Made by a program: the position numbers and the translations under genes
The notes under the pieces: model-generated
What the model was told of the DNA's origin: nothing
Seen by the model: only the letters and a program-made list of their open reading frames with translations
Database searches by the model: none
Source of the DNA: Selaginella moellendorffii
Taxonomy: Eukaryota; Plantae; Lycopodiophyta
Reading direction: 5' to 3'
Assembly: GCF_000143415.4 (NCBI RefSeq)
Contig: NW_003314279.1
Location: forward strand, 1,478,457-1,542,456
DNA length: 64,000 bases
Part shown: positions 1-64,000 of the stretch, piece after piece
Layout of the letters: each line of letters opens with the position of its first letter
Position numbering within the stretch: the stretch's first letter is position 1

Positions 1-556
1 CGCGGAGCTATTCTTCTGCCAAGGTGGACAGCAAAGGTCTCCTGCTGAATGCAGCAAATTCTTCGAATCAGCACCGTGATCAACTGAAATGAACAAGAAG
101 CTCCTACTTACTTGTAGTTTATTCACATCAATATCCATTTTGTAGAGTCGTTTTCAGCGCAGAAGCCTGCCATAATTCATACACCAGACGGCATGCAGAC
201 CGATGCCATGCCAGAGTCAAGGAATACCAGCTGTCGGTAATAGAGAGCATTCATAAACCAAAACCAAAAACCACCTGCGTGCGAATGAATAATCCATTTA
301 AGTTGTACAAAAAAGCTTACTTGTCTTGCCTTCAAACACCAGACAAACGACCAAGGTAGTGAGCACGACACAAGCAAAGAACCTGGCATACCTGAAAAAA
401 ATAGCTCGAGCTTCCGTCCCCGCAAAAAACTTTGTCCTAAAACACAAGCAAACCTGTGCTAGCAATTTAAAAAATAGCACTTTTGTGCTCCAAAGAATGG
501 ATGCAGACCTCATGGCTTATTCTGGAGAAGCACCAGTAATGAAAAAAAAAAATCTT

Positions 557-2406
557 CTAACCTACTTCCCGCAAGCGAACCTGTTCGCCATCCCCAAAAT
601 AAGTTCTATGCTTGTAAGGATCCCGCCAGCACTCGTCTTCTTTGACAGCATTCCGCCACCGTTGGGAAAAAATATTGAGCTCGGCGAAGGAACGCTTGCG
701 AACCTGTCCAAAACCGTTCTGCATCATCACTTTTAAAATGGAACCAGGAACTCACCTCTGATCTTGCATCGGTTCCAGACCCCAGGCTTGCCTGCAATGT
801 ATATTTGATGTTAAAGAACTTGCGAAATACACAGGACGATTCTCATAGAATAGCACATTTGACTTGCTTACCTTACTCTTTGCTGGACCGCCTAAAGAAG
901 GAATGCCTCTGTGAACAATGTACTCGCTGTCGATTACTCCAACGCTCTTGGACCGGTCTCCCTGCCGTAAACGTAGCTGTGAAGCATTGTAAGGAGGGAC
1001 AGAAGTATACCTTTACACAATAACCAAGCTTGAAGTCCATTCCCCATCCGTGAACCAAGTCGTTCTGAAAAGACGTAGGTTAAGAACCTGAAGCTTATAT
1101 GTATTAGAGACACACAGACCTGGATGAGGTGCCAGACACATTTCCATGCATCTCGTGTAAAAACAGGGGCCATGCCTTCGACCCAGCTGAAAGGAAAAAT
1201 TCAGGAAGAGAATGAAGAGCTTTTTGCATACCCTGTACATGGTGGATCTGTGCTGTTCTCAAAACACAATGTCCCAGTCCCTTTGGGCTTTAAACTCCTC
1301 CTACAAAAGCGAAGGAAATATTTGAGCCACCAAAGCATTATATATACGTACCTGTGTACCCTGTATCTCTTGCTGCGAATTGTTATACGATGGTGGACTT
1401 CCGACGCGTTGGGCTCTAGAGCAGGCTGTGAAATTTCTAGACGCTCGTACTTCATAATGGCCAAATATCTATAGACCAGAGAAGAGAAAACAAGAAACCA
1501 AATAAGTTAGCAGAAGACGTGACTCAGGCGCTCACCTATCAACATGAAAATTTTCGACACCGAGATCTTCGTCCCAGACAAAAATGTACTCATACGGATC
1601 AACAATATCAGGGTGTAAAAAGCGCTTAGCGAACCACCTGTAGGCAGCCCGTCAAATTGACTCTAGGGCTCTATCGATACGTACCACTTTGTTTGATTTA
1701 TTGCTACAACATGGATGGCACGACTACTCCAAGGTAACTCGTTCCACTTGTCCACGACACCGTCATAGTGAAACAGCATGATTGTGAAGTTGTGAGCGAG
1801 AAACTGCAAAGTTACACGGGGTCAGGACAACATCAGGAAAACGCAATGGATCAACAACAACCTTCTGGACAATTCGGTCCACATAACGCTTCTGCTTTAT
1901 GCCAGCCGCTACAGCGAGTAGCCCGTTGGGAACCTAAGAAAAGCTTGGCTATTGTTTGATCTCGGTCAATAACAGCACACACTACCTTCTTCCTGGAAAC
2001 TCTTCCCAGCGGCTGGACCTCGAAGTTCGATGTTTGCTGGACAATTCCTCTCGGTAGTAAATCCTTTCCACTGCGCGGCCGATCCTCGCATGTTTCGAAC
2101 AGTTCGGCCTGCCAAGCCAAGGATCAGAACATCCACAAGAGACACTCTAAAAGAATAAAAAAACCTGAATTTGAGGCTGTCCTATGACACCGACTCTTCT
2201 CCATTTCCAAAAGCTCTGCGAAACAAACAACCATAGCAAAAGAAAACTTGGAGAAAGAAGAAGAGATAGGAAGAACATACCCTTGGAAATGGATCGACGA
2301 TAAAGTTGCTGAAGATAAAGAGGGTGAACACGAGGAACGATAGCACCAAGAAAATGGACTTGGTTCTACACAATCGAAGGCGTGATTTCCCACACTCATG
2401 CTGCAT
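557..2406 (-). CDS. DUF707 family type II membrane protein (multi-exon)
   Basis: Spliced exons read IFLVLSFLVFTLFIF (TM), LLPRGIV, LLAVAAGIKQK, FTIMLFHYDGVVDKW, WFAKRFLHPDIVDPYEYIFVWDEDLGVENF, LEISQPALEP, WVEGMAPVFTRDAWKCVWHLIQ, NDLVHGWGMDFKLGYC and VRKRSFAELNIFSQRW, all DUF707 motifs. Terminal boundaries are approximate. Confidence 0.9.
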
Positions 2407-3193
2407 CTTCACGTCGGCCTAGCAACAAAGGCGTCACGTTAGATCGATCGACATTTCGTGTAGCAAGAAAAGAAGGGAAAAAGAAAGCAGAAAACACTAC
2501 CAAGTCCTCGAAATCTCTATGCTGCGATGAGTAATTCTTTTCCATCTGAGCCTTGGGCGTGCTGCGCAGCTTGCCACCGCCGCTCCCTTTCATGGAATCC
2601 GACCAGCATTCCCTAGCGCCGCTGCCACGCCCCTGCTCACGCTGCGATCGCGCACATTCCCTTGCTCCACCACTTCAAATTCGAGCTATCCGTTTGCTCG
2701 GCATTATCTGCCCTACATTCGCGGCCGCGAATTCCCCCAAGAAATCAGTGAATCCACCGATGCGCTGCTCGATCTAGCGCATCCCCACTCCCATTCTATT
2801 ACCCTAATCTACGCGCATCGCCGGCTTTGCGACACCAAAACAAAGGCACTGGAGCTCTCCCGTCTTAAACGAAAACCATAACGAAAAGAACACAGAGCAA
2901 AGCGCCCACCCTAGAGTTTCCCCAACACCCCGCGGTCGGGCCAAGAAATGCCGGAGACTTATAAGCCGGGCGCACCGACCACTCTATAACCTCACACACG
3001 ACGGGACCTTTTTCCTCCGCCGCGATAGAAACGTTTAGCGTTGTCAGCCGACCCGGTCTAAAAATCACCGTGAAAGTCGCTTTTACCTGACACAGCGGTG
3101 GGACACGTGGCGAGCGGCGGAAAATGTTGCTGACGGGATTCGAGCGCGAGACCTGGCTGGAAGCTGTCATCGCCGGGAAAGATTCTAGGGCTT

Positions 3194-4080
3194 ATGGCGA
3201 TGGCGATTATCATCCAGCTGCTCGGCATTACATCCGCGCTGGCGATCGTTGCCGTGTGCCAGTTCCCAATCCCCCGCCGGTACGATGGATTCGCTTTCGG
3301 CAGCTATGGCGGCGTCCAGGAGCCGATTCTGGTGGAGGCCTTCTTCGATCCGCTGTGCCCCGATAGCAAGGATTCGTGGCCGGCGATCAAGCAGGTTGCG
3401 GAGGAGTATGGCTCGGAAGTGAAATTTATTGTCCATCCCTTTGCGCTTCCGTAAGTAACACTCTTGGTCTCTTGGACGGCAGAGAGATTCTCGTTTGTCT
3501 TGTTTCCAAGCATAGGTACCACCACCAGTCGTTCCTTTCGGTGAGAGCGCTCCACATTGCGAATCATCTCAACGCGTCTCTCACGTACCCTTTGTTGGAC
3601 TTGATCTTCGAGCACCAGGTTGGTTCTCTTATATTTATTTATTTTGTTCTTGTTCTTGATCTCTTTCGAATGTTTCGATGGTGACGAATTGATTAGGAAG
3701 AGTTTTCCAACGCGAACACTGGTGACAAAACAGCGTCGACGGTGATCGACGAGTTTTCCAGCCTGTTCGCGTCGCAGTTTGGCAGTGGCAACGAGGCGAA
3801 GAGCATTTTCAAGCAGGGATTCTATGACTCCTCCACTGATCAGGCGGGGCGCATCTCTTTCAAGGTAGACAAGAAGCTTTGATTGTCATGGCAAGAAAAC
3901 TAAAGTCTTCGCGTACCTTTCACGCAGTATGGATGCTCGAGAGGCGTGACAGGCACACCGGTGTTTTTCGTCAATGGTGTTCCTCTCAGCAATGTAGATG
4001 CGAGCTGGGGAATCGACGAGTGGGCCAACATTCTCGATCCGCTGCTAGCAACTGGGCCTGGAATGAACGCATTTGGATGA
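3194..4080 (+). CDS. Secreted thioredoxin/DsbA-fold protein (CPDS motif), 4 exons
   Basis: Signal peptide, then VEAFFDPLCPDS, FIVHPFALP|YHHQSF and YGCSRGVTGTPVFFVNG. GT-AG introns; stop TGA at 4078-4080. Confidence 0.9.
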
Positions 4081-4111
4081 ACTAGCACGGTAAGATGTAT
4101 TGAAGACTACC

Positions 4112-5115
4112 TTAGAAGATTGGCATATGGACTTCTCTATACTTTCCATTGGTCGAGCATATGGTTCCAGCCTTCTCAAGCTCGTATAGAAGATCCACAA
4201 GCTGCTTTTGATCGCAATCCGAGAAGAAGGCAGCAATCTCCAGAAGCGATGCCTGTAAAAAACGCTTGCTTATAGCCACGAATGTAAATCATTCTCGTTA
4301 CCCCGTCTCTATCTCGAAGAAGATCCATGAGGCCTTGATCCAGTAACACCACCTTGCCTTGCGAAACTCTGAAGAACTCTTTCTTGATCTTCCGCGACTT
4401 TTGGAGCTCGGCCGACACAGCACGGAGTGTTTCGAGCTCGTTGGCGGAGTAGCCAGTCTCCGCAGCTGCCACCGCTCTTATATCGTCAAACGAGAAGCCG
4501 CGATCGAGCATAGTACTGCATAGCTGGAGCTGTTCTCTCGTCACCTGGAGAGAAAAAACTTGTGAGCGGCGGCACATCAAGAGCAAGAGATCTACCTTGG
4601 AGCAGGAACTTGAGATCTTATCGAGATAGACGCCTGTTCTAATCTGGCGAGTCCTTGGCAAATACTTGGACACCTCGTTTGCGGCACTGAGATTGAGATT
4701 GACTTCTTTGCACAGCGCTATCCAGTCTACTGGCTTTCCACCATCAATCGCTGCCACAAGGTGGTCCACGACAATCCCTCTGGGAGACTTGATTTTCTCC
4801 TGCGAGAAGGAAAACGAACAGCAGTCCTTTCTTGCCACGCAAAAATCTCTACTCACAGCGATAGCATCCAGCGAGAGGCCACCGAATTGCCAGAATTTCC
4901 AGACTTCCTCTGAGCTAACGGTGATCGCCTGTTAGCCGCATTATCAAATCCCTTCAAGAAATCCTTCCTACACCCACCTGTTGAGAGCTTCTTCGTGCCA
5001 AAGCGACGTTTACACTGCGAGCGCAAGCGCTGCCAATGCTTACTCCAGAGAATCTCCCCGCGCCGGACGGCCATGCCATTCTCCTGGCAATCATCGTCAC
5101 GGCAGCTCGGATCAT
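4112..5115 (-). CDS. 265-aa protein: organelle-type presequence + HTH_40 (RecQ/WRN C-terminal) + C-terminal winged helix
   Basis: Exons 5115-4978, 4928-4857, 4799-4596, 4544-4302 and 4252-4112, all phase-0 GT-AG. Reads VWKFWQFGGLSLDAIAEK...VVDHLVAAIDGGKPVDWIALCKEV and ends DGASLLEIAAFF...LVDLLYELEKAGTICSTNGKYREV. Confidence 0.75.
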
Positions 5116-5377
5116 CCCCCACCCCAAAACCCTAGCTCATGGTTTTTCAAATATCAATCTTCTAGATCGACGGCGGAATGTTCACTGGAATCGACGGCTG
5201 AGATCGCTCCCTGGTAAACCTAACAGAATTTTCTGCTGGCATTCCTTCTTGCTATGGCGGCGGGCGGCGGGCCTCGGGCCGCGAGGGCGAGAGAGCAGCT
5301 GTAGAACAATTTAGGGCAGGGAGGTCCCATGAGAGGGCGCCGCGAGAATGCGTGAAACATGGTTCTAGGGCTGAAGA

Positions 5378-6476
5378 ATGCCGCCGAAGAAGAAAGGGAA
5401 GAAAGGCAAGAAGGGAAAGAAGAAGAAGAAGGAGCCCAAGCACGACGCTGGCTGGCAAAAGGTATGGAAGCGATCTCCTTCCCTGGTAGAATCTCAGCTT
5501 TTGTTGCTTCGCCCAGGCTTTGATCAATGGGAAATGGGAGAGGCCTTTGGAAGCTCTTCCTGACCCTTTCCTCTGGCCGAGCTTTGGCGAGATCCGAGAG
5601 AAAATCCTCTTGAGTAGCCATCTGGTAAGAGCGAAAGCATCGGTGCTTGATCGGTCCAATCCAACTTCATCCCGCAGATAAGCATTTTGTGGAGCGGATC
5701 TATTCACGACGATTTCATCCTAGAGCTTCTCAAAGTTCCTCGGCCAAACCTGGTGAGCATTCTCCTTGTGATCTTGTCTTATAGATTGTGCTCAAAGCTA
5801 AGAGAATCGTTTTTTCACCAGCCAGACTACGCTTGAACTGAGGGGCACCAAATACTTAACAAGATTTGTCATGTCCCCTCCATCAGTGTGCCCGGTGCTG
5901 GAAACTCTCGACCTCGCTTGTTGTCCCATCCTAGAGTACGTGCTCATCGAGGTAATGAATGTCTCCTATCATTCATAGCTTTGGATCGATCAAACTTTAA
6001 CTTTGAATCGATCAAACCTTCCGATCTCTTGGCAGTCGACGAGCCTGGAATCCGTGTCCTTCAAACGCTGCGTTTCTCTCAACAAAGCCCTCTTGAACGC
6101 CAAGAAGCTCAAGCAAATCGATCTCCACGAGACCGGTCAGCTGGACTGCTTGATGTTATGGAGTGATGCCATCGAAGAGCTTCACTTCTTCTGCAAGGAG
6201 ATGACCCAGCTCGAGCTCTGCTGTCCAAAGCTCACAAGAGTGCAAAGACCATCGATCAAGGTACTCGATGGACGTTTCTTGTTCTTCATCTCTTTTCTCT
6301 TTTGTTCTTCGTTTTTTCAGGTAATACCACCCTTGTATCCTGTTCATCCGTCAGTTCTAGACATAGTTCGGGTTGACAACGCTCCCAGAGCGAAGGAGTA
6401 CAGCCATCCTTTTGTGATAGAGGAGTACAAACCTTACGCGAGGAGCCCTTTCATACCTCAGGCGATTTTGCTGTGA
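5378..6476 (+). CDS. 257-aa protein with Lys-rich N-terminus and degenerate LRR-like repeats, 6 exons
   Basis: Exons 5378-5461, 5517-5624, 5678-5752, 5826-5951, 6036-6260 and 6321-6476, all in phase. Starts MPPKKKGKKGKKGKKKKKEPK; repeats LTTLELRG, CPVLETLDLACC, LESVSFKRC, LKQIDL and CPKLTRV. Confidence 0.8.
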
Positions 6477-7502
6477 GGCTTTTTTTTTTTTTTTGTTTTT
6501 TCTTCCTACTTCGTGTTGCTGTGGATAGAAAAAAAACCACTCTTGTTCATGCTTTGCTATTTCCATTTTCCATTTCATGCTATAGATGCCCGCACTGGGA
6601 TCTTAGCCTCTTCATACCAATCCATCACTTCATCAAGGCTACTATCAGCCATCAGCAGCAGCAATCATACAGCATTCAGACGAGCGGATCACAACAACTA
6701 GCTGGGATCCACTTCCGTCGCAATGAGCCAGCATCTTTGAGTACCTTCCATCAACCGGCGGCTTCCAGCTAGCAGGGAGAGACCAGACAACATCTTTAGC
6801 AGCCAACATCCCTCTTCATCAACTCCAAACAATCAATGGCCGCCACTAGAAGCTAATAAATCAACTTTGAGGCTATCATCATCATCATCGTTCACTCATC
6901 CATCACGACTATTCATCAAAATATTCTTTTCCGCTTCCATCCATTCAGCCCATCACCATCTTCACTCATCACCGCAATTACCATTACCCGGCAACACATC
7001 CTCATCCATTTCACTTCCTGTGTGGTGTGCTAGACTTCCACTGGACGGGACGGGGGACAGATTGTGTGCACGAGCCACAGGATGGGCAGCAGATCAAGAA
7101 GATGGGCCGAGCACTCTTCCTCCACACCCTTCTTGGTTAAGTGTTTCAACAGCAATAACCATTGCAACTCTTTCATGGTTCACCTGGAAAGCTAAGTGGT
7201 ACTGGTTTACATTTCAAGGTCCAAAAGTTTCACGGCTGCAAAGCTATAGTCCTTGCTTGATTGTCTTAAAATATCGTTAAACAAATTGAATGACGCAGGA
7301 TAACAGTCCTGGTGCTGTGATCCGAGATTCAGGAGTATCTGTCAAGCGTCTCCACGGGCCATGCCTCGTTCATCCAAATCCAGTAAGAAATTCTTGATTT
7401 TTAGTAATAATATCTTGTCATACATCAAACGACGAGGACAGATTAGAATATTTTAGAATATTCTACATTTATCCATTTAGATTAATTTTGTGTATCCAAG
7501 GT

Positions 7503-8090
7503 TTAACTCTTTCCTGGAAGACGTTTTGTGGCACAATCCCTTAAGCCTGCATGGTTGCAAAGCCAAAAGTGAAAGTTTTCAGGGTGTGGTGATCCTTGCA
7601 ATAGTTGCCTCAAAACGATTGAAGCAGAGAAAGAAAAGAGGTAAAAAGAAAAAACACCAAATACTCGTGTCCAGCCCCATGTGTCTATTGCACTCTTGGG
7701 AACGCAAATGGTAACTAAGCCGTTCCAGAGAGACGCTCTCACCTGCTTCATCTCAGCACTGGAGGGAAGCTTAAACTTTGTTTGTTGGAAGATGGTCTTA
7801 ATGACGAGTTCCGGCCCTGTATTGTCCACAATCACTTCCTCTCGTGACAAGCCTGATATTGAAGTTTTCAGGGACATACCTGGAACTTTTGACACAAGAT
7901 GCTTGTTATCTACAATAGTTGCCTTGGGACATTTGCCCGTGGCTGCAGCAGAAAGGGAAAAGAAATTAGCTCGTGAGTGCTGGGAACAGTAATGCAGTAT
8001 CATCCTTTTGGGCATCATGGGCCTCATTGCTAGCACATGCAACATGGCATTGGGAGACTTCATATCGGTGTGCTCACAAGGTGACACCAA
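7503..8090 (-). pseudogene. Divergent alpha-crystallin/HSP20-like domain ORF, possibly decayed
   Basis: SGLSREEVIV...KFKLPSSAEMKQVRASLWNGLVTICVPK matches the ACD beta3 and beta7-9 pattern. It borders CpG-poor repeat-like DNA and its start is unclear. Confidence 0.5.
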
Positions 8091-8099
8091 GGTGATTGA

Positions 8100-11000
8100 G
8101 GATGACCCAGTGGTATGGGAGATGAAGGAGCTAGATATCTACTTTTAGTAGAAATAATTTTAGTAAAACTAATAGAGCCATTTAATAAAACTATAAGTTG
8201 AAATAACATTACTATCATAGATTAGTAGTAACTTTGTTTCATGGTCAGTCTTGTTGCTATCCCATCATTCATAAGACCACAATAATCAATATGTATTAAA
8301 GTAGAGATTCTTGATCACATGATGTGAATATGAAAATTAAGATTATAATTCATTACAAATCATCTATTGGAGATAAGATATTTCGTCCTTGATAACTTTA
8401 TTTGTGGACTCAACTTTGACTAACCTCAAAGCCATATTTTCATTGCCTTCAGTTTAGCCTAAAAAAAGTTCATAATAGAGCACAATGATGATTATTTGAA
8501 CCAATATATTAATTTTTATAGTCTCCAACAAAAATCATGCCTAAGAAAGATCCATTAGTGCCATGTATATACTAGCTATTTACTATTTATAGTAATCTTA
8601 GAGGATGTAGTAATATAGTAATAACTTATGGTAACCACCAATATGCTACCATCAATTCAAAGTGTAACTTTAAATTGCTCATATGACTCACTCAAGACCT
8701 TAATTATAAACTTATACAAATAGTACATATCAAATTCCATCTAATGAGTCCAAGTGAAAGCCATATAATATGGTACAAGATGATATGAAATGGTATATCT
8801 TAGAATATTTGTGAAGCTATAGTTGAGATTAATCTTTTCATACCAAATGTAACACATGTAATGAATTATTAGGATAACCATAAAGTGAAATTTAACTGTT
8901 TAGGCATGACAAATTTAATATATATGGTTTTTACTATACCTTATAATGAGTTACAACCATAAAGCAGAATTTAACCCTTACACTCATGTATTAAAATTAA
9001 TGCAAAATTTAAATTTCAAGGTCTTAAACCACTAAATGAAGGGATAGAATTAAATCCCTAAGTGTAAAATGAAGTATAAGATATAAATCTTTAAGTCCCA
9101 ATACAGATTTAAAAGAAAAATAGTTGAAATAAAAGTTTAATAAGCATAATATGTTTAAACCAAAAGCTCTAACTTGAAAAGTTAAAAGTATAAGTGGAAC
9201 TCCTGAAGAAACACTTGAGAAAGAAGCATAAAGCAATTAATAAATAAGTTTCAAGAAAAAGATTAAAAAAATGATTAAGTATTATAACATATAATAAATG
9301 TCATGAGATATGTTGAATCCAAAGATTTGATGGAATAATCTTGCATCATTAAAAAATCAAGTGTTAAACATATTTAAAGCAAATAGATATATACATAAAA
9401 GGTTTGGTAAGCCCTTATAGGATAGGATTTTAAATGGACTAATATGACAAAATATAATTATACCCATTTAATGATAATATAAACATTAGGAATATAAAAC
9501 TAGAGTAAAAATAGATATGTAAATGGGATAATTTAGTGAAATATTTAAAAACCAACTCTAACTCATTTAAAAGATTAAATAATCAATACTCCCAATACTT
9601 ATTTGATACCTTATATAGCTCATTAAAGCTTTGCTCTAACCATATATTTAAGATACCAAAGGTGGTAAAATATCAATTTAAAGTCCTTGACTATTGAAAG
9701 GAAAAAAAATAATCATTTTGAGTAATTAAGGGTATAGTCATAAAGGTTAATAAGACTTAGTGGATAGGTCTTTAGGCCTTGACATAGTGTTAATAGTGAA
9801 TATTCCTCCATACTTTAGGGCATTATTGAGAAACATTGAAGGCATTTATGAAATGGATAGTTAACAGACATTATTTTTGGGTGTCTTAAGTGGGATTTAG
9901 ATACAAGGAGCATTTAGACAAAATATAAAATCATTATAACTTTAAAACCACCTTTTGGGTGATCGTAAGTACCCTGAGTAAGGATTTAGTGAGTGATAGT
10001 TAAAGATATGGTTAAATGTTTAAAAAATCTTCATTATATGGTTTCACACTACAGAGAGAGAGTTTTTAGTGTGAGTGGAGTCATATTAAGGCTGGTGCAA
10101 TTTTCCAATCAAAATTTCCCCCTTATTTCAAGGTTCTTAAATCTCAATGTCTTCTTCCCAATAAGTGTAAGAACTTATGATTTGGTGCAAAAATGAGCAA
10201 GCTCTTCATTTTTCTCTCTTGTTTCTCTACGCTGGAGTTTTCAAAGTTGAGTTGCTTGGAGTCCTAACATGCAAGCAACTTGTGTATCACAATTCAATAT
10301 AGATTCTTTGACAACTGATTCTTTCAGCATATATTGGTTTGTTTCCTTATTGTGTGTGTTTTGCCCCTAACTTTTGTTTGATGTCTGTTGTTGCCATTTT
10401 CATGTCCATCTGAGTCTCATGAAAATTATTTTCCTCATCATAGGGCAAATTTCCATCTCTTAGAACTTATTTCCTGAGCATAAGTGAGTTCTCTTAGCCT
10501 AATTCATTTCTTTTGACTATCTTTATTGCGTCATCTCTGCATGAACACTTAGATTATCTCCTTGGCCATCATTTGAGCCAAATCGTAAGTAAATCAAGAC
10601 GTGCTTTTTGCAAAGGAAGCCTTCATCCTCTCTTTGGGGCATCTTTCTCCTTTCATGCCAGATGTGGTTTCGATAGCTAGCAACCATTTAATTTTATTGC
10701 TGGTTGATAAACCAGCAATACAGTTAAACAGTATAAAAGTATATTTGGCAGTTCAAGTAGCATTAGAATAGATCTCCAACGTCACAGAGCAAACCATGGT
10801 TGCTACCTTCATCCAGGGACTAAAGTTGCTTTCAAAAGGAAGCACATTAAATGCCTTATTGCATTTGCCTATGTAGAGGATGTTAAGAAGGAGTTATTCT
10901 TCACCCTCAGTGTCTCTCAAGTTGCCCAAGCACCACCCAATCATCTCATGGAGCACACAGTCACAATAGCAGTTGCCAACTAACCCCAAAACCTGTCAAA

Positions 11001-12900
11001 GGACAAAATGGCACTCATACTTGAATCTGCAATCACACAATGACCTGCTCAAGTGCCAGCAGCAGCAACAGACTGCCATCTTGGAGGAGCTTAAGGCAAT
11101 GTGGCTTCAATAACATCAAGTTATGTTGCGAGGCAAATATCCATTTGATTGCACAATGCTACTGCTTTCAACCTGAGTTTCGATCTCCTAGGACTCAACG
11201 TGTCCAACTCCACACTTCGGCTATCTCAAGATGGGTACCATTAGCAGCTCCAACAGCTCGCAATTGAGGCACCTCCATCCACAACCAAAGACATCAACAC
11301 ATCAACACTATCAATAAGGAAGCACTCACAGCTATAACTCAAGTTTAGAGGAAGTGAATGGCCCTAGACATCAATGGAGAGCACGACTCAATTGCTCCAA
11401 AAGGTCCAAGTCTAGTCATGGCATGCCTTCAAATTGGCATTTGCTGGATCACCTTTAGTTGAAGCTGATTCTTCTCAAAAATTCATAGAATCTTCTCCAG
11501 GTTTGACTCCCATGCCTTCATTGCCATCATGTCCTCTCCCAGATGACATTAGGCAATAGCTCCTATTCAGTTCAGTGCAACTTTCTCTTGCCAGATTGAT
11601 CCCAGGCTTCGGACAGCAGTTGGAAACTATTGCTTGTTCAGGTCATCCTTTGATTCATGCTGGCCAGGAGATACATATCATGGATACCATAGCATCCCCA
11701 GGAGCTTTTGTGGCATCTATCACAGATGTTGTCACAGTTGAGGCACCTTGGACTCTAGATCTGGGAACAACAAGATCTCTTTGGCATTGGCTCCAGATCC
11801 AGGACAACACATCTATCATCCTCAAGACTTTTGCACATCATACAGTGATCCTGGCCACCAAGTGTCAATCACGGTTCAAAGGATCTCATCTCACATGGAT
11901 GTCAAGCCTTTCCTCAAGGACTTGTAACTCTGGGACGCTCATGGCACCTTCAAGCAAATGCTGAGATGTGGAATGATGTGAATCAGTGACAACATCAGCA
12001 ATGCAGAGCTCTACAATATCCATGGCCATCGTTTGATGGGGGGGAAGGTTCTTGCTCCAAGATCAGAGATTCTTAATCCAACATCCACAATTCCTCCTCC
12101 TACTCCACCACCAGTACCTGCTCCTTCAGTTATTGTTCCAACTCCAGCTCAACCTCGCACTGTTTTTCCAGCGGAGTTAGCGTCTTCCCTGAGCTCCCAT
12201 CACTTGACAAATGGAGGTATTCAGCATCCATGCTTTTGATATATCCAGCATTGCTCCAGTTCTATACTGCTAACAGTCAACGCAAGATTCAACCAAGATT
12301 CTCGAGATTTACAAAATGCCCAAGGTGGCAGAACTCGACTGGATGGCTTTACCATGGCTCTTCCTTTAGTCAGAGAAGCAGCCAAGCAGCTGTTCATCAC
12401 TTATCACCAATCTCAACAACACTCTGAGCTCAGCCATGCAGAAAAAGGTGGCAACTTATTAACACCAGTGCCAACTTCCTTTGAGGGCTCAGCTTCCTCA
12501 CAAGACTCAGCAATATCCAGCGAGATCCAGCTCTGCAGTTTCCCGAGGCGAATGCCCACCAACATCAACCAGGCCCGGAAACTTCGACAGATCCATTCCC
12601 GGCCTACTCCAGGACTTCGACCTCCTGGACTCATCACATCAGGCTCAAGCATCTACCTTCACCGCCATCTTTGAGTGGCGAGGCTTCTCTTTTCTCTTTT
12701 CAGTTTTTTTTTTTTTTTCCCCTTTCTTCTCTTGATTTCACTCTTTTTCTCTTCCATTCCAGGACATACTTCCTCATGACAACAAGTTCCAGCTTGGGCT
12801 TTAGTCACGAGGTGGCGTCAACTCTGATCGTATGGGAGCTCATTCATTCCTCACTTCACTTCATTCCATTCACATCCTTCTCCATTCATATCACATCAGA
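8100..12900. mobile_element. Decayed AT-rich, CpG-poor transposon-like region, family not identified
   Basis: Abrupt compositional shift, only short stop-riddled ORFs and no coherent exon chain. No diagnostic domain recognised. Confidence 0.45.
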
Positions 12901-13027
12901 CTCACACAAATCACCCAAGAAGTTCTCAGTGGATGTTTAAGTACACCTTTAGCTCGAAAGCAACTCGCCATAGCTCGCAAGATCGCCAATCTGGACGGAA
13001 GAACAAAAGCACAAGGAGCACGAATCG

Positions 13028-13846
13028 TTACGTACAGATCGTCTTGGCTGTGTTGCCGGCATCAGTTCTACCAGAGTCGGGCATCTTCCTCTTCTTCCCT
13101 CCACATACACAGCCAGCGTTTTCGAAAATTTGGAGCTGGATAGGCGAGAAAAAAAGGAGTTAGATTCATGGAATGCAAAGTCACAAACCTGTAGCATGAA
13201 GTTGTCATTCGGAGAGACTTGGGGGCTACATTCCCGGAGAGATGCTAATGCCTCTGCCATAATAAAAGAGAAAACATAATAAATAGATATCTCTGGTCAC
13301 AAGCATACCATCTCGTAGCAAATTCTCCTTTTGCATCAAGTATGCTGTGATCACCGCTGCACTGCAATGAAAAAACACTATAAGCATCAAGAGCACAAGA
13401 AAAAGAGAACAGAGTTTGGATCCAAACCTCCGAGAGATTCCAGCGCCACAATGCACCAGGACGATCCCATCCTCCCTCCCCTTCTCAACAAAATCCAGGC
13501 ACTCTCCCAAGCAAGCGAGCAAGTCCTCCTCCATAGTGTCCTCCAAAAGAAAAACCTTTCTCACTGGCTTTGCCACCGCCGCGTCCTTGCATTTCGCCAG
13601 GAGCTCCCGAGCGACGTTCCGGAAGGCCTCGTCGTCGGGCTTGGGCTTGGAGGAATCGAGAAGTGCCTGCTGGAGCTTGCTCAACTTCGGATGATTGCGA
13701 TTTCTCCGTCTCTCCTTCTTGAGAAGGCGAATGTCGCGCACCTTTTCGAGCGACAAGATGTGCGTCACCCCGCGCTTCTCTCCACACAAGAACATCTCCG
13801 CGTCCTCGGCGCTGCCGATGTAGAGGCCATCGCGCACCTTCTTCAT
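13028..13846 (-). CDS. Dual-specificity phosphatase, DSP12/YVH1-like, apparently lacking the C-terminal Zn-binding domain
   Basis: MKKVRDGLYIGS, LEDTMEEDLL, catalytic VLVHCGAGISR|SAAVITAYLM, EALASLRE and VSPNDNFMLQ|LQIFE. The 3' end is uncertain (possible extra exon below about 12990). Confidence 0.85.
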
Positions 13847-13972
13847 TCACCCTAGAAATCAAATAAGGAGGGTTCTTATATGAAAAGGGGGGAGAAGCTA
13901 GTGGCCGTCCGATCTTTAAACCCCCACGAACAAAATCCTCGAGCCCTAACCCTAGCCCTAGCAGCGGCCGCC

Positions 13973-14818
13973 ATGGTAGCCTACTCGAGGGAGCCGGAGA
14001 ATGCAGTGAAGGGTGAGTGAAATTCGCAAGCGCTCTCGTTGACCTCAGCTTGGATTGATCGCAGCTTGCAAGGCGAGAGGCTCCGATCTCCGGGTCCACT
14101 TCAAGGTGTGTGTGATTGATTGATCGATCCTTGTGTTCTTGGGCTGAAAGATCTGGGCTTTCTTCGTGTCGCAGAACACCCGCGAGACCGCGCAGGCCAT
14201 CAAGAAGCTCGAGCTCAGCAAGGCCAAGCGCTATCTGGAGGATGTGATCGCCCACAAGCAGGCGATTCCATTCCGGCGCTTCTGCGGAGGAGTGGGGCGC
14301 ACTGCCCAGGCGAAATCCCGTCACTCCAATGGCCAGGGGCGCTGGCCAGTGAAGTCCGCGCGATTCCTCCTGGCGCTGCTAAAGAATGCTGAGAGCAACG
14401 CTGAGGTAAAAATCCCATCTTTCTTCAGTGAATCAAGGTGATTCTTTCAGGTGAAAGGCTTGGACGCGGATACCCTGTATGTCTCGCACATCCAAGTCAA
14501 CCAGGCACAGAAGCAGCGCCGGAGGACTTACCGAGCTCATGGCCGGATCAATCGTAAGTGGTGAATTCTATTCCTCTTTGGCTTAGAGGCTTACATCGTT
14601 TTGTGCTTGGCAGCTTACATGTCCTCTCCTTGCCACATCGAAGTGATCCTCTCAGAGCACATCGCTCCAGTCAAGGTGACACTACTCGAAACCTCTCGAG
14701 CTTTTCTTCGTAGCGTTCTAACTTTTGGTGTGTGGAACCATGGCAGGCTGAGCCGGAAGCCAAGCCCAGGAAGCCAAAGAAAGGCCCGGCTCGTTTGAGG
14801 AGCGGCCCATCGACGTAA
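13973..14818 (+). CDS. RPL17: 60S ribosomal protein L17 (uL22)
   Basis: [13 protein letters not shown]|[14 protein letters not shown]|[10 protein letters not shown]...GVGRTAQAK...GRWPVKSA...NAESNAE|VKGLD...[12 protein letters not shown]|YMSSPCHIE; stop TAA at 14816-14818. Confidence 0.97.
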
Positions 14819-14863
14819 AAGTCTTGTTTTTGTAGACCCGATATTTCCCGGATCTTGATTCAA

Positions 14864-16693
14864 TCAACTTGGAAGTAAAGTTTTCGTATCGCTCATCCTC
14901 GGATATCGTTGAGACTTGGTGAAGGATCCATCGGTGTAGAGGCTGGAGAGCAGCACGTAGGCCTGGGTCGCGCCATCGCCGCAGCTCAGGAGCTTCCTGG
15001 CAGCGCTCTCGCCATGGCGAAGGCTCTCGTGTCCCCGACTAGCGCCTAGCAGCGACGTCCACTCCAAGATATCTGGAACAAAAGGCATGCTCGCGATGAG
15101 ATCTCTGGCTTGATCCAGGTACCCGGCTCGTCCCAGGAGATCCACCATGCAGCAGTAGTGCTGCTTGCCTGGTTGGAGCCCGTGATCCAAGCCCATGGAC
15201 ACGAAATGCGATCGCCCATCGTAGAGCTTCCCCTTTCTGCTACAAGCGACGAGGATCGAGAGGTAGCACGTCTCGTCGGGCGATTCCAGCGCGCCCATCT
15301 CGTAGAACACGGCGCACGCCTCGGCGAAGTGCTCGCCGCCCTGGGCCGAATAGGCCCCCAGCATCGCGCTCCAGGAGATGATCCCGCGCTCCGGCATCGT
15401 AGCAAAGAGCAGCGCCGCGCGGTCCAGGCGCCCGCTCTGGGCAAATGCGGTGATCATCGCGTTTCTTGTCACGGTGTCGCGCTCCGGCATGCAGTGGAAG
15501 GTTTCCTCCGCGCAGTCGATTCGCCGGCACTGTGCATATGCGACTAGCATCGTGCTCCATGACACAACATCGCGCTGTGGCATAGAATCGAAGATGTTCT
15601 GGCTAAGCTCCAGATGGCCGTTCTGGGCATATGCTGCAAGCATGGCATTCCAGGTCACTAGATTTTGCTGGGGCATTTTTTCGAATGCGATCTTGGCCTG
15701 CTCTACATGCCCGGCATGGGAGTACGCAGTGAGCATTGCCGTGGAGGAGACGAGATCTATCAGCGGCATTCTCGAGAAGGTACGCTTCGCCTCCTCCAGA
15801 TCCCCAGTCTGGGCATATCCCGAAAGGATGCAGTTAAACGACACGAGATCGCGCTGCGGCATCGCGTTGAAGATCTGCCTCGATTCTGCAATGCGCCCGC
15901 GCTGAGCGTAGGCGGCCAGCATCGCAGTAAATGCAACGAGGTTTCGCTCCGGCATCTGATCGAACAAGCTCCTGGCCTGCTCGAGCTCGCCTTGGCGGGC
16001 GAGTCCTGCCAGCATCGCCGTGAAAGACACCACATTCCTCTCGGGCATTTCGGAGAAGACTCTCTTCGCTTCCTCCAGCCGGCCTGCTTGGGCATTTGCG
16101 GAGAGGATCGCAGTCCAAGACACAAGATTTCTCTCTGGCATGCGATCGAAGAAAGATTTGGCTTGCTCGAATTTTCCCTGCTGGGCGAATCCAGCGACCA
16201 TGGCCGTCCAGGACACGACATGGCGCTGCGGTACTTGCTCAAACAATCTCTCAGCCTTATGCAGATGCCCACTTTGGGCATATGCTGCAAGCATAGCATT
16301 CCACGAAACCATGCTCCGTTCGGGCATCCCTTCGAAGATCTCCTCGGCTCTCTCAAGGCTCTTGCTTTGCGTGTAGGCACTGAGCATTGCATTCCAAGCA
16401 ACGAGATTGTGCGCGGGCATGCAATCGAAGAGCGACCTCACTTGCTCCTGGCTCCTGTTGTGGGCATAGGCTTGCATCATGAGAACCCACGAGAAGAGAT
16501 CTCTGGAGGAGCCCAGTGCGTCGAAGACATCGCGCGCGCGGTTGGAGCTGCCGCAATTGCCATACATCTCGATCAGCTTGTTGTGGACGAAGGCATCGTC
16601 CGGAGCGATGGTGGGCTGCAGCTGGGAGTGGATTCGCTCCGCCATAGCCAGCGTCTTGCACGAGTAGATGAGCTCGAGGCATTGCTTGCTCAT
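14864..16693 (-). CDS. PLS-class PPR protein, mostly 31-aa short repeats plus E domain, no DYW
   Basis: Intronless 609-aa ORF; tandem MPERNLVSWTAML..YAQ.G repeats; HYCCMVDLLGRAG, WTSLLGA and YVLLSSLY. Confidence 0.95.
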   Translation of the reverse strand: MSKQCLELIYSCKTLAMAERIHSQLQPTIAPDDAFVHNKLIEMYGNCGSSNRARDVFDALGSSRDLFSWVLMMQAYAHNRSQEQVRSLFDCMPAHNLVAWNAMLSAYTQSKSLERAEEIFEGMPERSMVSWNAMLAAYAQSGHLHKAERLFEQVPQRHVVSWTAMVAGFAQQGKFEQAKSFFDRMPERNLVSWTAILSANAQAGRLEEAKRVFSEMPERNVVSFTAMLAGLARQGELEQARSLFDQMPERNLVAFTAMLAAYAQRGRIAESRQIFNAMPQRDLVSFNCILSGYAQTGDLEEAKRTFSRMPLIDLVSSTAMLTAYSHAGHVEQAKIAFEKMPQQNLVTWNAMLAAYAQNGHLELSQNIFDSMPQRDVVSWSTMLVAYAQCRRIDCAEETFHCMPERDTVTRNAMITAFAQSGRLDRAALLFATMPERGIISWSAMLGAYSAQGGEHFAEACAVFYEMGALESPDETCYLSILVACSRKGKLYDGRSHFVSMGLDHGLQPGKQHYCCMVDLLGRAGYLDQARDLIASMPFVPDILEWTSLLGASRGHESLRHGESAARKLLSCGDGATQAYVLLSSLYTDGSFTKSQRYPRMSDTKTLLPS

Positions 16694-16763
16694 TAGATCG
16701 ATCGCTGGGCATTATGGGCGCTCTCTTCCAAAGCAATGCTAGATATGAAGCTCTCGTTTGGGA

Positions 16764-18107
16764 ATGGAGCGCGAGGCACTGGCACGGATCATACGCTCTT
16801 GTGGCGAATCCAGGAATTTGATCCAGGGGAGGCTGGTTCACGCGCGCATTCTCGAGCAGCAGCTCCTGGATCGCTACCTCGAGAATCTGCTCGTCCAGAT
16901 GTATGGGAAGTGTGGCAGCCTGGGTGATGCGCGGGCGGTGTTCGAGCAAATCCACGCTCCAAATGCGTTCTCGTGGAGCATCATCATGACTGCGTACGCG
17001 CAGAGTGGCGATGTTGGGCAGGCGAAGGAGATCTTCGACCGGATGCCCGATCGCGGCGTTGTTGCCTGGACTTCGCTACTATCAGCAAATGCCCGTAATG
17101 GGCATATGGAAGAAGTTAAAGCTATCTTCGCGAGAATGCCAGAGCACAGCTTAGTCGCATGGAATGGAATGATCGCAGCGTTTGGACAGAATATCCAACT
17201 TGGAAGAGCGAAAGAATGTTTTGATCGGATGCCTGGAAGGAACGCCTCGTCCTGGAACGCAATCGTCTCGGTATTTGCCCTTCACGGGCAAATCTCCATA
17301 GCGCAGCAAGCCTTCGAGCGGATGCCGGAGAGGAACTCCATGGCCTGGAACCCGATCATCCACGCGCTAAATCTACAGGGCGATGTTTTTACCGCAAGGA
17401 TGGTCTTCGAGAGCCTCCCGGAGTGCTGCAAAGTCTCCTCCTCGACGATGATCTCGGGCTATGCGCAGGCCGGGCATCTCGACCAGGCCAAAGCTCTCTT
17501 TGACTCTTTGCCACACCCGGACGAGTACGCTTGCTCCTCGATGCTCCAGGCCTTCGCCAAGGCCGGGGACGTCCTCGGCGCCAGGGAGACCTTCGACAAG
17601 ATGCCAGAGCGCTGCCGCGACACTCCCTCCTGGAACGCGATGCTGGGGGCGTATGCGCAAAACGGGCTTGGCGAGCGGGCGCTGGAGCTCTTCGCAGCAA
17701 TGATCCACGACGGGATCGCTCCCAACGAGATGACCTTCTCGACAGTGCTGCATTCTTGCAGCCATCTCGGAAGGTGGCGAGAGGCGATTGCATACTTCCG
17801 CTCGCTGAGCGAAGATCACGGACTGGTGCCCGATGTGGAGCTCTACTCGAGCATGATTGACGTCCTGGGCCGGAACGGGAGGATTTGCGAGGCCGAGGAG
17901 CTTCTGGCGAGCATGCCCTTTGCTCCAAACCAGGCCGCCTTTGCGTCGCTGCTCGCGGCTTGCCGGCTCTACCAGGACTCGGGGCGGGGATCGCTCGTCG
18001 CGGGGAAGTTTGCTCGCCACCTTTGCGAGCAGCCGGCAGTGGAATCCATCGCCGCGGAGCCGTACGTCCAGCTTGCCAACATTTACAGGGGCATGAACGC
18101 TCCCTGA
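16764..18107 (+). CDS. PLS-class PPR protein with E domain, no DYW
   Basis: Intronless; NLLVQMYGKCGSL, short PPR repeats, YSSMIDVLGRNG and YVQLANIY; first ATG at 16764. Confidence 0.93.
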   Translation: MEREALARIIRSCGESRNLIQGRLVHARILEQQLLDRYLENLLVQMYGKCGSLGDARAVFEQIHAPNAFSWSIIMTAYAQSGDVGQAKEIFDRMPDRGVVAWTSLLSANARNGHMEEVKAIFARMPEHSLVAWNGMIAAFGQNIQLGRAKECFDRMPGRNASSWNAIVSVFALHGQISIAQQAFERMPERNSMAWNPIIHALNLQGDVFTARMVFESLPECCKVSSSTMISGYAQAGHLDQAKALFDSLPHPDEYACSSMLQAFAKAGDVLGARETFDKMPERCRDTPSWNAMLGAYAQNGLGERALELFAAMIHDGIAPNEMTFSTVLHSCSHLGRWREAIAYFRSLSEDHGLVPDVELYSSMIDVLGRNGRICEAEELLASMPFAPNQAAFASLLAACRLYQDSGRGSLVAGKFARHLCEQPAVESIAAEPYVQLANIYRGMNAP

Positions 18108-18530
18108 TCATTCACTGTTCTTGGAGGATCAGCGCATGAGCTTCGTATGCATTGCTTGCAAACTTGCCAAAAGTGGTGCGTGCGTTTGCTCCACTCCGCC
18201 GTGATCATTTGACAGTGCGGGCGATCGACCGAACCTCTCCAGAGGGATCCGACCACGCATTGCTTGCAAACTTATCAAGATACGAAGGGGGATCTTTAAA
18301 TTATCTCTGTCTCGCCGCAAGGATGCACTCCTGACAAAAAGGCGCCTCCCGGTGTCAAACTTGGAGCGCAATCCACCCACAAAAGGAAAAGCGCCATGGA
18401 TTCACCATCTGGATCCGATTCGATGCGCGCCAGGACGAAATCGGAGAGTCAATCAAGTGAAGCGTACAAGAGAAATGCGCTTTTAAAACTTATTCTTGGC
18501 TTGGGAGAATTGGAGCAAAGTCGCAACTGT

Positions 18531-18563
<33 letters not shown>
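18531..18563. repeat. (GA)n microsatellite upstream of the bHLH gene
   Basis: Directly visible, with one interruption. Confidence 0.9.
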
Positions 18564-18564
<1 letters not shown>

Positions 18565-19122
18565 AAATTAAGGGTTTGGCAGACCAGCCAACCAACGCAA
18601 ATCAGATCAGAGAAACCAACTTTGAGAATTTGGCTCACGTCTGGCCTGCCAATCAACAGGATACTTCGTGGGCTCAAATAAATCCCGAGGAGTAGAAAAA
18701 AACGACACAAGTAAGAAAAAAAAAGGAAGAAAAATTTGGCAGTGGAAACAATCATAGTCAGTGGGATTTGGGATCACAAAGCATTTGCTCATAGAGAAGT
18801 TAAAAATAAAAAAATAAAAAAATCCCACATTTTGATCATCTAAAACATGCGCTAAGAAAAAAAAGCTCTCTAGCTCTATGCGCTATAGCTCAGTCGTTAG
18901 ACGGCTCCTCTCCTAGAGTGGAAAGCAAGCTATACAATCTAGAAGAGGGAAGCGTTGCCTTTTTTGCCAAGCTCCTACTGCTGGTCGTTGTCCTGGGAAG
19001 AGAATCTTGATCTTCCGTCCGGCTGGAGAAATCAGCTGGGAAAGTTGTGGTCGCGGTCCCGTTGGAAAGTCTGGAACTTCGACTGCTTTTGCGCTCGACT
19101 TCTAGCTTTGCTCCAGAAAGCC

Positions 19123-19778
19123 ATGACGGATTTGCTGAGCTTGTGCAAGAGCTCCGCCCAGGCCGACAATGCCAAGGCCCTGGCTGCTTCCAAAAGCCAC
19201 AGCGAAGCTGAGAGGCGGCGGCGGGAGCGGATCAACAAGCACCTGTCCACCTTGCGAACGCTGCTCCCCAACACCGCCAAGGTAGAGTGAAGCTCTGCTC
19301 GCTCGCGTCTTTCTTCTTTGATTGCCTGTCCTGTGATTGAGTCGTCGCCGTCGTGCCAAACTCTTCCCAGACTGACAAGGCGTCCCTGCTGGCGGAAGTG
19401 ATCGAGCGCATCAAGGAGCTCAAGCAGCAGGTCGCGGAGATTTCCCAGTTTGGCCCCGTTCCCAGCGACGCCGACGAGCTCGACGTTGACGTGATGGAAT
19501 CGCCGGTAGACGAGGGTGGGAAGGTGTTGATCAAGGCCAGCATTTGTTGCGCCGATCGGCCCAGCCTGCTCACGGACCTCGTCCGGACGCTCAAGAGCTT
19601 GCACCTACGGACTGTCAAGGCGGAGATGGCCACCATGGAAGGCCGGACCAAGAACGTCTTTGTCATGACCATCAAGGACGATGCCGAGCTGCTGGAGCCA
19701 ACCTTGGCCTGCGTCGAGGAGGCGCTTAAGTCGGTCATGGAAGAGCCATCCTCGAAAGAGAACCAGGATGATGCTTGA
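19123..19778 (+). CDS. bHLH subfamily Vb transcription factor (TMO5/bHLH30-32-like) with ACT-like domain
   Basis: KALAASKSHSEAERRRRERINKHLSTLRTLLPNTAK|TDKASLLAEVI and IKASICCADRPSLL...LRTVKAEMATMEGR; one intron. Confidence 0.92.
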
Positions 19779-19993
19779 AAAAAGGAACTCTTTTCTTTTC
19801 TTTGATCTAAGAGCTTTTCGCAGCACCTGCAACAAAGGAAGCGTAAGTCAATCGTCTGTAAACAGAAAAAAACCAAGGAACCTTTTAACCATTGTGGGAG
19901 CAGGTGGTACTACGGAAAATGAAAGAATCTGTTAGAAATCTTTGATTTTCAATGAAATTAGATGTGCTCTTTCAATGAATAAATTAGAGCCTA

Positions 19994-21647
19994 TCACGTA
20001 TAATCTCGTTGGAGACAAAGAGCGAGGCGCGGTCTGTATCTCGCAATTCTTTGTTTGATCTCTTCTCTCGATCTGTCATATACGAGGCAGACGTCGTTAA
20101 AACACATACAGCCAAGCGCTAGCCTACCTCTTCCTCACGTTCTTAAAATGAGAAATGTGTTGTTCCAGCAATTCACCTGTTGAAACTTTTTCTACGGGAA
20201 AGTCTGACTTCATCTGGAAAAGAAAAACACAATGAGAAATATTGTCAACACTAGCCGCTCAGGATCACTCACCACTTCGTCAGGAACATCTCCGTCCTCT
20301 TCCGACGGTTCTACCCTCTCAACCTCGGCAGCAGACAGCGGTCTAGGCAGCGGTACCACGCAATCCCAGCACCCCATCTGTGGCACAAGTCCTTATTAAG
20401 ATTTCACATCGCTGTTCCATTCACATACCTGATCTTTTCTAGGAACATCGTTCCTTACCCATCGACGACAAAGAGAATACAGAGACGACTTATCGGCCTC
20501 GGACACAAGTCTAACCTGAACATATGAATGTCATGTGAAAGCCAGCAATGAACAGAGCTTACCTTTCTATCATTTATGATCACGGAAAGGGCATCCGGAC
20601 GGTCCCTGCAAGCAAACACCGGTAAGTAAGAAAATCTCGAGGAGAACACGACCAGACACACCTGCCATGGGACTCGCCAGGAGTCATAGAGCTTGAGCCA
20701 CCACCCTGCCGAAAAAGAAAATTTCAAGCTTAGAGGAAACAAAGTATCCAAAGACAAACCTGTCCAGTCGGCGGAAGCCAAGATGGAGATTTCCCAAGAA
20801 CGGAACCATTGCTCGCCCCGCCAACTCTAAAGTGATGAACTCCTTGCAACTTGTGAGGCTGTGGACTCGCGGAAGCGGACATAACACCCCCGGCCGCCTG
20901 TCCAGCGTTGACGTACCGAGGCGAGGAAACCGGGTGTGGAATTCTCTGGACCTGTGTGCCCTGCTGGGACTTGGACGCTGCCCCTACCGGTTGAGGAGGC
21001 CTGGGAGTAGTAGCACCACCTGGTTGCATAGCTGGCATGGGAAGGATTGGATGAGGCTGGCGTAGATGGTGCGAGCCACTGGCGGCGGCGGCGGCGGCCA
21101 TTTGAGCCTGCGAGAAGAAAGCCGTGGCATACGGTCTCTGCTGCTGGAACTTCTGGAGATGGAGGAACTGACCAGGAGCGGCGGCGGCGCCAGAAGCTTG
21201 AGCTGTGGTTGGCGGCGCCGTGGTCATATGCCGGACCACCACCGCCGCCCCTTTGGCCGCCCTCCCCTGCGAAGAAGAGGGTGGCGCGTGTGGATATGGC
21301 GCCTGTTGATTCGGCACGCACACTATCCGCTGCTGCTGTGGTATGTGAGGCTGCCTTTGCTGTGCTACCGGAAGAACCAGAGGCGGCGGCGCCGCCATCG
21401 TCGATGCCGCTGGAACCGGCACAGCCGCGGCCTGGGAGCTGGAATTCGTGGCCTCCCCGCCACCGCCATTAGAGTTGGGGGCGATCTCGGCGGCTGCCGG
21501 CGCGTTGCTCTCCGAGGATGACAAAACCCTAGCCATGGCTGCGGGAGGCGCGCAATCCGGATCGGCTGTGACGCAGCTACTACTGATGCTTGCGCTACTG
21601 GTCGTGCTACCGCTTACCACCGCGACCGCTCCTCCGCTGCTCTCCAT
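19994..21647 (-). CDS. LIN37: LIN37 homolog (DREAM/MuvB subunit) with long Pro/Gln/Ala-rich N-terminus
   Basis: Spliced C-terminal exons read VIINDRK|VRL...SLYSLCRRWVRND, PLPRPL and ELLEQHISHFKNVRKR|SREEIKQRIARYRPRLAL, the plant LIN37 pattern. Confidence 0.85.
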
Positions 21648-21700
21648 CCCACAGCATCCCTTAAAACCCTAGTACCGCCTAGTAACTTAGGGCTCTCACT

Positions 21701-21807
21701 TTCAAATTTTCAAAGTGGGAGATGCCCGCGTTAATACGTGGCGCGCATCCGACGGCCGAGACCCGCCAGCGATCTAACGGCTGGGATTTGAAATAATTCC
21801 CGCGAAA
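21701..21807 (-). promoter_or_regulatory. Cell-cycle element cluster (CHR x3, MSA, E2F) upstream of LIN37
   Basis: TTCAAA at 21701 and 21709, TCTAACGGCT at 21773-21782, TTTGAA at 21787-21792 and TTCCCGCGAAA at 21797-21807. Confidence 0.6.
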
Positions 21808-21832
21808 AATTTATATGTACAAGTCTAGATCT

Positions 21833-23251
21833 TTACAATGGTCGGAGCTTCTCTCTCTCCGCGCTTAGGATGTTTTGGAGCTTGATTTGCTGCGCCAGCC
21901 GCGATGCCTCGTCCTTGGTGTAGAAATACTTGGCGAGCTCGTCGTCAGAGATGGGCTGATCGTCGCCGCCTGGAGCAAGATCGGCGATGAGCGACTCGTA
22001 GTATCCCTGCTCGATCTGATCCCGAGTTACTCCACGCAGGAGAAGGCTCTCGATCGTCATGTCCTCGCAATCCAGTCCGCCCTCCGGTCGATCTTTATCC
22101 ACAGGCATTCCTCTGGCCAGGGATCGCTTCGCGCTGGCAATGCGTTGAGTAGCAAGCTCCGCCTTGACGACCCTCGCACACCGCGAGCTCCTGCTCGCGA
22201 TGAAAGACACGGGGAGAACCGGGCTCTCCTCTGGCAAATGCCTCAGCTTCTTGTTCTTCGAGTGGCTTTGATCCTCATCTTGTACCCGATCGATGGCACT
22301 GGAGTCCTCTCGCCTCCTCGTCTTACCCAGCTTGAGGCTCGTCTCCAAGTAGCGCAGCATGAAGCACAAGTGGCACGATATGTTCTTGGTGGTCACGACC
22401 GTCTTGCACCACGGGAACGTCTTCATGGTGCTGACGAGCGCCTCCTGGATCTCGCGGAAGCGCTTCATGGACGTAGCCACCGGCGAGTGCAGCTCGCTCG
22501 AGACCTCCTCCAGGCCAATCTCGATCCTGTTCGCGTCCGCCACGATAACCAGCGCGGCCGCGGCAGCGGGGAGCGCGTGACGCCCGGTGCTCACGAACCA
22601 AGTCGCCATCCACTCGAGAAGAACCCGGCACTGCCCGATGATCTTCCTCGCGGCATCCCTGCTTAGCTTCGAGAATCCAGCGTGCGTGAGAACCAGGCGC
22701 TCGAGGAAGACGATGGGATCCTCCTGCGGCAGCGCCATGGCAAACTCCCTGACAAGCTTGCCAAGAACTCGCCCGAGCTCGCGAACGCCACAGTCGCTCG
22801 CGTAGGCCACCTCCACCAGCGTCAGTGGAAGCCTGTGATTCCTCACCACCACATAGGCGCAAGCGCCCACTAGAGCATCGAACCATCTCCCAGACCCCCA
22901 GTCTCCATTCGTCGCGCGATCCACCATAGCCTCCACCTCGTCGGCGTCGTTGGGCTGGAGCCTCAGCGCCGCCGCCACGTCCCGGATCCGCCGCAGCGCA
23001 TCCTGCTTCTTCTTCGCGAAATACTGATCACTGCCACCGTTGCGATAGAGGAATCGCTTGCCGGGGAGAGCTCCGATCCCTTCGCCGGCTACGAGAGTTC
23101 CCCCGCGCTCACCGACGAGCCCTACCTGGTGATCGGAGCCCAGGGCGTCGTCGTCCACGACCACGCCGCATTCGCAGCAGCAAAAGAGGCCGGAGAGCGG
23201 ATCGGTCGTGACGGTGCCGGCGCGCCCACAGGCGCTACAATCCTCCGCCAT
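21833..23251 (-). CDS. PTF2: Plant TFIIB-related protein PTF2 (BRF2-like), intronless
   Basis: Zn ribbon CSAC...CCECG; GDWGSGRWFDALVGACAY, WFVSTGR, FPWCK.V.TKN and DCEDMTIESLLLRGVTRDQIEQGYY. Confidence 0.85.
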   Translation of the reverse strand: MAEDCSACGRAGTVTTDPLSGLFCCCECGVVVDDDALGSDHQVGLVGERGGTLVAGEGIGALPGKRFLYRNGGSDQYFAKKKQDALRRIRDVAAALRLQPNDADEVEAMVDRATNGDWGSGRWFDALVGACAYVVVRNHRLPLTLVEVAYASDCGVRELGRVLGKLVREFAMALPQEDPIVFLERLVLTHAGFSKLSRDAARKIIGQCRVLLEWMATWFVSTGRHALPAAAAALVIVADANRIEIGLEEVSSELHSPVATSMKRFREIQEALVSTMKTFPWCKTVVTTKNISCHLCFMLRYLETSLKLGKTRRREDSSAIDRVQDEDQSHSKNKKLRHLPEESPVLPVSFIASRSSRCARVVKAELATQRIASAKRSLARGMPVDKDRPEGGLDCEDMTIESLLLRGVTRDQIEQGYYESLIADLAPGGDDQPISDDELAKYFYTKDEASRLAQQIKLQNILSAEREKLRPL

Positions 23252-23329
23252 GGCCCAAGAACCCTAGAACACCACGCTAGAACCCTAAAAACAGCATGGA
23301 TGATCCGCCAAAAATCTGTTAGGATTCGT

Positions 23330-24424
23330 TTAGATTGGAATGTTCAATGCTGGCTCGGCCACAAAGAATGCCTCCACGCAGCATCGCCCCTCCACGATCC
23401 CCTTGCACTCCGGCAGCCATCGCCAAGCCCTCGTCGCAAGATCCAGCGCGCACACGAGCACGCCATCGTAGCTCAAGACAAAGATCCAGGAGCCGCGCCC
23501 GGCGCATCGGAAGGAATCTCTCCCAGCCCCGCCATCCAGAAAGCAGCAGCACAGCTCCCGCGGCATCTCTTCCACAAGATCCCACGATGGGGCCTCCTTG
23601 CCGAGCTTCCAGATCCGGATTGCCTCGCCCAGCGCGGCGACGAGATGAACCTCCTCGCCGCACGACACCAGATTGGAGCTCGCGATCCCGGCGGGGAGAG
23701 GGATCTGGGTCTTGCTCCACTCGCCGCGGGCAAAATCGAACGCCAGGAGCCGGCAGCGCGGGATCAAGCACGTCACGTAGAGGAATCCGGCGCTCACCAC
23801 GCCTTCGCTCTCGAGATCCAGCACGTCGATGGGCAGATCCCCCTTGCGCGCCCACGCTGAGGGTGTGGTCGAATCAAACACAAAGGTCCTCTGATCGCTC
23901 CACCCGCCCGGCCCCGCGACGAGGATCTTGTACCCGCCCTTTTGATCGATCTGGATGGCCGTGAGCAGCGGCAGCAGCCGCGAGCAGCCAGGGATCTCCG
24001 GCAGCAGCCTCCACGATCTGGTGAGAGGATTGCACGCTATGATCCGCGACGCGGCGGTGAGGCACAGCAGCCCTCCGCCAGACGCCACGACCGAGACCTC
24101 CATCTCCATCCCAAAGATTGGATCCAAAGAGAGAGGCTGCCAGCAGCCGCTCACGGGGCTGAGCGCCGCTATCACGGCGGCGCCGCCCGGCCCCGTGGCG
24201 GTGAAAAAGAGGAAGAAGGACGAATCCCCGCCGCCGCCGCCGCCGGCGGATCGATCCATCCGGGCGCACAGATTGATGAAGCCCTGCGAGAGGATCAACA
24301 GGCTCCACTCCTTGGACACGGCGCGCATTTGCAGCAATCTGGGCAGCGGCACCAGCGTGAGAACGCGCTCGATCAGCGCATCCGGGAGATCTTTCCACAC
24401 GGCGGCGCTCGCCTCCTCCTCCAT
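23330..24424 (-). CDS. F-box protein with kelch/beta-propeller-like C-terminus, intronless
   Basis: WKDLPDALIERVLTLVP...MRAVSKEW F-box; ASGGGLLC, ACNPLTRSWRLLP and WRWLPEC. Confidence 0.9.
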   Translation of the reverse strand: MEEEASAAVWKDLPDALIERVLTLVPLPRLLQMRAVSKEWSLLILSQGFINLCARMDRSAGGGGGGDSSFFLFFTATGPGGAAVIAALSPVSGCWQPLSLDPIFGMEMEVSVVASGGGLLCLTAASRIIACNPLTRSWRLLPEIPGCSRLLPLLTAIQIDQKGGYKILVAGPGGWSDQRTFVFDSTTPSAWARKGDLPIDVLDLESEGVVSAGFLYVTCLIPRCRLLAFDFARGEWSKTQIPLPAGIASSNLVSCGEEVHLVAALGEAIRIWKLGKEAPSWDLVEEMPRELCCCFLDGGAGRDSFRCAGRGSWIFVLSYDGVLVCALDLATRAWRWLPECKGIVEGRCCVEAFFVAEPALNIPI

Positions 24425-24652
24425 CGCCGCCGCTGGCCGGCCAGCGGGCGAGAAGGGTATCAAAGATTCTACCACGCCCTTTTTGAATTCTAGGGCTCCC
24501 GCGCAAAAAGAATGAGAATGACGGCCGGTAAGATAAAACCTAAAGATCCCGAGATTCCCGCGATTTTAGCGGCGGCCACTTGGACACCATTCCATGGAGG
24601 AAGAAAGATTTCCAAGGTCCTTGGAAGGAATCCTTTCTTTTCTTTCTTCCCG

Positions 24653-27178
24653 CTAAAGGCACTGGAAGCTTCGCCCGGTGGGCTTTCGAATCCCCCTATC
24701 GGCCATAGCCTTCCGTACCGTGGCCACGTCCTCCCACCGCCGCGCCGCCGCGTACAAATTGGCCAGCAGCACGTACGGCGCGGCGCTCTCGGCCTGGAGC
24801 TTGAGTACGGCGCCCACCGTGTCTTGGGCCCGGGGCATATCCCCCTGGATCTTGCAAGATCCCAGCAAGGAGTTCCACGCCGCCACGTCGGGCTCGTACG
24901 GAAGCCCCTTGACCACTCTCTCGGCTAGCTCGAGCTGCCCGATCCGGCCCAGGAGATCCACCACGCAAACGTAGTGCTCGATCGCCGGGATGAGCCCGTG
25001 ATCCATGCCCATTCTCACGAAGTAGCTCCAGCCGAGATTGCGAGTGCCCGAGTGAGAGCACGCTTGCAGGATCTCGATGTATGTGAACTTGTCCGGGAGA
25101 GATCCGTGGAGCTGCATCTGGTGGACGAGATCCAGGCTCTCGGGCAGATGCCCGTGCTGTGCATACGCTGCGATCATCGCATTCCACGATGCTACCGTGC
25201 GCTTGTGCGAGGCATTGAAGAGCGCGCTCGCCTCGGCGAGGCTGCCGCACCGCCCGTATAGATTGAGCAGCGCCGCCACCACCGCCGGGAAGATCACGTC
25301 GTGCAGCCCCTCGAGCTTGCGGTGGATCGCCCGGCCCGCGACGAGCTCGCCGAGACAGGTACACGAGTTCACGGCGTTGACGATGGTGGCCGGCGATGGC
25401 TGGAGGGAATGACCTTCCATCTCTTCCAAGAGCTCGATCGCCTCCTCGTAGCACTCGTTCTCCACCAGCGCAGCGCTCATGGCGGCGAATGCCACCGCGT
25501 CTTTGGCTGGAATCGACGCGAACGCCGCCGCGGCGAGCTCGATCCGGCCGAAGCTACCATACATCGCCACCAGCGCTGTTCCAAGCGTCAGCCTTGCGGA
25601 ATCGCTCGGATTCTCGCTCGATACCCGTTGATGCATCGCTCGCAGCTCCTCCAGCGAGCTACACGAGGAGATTCCACTGGCGAGGGCCGCGGTATCCGGA
25701 AGAACTCCCTCCGCCTCCATCGTTTGGAAGAGCTCTAGTCCTAGCGCCAGATACCCTTTCTGGGCATATGCCGCGATCATGGCAGTCCAAGTCACAACGT
25801 TCCTTTCGCCGTGGCTCTCGAATGCCCGTCTCGCGTCGTCCAAGCTCCCGCATTTTGAGAACATAGTGATCAATCCCGTGAGGATCTCATCGCGGCGATG
25901 GTAGCCGCAGTGGATCACCAGGCTGTGGATGTTTCGAGCGTCTTTTAGATCAAGCGATCCGAGCCTGGAGCACGCCTCGATCCGGATTATAAACGTCTGC
26001 GCGTTGGGCTTGGCGCCCTCGTGATCCATCTCGTGGGCGGCCTCTCGGAAGCGGCGATCGCTGCCGTTTTCCACACACGCGGCGAGGATCGAGTTCCAGG
26101 CCACGGTGTCGTGAACTGGGAGACCATCGAAGACACGTCGTGATTCTTCCAGGCAGAGGAAGCTCGAGTAGGCATTGATCAATGCCGTGCATGCGACTAC
26201 GTCCGAATCAAAGCGGCAGTCTACAATGCAAGTGTGGATCTGGCGGACTTGGGCGACGCTGGAACACGCAGAGAGGATAATCGCAAAAGTGGGAACGCTG
26301 GGTTGGATTCCCTCGAGATCCATGACCAAGAACAGCTCCATCGCTTGGTGGATTTGCCCAGTTTTGGCAATTGCCGTGATGAGAGCAGTCCAGGCCACAA
26401 CATCTTTGCCTATGATCCGATCAAACATCGCTTGCGAGCTTTCGATGCAGCCACACTTGGCATACATGTAGACCAGCGCATTTTGTATCGACACAGCGTT
26501 TTCAAACCCAAGAGCAAGGATTCGTCTATGGATTACTGTCCCTTGGCTTAGATCTTCTAGTTGCGTGCACGCAGAGACTAACCCCACAAATGTGAAGAAA
26601 TCGGGCTTCACTCCCTCCAAATCCAACTGAAAGAAACAGCAAATCGCCCTTTGACATCCAAGATACCCGCTATGGGCATATGCTGTTAGCAGCGCATTCC
26701 AAGATGCAACATCCTTTTCCACAATCACATCAAAGCTTGCTCTTGAGTGATCAAGCATGAAGAGCTTTCCGTACATGGTAATCAAAGCCGTTCCTACGTA
26801 AACATCGGACTCAAGTTCAGTTTCGATCACACATGCATGGATTTCCATCCCGAGCTCGGCAAAACCGCGACCTTGGGCTGACGAGCAAGCACGGATCGCT
26901 GTAGCGTACGTGAACCCATCGGGAAGAACCTCTCCCTCGATCACCATCTCCAGAAAAAGCCGCAGCGTGAGAAAAAAGTCCCCATTCCGGGCATACGCTG
27001 CGAGGAGGATGTTCCAGGAGAAAACATTCCGCGCGCTGATCCGATCAAACACGGCCCGCGCGCTGTCCATGCCGCAGCAGTTTCCATACATCTGGACAAC
27101 AAGATTTCCCAGAAATGTACTGCAATCCAGCAGCCCGGAGCACGAGATCTGCGAGTGGAGCCGAGCGGCAGCGTCCAT
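24653..27178 (-). CDS. PLS-class PPR protein, E/E+ type, no DYW
   Basis: 841-aa ORF with P-L-S triplets; HYVCVVDLLGRIG and YVLLANLYAAARRWEDVATVRKAMADRGIRKPTGRS. Confidence 0.95.
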   Translation of the reverse strand: MDAAARLHSQISCSGLLDCSTFLGNLVVQMYGNCCGMDSARAVFDRISARNVFSWNILLAAYARNGDFFLTLRLFLEMVIEGEVLPDGFTYATAIRACSSAQGRGFAELGMEIHACVIETELESDVYVGTALITMYGKLFMLDHSRASFDVIVEKDVASWNALLTAYAHSGYLGCQRAICCFFQLDLEGVKPDFFTFVGLVSACTQLEDLSQGTVIHRRILALGFENAVSIQNALVYMYAKCGCIESSQAMFDRIIGKDVVAWTALITAIAKTGQIHQAMELFLVMDLEGIQPSVPTFAIILSACSSVAQVRQIHTCIVDCRFDSDVVACTALINAYSSFLCLEESRRVFDGLPVHDTVAWNSILAACVENGSDRRFREAAHEMDHEGAKPNAQTFIIRIEACSRLGSLDLKDARNIHSLVIHCGYHRRDEILTGLITMFSKCGSLDDARRAFESHGERNVVTWTAMIAAYAQKGYLALGLELFQTMEAEGVLPDTAALASGISSCSSLEELRAMHQRVSSENPSDSARLTLGTALVAMYGSFGRIELAAAAFASIPAKDAVAFAAMSAALVENECYEEAIELLEEMEGHSLQPSPATIVNAVNSCTCLGELVAGRAIHRKLEGLHDVIFPAVVAALLNLYGRCGSLAEASALFNASHKRTVASWNAMIAAYAQHGHLPESLDLVHQMQLHGSLPDKFTYIEILQACSHSGTRNLGWSYFVRMGMDHGLIPAIEHYVCVVDLLGRIGQLELAERVVKGLPYEPDVAAWNSLLGSCKIQGDMPRAQDTVGAVLKLQAESAAPYVLLANLYAAARRWEDVATVRKAMADRGIRKPTGRSFQCL

Positions 27179-27699
27179 GTCCCTGCATTGCCGCGCGAGT
27201 GCTGCAAACGCGTTCTCTTGCTGGTGCCGCAGTGACAGGGCACTCCATCTGATCCCCTGTCGCCCAGCCAGGGCGATTCAAATGTAGCAATCATCCACGG
27301 ATCCAATTCCTTCTTTCGATGCAAGAGAACCAAGCATCTTATATGTTCGCTGCATATGCCCTCATCGGGCATCTAGAGACTCGTATATGCCCAGAATAGG
27401 CATTTGTAAGAGAGCTCCGTGTTTGATGGAAAGATCATGTTTGTGCTTTGACGAAAGCCATGACGAACTAGCTTCACGATTCCTTTAGTTTAAGCTAAAA
27501 ATCGCTATTTTTGCCGGAAGCAACACGGAAAGGAAACCGCGTGAGATTGCCGTGTTCTAGAAGAGGACAATTTGACCCTTTACAGTTTGTCCAAGTTTCT
27601 AGACGAATCGGTTTCCTGGACCAAGCTTTCAAACGGCGGCGGGAGCAAAACAAAGCTTGGACTTCGGCTTCGGCACAACTGCAGGGATTTCTTTTCGCC

Positions 27700-28179
27700 A
27701 TGGCTGCGCCAATCGATCAAGCCGAGCTGCGCCGCGCCTTCGACATGTTTGATTCCAACCGCGACGGCATGATCTCCAGGCAGGAGCTCCGGGAGATTGG
27801 CGACAAGCTGGGGATGCGGTGGAGCGACGAGGAGACCAGCTCAATGCTGGAGTCCGTGGACGAGAATGGGGATGGTCTGGTGGATTTTGGCGAATTCAAC
27901 GCCCTCTACTCGCAACACATCCAGGGCGAGGAGATCCAGGCGGCGGAGGAAGCGCGGATCAAGGCCGAGCTCCAGGAGGCGTTTGAGGTGTTTGACAAGA
28001 ACAAGGACGGATTTATCACGGCGCTGGAGCTCCACTCCGTGCTTTGCAGCCTCGGCCTCAAGCACGGAAGCGATATGGTCCACGTCAAGAACATGATCTC
28101 CAGCGTAGATGCCGATGGCGACCACAAGGTGAACTTTAAGGAGTTTAGAACCATGATGTCCAAGGCCCTGGCCATGTAA
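27700..28179 (+). CDS. Calmodulin-like protein with four EF hands, intronless
   Basis: EF loops DSNRDGMISRQE, DENGDGLVDFGE, DKNKDGFITALE and DADGDHKVNFKE. Confidence 0.95.
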   Translation: MAAPIDQAELRRAFDMFDSNRDGMISRQELREIGDKLGMRWSDEETSSMLESVDENGDGLVDFGEFNALYSQHIQGEEIQAAEEARIKAELQEAFEVFDKNKDGFITALELHSVLCSLGLKHGSDMVHVKNMISSVDADGDHKVNFKEFRTMMSKALAM

Positions 28180-28333
28180 CAGTAAGAACAGTGGATATGC
28201 GTGACAAAACAAGTTTGTGTGTCTCGATTTGATGGAAACCGTTTCGAGAAACTAGCAGCAGCAACTTACGAAGCTAGGATAGATTTTTAGTAGCACTGCG
28301 TGTGCCTGGCTCGAGCTCTTGTTTCGATCCATC

Positions 28334-29190
28334 TCACACCTTGTCATCGTGGAACCACCACCTCGTGTCTTTGGGCGATCGCCCGTTGCGGCAGTTCCGG
28401 ACGTAGCGATCGTTATCCGGTGGCCTCATCTGGATCAAAGCGGATGTGAGATGAGATGCGCGAGGGAAGGAAACAAGTTACTAGAAACCTTGACTGTGGA
28501 GCTCGAGAGCATCGAGAGGATGCTGATGCAGATGGAGCTGACGGTCATGGCTGGCGACCACGAATCATAGAGAATATCTGGGAGAAGAACACACACAAAA
28601 GAAATGAAAAGTTTGAGTCAATCATCCATCAAGATCTATCAAGGCTGGAGAGAAGAAAGGTTCACCTAAGCAAATGTGCCCGTTGCTGTAGACATGGGGA
28701 TGAAAGGGAGGATTGTGGATGAAGATAACCTGCCAATCGGATCAGCAAAAGCTATGCGAGAAGGAAAAAGAAAAAAAAAACGTTTTTTTTTCACGTACTT
28801 GAGGAGCTTCCATGGGATAGTGCTCGGGGAAATCCACTTGCAGCTGGAATTGCTCATTTGCGTAGAGCGTGCCAGGTGCTCCACTCACTTCAATGATCCA
28901 CCTGGATCCAAATCGAATCAACCAAAAGCACAGGAATCAAACACACAGCTCGTCCAAAACGAGAAAAACAAAAACGAAACTATTACACACCTTTGGAGAT
29001 TATCGGTCGGCCTGTGCTTGAATCCGGCAGGGGGATTGTTCTCCCACTCCTTAAGCTCCTTGTGCAATCGGTTCGTGGCAATCTTGCTGAGAGCCTGGGC
29101 GCGAGAGAGGGGGGGACGAAGCAGGAGAAACCACAGACCTAAATCCCGCAATGCGAGAATTCTCACCTTCTGAGGTACCGATGTGCTCAT
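28334..29190 (-). CDS. Ubiquitin-conjugating enzyme E2, UBC15-18/UBE2W class
   Basis: IATNRLHKEL, GAPGTLYANE.FQLQVDFPEHYPMEAPQ, HPHVYSNGHICL|DILYDSWSPAM and C-terminal TRWWFHDDKV. Confidence 0.95.
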
Positions 29191-29476
29191 GATGCCCAGC
29201 AAAATGCCCGCGATTGCCCTGCGATTGCCGATCGGGCGCCCCAAAACATGCTCGCGAGACAAACCAAGGAGACAAAAACAAGGGTTTTCCCGGCCGGGAA
29301 TATGCCACAGCTATTCCCGCGGACCCGTACACCAGATCCGACGGCCCAGATCCGCAGCCGCCGTACGGGCGATCTAGCGGCACATTCGAATCCGGTGGTG
29401 CATATTCTACGCATCTGATCCCTTTTGGCTATGGTATAAGAGGTCACAGAGGGAGGTAAGAGCGCAGATAAGAGAA

Positions 29477-29836
29477 ATGGAGAGGATGATGAGCAGCGAC
29501 GATCAATTGTTTGAGCTAGAAAGGGGCGTCGCAGCGAAGATCCGGGCGATGATCCGGCGGATGGAGGCGAGCAATGTCGATTCCACGGCGATCAAGCAGA
29601 GGGCGCGGGGGCAATTGCCTTCCAAGGTACTGAGCGTCATGAGCGGCAGGAGGCAAGCCCAAAATCTCGGCTCTAGCGCGGCGGATGTGGAGCAAGTTAG
29701 CGTAGATTCGGCCAGCCTCCTCTATTTCATGCTCCTGGCCGCAGCCGATCAAGAACAATAGCAAACACCAAAACAACTGGGTCGATCTAGAATCTCTTGA
29801 AGAGAATATGGTGGTGATCAAGGACCTCGACCCTTA
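29477..29836 (+). CDS. Small hypothetical protein, about 100 aa, probably 2 exons
   Basis: ATG-started GC-rich ORF 29477-29761. A plausible intron at about 29696-29743 extends it to PIKNNSKHQNNWVDLESLEENMVVIKDLDP*. Confidence 0.45.
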
Positions 29837-30151
29837 GAATCTAAAACCTATAATTTTTCGTACCAAATGCTTGTCAACGTGAATAAAAGGCTTTATTGCA
29901 AACACAAAACTTATTATCTCGTCTATAATGCTTATTACTAGGAGCAAACATCTGTTTGCTTTTCTTGAAAGTGATGGAATCCCCGTAGCTTCAATAAAAC
30001 CACTTGAAATCATTGGAATCCTCCGCGAGTGGAGCACCCCATTGTTCCATCGCCAAATTCTTTACGCAAGCGCGTGCCAATTATTGGTATGTTGATTACG
30101 ATAGGAAATGAATTTACATAATGGAGAAGCGTCCTGTAGAACTTGGATCAT

Positions 30152-32101
30152 TCACGCTGTTGGTTTGTCTACGCACGAAGTTAAAACACACACTTGAGTA
30201 TACGCAACAAAGAGGGAAGAATGCGTTTCTTACTGATTGGCTTCACCACATTCTCTGTTTCCGTTGGTGGATTCCAGAGGATGGTCGTCTCCGCGATCAT
30301 CGAGGTCACAACGTAGGGGTCCATGTTTGATGCTGGACGACGGTCCTCAAAGTAACCTGCATAGATACAAGAGTTTAGCTTGATCACAATGAACAGAGAT
30401 GATACACACACCTTTTCCTTCCTTTTCGGTGTCACGGCCAACGCGAACCGATGCTCCACGGTTGGCCACACCCTGAGGAAATGAAAAAACAATCGAGGGA
30501 AGCATTGAGCAAAGTCTCTTCTTTTTTGTGTGGTGTGGAAGACTTACCCAGGAGAAGGTATGAATGTCTGCCGTCTCGTGCCTGCCAGTCAAGCGCCGCT
30601 CGTTGCCTTCTCCATAAGCAGCAATGTGGTCCTTGTGTTTCAAGCCAAGCTTGCCGATGGCCTTCTTGATAAGCTCGTAGCCACCCTCTTCTCTCATCCT
30701 CTTGGTGCTGTTGATGGTATGTTAGTTGCCATGGCAGAAACATGAAGCAAAGAATCATACCTGTAGTTTGTGTGACATCCGGCACCATTCCAGTCACCCT
30801 GGCACGAGAACAATCGTCAACCACACCTCTTTTCCTTAAAGCTTTTCTCACCTCGATTGGCTTCGGATCAAAGGAAAGCACGACATTAGCAATCTCGGTG
30901 ATTCGCTGCATGGAAAACATCAGCTGAATGATCTCCACTATATTGATCACAGTTTTACCTCCAGAATGTATCTCGCGGCCCAGAGCTGGTCGCCAGCAGA
31001 GATCCCAACCACGGGCCCGACTTGAAACTCCCACTGCAAAACCAGGAACAAGAGGAGGAAAATGAGAGAGTGCTTCTTAGAGAAGGAAAACCAATACAAA
31101 CCTGTCCCGGCATGACTTCTCCATTGATGCCACTGATCTGGATACCAGCGTAGATGCAAGCTTTGTAATGAGCATTCACAATGTCTCTCCCCCAAGCTTT
31201 CTCCGCTCCAGTTCCGCAATAGTATGGTCCCTGTTGGCGTGCGTAAGAAACGAAGACTTTTGCAGCGAGCCAAGTCAAATGTATACCTGCGGGCCAGGAT
31301 AGCCGCCAAGCGGCCATCCTAGTGGCCACTTGACTTCCTTCTGGAGCAATGTATACTCTTGCTCGATTCCATACCTGTCACAGTTCGCAAATTCACATTC
31401 CAGTTAGACAAAAAAAAAAGGAAAGGATTCATTCACGCTTTGCAACTTCATGCACGCCACTACTAAGATCACGAGAACTTACCAAGGGACTTCATCAATG
31501 ACAGCCTTTTGGTTGAAAATCTCCGCGGCTTTCGCACGCTTGTTCGTGGGGAGCGCGACTCCCTTTGGTGTGTAAGTGTCGCAGATAACCTTGGCAAGAG
31601 AAACAAAACCAGGATTATGGATACGAGGGACGAAGGATCCAAAGAAATTACCAAGATGTTGTGTCCTCCCCGGAAAGGATCCTTGAAAATCGCCTGGGGG
31701 CTTTCAAAGTTCGTTCGTTCACACAGGAACGCCAGTGATCATAGTATCAATCACAAAGAAATAGAGGGAACTTACTATAGAATGACCTCACTATCCTCGC
31801 CTGGGGCCTGTCCGGTGCTGGAGCCATCGTAGTTCCACTTGGGGAGCTGCTTGGGATCGGTAATCGGTCCCTTGAGAGTCTGTGGAAACGAAGCAAAATC
31901 CGTGAGAAATCCTGGCAATGCACGCGCAGGGATTACATACTCGGCCCTTGCTCCGGATGTCCGTCCCCGACCCTCCAATCCTGCGCCATGCCAATCAATC
32001 GGGGCTTTCAATCAAGAACATCTTCCATACCATATGTACTCGGCGATGATCTGATTCGTGTCAGAGATGTCGAGGTTGAGCAGATCGTTGAGAGACGACA
32101 T
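30152..32101 (-). CDS. GLN1: Glutamine synthetase, GS1-type, multi-exon
   Basis: [49 protein letters not shown]|[22 protein letters not shown] and [16 protein letters not shown] last short exon at 30168-30152 is inferred; the unspliced stop is at 30181. Confidence 0.97.
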
Positions 32102-32499
32102 CCTTGGAGTCGCGCGCCGCGCCGGCGAGGTGAAGAACAAGCTCCCGGATCGCAGTCTCGCAGCGCCAAACAAAACCTGATTTAAAGCCGGCCCTCGAGT
32201 CCGGCCACTAGAAAATCTCCGGAATTGCGCCCCCGGCCGTACGCGGGGCCCAAACGGACGCTCCGGATTGGGCCGTACGCCTCCGCCCAACCACACCCTC
32301 TCCTTGCAATCCATCCGCCAACCACACGTTCGTGTGTGCTTGGATGGGTTTGACTTTTTAGTGTGGCCCGGTTAGTCAAACCGTTGAATTCGAATGTTTG
32401 ACAAGCGCGCACCTAAACGCCTCTCTTCCTGAAGGGCAGGCTAGAGCCTTTGCCATGCACAAACAGCCTTGGTGCCTCTAGCGCTACCTGAAATCTTGC

Positions 32500-34750
32500 T
32501 CTCACCTATGTGCATTGGTCTTGCTCTTGCTTAAATTTTGCTCTAGAATGACCCTTTGGTGCGCTCAAATTCTAGGAACGGGTTCTTCTACAACAGCTCC
32601 AGATTGTCTTGGAGGGGCACCACGTCATTTATATATGTATTGAGGTGTGGTCAAGCTTCTTCTTCTTTTTCTGTGATTAGATCAGCTATTTTTGTGTGGA
32701 CTATACCAAGATGTCAATTTTCTGGATCCGCTGCAGTCTTGGGATGGTGCATTGTGTAAGCTTATTTGTGCCACGTAGCCCTATTAGGGTGCCACATCCA
32801 CATGAAGACGATGTTGTATGTCCCAAAGACTTGTCATACTAAGTTGACATATAGGCTATTTTAGTGCCCATTGGATGGCTAACAACATTGCATGATATTC
32901 CACCTCGTTAGAAGAAGACCTCAAAACCACCATTGATGTGAAAATGTCCGAAAGGACTGGCAGATAAGTATTTCTTATACCTAAAATCACATTGGTGACA
33001 ATAACAAAGATTACTTCATGGAAGTTGCATTAGACAATGAATGCTACTTAGATTCATATTTCATACCAGCTAAAAGAAATTATGCTTGCAAAAGTTGATT
33101 TGGCCATTGCATTATAGCAAGTCCATACTTTGAAAACCTTGTGAGATTGAGCAAAAACTAGAATTCCCATTTCACCTCCTGCATGGATTCATTTCCAAAA
33201 TGGGTTTCCAGATTATCTTGGATCTGCATTGCCAACCTAAGGTTTGGCATAAAAAATTTGGGGTTTTAGAAGGTTTGTTGACATCATAAAAAAGTAAAAT
33301 GCACAACAATATTACATTGTGTTTTTTACTATATTTACTGTTGTGAAGTATAAAAGGTAATTAAGTACTAAAGATGGCAACAATGTTATTTACTTGGCAT
33401 ACAATAGCAGTTTTTTGTGTACTGTTGATTCACACATACACATCTCTTACTTATAGTGTATGAGTAATTGAACTTTTCACAGCACGCCAAACTTAATATC
33501 TCACCTCTTTCATATCAATCTAAGAATAAAAAAATACTAAAAGAGCTTCTAGTTTTAGTATGAATTTTACAATAGAGTGCCACCAAGACAGTAGCATAGA
33601 AACCACAAAAATGGCAGTAGCTAGGTTAGTGACTTTTCTTGTCAGGATGATGGTTCTAGTGAGTTCAAGATGGGAAAACCAACAACAGCAGTAGGGTAAA
33701 GGCTTCTTGCCAACCATCCCATTATATCCAGATGTTGAGTTGGGTAAGTATTTTATCTCTTATTTTGTGTGACCATCTGATGAGAGGACTCTTGTGCCAG
33801 TGTCTTGGGCTTGGGAAAACTTGACAAAGCTGCAGCCAAGATGTTCTTCCAGGATCACTAGTCATTGCCCAGCATATGCTGCCCAATTAACAAACACTGT
33901 TTAGATTATCATTATTACATTGAAAATTAAATTGAAATAGTATCAAAAAAACATATATTAAATTCCACCTTGAAAGAAGAATTGAAAAATTAATTATAAA
34001 CATTATGTTTTTTCATAGAAAATTATCATAACTAGTTTGGAGCATATGGAAGGATATATTTTGAGTGATTGCAATATGCCTGATGTAAGGATTTTTATCT
34101 TTTAGGAGTTTCTCTCACTTTTATCAATTCAAAGGGATTGAAAAACCTTGAGCTAGGGGCATGAAAGTGAGATGAAATGCTGCTATGAAGTCTGCAGGTG
34201 GTGACCCAGACAGCGCACTTGGGTGAAAAAGAAGCAATGGGCTTGACACAAAGTCACGCGAATTAGTTTGATTAAGAAAGTTTATAATTTATAAATAAAA
34301 AATGCTAGAATATACTTGAAGGTGTTTAAAGAAGATTAGAGAATATCCAAGCATATTCTAGATACAGCCAAGAAAACCAGAATAAAAGTAAAAATCTTAA
34401 TTGTAAAAATAATTAGAGTACCCACTCTAGATTCCTAAGCTACCACCATAAGATACTCTTAAGAAATCCATGACTTCTTAACGTAAACTCTATGTTGCAT
34501 TAGGTGAAGGCCGGTCTCCTTCCAGAAGTTTGGATGGTAGAAGTTTCTTGTTAGACAAGAAGTGCTATTAGAATCTTTTGCAATATTGTTAAATATTATG
34601 TGATTCATTTGTGTCGAAACAGGTCTTTTGTAAGTTCAGAGGTGCTGCTGTATAGAATGCATAGAAGTTTTCCTCTAAATTTCTCAAGGACAGTAAAGAG
34701 CTGTTCCAATCACTAGTGGCCAACTAGGCAGACGATGGAAGCTAGAGTGG
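32500..34750. other. AT-rich, CpG-poor intergenic or decayed-repeat segment
   Basis: No long ORF or recognisable domain; composition resembles the other decayed tracts. Confidence 0.35.
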
Positions 34751-34996
34751 GAAACCTCCGGGAGGCAACGCTTGGCAGCTTCGATGACTCTCTTGATGAA
34801 AGGCATTTGAAAATATTGCGACTATAATGCCACGGCCATCTCAAATGCCACGTCATACGCCTCTTTAGCAATATATATTAAAGATACGAATTTCTGTGTC
34901 CAAAGGGTAACAAAATTTGGGCCTTCTCAATTATTGAGCATTGAAAACACAGCGCCCTTATTGCAAACGCAGTGCTAGGGTTTTGTTGATCGATCG

Positions 34997-35611
34997 ATGG
35001 CTGTTGCTTCCTCCTCCGCCAATCTCCCAAGGTTTCCAAGATCGGGGCTAGGGCTCTCGAATCGCAGCTCCAGCGGCGCCACTCGGCGGGGCGCCTGTGT
35101 CCGGTGCGCGTATGCGCCTCGCGGCGGGAGGGTCGCCCTCGCGGAGCGCGCAGCGCAGCCGAATTTCTACGAGGTTTTGGGATTATCGTCGCAAGACGTG
35201 GATTTGTCGAGCATCAAGCTGGCCTACCGGCAAATGGCGAGGAAATATCACCCGGATGTGTGCCCCAGGGAGGAGATGGAGGAATGCACGCAGCGATTCA
35301 TCGTTCTCCAGGAGGCGTATGAGACGCTGTCGGATTCCAGGCGCCGTGCCATGTACGATCTCGCCATCTCGGGCGCGCTCGATTCGCACGGGATTGCGGT
35401 GTCCTGGGCGACGGATTTCGAGGTGGGTTTCTCACTCTTTTCTTTCTTTCGCTCGAAAGGAATCTAATCTTTGATCGATCTTCTCCAGGATGATTGGAGG
35501 ATGAGATGGGCCGATCAGCTATCCGGGCTGAAGAGAAGGAGCGCCGTGAAAGAACACGAGAATCGAGAGAGCTGGGCTGCGAGGATCCGGCGGCAACAGC
35601 AACGGCAATAG
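34997..35611 (+). CDS. Small chloroplast J-domain protein, J20-like, 2 exons
   Basis: Ser/Arg-rich transit peptide; J domain with YHPDVC; tail WRMRWADQLSGLKRRS...SWAARIRRQ. Confidence 0.92.
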
Positions 35612-36001
35612 CATAAACAATAGATCAAACCATGTACATTGATAGATAAAAAAATAGATGCCGGAGGCTATACGCATCGGTTAAACTTATCCAAGCCAGC
35701 CCATGCATGAAAGACACGTCATGGTGTTAATCCCTCCACCGTGGACGCCCGCCACGTGTCCTGGCATATTCCCCCATTCCATCCGAGCTTTTCCCCTTTC
35801 CGCCAAAGCCTCGGAGCTCGTGACGCTTGCTATGGCTATGGAGGTCGGGCATCGCGGATCCACCGCTTTGAGCGCCCCGGGAGGTATTTTTCGGGAGTTC
35901 TAGGCTATCGATCCAGATCGCGGCGTTTTGGGGCGGCATCGCAGCTGGAATTAGCGTGGCTCGCTGCGGCATGAGGTAGATTCTTGGAAATCCGGGGAGG
36001 G

Positions 36002-37350
36002 ATGGCTGCCGGGTGTGGCCGCGGCGAGAATGCGGCAGCGTCGGAGGAGAATCATCGCGCCCTGGTGCCGCGAGCTGCGGAGAATCATGCGAAGATGATG
36101 CTTGTGGGCGCCGGCGCGCGATGCTTGTTCTATCCCACGCTCTTCTACAATGTTGTTCGCAATAGATTCCAGGCAGAGTTTCGGTGGTGGGATGAGATTG
36201 ATCAGGTATGGATTTTCCCCCTTTGGACAAACACTCGTACTAATCATTTTTTCGGTTTTTTTTTTTGTTTTTTTTTTTTCGGTTTTTGCTCCTTGTAGTT
36301 TTTGTTGCTGGGTGCTGTCCCATTTCCAAGAGATATACCCCGTCTTAAGGAAGCTGGTGTTCATGCAGTGGTGACTTTGAACGAATCATACGAGACTTTG
36401 GTTCATACGTCCTTGTACAAGGTTTGTGAGAAACAAAAATGGCTTGAGATCTAAAAACTTTGCTGCTTTTGTGTAGAATCAAGGGATCAATCACCTTGCA
36501 ATTCCGACCAGGGACTATTTATTTGCACCATCTTTCGTTGATCTTCGCCGGGCAGTGCGATTCATTCATGGTAAGTTTTTATCACAGTTTATCTCCGTTT
36601 GGTTTTTGAGTAGATTCCAAATGCGCAGATCACGCACAACTTGGGATGAGGACTTACGTTCACTGCAAGGCAGGACGAGGACGAAGCACCACTGTTGTGA
36701 TTTGCTACTTGGTAAAGTTCTCTGTAGCTTTTTCTCTCTCTCTCGATCGAGTTTCTTACTCGTTTCTCTCAGGTGGAGCACAGAGGGATGACTCCTCTCG
36801 AGGCTTTGAGTTTCGTGCGCTCCAAACGACCTCGAGTTCTTCTAGCCGCCTCCCAATGGAAGGTACACGAAAACTTCCGGTTTGATAATTGCCGCGATAG
36901 AGCGACACCTCTTTCTCTCTCGCCCTCCAGGCAATCCAGGACTACTGTGATCAAGTCATCAAGCCACAGTGCTACATGACTCTGAGCTTCCACACCTCCG
37001 TCGCCACCAGCAGCGAAGCTCCATCCAGCACGGTGGCGACTGTGGAGGATTTGGACTTGGACTTGCCAGTGCTGGTTAGCAAGGCAGACCTGGTGGGCTA
37101 CACGAGCATCGAAGACGCGGGGATCATCGGCAACGAGCTGTGGAAAGACATAAGCTTCGTTTGCCGCTTCCGGCTGGCCGCCATACGCAACTTTCGAGCG
37201 GCTTCCGCCTGGATCGGCACGCATTCCAGAGGGTCAAGCCTCGAAACTTGCAAGAAGATGGCTGCTTCATCGCCATCACCATCCTCTTCGTCGTCGCCAT
37301 CGTCGACTTCGGCGTATGCTTTGGACGGAGTCGTCGTGCCCGTTTGCTAG
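36002..37350 (+). CDS. PTPMT1/DSP8-like phosphatidylglycerophosphate phosphatase
   Basis: LVGAGARCLFYPTL, FRWWDEIDQ|FLLLGAVPFP, IPTRDYLFAP, catalytic YVHCKAGRGRSTT and RSKRPRVLLAASQW. Confidence 0.92.
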
Positions 37351-37658
37351 TCGGGTGGGAAACTGATAAAAGCACCGGATTTTGCCAGGTGGCACTGGTG
37401 GGGCCGTTGATCTGCCAGTTCTTGTTGTAAAAAGGGGTTTTTCCTTCTTACCGCTGCAGTAAGAAATTCAAATTTTTGTCCCCCATTTTTGTCGAGGGTT
37501 CATTCTCAAACCTTTGCGAGTCGCGCTTCCATCGGCCCGGCGGCGGCGCGTCGATCGGGCAGAGGTTTGAGCGCTTGTAGGTTTGGATCTTTGCGCGCTG
37601 GGCTTGGATCGGCTGTTCGGGCAGGGCATTTTTGTGCTCCTCGATTCGAGCTCTCAAA

Positions 37659-39827
37659 ATGGTATGTTGTTTCCCTTGCTCCTGGGCGCCTTGGCTGATT
37701 TGAGGTGGTTCTATTTGCAGGGTTTCCTGTCTGGGGAAGAAGTGTGAGTATTTGTGAATGGATGTATCTATGGTTTCTTGATGGACCTTGTGCATGCAGT
37801 GAGCAGCAAGTGTTTGCTACCGTTCACAATCTGGAGCATTGTGTTAAGTACATAAATCAGTCGCTTGTTGCCTATGGATTTCCAGCACCGCTCGAGCTGG
37901 GCTCGCAAAATCCGGTATGGAACATTTACGCTTTCTCTAGCAACTCACCAAGAAAAAATATTTTCAATGGTACAGGTTGCTGTTGCCAGAACTTGCAACT
38001 GTTTGTTCGCGATACTTCAACAACGGCAGCACGATGTGGAGTTTAGAGAAACAGTCGATGATCAGCGACAAAGGTAAGTTCGCTTACTTACACTTGTTTG
38101 TGTCTAAGTAAGTTTTTTCAGGCTTTTATCTGACATTTCCCGGCTTGAGTCCAAAGTCGAGAGGCTCGAAACCAATCTCGCGGCCAAAGAGAGGGAGCTG
38201 TCCGGGATGCTCAGCAAGGTTTGTGTGTGTCTCTCAGTTCTTTGGGAATTATCACTCGTGCTCTCGTAATTACAGGAGCAGAAAATGACTGCTACTTTTA
38301 AAGCCCAGCTTGAAAAGCTTCAGCAAGAGCGTGACGAGTTTCAGAGAATGGTAATCGGGACACAGGTATGTAATTTATCGTACAGGTAATATATGTTCAA
38401 TGATGGTCGCCTGCAGCAAATACGCACGCAGCAACTTCACGAGATAAAAAAGAAAGAGAAAGAATTCCTCAAACTTCAGGTAATGCTGATGCCATCTACT
38501 GGCTCAAGGGCCTAAACTGTGGAATTTTCTTAGGAACGACTGAATCAAGTTCTTGCTGACAAGAAAAAAGAATCAAGGTCGGGGATGGAGATAATGAGTC
38601 TTCTACAGGCATGAATTTATCGTTTACCTCTTTAAAGTTTCAATTGCGAAGTTACTGTAAACAGAAAGAAAGCCGTCAGCGTGGTACATGGAGCAGCAAG
38701 AAAGCCGATGGGGATTTCTACAAAATGATAGTAAGTGCCAGCGTAAAGTATGATAAAAAAAACTTGCGATGCTTTTGTTACAGGTGGATACTTATGAAAG
38801 TAAAAAGCAAGAACTCATGACTGAAAATGCGGAGCTGAAGACACTTTTGCGGGCAATGCAGGTCCGTGTCAAAACGCTTTCCTAGTTAATATTGAATGCT
38901 TAACAGATGGACATGAGAAACTTTTTGAACAATTCACAAACTTCTTGTGACAACGACTTGCCAGATCGGCCAGTAACTCCGCTTGGTGGACGCGCGGTAA
39001 GCTGGTGCTTCACTTTTTCTATCTAGTTTCACATCGACTTCTCTGCAGGATTTGTTCGATCTTCCCTTTCACATTGCGAAAGACCAGATTGAGGAGAGTT
39101 TGCGCTCGAAAATGGCATCGATCAAGGTACACTTGCAAGCGTTACTGGTTTTTCTACATCGTTTCTCTCTTGATGCAGGAATACATTATTCATTTTCAAC
39201 AGGCTGAGCAGGGGATGCAGCTTGTGAGCGAAGCTACTGAGCGGGAACTTGAGCTGGAGGCGCAACTCGTTGAAGCTCGCAGCATAATCCAAGAGCAGGT
39301 GCATGGCTTTCATGATAGGAGTTGTTGTCTGACTGACTATGTTCTATGCAGGCAGCTGCGATGAGCAAACTCTCCGAGTAGGAAACCATCACTAGTTTGT
39401 TTTAGCAGTGTTACTTATGAGTGCATTCCCTTTGCAGGGGGTATATCGATGAAAATCATGTTGACGAGCTTCAAGGCTATGGGTCTGACTGCTCTCTCCT
39501 CCAAAGAATGTCGCACCAGCTGGACAAGGAGCGCTCGGAAATGGTGCAAGCAAAGGAGCGGCTTCAGGTATGTCCGAAACTACGTTTTTCTTTCATTTCC
39601 TATATGCAAATGACATTTGAGTATGAGCAGGAAGAGCAAGAAGCTTGGAACGTGAAGCTGAGCAAATGGACGTCTGAAATCGAATCGCCTAGCAAGGTAA
39701 GCGACGCAGCGTTCAAGCTTTTCGAGCTCTATCTCAACTTTTCTCACAGGTCCTCAATTGTAATGTGGAAGCGGCCAACAGAAGTCATGGATTCTGTGGG
39801 GGGCTAACGGAATCGTACGCAGTGTAA
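37659..39827 (+). CDS. MSD1: MSD1/SSX2IP-like (ADIP family) coiled-coil protein, many small exons
   Basis: NLEHCVKYINQSLVAYGFPA, LQQRQHDVEFRE, LQQERDEFQRMV, QRGTWSSKKADGDFYKMI, DLFDLPFHIAKDQIEESLR and EATERELELEAQLVEARSIIQEQ. The final exons are inferred. Confidence 0.85.
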
Positions 39828-39972
39828 ACCAGGAAAGCGAGCATTGGGCTGTGCTGCTCATCGTCAACCTCTGGTTCTCGTGATCAATCAAAGTTTGGTT
39901 TCGAAAGTGGCTCAGTGGAATCGAACCAAGGGTGGGGTGTAGGGCTTTAGATTTCTTCTTGGTTTTGAGGCG

Positions 39973-40387
39973 ATGGCAGCTCCAGGGAAGGCTTTGCTTA
40001 CTGCTGGCCTTGCCGCGGTGGGCGGCATTGTCACGCTTTCGCTCATCTCCACCGTCTCACTGCGAGCATTCAAAGCTGTCGTGGATAAAAACCGGGTAAG
40101 CGGTTTACGGCTCTTCTCGTTTGACGTGGTTTTTGATCATTTCCAGAGAAAGGTTGCACCGCCCTGCCAAGTTTGCAAGGGGAAAGGATTTGTTCCATGC
40201 AAGCTCTGCAAAGGCAGCTCCACCGTTAGCTGGTCGCCATTGTTTGATCCGGTCTTCATCAAGCCTTGCGTCTGCCCAACCTGCGAAGGCAACAGGTAGC
40301 TACTCGCATCTTGATCGATTTCTTCTCACCATTGCTTTGTCCAGAGTACAACGTTGCCTCAATTGCATTGGCAATGGCTTCGTCTAG
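39973..40387 (+). CDS. Small DnaJ-like zinc-finger protein with N-terminal hydrophobic segment, 3 exons
   Basis: CQVCKGKG, CKLCKGS, CPTCEGN|R and CLNCIGNG; no J domain. Confidence 0.88.
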
Positions 40388-40612
40388 AAATACTTTAACT
40401 TTGAGCGTGCAGCGTGTGAACAAAAGTGGAAGTGGAAACTTTTTTTTCTTTTCCATTTGTTTTTTTTTTTTTTCCTTTTCTTTGGTAGATCGTTTTACAT
40501 CGTTTCAGCTTGCATGCAGAGAACACGTGGCCATCTATTCTTGAGCCAAATGGTAAGTGCCCGAGGTCTTTATAGTGTCTTGTTGCGAGTTTTAACTCCC
40601 CTCCTTGATTGA

Positions 40613-42836
40613 ATGGGAGCCTGCAGTATTGCATTCTTCTCAACTTTGAGGAGACGGGGCGTTGTTTCCAAGCTCGGGAGGGCTCCAACGTTTTACGTGG
40701 TAAGGAGCCAGTTTCTTCAAACTATTCGTTTCTTCACGGCTCTTCTTCTAGTGAACGCAGAGTAGGATATCATCAATGGCTAAAGAAGCAGCAAGCGCCG
40801 AGGCTGTGGCTAATGTCCCCGGCCTCCGGCATACTGTGTGGGATCAGGACCAGCAGCTTCCGAAGTATCCCCGGATCGCGAAAGACGAGTCCGCTGATGT
40901 TGTGGTCGTGGGCGCTGGTATTGCTGGCATGAATGTTGCCTACAATCTTATCAAGGAGGGGATGTCTGTTATACTACTGGAAGGAAGGACTAGAGGTTTG
41001 TCCTTTTCGTGCTCTTTTTTTTTTCTTTTTATTTCTCGCATTTTGTCCTTGTGCTTGACGAAGTGTTGTTCAGGTAGTGGACAAACAGGGAGAACCACGG
41101 CTCACATTATGCCCTGGAATGACGACTTCTATTATATGCTAGAGCAGCAGCACGGTGCTCAGGTGGTTAAACATGTGGCTGAAAGTCACAGAAGTGCGAT
41201 CGAATGGGTTGCCAACACTGTTCAGGAGGAAAAGCTCGACTGCCATTTCAAACGCCTGGATGGGTATCTGTTTCCGTGCAATGAATCCTCTACTGAGCAC
41301 GATAAGTTACAGAAGGTTCGTGTATATACTGCTACGAGCTAGTTCAAAACTGACACAGACTTTATGTATTACAGGAGTTTGAGGCTTGCAAGAAATTCGG
41401 ATTTGATAACGTGGAGCTGGTGGACTTGGGTGGTGATCCTTCGGTCGGCAAGATTCACAAGGCACTGCGATTTCCCGACGCAGCCGAGTTTCATCCTCTT
41501 ATGTAAGCAGTGTTCACAAAGCAGTTTCTATAGTGTTGACGAAGCCTTTTTTTCTCAGGTATATAAACGGATTGGCCGAAGCATTCGTTCGTCGGGGTGG
41601 TAAAATTTACGAAATGAGTAGAGTGATGGAGATAGATGGAGGAAGTCAAGTTAAAACAGCGGACGGCGTCAGTGTTAGCACTGGAGCTGTGGTTGTGGCA
41701 ACGAACTCCCCTTTGAACCATGACGTGCTCGTGCACGCACGCCAGGCAGCCAGCCATTCGTATGTTGTAGGCTTGAAAGTTCCTAAAGGCTCTGTCAGGT
41801 ATTGTTTTGCTTTTGCTTTTGTCTCATTCCCCAGACACTAGACATTTTTTACTATTTGCTTCAACAGGACAGCCGAGTGGTGGGATACTGATTCGCCTTA
41901 TCATTATGTGCGGCTGGAAGAGAAAGATGGCTACGACGTTTTGATTGTTGGCGGTGGTGACACAAGCACTGGAATGAAGCCTTCCGAGTACAAGGATACT
42001 TACGGGGAGCTGGCCAACTGGGCTCGAGCGCGTTGGACAAGCGCTCAAGAAGTTCTTTACACATGGACAGGACAGGCAAGAAAACAATGTACCACTGGTT
42101 TCGATGACTCAATCTTCCCTCGCAATACAGGTCTTTGAACCGGCAGACAAACTGCATCTTATCGGATTGGAGCCTCTGGAGTCCCTCAAAGGCAGCAATC
42201 AGTACATCGTGACAGGTTCGTAGTCGTTCTTATGCTTCTCTCTTTCCAAGTTGAGATGTCTGGTATAGGTGATAGCGGCCAGGGAATGACAGGAGGAACT
42301 ATCGCGGGGATCCTCATCAGGGACCTCATATTGGGACGGCCGAATCCATGGGCTGCTGTCTATAGTCCAAAGCGGTTGCTGCCGCTGGACGTGTCGACAA
42401 TTAAATCTGCGGTGGAAGAAGCCAATCACACGTTCCAGGTAGATACACGAGGCTGACTTCTCTGTGGCTAAAATGCTACCATGCAGGGATTGAAAGATAC
42501 CATTCCTTTCTTAGGAACGGACAGTGTGGACATCGAAGATCTCCAGACGAGTCACGGAGCTGTGATCCAGACCGGATTGCACAAAGTTGCTGTTTACAAG
42601 GACGGCAATGGAAGAGTTCACCGCCACTCCGGTACATTTATCTATCGAAAAGAGAATTAAATTCCTTCGCCAACTTCGTTTATATGTTTGCTGCAGCCGT
42701 ATGCCCACACATGAAGTGCATTGTGAAATGGAATCCTGTTGATAGCACATTCGATTGTCCCTGCCATGGATCCATTTTCGACCCTTACGGCAAAGTCATC
42801 AACGGCCCAGCAAAGGCCGATCTTTTTGAGATCTGA
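40613..42836 (+). CDS. FAD-dependent (DAO-family) oxidoreductase fused to a C-terminal Rieske [2Fe-2S] domain, YhfW-like
   Basis: DVVVVGAGIAG, GSGQTGRTTAH, VVVATNSP, WTGQ|VFEPAD, TGDSGQGMTGGTIAG and Rieske CPHMKC...CPCHGS. The core starts at ATG 40776; an upstream exon 40613-40699 splices in frame. Confidence 0.92.
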
Positions 42837-42892
42837 GAGGTGGAACGAGAAAGCTTTCGTTTAATGGAAAAAGAGATTCTCGTTTTCGCATA

Positions 42893-45219
42893 TTAGTTGT
42901 TCCCTGTCCTTTCTTCCATCCTTCGGTCCCAGTCGGCAGCATCGTAACTTTGCTCTAGCAAATCCTTCTCGGTTGTGTAAACAATGCGGTCCTTCCCTAT
43001 GATTGTTCTTTCGGCTTGCCGCCGCGCACTACGTAGCTGTTTACAGTGGAAAGGACAGGGTGAATGAGAGCACTCAGCAAAGTTTAGGAAAGATACCTTC
43101 TCGCGCAAGGTCGCGTCAGGAGCTCTCAGGCGCAGCGCTCTCTCCTTTCTCGCCAGGTTACGCCCCTCGATCTTGGTGTTTTTCTGTTGGACTTGAAACC
43201 ACCGGAAGATCGGGATCGCGAAGAAGGCTACCGTGTAGGCCTGTTCAGCTGCGTGTTGGATGGAAGCAAAATACTGTTTCTATATTACCTGTAGCACTGG
43301 GAATGCATTTGAAACGAACTGGAGGAGCCCTCCCATTTGAGCAGTGATGGCAGCGTCCCTGGAAAGACAAAGTTCGCGAGTTATAATTGGAAGAGTTTAC
43401 ACATTAACTGAAACTGTACTTTAACAAGCTACCCAGTGTCAAGACTCCGAGTAGATTGAACGCTCCTAGCGCAACAACAAGAGTTTGGTCTGTTTGCTTG
43501 GCTCGGCTGTGTAAAGCACAAAAAGAAAAAAAGAACACTTAGACAAGAGATGAGATACAACCACACACACCTGAAAGGAAGAGGAGCTTCTTGGAGATAC
43601 TGGAGCCTGTCACCGTTGTGACTTTTCCAAGCTTGATTGGCTGCAGTGCGTTGCAAAGATGGGAAGCGATACACGATGTTTCCCTGCAAGGATTGACGTT
43701 GCTAAAACGACGCAGAATATCAGAAAGCTTACTCTAGCATCGACTTCAGGTTGGCCATCGAATCGTAAGAGAACTGGCAAAACAAACGACTCATCGTCCT
43801 GCCAAACCAAGACAGAATAAAAAAGAGAAAACAGAATAAAAAGCGTTGAAAACAAAACAGCGTACCTTGTTGTTTTCATCCAAGGCGGAGACATCTAAGT
43901 AAGGTGCAAGCTCTTCTGCAGTTACCACGCCACCTTTAGCAGCAATTTCTTCTCCAATCTGGAGATGCAAAACGTAATCTACTTTAGAACAAAAAACGAC
44001 TCATAGCACCCTCAAATACGAACATTTAAGAGTTTCTAGGAGTGACTCTTACCGCCTGCCACCGAACTTCGTCCAGTCCTTCATTGGGATCAGGGTCTCC
44101 AAATACGAACGAGAACACCTGCAAAAGAAACAAAACAGAAAACGTTAGCAACGACTCCGATCTCTAAAGGTATGCCACGCACAGATTCAAGGAAATTCAT
44201 GCCATCTGTTCTTCTCTTCCTCCTTCTATAATAGTAAGGGTCCCAATACCTGCAGAGTTAGTTAGCTCTCTCTTCCTTGCAAAATCGCGACTACCAAAAC
44301 AAGTCGAATGGACTGACGTAAAATGAGAATCCACTTCCGCGTGAGCTATAGCCACCTCGATTATTTCGATTGTCATCTTCACTGCAGACGATTTTCACTC
44401 CAAATATTTCAGAACAATCGTATCAAAAGGAGAAAACAAGAATAAACAACACCAACCTCCGGGCAGACGAAAGCAGCACAAAGATCGATGTGTAAACAAT
44501 CACCAGAGATGCAATAAGTGTCGTTCCAAACGAGACGCGTATCAAGTACTCCGCTCCAGCCTACCAAGAGCCAGTTAAAAGTCTTGTAGAAAACCAAAGG
44601 AAATCACACACACCTTAAGTTTGCTCAAGGCTGGTTCGATCTTGAGCCGGAAAGATTTCGCCAGCAAATTCGATCTATAGTCCTTGGAAAACACGTAAAG
44701 CACGTCTCCTTCGTCCGAGACCTGGCACGGTGGCAGCACGCAAAGTGAGAAAAAAAAAAAAAAAAAAAAAAATCAAAGAAGAAAAGATCATCCATGATCC
44801 TACAAACAAACCTCTAGAAATCCTCCAGTATCAGCAGCAAGAGCTTGCAAAGCGCTCTGAGCCTCGCTAACTTTGAGCCCGGCATTGGTCGCAACATCCC
44901 CGACTGTCACTCGTCCACCCAGCGTATCAATCGCTTTCATGGTCCTCTCCCTCACAGATGGAGCCAACCTATCAGTCTCGATTTGCTCTCCAATCCGGAG
45001 GCCCGACCCGGCCGCTCTACATTCCAGCCGAATCCTCCGAAACAAGCTCGTTCCAAGCTCGCCTCTCCTCCGGCCTCCAATGATCACCACACCCAAAACA
45101 TCCCCTCCTCCTCCTCCTCCATTCGCTGCTCTAGCCACCGGCGTCCTGTTCCTGGAATGGACTGCGTAATCCACGCATCCCTTGCACGAGACGAGGTAGC
45201 CGCATTGAATTGCCGCCAT
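42893..45219 (-). CDS. Conserved uncharacterised chloroplast membrane protein, At5g03900-like
   Basis: Transit peptide, then LGGRVTVGDVATNAGL...LQALAADTGGFLE|VSDEGDVLYVF, VFSFVFGDPDPNEG, GGVVTAEELAPYL and FVLPVLLRFDGQPEV. Confidence 0.88.
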
Positions 45220-45389
45220 GGCGAGCGAGCGATCATCCCATTCCTGGCAGCGCGCTACCTAGCTAAGAGCTCTTACCTCCGGCGCGAGCGCTCCACAGCG
45301 AGAGCCAAAATATTTTCTCTCTTAGGGCTTTCTAGTGGCTATGATTTTGCCGCATATGAGCCGTTGGATTGGTGTTCGTGGTTCCAGCC

Positions 45390-46793
45390 ATGGCCAAGCA
45401 CGTCATTGTGACTGGAGGAAACAGCGGTGAGATGGAAGAGTTTCTTCTCGCGAGAGTTCCTTGGCGTGACAATGTGCTTCTTCTCTCCAGGGATTGGCAA
45501 AGCCACGGCATTGGAGCTTGCGAAGAGGGGAATGGCGATAACACTTGGTTTGGTTCTTTTGAAGTATCCACGCGATCTTCTCGAGTTTTTACTCTCTCGT
45601 GCTCTTGGGCAGCTTGCCGGAATGTGGAGTCGGGCAGTAACGCTGTGAGGGAGCTCATCTCCTTGACGGGAAATCAGTCCATCAGGTAGAGTTGTAAGAT
45701 TAGGAAGTTAGAATTTACGGTCGTGACTTGAAGATCCATGCAATGTGATCTTGCGTCGTTTCATTCCATACGGAAGTTTGTAGACGAGTACAGACGAGCA
45801 GGGTATCCTCTACACGTCCTGGTACGTTTGGAGATCTTTGTAAAACCTCTGGATATGGAGATACTGGCAGATAAACAACGCTGGAGTCATGGCATGTCCA
45901 CTGGACTTCACGCGAGATGGTTTTGAGATGCAGTTTGGGGTAAGCCCAAACTTCTCGATCCAAGGAAGCTGAAAGAAAGAAATTTTCTGGCAAGACCAAT
46001 CACTTGGGCCATTTCCTACTGACGATCCTACTTATGGAGCTCCTTCATTCGAGCGCAACAAAACTGAGGTACAGTACGTGCGTTCGTTAAAGTGTTCTAG
46101 GTAACCAAAATCACATTTTTGACAGGAAAACGTCAAGAGTCGTGGTCCTTGCCTCCGAGGCCGAGAGGATCGGACAGCTCCACTTTGAGGATCTGAATTT
46201 CTCTAATAAGAGAGGTACTATAGCTCTTATCGACTTGTTTAAAAACTTCTCCATATCAGTTTACAATCCGTGGCTAGCATACGCCCAATCCAAACTCGCA
46301 AACTGCCTCTTTAGCCTCGAGCTCAGCCGACAATGCGAGTCTCTCAACCTTCCAATCACATGTAACTCTATCCACCCGGGCATCGTGGACACCAAGGTTC
46401 GATTTTTTTAAATCTTTGCAAGCGATTTGAGATATCACGTATGAGATCCTTGGCAGCTCATCAGGCATGTTTTTCCTGGAGCCATGGCTGACACTTCGGA
46501 AGGCAAAGTGCGTTCCATCTTGCGCAAACTGATTGGTCTTCGAGTGAGTAGAAAAAGATCTCTCTTTGGTGTGTTTTACGAGCATTTCTTTTTGTCTTTC
46601 GCCGCAGTCTCCACTCGAAGGTGCTCAAACGGCGATACACCTCGCAACCTCGGACGAAGTCGAATTTGTCACGGGCCAGTACTTCAAGAACTGCTGCGTT
46701 GCAAAGCCGAGCTCCCAGGCCATGGATAAGACTATCGCTCGAAAGCTGTGGCAAGTTTGCGAGGAGCTCACCGGTGATAAGCTCAATGTGTAA
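45390..46793 (+). CDS. Short-chain dehydrogenase/reductase, RDH11-14/Tic32-like
   Basis: VIVTGGNS|GIG, INNAGVMA, QFG|TNHLGHFLLT, catalytic YAQSK and HPGIVDT. Confidence 0.93.
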
Positions 46794-49700
46794 GAGAAGG
46801 CTTATAATACTCTTGGGATGGGACGTTCCACTGAGAAGAAAAACAAGCCATGGAATCTCTCTGGAAGTAAAAAAAAACCATGCCACTTTATGAACGAGAT
46901 CCCACTTGCAGCCTTTAAAAATGCAAGTTTTCCAGAAGGAAAAAATTTAAAGGACCAGATCGACAAATCGCTGATGGAGTTAGCAGTGATTTTGCAATTG
47001 TCTTATGCTTTCGAACCGAAGAAAAAATGGTATAGAAGTTATTGATTGTCTCAATGTGACAAGCTCTGGCGTGACTTAACAAGGTTACATGCAGTGCTCA
47101 TGGTGATCTTGCGATCACACGAAGACAAGGGAACAAAAGAAACGAAAAGAATCCATCCAAGCCAGTACTACACGAGCGAGTGTGAGTGAGTGAGAGCGAG
47201 AGAAAGAAAGAGATGTCCCTTGCTTGCTGTCAATCCAATGCCTTGACCGATCCAAGGAGCGAGAAAATCTAGTTAAAACACCTTGTGTCACTCGTGAAGC
47301 CTACCGGATTGACAATGATGATTCGTTCCATCTCGCAAACCGGAGAGATTTGGGCGATCGAGAAATCAACACAATCGCTTGAAAATGCGCGAGGAGATGG
47401 ATCCATAGATGCGAAAGAAAGCGATCAGGTGGATCAAACCATTGTTTAAGCGCCAAACTCCGCCAAGGCGACCCTACCCCATGTGTGTTCTTGGAATTCT
47501 TCTACCAGCTAAACTATAGTATATTCGTCGCATTATTATAACTAAACCATCCCTGGGGTGGTACCACGTGGCGTACAGCATAGCAGGCCGTGGGGGGAGC
47601 TGCCACGCGTCAGGGCTGCAGGGGCCCACTTGTCCCATCGGGGGACCCTTAGATTCGGCGGATTCATTGCACTTGAAATCGTGCGGCGGGCGCGGGCACA
47701 GGCCGACGTCAGCATTCTTCCTCCTCTCGCGGTTTTTGATTTTAGGGTTTCTTCGAGTGCTCAAAGCTTTTGTCATAGCGTAATGATTGACGCAAGGGAG
47801 TGAGCCCTGTTCTAGAAGATCTCTAGACCCTATAAGCTGGATCTTGAAAGGCGTTCCGGCCATTTCCATACACGCATACGACGACAAAGGGACCAAATCG
47901 AATTTATCCAACCATAGGGTGGAAGGATTGGAAGAAGAAGACGGCAACAGGGATGTTTGGATTGGATCTTCTTTTCTTCGCGACACGAGAGGTCCACACG
48001 GAATGTGGGTGCGCCATGATCGGCCACCACCCACGATCCAACGCCCAGAGACCGCGACACGTGGACGCCCACATCTCGCCAGCTTTGGACTCGCATGGTT
48101 TTGGCCTCGACTTCCACCGACGATCATTCCTCCTGCTGGGAATCATACCAAAAAAAAAATGAGAGAGCTTTGAGGATTCCAAGACCGCAAATTCGCTTGT
48201 TTATGATCTATGGCAGTGTGTTGTTTGTTCTTCTTGTTGACACAAAGGAGAGATTCACTGCGCTGTGCTCCTCCTCTCGATCGATCCCTAAGTTTGTCAT
48301 CTACCTCAACCTGGAAAACTACAAATTCCGGGAGCTTCCCTTGTCCCAATGCCGCGGGGATAAATTCGGTGCTTGGCTGGTTGGTTGGCGAGGATTGTAA
48401 TCTCTGTGCTCTGTTACAACATCACACTGAAAATATTGTCTATGAAATGAGTAAACCCAGAGAATCTTACCCTTGACCCAGCCATTCCACACCAGACGCG
48501 TGCTCTTTTACCACGGGGGAGGAAAAGTCAAAACCCGTCAGTGAGCGTCACGGGGACGTCACTTCACGTGCGAGCTCCAATCTTTGGAAATTTTAGCTGC
48601 TTGATCGCTCACAAAGTTAAGGTGCCCGAGTCCCAAACAAAAGCCTCGCATTCGCGTTATAATAAGCGAAGATCCCCAACATTAAATCGTTGTGTGGGTT
48701 TTAGGGTTCTTGCTTGGCAGGTGGTCAAGACAAAGCATTGGAAGGAAGAAACACTGTCCCTGTCATGCAACTAGAATATTAAGGCAATGTGACAAGGAAG
48801 AAAAATAATAGAGGGGCCTTATGTAATATCTGCCACGGGACCAGCCAGTTGTTGTTGTTGACAAAAAATATAAGCGTAGTTTTCCTTTCCAAGGTTTGAA
48901 ATATTTTGGCATTGTCTCTCGCTAACTTGGAGCTTGGGCATTGTTAAAATTTTTCCAGATCAATCACGGGCTAGTGGGTGCCGCTGATGCCCGCGCACAC
49001 AAAGTCCTTTTGTCCTAAATTTGCCCGGTCGCAAAAGCAACGACACAATCTAAGTCACTCTGGCCTGGGCTCTCGAGACTTTCAAAGGAGCTTGACCACC
49101 CCTCTCAAGCTCAAAGCTTAATCTATGCGTTTGTGTTTTTCCTTGTGCTTGGATGGTGTGATCCAGATGTAAGATCACAGCTTAGGGAATGGCGTGACAA
49201 GCTATCTCTCTTTCTCTCGCGCGCAAATGCCTTGTACAGGGAATCGCATCCGTTATAACGTAGTTTACTGCCTCAAATATTCCAATGGATGATAGGTACT
49301 CGAAGACACGGAATCCCTGCTTTGCTTTTCCACCACTGTTTGGATTGTCATTCCAAAAGGCGGGAGCACAATATATTCCTGCAATTTCCAGCATATATAA
49401 GGGATGCTGATACTACTCATCTCCACCCATCATTCCTCCTGGCTTTGCAACTTTGGTTCCAAACAGCTTGCTTGCTAACTTAGTTTATACACACAGCATT
49501 GTTTGTAGCTGCCGCATTTTCTAAGGCTCTAAACTCCACGCGAGAGCTTTTGCTTCCTTGATCCTTGACAAAACCACGCGTCTCTCTAACTTAATCCAAA
49601 AGCCCAAGCGAGAGAGGCGGCCCACCATCGCCAAGCTCATACATCCCCGCCCTCACAAAGCCCCCAAAGTTGACAAATTGCGCTGCGAAACCATCTGGAT

Positions 49701-50325
49701 GCACTGGAGACCTCAGCTTCACGTCAGGCATCAAGCGCCGAGGCAAGTTGCTTGCGTTGCTTGCGACTTCCCCTCCCGTATTATCTGTTATTATTAAAAC
49801 CCTCTCCTCATAGAAATGCCGCTGCCACCCTGCCCGTGATGTCACTCACACACTCTTGCATTCACTAGTTTTAGGCAAGGAGAAAAGAAAACCTAGCACC
49901 CAAATCCACAATCCTTTCCTCCAGGACCTCCAGGACGCTAATCTAGTTATAAGCTACGTAAAAACATCTCCTCCTCCTCTCTCTCTCTCTCTCTCGCTCA
50001 GAGGCGCCATAGCATGGCAGTAGCAGTAAGTGTGTGCAGGTCGTACGCACGGGGCGAGAGAGTGAAGCGAATTGCGTCACCCGGTACGGGCAATGGGCCG
50101 GTTTCGTTATCATTGCTCTCTAATGGGTGCGTAGTAGCATACATATATATAAATATAGGGAAGGGGAGGTCTCCTGTGACGCAAGAGCAAATCTAAGGCC
50201 AGATTTTGGAGATTTGGTCCTTTTGTGCAATGGAGCAGCAGCGGCAGTGGAGCAGTGTCCAGCAGTGGAGCTGCAGCAGTGACACTGATCGATCAGTCGA
50301 GAGCACAGTGCTACTGGAGAACTGA

Positions 50326-50352
50326 AGAGAGAGAGAGGAGAGAGAGAGAGAG
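50326..50352. repeat. Interrupted (GA)n microsatellite
   Basis: Directly visible. Confidence 0.85.
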
Positions 50353-53224
50353 ATAAGAGGTGAGTGTGTGTGTGGTTTCTTTCTCTTGCTCGAGGGCGAC
50401 CACTGCTGTGAGAGCCCTGCTGCGCAAGCGAATGCGAATGGCTGGGTCTTCCTGTGAGTGAGTGGACGGGCTGACTATAAAGTACTGTGGTGAAAGCTCT
50501 TTGCTCGCTCTCTCTCCCCGTTCCTTTCGGTTTGCATCGGTGTCTGGTCCTTTCGATTTCAACCCATCCAGGAGGATCAAATTGTCCACAATTGGGTGTT
50601 GTCTCTGGATTTAGTTTAGCTCTTGGCTAATTGCAAGCAAGCAAGCGATGTACTGCCATTTAAACACCCACATTTGTGGTGATGGGTGATTTTGTGATTG
50701 TCTTTGCATACGGCACTTGCAAGTACGCAAAACTTTTGATGGCGATTTTGGATGTTACTATATGGCGTGGCGCGAACCTAAGTGTCAACTTTGTAGGGCA
50801 CTTTGGCCGGTCAAACAGCGCTGCTAATAGTATACAAAGCATATACTATTCATGCATGTCCACATTAAATCAAATAACTCGTGGTAGGGGTCACATGTCG
50901 TGATGATTCCACCTTATAGTAACACCGCGGCGTGCCATATTCGCCCAGATTATTCCTCCTGCCGCCTTGACCCTTGACAAATCAAGGGCTTGTAGCAGCG
51001 CTTCTTGCGCTTGAAGCCATCCATGGAACGAGAGACCTTTTGTTTACACTCTCTTTCCTGCCCGTGAGTCTGTGTGTTTGTGTCAAATCTTTCTTTTGTA
51101 CTCCAACAGGCCACAGCGAATTGTTTTATATGCCAAGCCTCCATAGATTTCTTCCCTCCCTCCATGCCAGAAGACCAAACAAAGAAAAACTTACTTGACC
51201 CCGTCAAATCAAATCACCACCACCACCACCTCCACCACCACCCAGATTTTACCGTGTTGTCTTGTTAGGCAGCCGTGGAATCCAATCTCCTCCAAGACTC
51301 TCTATAGTGTGGACGAGACGCAACCGCCATAGACAATAGTACATGCTGCCCAAATGCACATGGATTGTGCAAAGGTTTAAAAAAATCAATCGACGTCGTG
51401 GCATTAAGGTTTGGAAAATCCAGGATCCACGGACGCTCCGCCGGACGCGTGGCGCGCATCCGGGGCGTCGAAAGGCGGCGGCCACAGGCCGTTGGATGCA
51501 CCGGCGGGCGTCGCCGCCGGGTGGGTCTTGTCGGCATTTATGGTACGGTCGGCCAGTAGATTTTCTCAATCACCGAGGGCAGGGTGGCGGGCTTGTTTTT
51601 TCTTTTACCCAACGCTGGCTGGTGGTCTGGGCTCTTGGCTTGGAACCGTTTGGAGGGTGAAAGAAAAAGTAAAAGTGAATGCCCCGCTGCGAGTCAAAGT
51701 ACGAGTACGGAACAACAATCACGGCGTGCAGCAGGCGGGGGTGACGCCAGCCTCGGTACACTCATTAAGTAAAAGCATAGGGATATAAAAAAAAATGACG
51801 TTGTTTTCTCCTTTATTTTGCTTTGAGCAGGGGATTTCTTTTTTACCCTTTTGTATTTGCCAGCAGGTAAAAAGTATTAATGCAAAATCGGGCCCGGATC
51901 CAGTGGACGGGAGTGGCGGTCTTTTCGAGCGTGACGGCCCCTGGAGGGTTGACACGTCATGCTTGATTGAACAGGGTTGCCAATTCAGGAAAGGTGGCAA
52001 CGGGGTCGGCCCTCCGTCGCGATGGAACGGCGCGAAACGTTGCCTAAAAAGGAAACACGCACGCACTACGAGAGGGGTATGTTTGGGTATATGGGTGTGT
52101 GAGAGACATGGAAGACGAGCAAAGCAAATATCGGACTGTCAGGGAAGGGGGCGGTATCTCTTTTGCTTGGGCGAATGCCGCAAAAGGGGACGAGTGTTTG
52201 CTTTTGGAAATTGCTTTCTTGGACCATCATCCACTAGCCCGCGTCTCCTTTGAATTCAATCGCTATGAGGGGGTTAGGGCTTGGGTTTAGGGTTTATAGG
52301 GTGGTTTTTGTTAGCGTGCTAATACGCCAGCCCACATGTCGCTCTGTCTGCTGCCTGTCGTGCATTCTCTGTCTGCCTGTCGTCTCGGGGCCGGGGAAGC
52401 ACCGTGACAGTGACCTCGTATTTTATGACATGTGCATGGGGTGTGCAATGGCTTTCTTGACCGGCGACCGGGGTTAGCGGGCGCTTGAGCAGCTGTTAAG
52501 CTAAAGGGGGCTCACGGCCACGTTAAAGGTGTGTTAGTTAAGCCCGGGATATTTAGCAAACACAGCAGTGACAAAGATGTTAAAAACAAGCGAACAAGAT
52601 GACAACAAGGCGAGTTTGTTAGATCCATCTGTCAATGTAGTAGATCACGAATGATTATATTTGAGAGGATCAAAGAAAACTCGGGAGAAGAAAGAGGCAC
52701 TGAGATTTAGATCTTCTTCTTCTGCTTCTTTCTCTCTTGGTCTTGAGCTGGAGCTTGAGCTCGAGCTCGCTAAGGTTTTCTATCAATCCCCAACATTGGA
52801 GCAATGGAACTTGGGGCGCGATTAAAAATGTCGCGCATGGATCGATGCAAAGGGGGCCAAGGTGTGGGAGAAAAAGAGGGAGATAAAAAGGGCCGGGGTC
52901 CGTATGGGGCTCGAGAGAGCGTAGCCGTGTGACCGGACCAAAGACATCGTCCTGGGAGAGCGATATATATACCTCGCTGTGTTGTTTTGTGTGAGAGATA
53001 GATAGTGTGTGTGGATTTGTGTGTTCAAGGCTCAATGTTGCTTCGCTCCTGGGCTCGCAACAGTGGCGTCTCCTTCTTCCCGGCCAGGAGAGGCGAGAGC
53101 TTTTAGAGACCAAGATCTCACCAAGATCAAAGTAAGTGACCTATTAAGGATCTCGCTCTCTCATCGTTTTCTCAATCATCCCTTCCCTTCTCCTCTTAAA
53201 CCGCGAAGGGTTCACGTAAATAAG

Positions 53225-53227
<3 letters not shown>

Positions 53228-53258
<31 letters not shown>
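53228..53258. repeat. (GA)n microsatellite
   Basis: Directly visible perfect dinucleotide run. Confidence 0.9.
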
Positions 53259-53263
<5 letters not shown>

Positions 53264-54073
53264 GGAGGAGAAGAGCTCTCTCTTTCTTTTGGGGAAAGCT
53301 GAAAGGATCTCATAGAACTCTGTGTTTGTGGGCGGCGGCGCTCGGTGGAAAGCGCTTCGTGGTTGGCTGGTCTTTCAGTGTTCTCTTTCTCGTCGTTGCG
53401 CGAGCGTGAGCGCTGAGCTCCGAGTAATGAGACGAGGGAGTGAGTGAGTGAGTGCGCGCTGTACTTAGCTGTCACTGCTGCCAAAAGAAATCCCATCGCT
53501 CCCGTCTTCCTCTTCCTTCGTTCCTCACCTCATCTCGCTCGTCCGGAGAGTACTCTCTCGCCATTCGACTTGTTTGTGGTCTTGTGTTGTTTTGCTTCCC
53601 CATGTACATGTCTTGTTCCTGCTGCCTCTTCGCCTTTGGGTCTCGTAACATTCTTCTCAAAATCTAGCGCGCGAGATTGCGAGAGAGAGTTGGCTTCTGA
53701 GCACTCTCTGAAAAGCTCCTCTCTACTAGTTTAGCTATGGTCTAGGCTGCTCGAAATCTTTCCTCTAGTTTTCTTCGTGGTTTTTTCTTGGGTTTTAGGA
53801 AGAGATCCAAATCCAAATCCCAAGCTTGTCTCTTGTTTTCGTGTTGATCCAACATCAATGATGAGCACACCGGTACCAGTGCGTTGCTTCTCTCAAATGC
53901 GAGCACGCGAAGATCAGGGAGCCGTCTAGACAACAAAGAGCACCTGTAACAGCAGTGCTACTGGAAGATATGATCGGCGGCGGGCGATAGTTAATGGGCT
54001 CCGAGACCTCTCTTTCCTGGTGATCATCTAGGACTCTTCTCTCTTTTGGGCGAGAAAGAGAGAAAGAAGAGCG

Positions 54074-57000
54074 ATGAGGTCTTCTGCTAGTAACAGTAAT
54101 TGGCTCGGCTTCTCTCTCTCGCCACATCTCCCTTCTTTCGAGCAGCAGCAAGCTCCCTCGTCCATCGGCGACGCCAAGCTCGGCGGTGGCGGTGATCACC
54201 TCCAGGGCAGCAGCGCCGCCGCCGCGGACTACCAGCAGCAGCAGCAGCAGCAGCTGGGCAGCAGTGATCAGTCGCCTCATCACCACCACCATCACGAGCT
54301 CCAGATGCAGCAGCCGCAGCTCGCCACGGACGGCTCGCTTTGCATCATGGAAGCGTTCGAGCAGCGGAGATCCAGTAGCGATCAAGGTTTGTTTGTTTTT
54401 TCTTGGCTCACTCTTCGTCTTCCTCCTGGCAAAGCTTCTTCGCGGTCAAGCCTGGCATCTGCATTGCCACTGCCTCTCTTTTCTTTTCCTTTTTCCCTTC
54501 TTTGTTTGCGTCTGGCAGTAGAATTATTACAACTTATTGTTCTTCGTCCTCCTCGAGTTTCCATCCTCCATGGCTTCTCACCCGGTGTTCTTCGCAGATC
54601 AATGGCACAAATATGCAGGAATGAGCGCGAGCATGCATCCCCAAGTCTACGACTACTCGCGGCTGGGCTTGGAGCCAGCGCAAGCGCAGCAGCAGCAGCA
54701 CCACCAGCAACAGCAGCAAATCCACCACCACTACGAGAATCTCCTCCGCCCAAAGCCCGAGCACGAAGCTCCCAAGCTGGCGGACTTCCTGGGCGGTGGC
54801 TCGTCCCTGGGTGGCGGCGGCGGCCAGTACTCGAGCCGAGACTCCTCCAACACCAGCCCGGGAGTAGCGAATCTCTTCTACGGTGGTGGTGGCGGCGGAG
54901 GCGGCCACCAGCAGCAGCAGCACCACCACCAGATTGGCCACCACCATTCCGGAGCTCCCTTCTCAGCGACGCCGCGGCACCAACACGATCACGCCGCGGA
55001 GATCAATGTCAATCTCCCGTATTACAACCTCTACGGTGGTGGCCTCGCGGAGGCCACCGGCGAGGGGGGATTCGATCACCACTCGCACCAATCGCGGCAC
55101 AGCGAATTCGAGCAGCACAGCCAGCAGCAGGCGGACGACAATCTCTGCTCCACGATCTCGTCGCTTCATTCCCACTCTAGCCAGCTCGTCGCGGGGCAGG
55201 AGATGGATCACCACGGCCACGCGCAGCACCACCACAGCCACCAGGAGGCCAGCAGCAGCCTCTTCTCGGACTGCAGCCTGCAGCTCCCCCATAGCTCGAG
55301 CAACGCTAGCAATGGCGGGAATATGCTGGGGATATCCGCGCTCAAGACTTGGCTCCGCCAGCACCAGCAAGGATCCTCTCCTCCCGGCGGCGATCATCAG
55401 CTCGCAACCAAGGCCGCCATCGCCCCCGCCATCGCCGCCAATCCGGGCACCGCCAAGAGCACCGCCACCGGAGGCGCCACCGGAGAGTTTAGCGCGCTTG
55501 CGAATTTGCAGTCCTTGACGCTGTCCATGAGCCCCGGCTCGCAGTCCAGCACCGCCGCCGCCGCTCCATCGCAGATCGCGGCTGCCGATCATCACAGTCC
55601 TTGCAACGCTGCTGGAGCGAATCTCTGCTGCTCCACTACCTCCGCGCTCGTCACTAGTGCGGCCGCCGCCACTGCTGCCGCTGTCACTCCCAGCGATCCG
55701 GTTTCCAGCGACCAGCCGCCCAAGAAGAGGCCCAAGGCCGGTGGCAAGGAGCCGTCTCCCAGGAAATCCATCGACACCTTCGGACAGAGAACGTCAATCT
55801 ATCGAGGCGTTACAAGGTACGTGATCGACAACTTTTGATCGATATATAGAGGAACCATAGCTAGTCTAATCACGGGTTTGATGGAGCAGGCATCGCTGGA
55901 CTGGACGTTACGAGGCACATCTGTGGGACAATAGTTGTCGAAAGGAGGGCCAGACCAGGAAAGGGAGGCAAGGTATGTTCATTGTTGATCATTCGATACA
56001 AAGTTCCGCGAGCTGACCGCTCTCTCTTTTGCTTTTTTGCTTTTCCGTATTCGTGGTGGTGGACGCAACTTCGTTGGATCGATCAATGCGCAGTTTACCT
56101 GGGTGAGTGTCACTCTTTGTTGTTCGTGCTTGAAGTTTTTTTTCGTTCCTCATTTAATGTTTCTTGCCGGGAATGAATGCGCAGGGGGTTATGACAAAGA
56201 AGAGAAAGCAGCGCGAGCGTATGATCTGGCGGCGCTCAAGTATTGGGGACCTACGACCACCATCAACTTTCCTGTAAGATTCCTTCCTCTTGTATTATTC
56301 ATGAACTCACAAGACCGTGTGTAAACTACGTTTTGGTTGGCATCAGCTAAGTGACTATGAAAAGGAGCTGGAGGAGATGAAACACATGACACGGCAGGAG
56401 TTTGTGGCTTCCCTTAGAAGGTATTTCAGTCGTTCCCCAGCTTGCCTCCAAGATTTCTTCGCTGAAAAATGTGTGCTCGCAGGAAAAGTAGTGGGTTTTC
56501 TAGAGGAGCATCGATTTACAGGGGAGTGACGAGGTAAGCGTGCCGTAAATCCTTCTCCTTTGCGATTCCTAACAAGCTTTAAATCATGCAGACACCATCA
56601 ACAAGGACGCTGGCAAGCCCGGATTGGAAGAGTAGCCGGCAACAAAGATCTTTACCTCGGAACTTTCAGTAAGTTCTCAGTTGTTTAGAGCAATGCAATG
56701 CCTCGCTCGGTCTGATCTTGTTTAAACCAACCAGGCACGCAAGAGGAAGCCGCGGAAGCATACGACATCGCCGCGATCAAGTTCCGGGGCATCAACGCGG
56801 TCACCAACTTCGACATCAGCCGCTACGACCTTAAGAAGATCTGCTCGAGCCCGAGCTTGCTCCTGGGCGAGACCGCCAAGAGGTACAAGGACAGCGACTC
56901 CGGAGTGGATCAGAGCCAGCAGCAGCAGATCATACGAACCTCGGACGAGGACGTGGTACTTGTGCGCGGCAGCAGCGCCAGTGCTAGCCAGCTCCGATCG

Positions 57001-57570
57001 AGCAGCAGCCACGGCGGCCAGCAGCTCATCCCCAAGCCGGAGCAGGACTGGCAGCTCCTCTACAATCCATCGGGAGCGCAGGAGGTGGTCCATCCCCTCA
57101 GCGGCAGCTACCACCACCACCAGCCAATCATCCAGCAGTCGCCAAGCATGCAGCATGCGGTGCTGAGGAATCTCATCGGCCTGGACGCGCTCCCCAGCGG
57201 CGACCAGGGCGGCAGCCACATCTTCTCGGGCGGCGCCGCGCTGGGCGGGCAATCCACCTCCACGAGCACGCTCATGAGCAACTCGGTCTACTCGAGCGAC
57301 AGCCCAAAGCCGTCGGTGGGCGAGAACGAGGAGCCCAATCCCGGCAAGAACCACTCGTCCAGCTCCTACGATCAGGGAGGCGCGATTGTTGGCGGTGGCG
57401 GTGGCGGGGATCTCAGCAGCCGCGGTGGCGGCTACTGGATGAGCAGCAAGCCAAGCAGCTACGACATGGGATCGATCGTGACGCCCGTGCAGCAGGCCTT
57501 GAATGGGAGGGCGCTGGCGGCGGCCGGGCATCACCACATGCCTATTTTTTCAGTCTGGACCGAGAACTAG
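54074..57570 (+). CDS. euANT-clade double-AP2 transcription factor (AINTEGUMENTA-like)
   Basis: [40 protein letters not shown] and [14 protein letters not shown]; two AP2 domains; 9-nt VYL micro-exon at 56094-56102. Confidence 0.97.
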
Positions 57571-57971
57571 CAGAGGTCTCGCGCTCCAAGCCCTAAACTT
57601 TGAATTCAAAATTTCAAATTTAAACTTTTCGCGCGAAATGGGTGTGTTATGTTAGTAAAGTTTTAGGGCTTGCTCCAGCGACACGTGCCTCGAACGTGTC
57701 ACCACCGCGATACTCCACCGCCGCGATGCTCCACCTCTCTCGACGCATCCTATGCTGCTAGGGTTCTCTTTCATCGCGACAAGAGCTCCAATCTCTCCAG
57801 CGATCGATTTTTCTCCGCGAGATTAGCGCTAGCGTTTGCGAATCATCACTCCTCTGTTTTTTCCTCTCCTTGTTCTAGCTCCCGGGAGAGAATTTTGCGG
57901 CTTCTGGGATCCACAATCCCCTCCATCCCTCCCTCCCTCCATCGGAGCAAGCGGTCAAGCGCGCGAGGATC

Positions 57972-58875
57972 ATGTCGGGCTCCACGCTAGCGGCGGGGTC
58001 GAGAATGGCCACCGAGGGCAGAGCTCACGGCGATATGAAGGAGCGCGTCCAGGAATCGGGCACGCTGGGCGGGGTCATGGGATCGCTCCGCGTCATCGAG
58101 CTCCAGCTCGTGGCCTTCATCATCGTCTTCTCGGCCAGCGGGTTAGTCCCTCTCTTGGATCTTGCATTCCCGGTTTTTGCATCCTTGTACGCGTTCTTCC
58201 TGGGATCGGTGGTGTTCCCAAACTACCACAAGCACAGGAGCGCCGCGCCCGAGGTGTTCAAGGGGAACCGCCTCTTCCAGCTCTACGTGATCTTGGGGAC
58301 GCTGATGGGCTTGTTCTTGCCGCTGGCCTATGTTCTAGGGGGATTTGCAAGGGGTGACCAGGCGTCCGTGCGAGCCGCCACCCCACACCTCTTTTTGCTC
58401 TCGGTCCAGATCCTCAGCGAGAACTTGATCAGTGGGCTTGCGCTCTTCAGCCTCCCGGTGCGAGCTCTCCTGCCGATCATCTACACTGCTCGCCGGCTCA
58501 TTGCCTTGTCTTCGTGGATTCACATCACCTTGACGATGACTATACCACCTCAACATGATTTCCGGGTATGGGAGTTCTCTATCGTTTTTTCCTTTTTTTT
58601 TTTTTTTTGCTGTTCTTGCTGTAAGAGATGGCATGACACTCTTTGCTCTTTTGCATGGAATGAATCCCCAGAAAGCTGCGTGGGTGTGGTTTGGACGGAG
58701 TTTAGCCATCGGCAACTTAATGTACTACTCCATCAATCTGCTGGGATTTTTGATCCCCCTGTTTTTGCCTAGAGCTTTCGAGCGCTACTTTCAGGACAGG
58801 GACGAGTACTACAAAGAGAAGGAGCAATCGTCCGCCACTGCTGCTACTAAGGGGCCCGAGAAGAAGGCGCAGTAG
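57972..58875 (+). CDS. Conserved plant multi-pass membrane protein of unknown function, 2 exons
   Basis: GGVMGSLRVIELQLVAFIIVFSASGLVP, GLFLPLAYVLGGFARGD, ATPHLFLLS.QIL.EN and FLIPLFLPRAFERYF; intron at about 58566-58671. Confidence 0.88.
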
Positions 58876-60139
58876 AGAGCAGAAATGGAAATAACCTTGG
58901 TCAGTGGTGCTTCTCTCCTTCGTTTTCTTTTTCCCCTCCCTCTCCCTCTCTCCCTCTCGCTCTTGTCCTCGCACATTTGTGTAAAATGTTTGATTCTGAA
59001 TAGAACACGTAGCCGCGTGTCCATGTCCCCAATTGTATGGCGTTTGGGCAACACTTGGTTGGCAACATATGTTTGCCAGTCATATTTTTTGCACAGGCAA
59101 CAGAAGACACCTTGTATTGTCTGTCTTCTTTCAGTAAACTTCTTCCTGAATTACCGAATTACCCTTGCTGAGGATCACTGTTGACCATGATATTTGATGA
59201 TATTTGACATGGGTGTGTCCAATGCTTCTAACACACAACAAAGCCAAGTTGACACACTGCTTGTTTGGATCCAAGTCAGTCGCAAAAAGGACACAAGAAA
59301 CCGACTTCACCGTTTGGAACAGCACCATTGTTTCACCAACAGCTGCTAGCCAAAGCCGAGCTACCTGCTTTCCGAGTATCAGTGTGTTGGGATGTAGACG
59401 ATAAACCGCAGGTGATTACCAACATAAAGGCTGCAGAAAGTCCAGATCCCAATCAACGAATTCCCTCCAGAAGAAAAGGCATCACGACGGTGTGCATCTG
59501 CAAAACCAGTGCGTCATTTCGTAAAGGATTTGCTTTCCTCTCTTATGATTCCACGAACTTTTGTAAAGGATCGACTGTGACTGCTTACAGGGGGCACAAA
59601 GCAATCCAGGCATGAAAGACCATGTCCAGAACATAATGTGCCAGTCATCTAATCCAGTACGAGAGCAGTCGAGAGTGACTGCCCAGAATAGTCGGTTAGA
59701 AAACCACTTGTTTAATTGCTTCTCTCATTACCTTGCATAATTGTGATCCTTTGGCAGTCTAGCTCTACTGACCCTTGTCTTTCCTATAAAAGCACAAACT
59801 TCTTGCTGATTACGTGTATAAAGTTATTATTCCTTTCTGAATTTTAAGAAATTCTTACAATACTTAGCTATACAATCTCACTTGTCATGTTGATTGTAAA
59901 TAATTATAATTATTCTTTTGAAACATGTTCAATTTTTATTTTTACTTAACAATGGAGGCCATATTTTGGGTATTTATAAACTCACATATAATATTTTATT
60001 TTAGTATTTCAAATGAAGTTATATATCCTTTTCAATGATATTTGGTATATCTATATAAGTTTTTACAATTAAATAATTTTTAAATTTACAATTATAAAGT
60101 CCAAGTGTATGGCTATGATGCTGTATACTAATATTAGCA

Positions 60140-63100
60140 TAGTGGGATTTTGGTAGCCGTCAGATTAGTTTCAATCTAGACCACTCACTCTTATGAGTTT
60201 CTAGGCTAATTGATATGTTGTATATATTCCATGCACTCACATTGGTGGAGGTGAGAGGCACCTTTAATTGTTCATGAGGAATGTTTAGATTTAGGATTTT
60301 GGTTTAAATCTAACTTTTGCATTGTTTAGATTTCCTTTTCCTTCTAACTTTTTTCATTTCTTTTCTTTTACTATTTCTTTTTCATTCCTTTTTATGGCAA
60401 AGCAATAATCTCCTCCTCTTTTGACTCTAGAGTAACAGTTGGTGCAATTGCTTGATGCTATACAATTGAAATTGCACAACTAAACTCAGTTAATGGTGGT
60501 ATTTATAACAAGTGGTACAGCTCCTCCTCCTCTTGGTGTCGATCCTTGCATTCAGCTGGAGTTCTTTTGTGGGAAGAACACATATCATTCTTGGGATGAT
60601 GTTTGATGTTTACATGAGTTTCCCACGTGTTTTCAAGAGATGGCACTATAGTAGTACAATGGTTTAAGTGCAGCCACTTATAAGGATTAAAATATTCTCC
60701 CAAATGTCTTCAAACGCATATTCGGACATGTTGACGATTGTGATGATGACTTCTAACAATTGCATCATCTTTGTCAAAGGCCATCTAAGTTAGTGATTTG
60801 GTGTTTATTTCTGAAGTCTCTTATTTTGTGCAGTGCCAAATATATAAAAATGAATCAAACCGGGAATGTTGTAGCTAGCACTTTGTCAAGATATTGTAAA
60901 ATTTGTGTATGCATGTGCTCCAGCCACCCTTGACAATGCCCTTCGCTTGGCACAACATTATGAGACGTCACTTCTTCCACTTCTCATTACACATTCTTCA
61001 GCTCCACTTCCTGTAGGAGATGGTCATATTTCAATGGAGGTTGATGCAACCCACGACCTGCATCTGTAGCTCATAGCAATCCCAAAGGTAAACCCAACTT
61101 CATTGGTAATATTGGATTATGACTATATAAAAGTTTATATGGTAAAACACCAATAATTACGTCTTAGTTAGGGATACGCCACACTTTCACGAGTGCTTAT
61201 CATTCACAATTAGACAGTTTGGTGAAACAACTTGTTTGGACATTCATAAGGATGATCATGAAGTACGTGAACTTTTAGCATTTGGATTGGGATAGTTATT
61301 TTATATCTCTTTGATATGCATATGTCACAAAAGTGTAGAATTAAAATGAAATGCTTTAGCCATAAATGTAAGATCATTATCTAAAAGAATCTGCTCTAGA
61401 CAAGAATGCTAGAATACCACTCGATTGAGGAGGAAGTATCCAACAACAGTTGCAGAGGCACTAGCAAGAGTATCAACTTCCACCTAATGAGTCAAGTAGT
61501 TAGAAGTAATAATAACATACTCATTGCCAGCAGTCAATCATGGAAAAGTTTCCATAAGATTAAACCCCACCAACTCAAACAAACGAGAAATTACAATTGA
61601 CTCCAACTATCCTTCCATAGCATGATGGGGAGTATTATGAGCTTGGCTTACAAAATGAGGTTCACATACCTAAGGACTCCACAACATTCGAATAACACCC
61701 TTTTTCAACATCTCTTTAACATTTGCATATAAAATCTTAATCTCTTTGAGTGACCGACAACGAATAGAAACCTTGATTGGATGAGCATCCTTGGTTGAAA
61801 TTGGATAATATGTGGCAATCTTAACTCTAAACGATAGGTCAAATTCAAAGAGATCGGCATACTTCTTCATGAGCCGATCAACCACTACATCATAAAGACC
61901 ATTGGAGGGATCATAAAAGGAAAGAGTGGAACAAAATGGAAATATACGAGGAAGTAATGGGGAGATAAAAGTAATGGAAGCAAAAGTACAAACAAAGCAA
62001 TGAAAAGGTATGAAAGTAAGAGGAATAAATGAAATATAAAGAAGTATGACACAAGGGGGAGAAGCCTCAAAGTCACACTTGGCATAATTGCACTACAACT
62101 AATCCATATTAAGCATGAGGTCAAAAGCTTAAGTCGGCACCACTTATAATAACTACAACCCAAGATTAAGATTGCCCACATGCATAACTATATTTGCCTC
62201 ATCCTATGCACATGTATGTGTATGGCTATTGCCATAAAGAATGAAAACTAGCTCCACCGCACAACACAAATGTAAACGGTAACGTGTGGCAATAGGTCGA
62301 GCAATAGAAGATAAACTCAAACTTGTATCAACCAACACAGAGAAAATAATAAAAGACCTCTTGTTTAAACATTGGATAAACTAGTGTCAAGTGAACCCCT
62401 TGATTATACTCCCGAAAGGTCACTGATTTATTCGCATAAGGTCCTTCTATTACTTGTGCAACTCCTCATTTTCCATATGCATCTTGGTGTCCAGACCTTT
62501 CACTGGAGCACCACCAAAAGGACATTGTTGATGCCAAAGTCTCCACCCAAGAAATGGACGTTGCTAATCCGGAAAACATTGACAATGCCGATAAATGTGA
62601 CCAACTTCATCACACATCCAGGAGCGAACATTATAGCCACGACCATGTCCTCACTCTTATTCTTGAACTCGAGCAGCAACAGCGTCAACCTCCATTAGAA
62701 TAGGACTATCTCCCATAGGAAGTGGAGCTGAAAGACGTGCAACGAGAAGTGGAAAAAGCAACATCTCATAACATTGTGCCTAGTGAAGAGCATCATCAAG
62801 GGTGGTTGGAGCAAGTGCATGCACAAGTCTTACAAGATCTTAACGAAGTGCTATTTATAACATTCCCAGCTTGATCCATTTTGATATATTTAGCACCGCA
62901 CAAAGCAAGAGGCTTCAGAAACAAATACCAAATTGTATCACCAACTTAAATGGCCTTTTATGAAAATGATGCAATTGTTGGAAGGCATCATCATAATCAT
63001 CTGTATGTCCGAATATGCATTTAAAGATGTTCGGGAGAACATTCCAATCCTAACAAGTGGCTGCACTCAACCATTGTACCACTTCAGTGTCGTCCTTTGG

Positions 63101-64000
63101 AGATATGTGAGAAACTCACGTAAACTTCGAGCATCATCCCAAGAATGATATGTGGTAATCATTATGAAGTGATCGAACTAATAGTACACATCATCTCTAA
63201 GATTCCCATAAAATAACTCTAATCAAATACGGGGATTGGCACCAAGAGCAGGAGAAGCTATACCACATGCCAGCAGTTGATGCAATTGCTCGATGCTATG
63301 CAATTGCAATTGCAATTGCACAACCAAACTCAATTAATGGCAGTATTTATAGAGTCAAAGAAGGAGGAGACTATTGCTTTGCCATGAAGAGGAATGAAAA
63401 GGAAAGAGCAAAAGAAAAGAAATGAAAAAAGTTAAAAGGAAAGGAGATCTAAACAATGCAAAAACTAAATTTATACCAAAATCCCAAATCCAAACCCTCA
63501 ATGACAATCAAGGGTGCCCCTCACTTCCATTAATATGAGTGCATGGAATAGAAAGGGTATACAAAAAATGCATATCAATTAGCCTAAAGAGCTTAGTTTA
63601 TATATAAAAGCGAGTGGTCATACCCACTATATTTCTCATGAAGGTTTGTAAGTTGATTTTGGTAAACTTGTGACTATTCTCAAGTTCCCTACTCCAAAGT
63701 ATATAAATGGTATGCAACACTTTTTAGGCAAGGTGTAATATTTTGGCTGTTTCATTGATCATCTTTTTGATTATACTATATCACTATGAGTATCATTGAA
63801 GTTGTCAATGTCATCTTTTATTTGATTTATGGTATGAGTGGGCATTTATAAGAAACCACAAACAAATGGTTTGGTAGAATGGCTCATTCAAACCTTCAAA
63901 AAGGATGATCACGAAATGAACTTTTAGAATTCAAATTGAGAGAGTTATTTGCCATCTCTTTAGTATGCATATGTCATAAAGGTATAGAGTTATGTTGGTG
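60140..64000. mobile_element. Degenerate Ty3/gypsy retrotransposon fragments in both orientations
   Basis: Minus strand: MEVDA and a Zn-knuckle remnant (MCDEVGHIYRHC) near 62600, and pre-RT KEMLKKGVIR..SP near 61700. Plus strand: gag PATLDNALRLA...MEVDA near 60920-61050, and integrase remnants SAYHSQLDSLV near 61200 and PQTNGLVE near 63860. Confidence 0.8.

What the first reader, a model, noticed from the sequence alone, without database searches (positions are those of the whole stretch)
4112..5115. Helicase-less RecQ/WRN tail with an organelle-type presequence: candidate organellar DNA-binding protein
Seen: five in-phase exons, none obvious from the ORF track, encode 265 aa. Exon 1 is a 46-aa Arg/Ala/Ser-rich peptide with no acidic residue (MIRAAVTMIARRMAWPSGAGRF...ALARRSSQQ). 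Known: the rest follows the C-terminus of WRN-like plant RecQ helicases, namely an HTH_40 domain (W..W...GLS...IA, V...L..A...G..VDW..LC.EV) plus a terminal winged helix. There is no room for a helicase core because a divergent gene starts 262 bp upstream. Inference: a RecQ tail was duplicated and retargeted to mitochondria or plastids as a nucleoid, recombination or partner-recruiting factor.
Basis: partly seen in the sequence, partly recalled or inferred. Interest (0 to 1): 0.78.

Follow-up and report, generated by a model that had tools for sequence, protein, structure and literature searches.

The report
Free-standing RecQ/WRN helicase tail protein
This Selaginella gene makes a small protein that is the tail end of a WRN-type RecQ DNA helicase without the helicase; it is expressed and old in seed-free plants, but where it works in the cell and what it does are untested.

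Summary
A five-exon minus-strand gene (5115..4112, 265 aa, or 258 aa from the second Met) is real. All four short phase-0 introns appear as splices in transcript contigs from four studies. The near-identical NCBI model is Selaginella moellendorffii LOC112348991, probably the other haplotype.

The protein has four parts: a basic, acid-free, disordered N-terminal peptide, a Pfam HTH_40 domain (31.1 bits, cut-off 27), a linker helix, and an acidic winged helix.

The RecQ reading is strongly supported.
- A profile-profile comparison with plant RecQ tails gives 99.7% probability across both domains.
- The best solved-structure match for the HTH_40 part is the C-terminal domain of a bacterial RecQ (3IUO).
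- Introns 2-4 lie in the same alignment columns and phase as the last three introns of a full RecQ helicase gene.

The tailed plant helicases are WRN-like (RecQ6 subfamily). Helicase-less relatives occur in Diphasiastrum, Riccia and three sets of unidentified transcript assemblies. They form one clade, so the split is old and not specific to Selaginella.

Organelle targeting rests on composition only. DNA binding is doubtful because the mature protein is acidic. I favour an adaptor role like bacterial YpbB with RecS. This scan has not noted the gene before on other DNA.

The parts
4978..5115 (-). Exon 1 (46 aa): basic, acid-free, presequence-like peptide encoded by its own exon. An alternative and probably preferred start is the ATG at 5094 (Met8).
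   Evidence: The AF2 model has pLDDT below 50 over P0001 residues 1-38. Four of the six coding SNPs seen between alleles fall in this exon. NCBI's model starts at Met8.
4929..4977 (-). Intron 1 (49 nt, GT..AG, phase 0). It separates the lineage-specific exon 1 from the RecQ-derived exons.
   Evidence: Joint 4927/4977 in 4 of 4 runs.
4857..4928 (-). Exon 2 (24 aa): start of HTH_40 with the W..W...GLS...IA motif.
4800..4856 (-). Intron 2 (57 nt, phase 0). Its position is shared with a RecQ helicase gene.
   Evidence: Joint 4798/4856. It falls in the same alignment column (731) as introns in Diphasiastrum, Riccia and Kingdonia RecQ.
4596..4799 (-). Exon 3 (68 aa): core of HTH_40 with the VDW..LC.E motif.
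4545..4595 (-). Intron 3 (51 nt, phase 0). Its position is shared with a RecQ helicase gene.
   Evidence: Joint 4542/4594; column 827.
4302..4544 (-). Exon 4 (81 aa): end of HTH_40, the linker helix with the basic KSRKIKK patch, and the first strands and helix of the winged helix.
4253..4301 (-). Intron 4 (49 nt, phase 0). Its position is shared with a RecQ helicase gene.
   Evidence: Joint 4251/4301 in 3 runs; column 981.
4112..4252 (-). Exon 5 (46 aa plus TAA): the rest of the acidic C-terminal winged helix.
4470..4910 (-). HTH_40 domain (PF14493): window-model residues 53-163, equal to P0001 residues 46-156. It spans introns 2 and 3.
   Evidence: 31.1 bits against a cut-off of 27, E 2.9e-07. 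pLDDT is above 90. The fold matches 3IUO_B at Z 9.0 with 108 of 111 residues aligned.
4115..4370 (-). C-terminal winged helix: window-model residues 197-265. It spans intron 4.
   Evidence: pLDDT is about 90 or more. Z is about 8 to many winged helices. The lowest rmsd is to RPA32C: 1.2 A over 56 residues for 4mqv_C and 1dpu. Net charge is -4 and pI 4.7.
4058..4110 (-). Optional 53-nt 3'-UTR intron that begins 1 nt after the stop codon.
   Evidence: Joint 4056/4110 in 3 runs, alongside unspliced contigs covering 4030-4139.
5119..5377 (.). Short region shared with the divergent + strand neighbour (ATG at 5378). It leaves no room for helicase exons.
   Evidence: Zero contig depth at 5142-5302. 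A neighbour contig starts at 5303.

Best explanation
The gene encodes a free-standing copy of the C-terminal module of a WRN-type (RecQ6 subfamily) RecQ helicase: an HTH_40 domain, a linker helix and an acidic winged helix, with no helicase, zinc-binding, RQC or HRDC part. It arose when the last four exons of a RecQ6-type gene were copied or split off at the DNA level and gained a new first exon. This happened before liverworts and lycophytes diverged, if descent was vertical. These steps are shown. In Selaginella the new exon encodes a basic, acid-free, disordered peptide that looks like an organelle transit peptide. That part is inferred, and I put import into mitochondria or plastids at about 0.5. 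The most likely mechanism, also inferred, is an adaptor working in trans. The module would bind a partner helicase or nuclease and a single-strand-binding hub (RPA or organellar SSB type), as Bacillus YpbB bridges the tail-less RecQ paralogue RecS to SSB. I consider this more likely than a DNA-binding factor acting alone. The confidence given applies to the shown core only.
For: Gene and expression: splices in four studies; an allelic NCBI model.

Homology to RecQ tails:
- HTH_40 scores above the Pfam cut-off, and all 25 family rows match HTH_40.
- phmmer over 1.84 billion representatives finds RecQ proteins with HRDC and HTH_40.
- hhalign of the stand-alone group against RecQ tails gives 99.7% probability, E 3e-26, 196 columns, both domains in the same order.
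- The best solved-structure match for residues 37-149 is the RecQ C-terminal domain 3IUO.
- The best Atlas fold match is a plant RecQ cluster.

Descent: three of three tail introns share column and phase with a Kingdonia RecQ gene and with the Diphasiastrum and Riccia stand-alone genes.

WRN type: the tailed Kingdonia RecQ scores 174 bits to human WRN, against 114-121 to RECQ1 and 116 to BLM. A review places WRN in the RecQ6 subfamily (PMC6947026), and human WRN is annotated with HTH_40 (PMC7947261).

Age: the stand-alone clade has 100/100 support.

Presequence: no Asp or Glu for 45-52 residues in both lycophytes, disordered in the model, and carrying most of the allelic differences.

Adaptor reading: the winged helix is acidic in every member, at pI 4.2-6.1, and closest in rmsd to the protein-binding RPA32C. 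The YpbB/RecS/SSB precedent is in PMC3000357.
Against: - No targeting predictor or localisation data were available.
- The maximum helical hydrophobic moment of the N-terminus is low (0.29-0.34), so it is not a textbook mitochondrial presequence.
- The annotated Riccia relative starts with a very acidic N-terminus. However, an in-frame upstream ATG would add a 63-aa basic extension.
- A basic KSRKIKK patch in the linker could act as a nuclear signal.
- No seed-free RecQ6 tails were in the tree, so the branching order and date are not resolved.
- The winged-helix matches (Z about 8) are generic.
- I did not test whether YpbB carries the same domain.
- No partner has been identified.
Confidence: 0.85

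Rival explanations
1. The same stand-alone RecQ6/WRN tail protein works in the nucleus, for example as a trans-acting subunit or competitor of nuclear RecQ6, RecQsim or RPA complexes. On this reading the basic N-terminus is only a disordered extension and not an import signal.
For: The parent module belongs to nuclear helicases. The linker carries a basic patch that recurs as KK in relatives. The annotated Riccia start is acidic. The N-terminus has a low amphipathic moment.
Against: Acid-free runs of 45-52 residues in two lycophyte relatives are unlikely by chance. The peptide sits on its own phase-0 exon. Several relatives have basic N-terminal extensions or isoforms.
Confidence: 0.4
2. It is a sequence-specific transcription factor built from two helix-turn-helix modules, with no role in DNA repair or recombination.
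For: Many winged-helix repressors (MarR, MecI, IclR) score Z 7.4-8.2 to the C-terminal domain. There are weak MerR and MarR Pfam hits.
Against: The mature protein is acidic and the winged helix carries net charge -4. All significant relatives are RecQ tails. The Z values lie in the range the tool calls generic.
Confidence: 0.08
3. It is a transcribed but functionless remnant of a broken RecQ6 gene.
For: It consists only of the 3' exons of a RecQ-type gene. Few relatives were found: 13 hits at E <= 0.001, of which 4 are noise.
Against: The ORF is intact in both haplotypes. The same five-exon helicase-less gene occurs in Diphasiastrum and Riccia. The domains are modelled confidently from a 25-row alignment. 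Core residues are invariant: W52, V73, D88, W89, C93. The gene is spliced and expressed in four studies.
Confidence: 0.03

Closest known systems
C-terminal tail of plant RecQ6 (WRN-type) helicases, the subfamily that PMC6947026 says holds moss PpRECQ6 and a wheat homologue it calls RECQ7. I equated the tailed helicases found here (e.g. Kingdonia P0025, Dendrobium P0012) with that subfamily only by their WRN-best similarity.
   Same: The HTH_40 domain, linker and acidic winged helix come in the same order. Three intron positions are identical.
   Different: There is no DEAD/Helicase_C core, RecQ_Zn_bind, RQC or HRDC domain. A new first exon encodes a basic peptide. The group forms a separate, long-branched clade.
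Human WRN C-terminal region annotated as HTH_40 (PMC7947261)
   Same: The same Pfam domain sits after the HRDC domain. The tailed plant helicases are closest to WRN among the human RecQs.
   Different: My plant profile did not reach WRN's tail in the PDB sequence set. WRN also carries an exonuclease and a helicase.
Bacillus subtilis YpbB, partner of the RecQ paralogue RecS (PMC3000357)
   Same: It is a helicase-less protein resembling the last ~300 residues of extended RecQ proteins. It forms a stable complex with a tail-less RecQ and links it to SSB. It is the best functional analogy.
   Different: It is bacterial and encoded in an operon with its helicase. I did not test here whether it carries HTH_40, and no helicase gene lies beside the Selaginella gene.
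PDB 3IUO, C-terminal domain of Porphyromonas gingivalis RecQ
   Same: It is the best structural match to residues 37-149: Z 9.0, rmsd 3.7 A, 108 of 111 residues.
   Different: Identity is only 8%. It is a structural-genomics entry with no assigned function, and Z 9 is moderate for a helical domain.
RPA32 C-terminal winged helix (1DPU, 4MQV)
   Same: It has the lowest rmsd of the listed matches to the terminal domain (1.2 A over 56 residues, Z 7.9-8.0). In the listed entries it is bound to UNG2 and SMARCAL1 peptides, which shows a protein-binding role. Pfam RPA_C hits 3 of 25 family rows weakly.
   Different: The Selaginella protein has no significant Pfam RPA_C hit. Many unrelated winged helices score equally well.

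Membership tests
Pfam HTH_40 (PF14493) | Whole-protein score at or above the gathering cut-off of 27 bits | tested here: met
   31.1 bits, E 2.9e-07, profile positions 3-88 of 89. The domain is split by introns, so single exons score only 13 bits.
RecQ helicase family | DEAD/Helicase_C motor core with RecQ zinc-binding and RQC domains | tested here: not met
   P0001 has no such Pfam hits. No upstream exons are transcribed. The protein is therefore not a RecQ helicase.
RecQ6/WRN-type C-terminal module | Collinear HTH_40 plus terminal winged helix, homologous over the whole length | tested here: met
   hhalign gives 99.7%, E 3e-26, query columns 10-210 against 15-258.
RecQ6/WRN-type C-terminal module | Shared gene structure with the 3' exons of a RecQ gene | tested here: met
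   Three phase-0 introns fall in identical alignment columns (731, 827, 981) in Selaginella, Diphasiastrum, Riccia and Kingdonia RecQ.
RecQ6/WRN-type C-terminal module | The tailed plant helicases belong to the WRN/RecQ6 subfamily and not to RECQ2/MED34 | tested here: inconclusive
   P0025 scores 174 bits to WRN against 114-121 to RECQ1. No RecQ family tree was built. One source names P0012 'MED34'.
Organellar (mitochondrial or plastid) presequence | N-terminal 20-60 residues rich in Arg, Ser and Ala, free of acidic residues, and unstructured | tested here: met
   The first acidic residue is at 53 (46 from Met8). The 46-aa exon-1 peptide has 7 Arg, 9 Ala and 7 Ser, and pLDDT is below 50.
Organellar (mitochondrial or plastid) presequence | Positive call by a trained predictor, or observed import and cleavage | not testable with these tools
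   No TargetP-type tool or localisation data were available. The amphipathic moment is low.
RPA32C-type winged helix (PF08784) | Significant profile match | tested here: not met
   P0001:185-258 has no RPA_C hit even at E <= 10. Only the fold is similar.
YpbB-like helicase partner | Forms a stable complex with a tail-less RecQ paralogue and binds SSB | not tested
   This is an analogy from PMC3000357. No YpbB sequence was available to compare.

The most novel reading that the evidence does not exclude
Seed-free land plants keep an ancient split-off WRN/RecQ6 tail as a separate protein that is imported into organelles. There it would couple an organellar helicase (for example RECG1 or a RecQsim-type enzyme) to SSB-coated DNA, making it a eukaryotic counterpart of bacterial YpbB-RecS. 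It could bear on the unusually recombinogenic organelle genomes of lycophytes.
Probability: 0.2. Interest if true: 0.7.

Novelty: new variant of a known kind. Interest (0 to 1): 0.5.

Why it matters
The HTH_40 tail of WRN-type helicases has no assigned function. A natural, expressed, stand-alone version gives a simple handle for finding what the tail binds: it is small, soluble-sized and needs no helicase. The shared intron positions give an unusually clean record of how a domain module became a gene by adding a new first exon. If the protein enters organelles, it would add an unknown component to plant organelle genome maintenance. The RecQ6 subfamily promotes gene targeting in moss and gene conversion in wheat (PMC6947026), so partners of its tail may also have practical interest.

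Tried and rejected
- Single exons against Pfam gave only sub-threshold hits because introns split the domain.
- The word-index protein search found no relative of similar length with the single sequence. With the alignment it returned mostly RecQ fragments.
- The Atlas feature search gave nothing.
- The PDB sequence search found nothing meaningful with the single protein or with the profile.
- NCBIfam gave nothing.
- The single-sequence AF2 model was unusable at pLDDT 43. Foldseek against the PDB gave no hit at E <= 0.001.
- Four phmmer hits (P0004, P0006, P0008, P0011) are repeat or coiled-coil noise on the linker and were dropped.
- Gene records for P0012 and P0023 were not on file.
- SRR accession numbers of the unnamed transcriptome relatives appear in no paper, so their species are unknown.
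- Earlier scan notes gave nothing on a Selaginella RecQ with a tail.
- The relic reading was rejected because of the conserved orthologues.
- A signal peptide was rejected because arginines interrupt the hydrophobic run.

Full report
**Observation**

On the minus strand, five exons (5115-4978, 4928-4857, 4799-4596, 4544-4302, 4252-4112) splice into a 798-nt frame. It encodes 265 aa plus a stop codon. The four introns are 49, 57, 51 and 49 nt, all GT..AG and all phase 0.

Contigs from four public runs in four studies were laid on 3900-5500. They skip exactly these intervals, with CT..AC ends on the + strand. One 1106-nt contig carries all four joints.

No contig depth is seen at 5142-5302. The divergent neighbour starts at 5378, so there are no upstream helicase exons.

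Contigs end at about 5097-5118, and in run X2 an adapter follows 5118. The first ATG (5115) may therefore be too close to the 5' end to be used. NCBI's model of the allelic gene starts at the second Met (window 5094). Contigs cannot prove a transcript start, so this remains open.

**Identity of the gene**

A word search with exons 3-4 returned one protein, P0001. It is Selaginella moellendorffii LOC112348991, 'uncharacterized', 258 aa. It differs from the window's product at six residues.

Two runs (X1 and X5) hold both alleles of exon 1 as separate contigs. The window is therefore probably the other haplotype of the same gene. Four of the six coding differences that the contigs show lie in exon 1.

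**Anatomy of the protein**

- Pfam HTH_40 scores 31.1 bits against a cut-off of 27, over P0001 residues 46-156.
- An AlphaFold model built on a 25-row alignment has mean pLDDT 80. Residues 1-38 are disordered.
- Residues about 41-160 form a helical domain with pLDDT above 90.
- A long linker helix follows, carrying a KSRKIKK patch.
- Residues about 190-258 form a winged helix.
- The N-terminal peptide has no Asp or Glu before residue 53 (46 from Met8) and is rich in Arg, Ala and Ser.

**Relatives**

An exhaustive phmmer search of 1.84 billion representatives gave 13 hits at E <= 0.001. Four of them are repeat noise on the linker. The rest fall into three groups.

- *Helicase-less proteins.* These come from Diphasiastrum complanatum (a lycophyte), Riccia sorocarpa (a liverwort) and three sets of unnamed transcriptome assemblies.
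- *RecQ proteins.* These carry HRDC and HTH_40. The Dendrobium protein (P0012) also keeps the helicase core.
- *A Cornus florida protein.* It has seven tandem HTH_40 units.

An alignment shows the same order of modules in all of them. The shared motifs include W..W...GLS...IA, VDW..LC.E, and DGASL.EI...F.DCD...L..LL..LE...I.R..G.YR.

**Link to RecQ**

- Profile-profile comparison of the stand-alone group with RecQ tails gives 99.7% probability, E 3e-26, over 196 columns and both domains.
- An all-against-all structural search puts PDB 3IUO first. This is the C-terminal domain of Porphyromonas gingivalis RecQ, at Z 9.0 with 108 of 111 residues aligned to model residues 37-149.
- The Atlas fold search puts a streptophyte RecQ helicase cluster first.
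- The strongest evidence is gene structure. By exact spliced matching, the Diphasiastrum and Riccia genes also have five exons with phase-0 introns. Introns 2, 3 and 4 of all three stand-alone genes fall in the same alignment columns as the last three introns of the 13-exon Kingdonia RecQ gene.

The stand-alone gene is therefore the last four exons of a RecQ-type gene plus a new exon 1. This excludes convergence and retroposition.

**Which RecQ subfamily**

The tailed Kingdonia helicase scores 174 bits to human WRN. It scores 114-121 bits to RECQ1 and 116 bits to BLM.

A review places WRN with the plant RecQ6 subfamily. RecQ6 is absent from Arabidopsis, enhances gene targeting in moss and promotes gene conversion in wheat (PMC6947026). 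Another review's domain key lists HTH_40 among the domains drawn for the human RecQ helicases. I read this as WRN's C-terminal region, but the text I saw does not say which helicase carries it (PMC7947261).

The 'MED34' name on the Dendrobium protein looks like a transferred annotation. I did not build a RecQ family tree.

**Age of the split**

In a maximum-likelihood tree, the seven stand-alone rows form one group with 100/100 support. The Cornus repeats sit with the angiosperm RecQ tails, which indicates a separate and later derivation.

The split therefore predates the divergence of liverworts and lycophytes, if descent was vertical. It is not a Selaginella novelty. Two caveats apply: the tree contains no seed-free RecQ6 tails, and the root is only a midpoint.

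**Targeting**

The Selaginella and Diphasiastrum N-termini are unrelated in sequence. Both are acid-free for about 45 residues and rich in Arg, Ser and Thr. With an assumed background of about 12% Asp plus Glu, my own estimate is that such a run has a chance of well under 1%.

The peptide is a separate exon, is disordered in the model, and varies more between alleles than the rest of the protein. These are features of transit peptides.

Against this, the amphipathic moment is low and the annotated Riccia start is very acidic. However, an in-frame upstream ATG in Riccia would add a 63-aa basic extension. Other relatives show basic extensions or alternative N-terminal isoforms.

I could run no predictor and no experiment, so I put organelle import at about 0.5.

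**Mechanism**

The mature protein has pI 5.8. The winged helix is acidic in every member, stand-alone or helicase-attached (pI 4.2-6.1). The HTH_40 domain is near neutral in most. This argues against a protein whose main job is to coat or bind DNA.

Among the listed matches, the winged helix is closest in rmsd to RPA32C, at 1.2 A over 56 residues. The listed RPA32C entries are complexes with partner peptides. The Z values of about 8 are generic, and Pfam gives no RPA_C hit.

In Bacillus, YpbB resembles the last ~300 residues of extended RecQ proteins. It forms a stable complex with the tail-less paralogue RecS, and it is needed for binding SSB and for fork localisation (PMC3000357).

I therefore favour an adaptor that couples a helicase or nuclease to an RPA/SSB-type hub, acting in trans. 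This is inference. I did not test whether YpbB holds HTH_40.

**Novelty**

I found no paper that describes a helicase-less RecQ6/WRN tail protein in plants. Databases list it only as uncharacterized with HTH_40. It is a new variant of a known kind: a known domain and a known type of split in bacteria, but a new eukaryotic gene family with a clear origin.

**Verdict**

- The RecQ-tail reading is strongly supported and extended.
- The organelle and DNA-binding readings are open and weakened respectively.
- Interest is moderate.

Noticed in passing
window 4058-4110 (-) and 3926-4080 (+): Some transcripts remove a 53-nt intron that starts 1 nt after the stop codon. The 3' UTR overlaps the last coding exon of the convergent DsbA-like thioredoxin gene, and contigs run across both genes.
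   Followed up: partly
window 4998-5097: Runs X1 and X5 hold two alleles of exon 1 as separate contigs at comparable depth. They differ at 5028, 5034, 5047 and 5067, and the non-window allele matches NCBI's P0001. Allelic differences are concentrated in the presequence-like exon.
   Followed up: partly
window 5119-5377: The region shared with the divergent + strand gene is very short. That gene begins with a Lys-rich MPPKKKGKKGKK peptide at 5378 and its contig starts at 5303. No Pfam family was found for its first exons.
   Followed up: partly
P0002 (Cornus florida LOC132269237): This 1030-aa angiosperm protein consists of seven tandem HTH_40 units of about 135 aa each and has no helicase. In the tree its units group with the angiosperm RecQ tails, so it is a second, independent helicase-less derivative.
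   Followed up: partly
P0007/P0018/P0019/P0020 (loci L003-L007): This group of unnamed transcriptome relatives carries an extra C-terminal part with a CxC...CxH pattern that resembles a SWIM zinc finger (Pfam E 0.47 only). It also has two alternative N-termini, one of them basic and presequence-like.
   Followed up: partly
L009:2812-3000: In Riccia the reading frame is open upstream of the annotated ATG. An in-frame ATG 63 codons upstream would add a basic, Ser/Arg/Gly-rich extension, so the annotated start may be too far downstream.
   Followed up: no
L008:3001-33112: The Diphasiastrum orthologue has the same five exons spread over 30 kb, against 1 kb in Selaginella. This shows how compact Selaginella introns are (49-57 nt).
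   Followed up: no

Follow-up and report, generated by a model that had tools for sequence, protein, structure and literature searches.

The 64,000-nucleotide stretch of Selaginella moellendorffii DNA analysed here (the window) carried on its plus strand the gene LOC112348921 of RefSeq, with a coding sequence at positions 40776–42836 for a protein of 525 amino acids. The RefSeq protein of this locus (P0157), which begins MAKEAAS, was retrieved by a word-indexed search with an alignment of the window exons and full-length matches; it showed 96–100% identity with each window exon, and the full-length analyses were run on this RefSeq copy, not on the joined window exons. A ten-exon splice model from 40613–40699 to 42697–42836, with eight GT-AG introns and one GC-AG intron, kept the frame open throughout, and contained 559 codons counted from the ATG at 40613 or 525 from the ATG at 40776, with zero internal stops. 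Coding exon 1 (40776–40995; this and all following features on the plus strand) contained the start methionine and the GxGxxG FAD-binding motif VVVVGAGIAGM, matched positions 1–31 of the Pfam DAO profile (E = 9.8e-8), and showed 97% identity with P0157 residues 1–73. Coding exon 2 (41074–41315) contained the GSGQTGRTTAH motif and the family-invariant residues H84, D90, D91, and Y93, and coding exon 4 (41559–41798) encoded the second part of the FAD domain (Pfam DAO positions 151–207, E = 1.2e-6). The WWDTxxPYHYVR family signature lay in coding exon 5 (41868–42075), and W282, T284, Y288, H289, Y290, and R292 of this region were invariant columns in an alignment of 27 sequences (alignment A2). 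Coding exon 7 (42269–42438) carried the TGDSGQGMTGGT motif, the end of the DAO domain and a linker helix; coding exon 8 (42487–42631) encoded the first half of the Rieske beta-sandwich, and coding exon 9 (42697–42836) the Rieske loops CPHMKC, CPCHGS, and GPA followed by the TGA stop codon at 42834–42836. Coding exons 3 (41375–41502) and 6 (42131–42215) were defined by the splice model, the RNA joints and the homologue alignment. When placed as separate rows, the nine coding exons were collinear with full-length homologues with no gaps at their borders, the GC-AG junction included. The gene structure derived from the window is that already modelled in RefSeq.

RNA data were consistent with this structure. 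About half of the words sampled from 40400–43000 were present in 20 runs from eight studies, a proportion expected for spliced RNA. Contigs from four runs, one per study (X1, X4, X6, and X12), were aligned to 40300–43300, and all eight coding introns, together with a leader intron at 40700–40760, were spliced out in 4/4 runs; the joint between coding exons 8 and 9 (E9–E10 in the ten-exon numbering) was likewise seen in all four. The joint 42071>42127 was ambiguous by 5 nt, within which the sole canonical pair was GC..AG, placing a phase 0 intron at 42076–42130 whose joint was also found in 4/4 runs. About ten short introns including this GC-AG intron had been expected from the sequence-only reading; the transcript contained ten, of which eight interrupt the coding sequence and the other two the 5' leader. 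Single 3.3-kb contigs from X6 and X12 spanned every coding exon, which indicated that the DAO and Rieske domains are encoded together on one transcript; separate transcripts for the two domains, named earlier as a finding that would refute the sequence-only reading, were thus not seen. These two contigs continued into a convergent minus-strand neighbour, a feature ascribed to an assembly join. The flanking genes were spliced plant genes. The window gene is a nuclear, spliced, and expressed gene.

The position of the start codon was analysed from the 5' leader. Leader exon 1, at its minimum extent (40488–40552), contained upstream ATGs at 40515 and 40550 that open a uORF, and was followed by a GT..AG intron (40553–40626) that was spliced out in three of the four studies (X1, X4, and X6), the upstream side of the joint 40551>40626 being 51–64 nt long in these runs. 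Leader exon 2 (40627–40699) was followed by the second GT..AG leader intron (40700–40760), and its sequence was presequence-like and in the frame of the coding sequence, with no ATG once spliced. The ATG at 40613, from which the sequence-only reading had started the protein, lies inside the first leader intron and was therefore removed in those three studies; in the fourth, the X12 contig ended at 40621, downstream of that ATG. In the main frame of the spliced leader, a stop codon at 40542–40544 was followed by no ATG until 40776, and the uORF from 40515 or 40550 terminated 10 nt upstream of it. From the intronic position of ATG 40613, the leader stop with no intervening ATG and the RefSeq methionine, we assigned the coding sequence to 40776–42836. 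The supported start is ATG 40776, and the presequence-like exon 40627–40699 is 5' UTR in the transcripts seen. A longer protein translated from ATG 40613 and bearing a short organellar presequence was also considered, because 40627–40699 and 40761–40775 together form an open, in-frame, basic and Ser/Thr-rich segment without acidic residues, and because many homologues have real N-terminal extensions of 59–100 amino acids. However, this ATG was spliced out in three studies and uncovered in the fourth, the RefSeq model begins at 40776, a 34-codon open frame is expected by chance about once in five, and a presequence-bearing form is already supplied by a separate Selaginella paralogue; we therefore consider the longer protein very unlikely. 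With the start at ATG 40776, the window copy would lack a presequence and is probably cytosolic.

In an exon-wise Pfam scan, the DAO profile (PF01266) was matched in order over coding exons 1, 2, 4, and 5 (profile positions 1–31, 37–100, 151–207, and 248–309), and the Rieske profile (PF00355) was matched in the last exon (E = 1.9e-9); PF01266 was also precomputed on full-length P0157. The last exon, CPHMKC...CPCHGS...GPA, contained the CxH...CxxH ligands and two extra cysteines, and the ligands C482, H484, C500, and H503 were invariant in the 27 sequences of alignment A2. The earlier description of an intact DAO-family flavoprotein with a C-terminal CxH...CxxH Rieske domain was thus borne out by Pfam order, motifs, and open frame. 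The best PDB and NCBIfam matches of the Rieske exon were to cytochrome b6f PetC; NCBIfam gave generic FAD and PetC matches only, with no family-level name, and a profile search of the PDB found no member of the family among solved structures. Of the 126 family rows, 112 had both disulfide cysteines and 116 had the GPA loop. The Selaginella Rieske domain resembled PetC and AioB (b6f/bc1 and arsenite oxidase) in its CxHxxC, CxCHGS, and GPA elements (E = 1e-12 to 1e-17), and differed from them in having neither a membrane anchor nor a hinge and in being fused to a flavoprotein. Judged by its sequence motifs, with both disulfide cysteines present, the module is of the bc1/b6f/arsenite-oxidase type. 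Two residues past the Ser of CPCHGS, nearly all family rows had Phe (SxF), whereas bc1/b6f proteins have Tyr. From established mutagenesis, a Tyr to Phe change at this position implies a somewhat lower potential.

An AF2 model of P0157 built with the 27 aligned sequences had a pLDDT of 88.8 and a pTM of 0.89. Its top Foldseek matches were all amine/amino-acid flavoenzymes, with target-normalised TM-scores of 0.7–0.8 at 16–20% identity: glycine oxidase (4ysh), D-arginine dehydrogenase, opine dehydrogenase (7fgp), the proline dehydrogenase beta subunit (1y56_B), L-amino-acid deaminase, and sarcosine oxidases. A structure search with one DAO exon as the query gave no useful match among solved structures. 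Over residues ~38–420, the best profile and fold matches were 1y56_B (L-proline dehydrogenase beta of Pyrococcus horikoshii), 7fgp, and the glycine oxidase ThiO (4ysh and 1ng3), all FAD enzymes catalysing the oxidation of a C-N bond in an amino or imino acid. Identity with these proteins was 16–20%, similarity to characterised DAO-fold enzymes at the sequence level was confined to the FAD motifs, and the family-specific WWDTxxPYHYVR signature was absent from them. Two of them, 1y56_B and 7fgp, work with a separate Fe-S subunit, whereas the FAD-Rieske family carries its Fe-S module in the same chain, as a fused Rieske domain.

The same two-domain protein also occurred in bacteria. In a prokaryote scan using one genome per species, the best 80 loci, from many phyla, were retained, and these aligned to query residues ~16–522 with 38–47% identity (E = 1e-101 to 1e-137); a Gemmatirosa homologue had 525 amino acids and the DAO and Rieske domains. 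A look-alike search of the Atlas also found DAO plus Rieske proteins in Ascomycota, archaea, Actinomycetota, and Bacillota, including a Bacillota cluster of 509 amino acids. The YhfW-type architecture proposed for the window gene was upheld, as the DAO FAD domain with a C-terminal Rieske domain found here corresponds to that of Bacillus subtilis YhfW, a putative FAD-linked oxidoreductase that is described as carrying a Rieske domain at its C-terminus and whose function is given as unknown (PMC7317962). The Selaginella protein and YhfW share the two-domain layout and a similar size, a likeness drawn from the described architecture and not from sequence; unlike YhfW, the Selaginella gene is spliced, nuclear, and placed within a monophyletic green clade. 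On the basis of its domain architecture, the window gene belongs to a YhfW-like family of single-chain FAD-Rieske oxidoreductases. Competent cells of B. subtilis showed strong induction of yhfW, the expression of which tracked that of the spore protein gene sspD, while a yhfW mutant showed decreased TCA-cycle and amino-acid pools and induction of nadABC (PMC7317962). We regard the effects of the mutation on the TCA cycle, amino acids, and NAD genes as indirect.

The distribution of the family was examined first by exhaustive HMMER searching with the natural ORF 40776–41339, which comprises coding exons 1 and 2 read through their in-frame intron; this gave 2,900 matches at E <= 1e-3, of which the nearest named were from Cryptomeria japonica, Closterium, Chara, and Chlorokybus. 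A 5.8-billion-cluster collection was searched twice, once with the alignment of window exons and full-length matches and once with the Cryptomeria orthologue as the query, and the best 120 matches of each search were evaluated. Those obtained with the exon alignment included chlorophytes (Coccomyxa, Myrmecia, Elliptochloris, Parachlorella, Micractinium, Nannochloris, Gonium, Edaphochlamys, and Chlamydomonas schloesseri), streptophyte algae (Chlorokybus, Mesotaenium, Klebsormidium, Chara, Closterium, and Spirogloea), and bryophytes (Sphagnum, Ceratodon, and Riccia). The vascular plants among them were the ferns Adiantum and Ceratopteris, Selaginella, and the conifer Cryptomeria, and bacterial sequences ranked below the green matches in the best-120 list, with 46–49% identity. 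With the Cryptomeria query, the nearest non-self matches were ferns, Sphagnum, and Selaginella (55–59% identity), and no other seed plant was found among the best 120. The Cryptomeria japonica copy lay on a 934-Mb chromosome record and grouped inside the land-plant clade. No angiosperm appeared among the best 120 matches of either search, in which annotated and assembled proteins were covered; widespread angiosperm orthologues, the other finding named earlier as one that would refute the sequence-only reading, were thus not encountered. A restriction to seed-free plants, suggested earlier, did not hold, in that Cryptomeria has an orthologue and the gene occurs in many chlorophytes; the architecture is found in Ascomycota as well. 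The best 120 matches of both searches also lacked C. reinhardtii and the two proposed knockout hosts, Physcomitrium and Marchantia.

A quick IQ-TREE analysis was carried out on 129 rows, 50 of them green. All 50 green rows fell into a single clade (SH-aLRT 100), whose stem measured 0.78 substitutions per site and whose inner branching order was near that of the species tree. Within it, a land-plant clade (SH-aLRT 98) comprised the window gene, Cryptomeria, ferns, mosses, and Riccia, and a separate clade B (SH-aLRT 100) comprised the Selaginella paralogue P0173 and four transcripts. Intron positions were mapped by exact protein-to-genome matching and counted as shared when they fell in the same alignment column with the same phase. 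All eight coding introns of the window gene were shared with both Sphagnum and Selaginella paralogue B, six of the eight with Klebsormidium, and one, the GC-AG position, with Coccomyxa. This GC-AG intron position was kept in Sphagnum, where the donor is also GC, and in paralogue B, Klebsormidium, and Coccomyxa. The pattern of intron sharing indicated a long-resident nuclear gene and no recent import.

A bacterial source, by recent horizontal transfer or through contamination of the assembly, might be suspected because the identity with bacterial sequences (38–47%) was near that with the most distant green homologues of alignment A2 (43–46%), and because the family is abundant in soil bacteria. 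However, the gene has ten spliceosomal introns and spliced transcripts in four studies, its intron positions are common to a moss, the paralogue, and a streptophyte alga, its flanks are spliced plant genes, and the green sequences are monophyletic on the 0.78 stem and branch like the species tree. These observations refute recent transfer or contamination. The description of the gene as bacterial-type thus stands for its YhfW-like architecture and fails as a statement of recent transfer, given green monophyly on a long stem and introns common back to Klebsormidium. An ancient acquisition or differential loss, as offered by the sequence-only reading, accords with green monophyly, shared introns, and patchy retention. 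The phylogeny with bacterial and green homologues that had been proposed as a check supported the unity of the green sequences (SH-aLRT 100) and placed their bacterial sister with weak support.

The sister of the green clade was Bacteroidota-rich, at an SH-aLRT of 81. The green gene could instead derive from the cyanobacterial ancestor of plastids by endosymbiotic gene transfer, and not from another bacterium. In an AU test on 64 rows, a tree in which the green and two cyanobacterial sequences were constrained together was not rejected (delta lnL 5.9, p = 0.399), the gene occurs in chlorophytes and streptophytes alike, and many members carry plastid-like presequences. In the free tree, however, these cyanobacteria grouped with Acidobacteriota and the Bacteroidota-rich group remained the green sister; the best 80 loci included just two cyanobacteria, each from the Nostocales, and red algae and glaucophytes were not seen among the holders. 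A plastid origin is therefore possible but rather doubtful. We propose that a single entry into the green lineage would have predated the split of chlorophytes and streptophytes, and that the present introns were probably gained before Klebsormidium diverged. Many algae would then have retained the gene, as would mosses, a liverwort, lycophytes, ferns, and at least one conifer; it appears to be missing from angiosperms in the collections searched.

Selaginella paralogue B (P0173; SELMODRAFT_424962, 569 amino acids) showed 40–64% identity with the window gene and had a Ser/Thr- and basic-rich, transit-peptide-like N-terminal extension. N-termini in the green clade were bimodal, being either 10–27 amino acids long and bacterial-like or 59–100 amino acids long, poor in acidic residues and rich in Ser/Thr and Arg/Lys. 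Pairs of short and long forms were found in Selaginella, Chlorokybus, and Spirogloea, the window gene representing the short form.

For the catalytic reaction, we suggest that the N-terminal two-thirds of the protein, with its predicted glycine-oxidase/sarcosine-oxidase/proline-dehydrogenase fold, takes two electrons from the substrate onto FAD, and that the C-terminal Rieske [2Fe-2S] domain may pass them singly to an external acceptor. Such single-electron transfer to an external acceptor would make the enzyme a dehydrogenase linked to that acceptor and not an oxidase that reduces O2. Other DAO-fold amino-acid dehydrogenases use a 2Fe-2S partner, among them the proline dehydrogenase complexes of Pyrococcus, opine and D-hydroxyproline dehydrogenases, and HcnABC, and electrons leave arsenite oxidase through its Rieske cluster for cytochrome c or azurin. 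This electron path is the best reading, partly by analogy with the DAO-fold dehydrogenases that have separate 2Fe-2S subunits and with arsenite oxidase. We know of no obvious high-potential acceptor in the plant cytosol. The substrate may be a small amine-, amino-acid-, or imino-acid-like compound; since identity with the modelled relatives is 16–20% and sequence similarity is confined to the FAD motifs, this class is a guess, and some DAO-fold enzymes oxidise C-O rather than C-N bonds. Among 125 ORFs adjacent to the bacterial homologues, which fell into 112 Pfam families each found at most three times, there was no conserved gene neighbour. DUF892 was considered as a clue to the substrate because it lay within 4 kb in 11 of the 80 loci, but it was adjacent in 3 of the 125 ORFs and was rejected. 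Bacterial copies were scattered beside genes for DUF892/YciF, BON, Ku, DJ-1, topoisomerase IB, and SDR proteins.

Electrons might also flow in the opposite direction, with the Rieske domain acting as a built-in ferredoxin that feeds the flavin of a reductase or flavin monooxygenase. Rieske domains do donate electrons in oxygenase systems, and the automatic JGI name pairs 'glycine/D-amino acid oxidase' with 'nitrite reductase/ring-hydroxylating ferredoxin subunit'. However, the disulfide cysteines, the Ser that follows CPCHG, and the GPA loop mark the cluster loops as bc1/b6f-type, and the fold of the flavin domain matched dehydrogenases and oxidases and not PHBH-type monooxygenases. Loops of the bc1/b6f type are associated with high potentials, unlike those of ferredoxin-like donors. 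We consider reverse flow unlikely. The explanation that we favour as a whole, and hold to be reasonably probable, is that of a YhfW-like dehydrogenase in which electrons would pass from the substrate through FAD and the Rieske cluster to an acceptor, and which would have entered the green lineage once, long ago.

A more specific idea, which we think quite improbable, is that of a redox enzyme of stress or dormancy that would transfer electrons from an amino-acid-derived metabolite through the Rieske cluster to a high-potential acceptor, might be kept as cytosolic and organellar pairs in algae and non-flowering plants, and might have become dispensable towards the angiosperms. Weak hints in this direction were the competence induction of yhfW and its tracking of sspD, the scattered stress-type neighbours in bacteria, and the bimodal N-termini.

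We found no publications on the plant or algal FAD-Rieske family, and the sole functional study found was that of B. subtilis yhfW. As far as our searches show, the literature describes neither the conservation of the intron set and of its GC-AG member, nor the A/B paralogy, nor the distribution. The family is catalogued but uncharacterised, and is of moderate interest. For plant biology, the gene is another redox gene that is invisible from model angiosperms and by itself opens no long-standing question; its green branch appears to have persisted for about a billion years before flowering plants lost it. The single-chain FAD-Rieske family as a whole is large, extending over bacteria, archaea, fungi, and the green lineage, with no member of known substrate. 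Because metabolomics and localisation are tractable in plants and algae, a eukaryotic branch with cytosolic and organellar forms could aid the discovery of that substrate.

The 5' leader of the FAD-Rieske gene (window 40488-40775) contained two introns and a uORF, which started at ATG 40515 or ATG 40550 and ended at a TAG codon (40763-40765), leaving 10 nt between its stop and the main ATG at 40776. The main frame of the leader was open for 32 codons and had a presequence-like composition. Approximately 100 nt away from the leader lay the 3' end of the upstream neighbour (window 39973-40380, plus strand), whose small protein product has a hydrophobic helix at its N-terminus and zinc-finger repeats of the CxxCxGxG type. 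Its Pfam matches to DnaJ_CXXCXGXG, BSD2_CRD, and GRXCR1-2_C were weak. A loose RNA end at 40342 in this neighbour was compatible with a short last intron. On the other side, a convergent minus-strand gene (window 42840-43300) had an intron at 43037-43096 (CT..AC) in all four RNA runs, and because the 3' ends of the two genes closely abut, the assemblers joined the FAD-Rieske and minus-strand transcripts in 3.3-kb contigs.

In 11 of the 80 bacterial loci (e.g., L007, L030, L032, L038, and L058), a DUF892 (YciE/YciF-type) gene was found within 4 kb of the homologue, often directly upstream and on the same strand. Genes for topoisomerase IB, a Fet4-type iron permease, BON, Ku, DJ-1, and SDR proteins also recurred at low frequency.

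The orthologue of the chlorophyte Coccomyxa subellipsoidea (L085, AGSI01000007.1) had 12 introns, one of which measured 4.7 kb. Eleven of these were at positions with no streptophyte counterpart; therefore, the intron sets are largely independent gains in the two green branches. In Cryptomeria japonica (LOC131039572/SUGI_0491660), RefSeq isoforms X1, X3, and X4 (P0151, P0001, and P0152) lacked a counterpart of window exons 41559-42215, part of the substrate-binding region, whereas the GenBank model P0175 retained most of the matching stretch. The missing stretch could be due to alternative splicing, to incomplete annotation of a very large conifer gene, or to decay. Among the best 120 matches of both searches, there was no protein from Physcomitrium patens, Marchantia polymorpha, or Chlamydomonas reinhardtii; their relatives Ceratodon, Sphagnum, Riccia, C. 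schloesseri, and Gonium were present among these matches, and the gene may have been lost in the three model species.

The second Selaginella paralogue, P0173 (L084, S. moellendorffii GL377635.1:942547-946745), carried a transit-peptide-like N-terminal extension of 59 amino acids. Its gene shared all eight coding intron positions with the window gene and had one extra intron within the presequence. P0173 and four transcripts (P0002, P0159, P0160, and P0162) formed clade B, which was separate and well supported. In Spirogloea muscicola, there were two tandem pairs, P0166/P0180 (s20:406024-415246) and P0169/P0176 (s6:1269219-1278577), each combining a gene with a short N-terminus and a gene with a long one, and Chlorokybus likewise had one gene of each form. 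Cytosolic/organellar pairs seem to recur.
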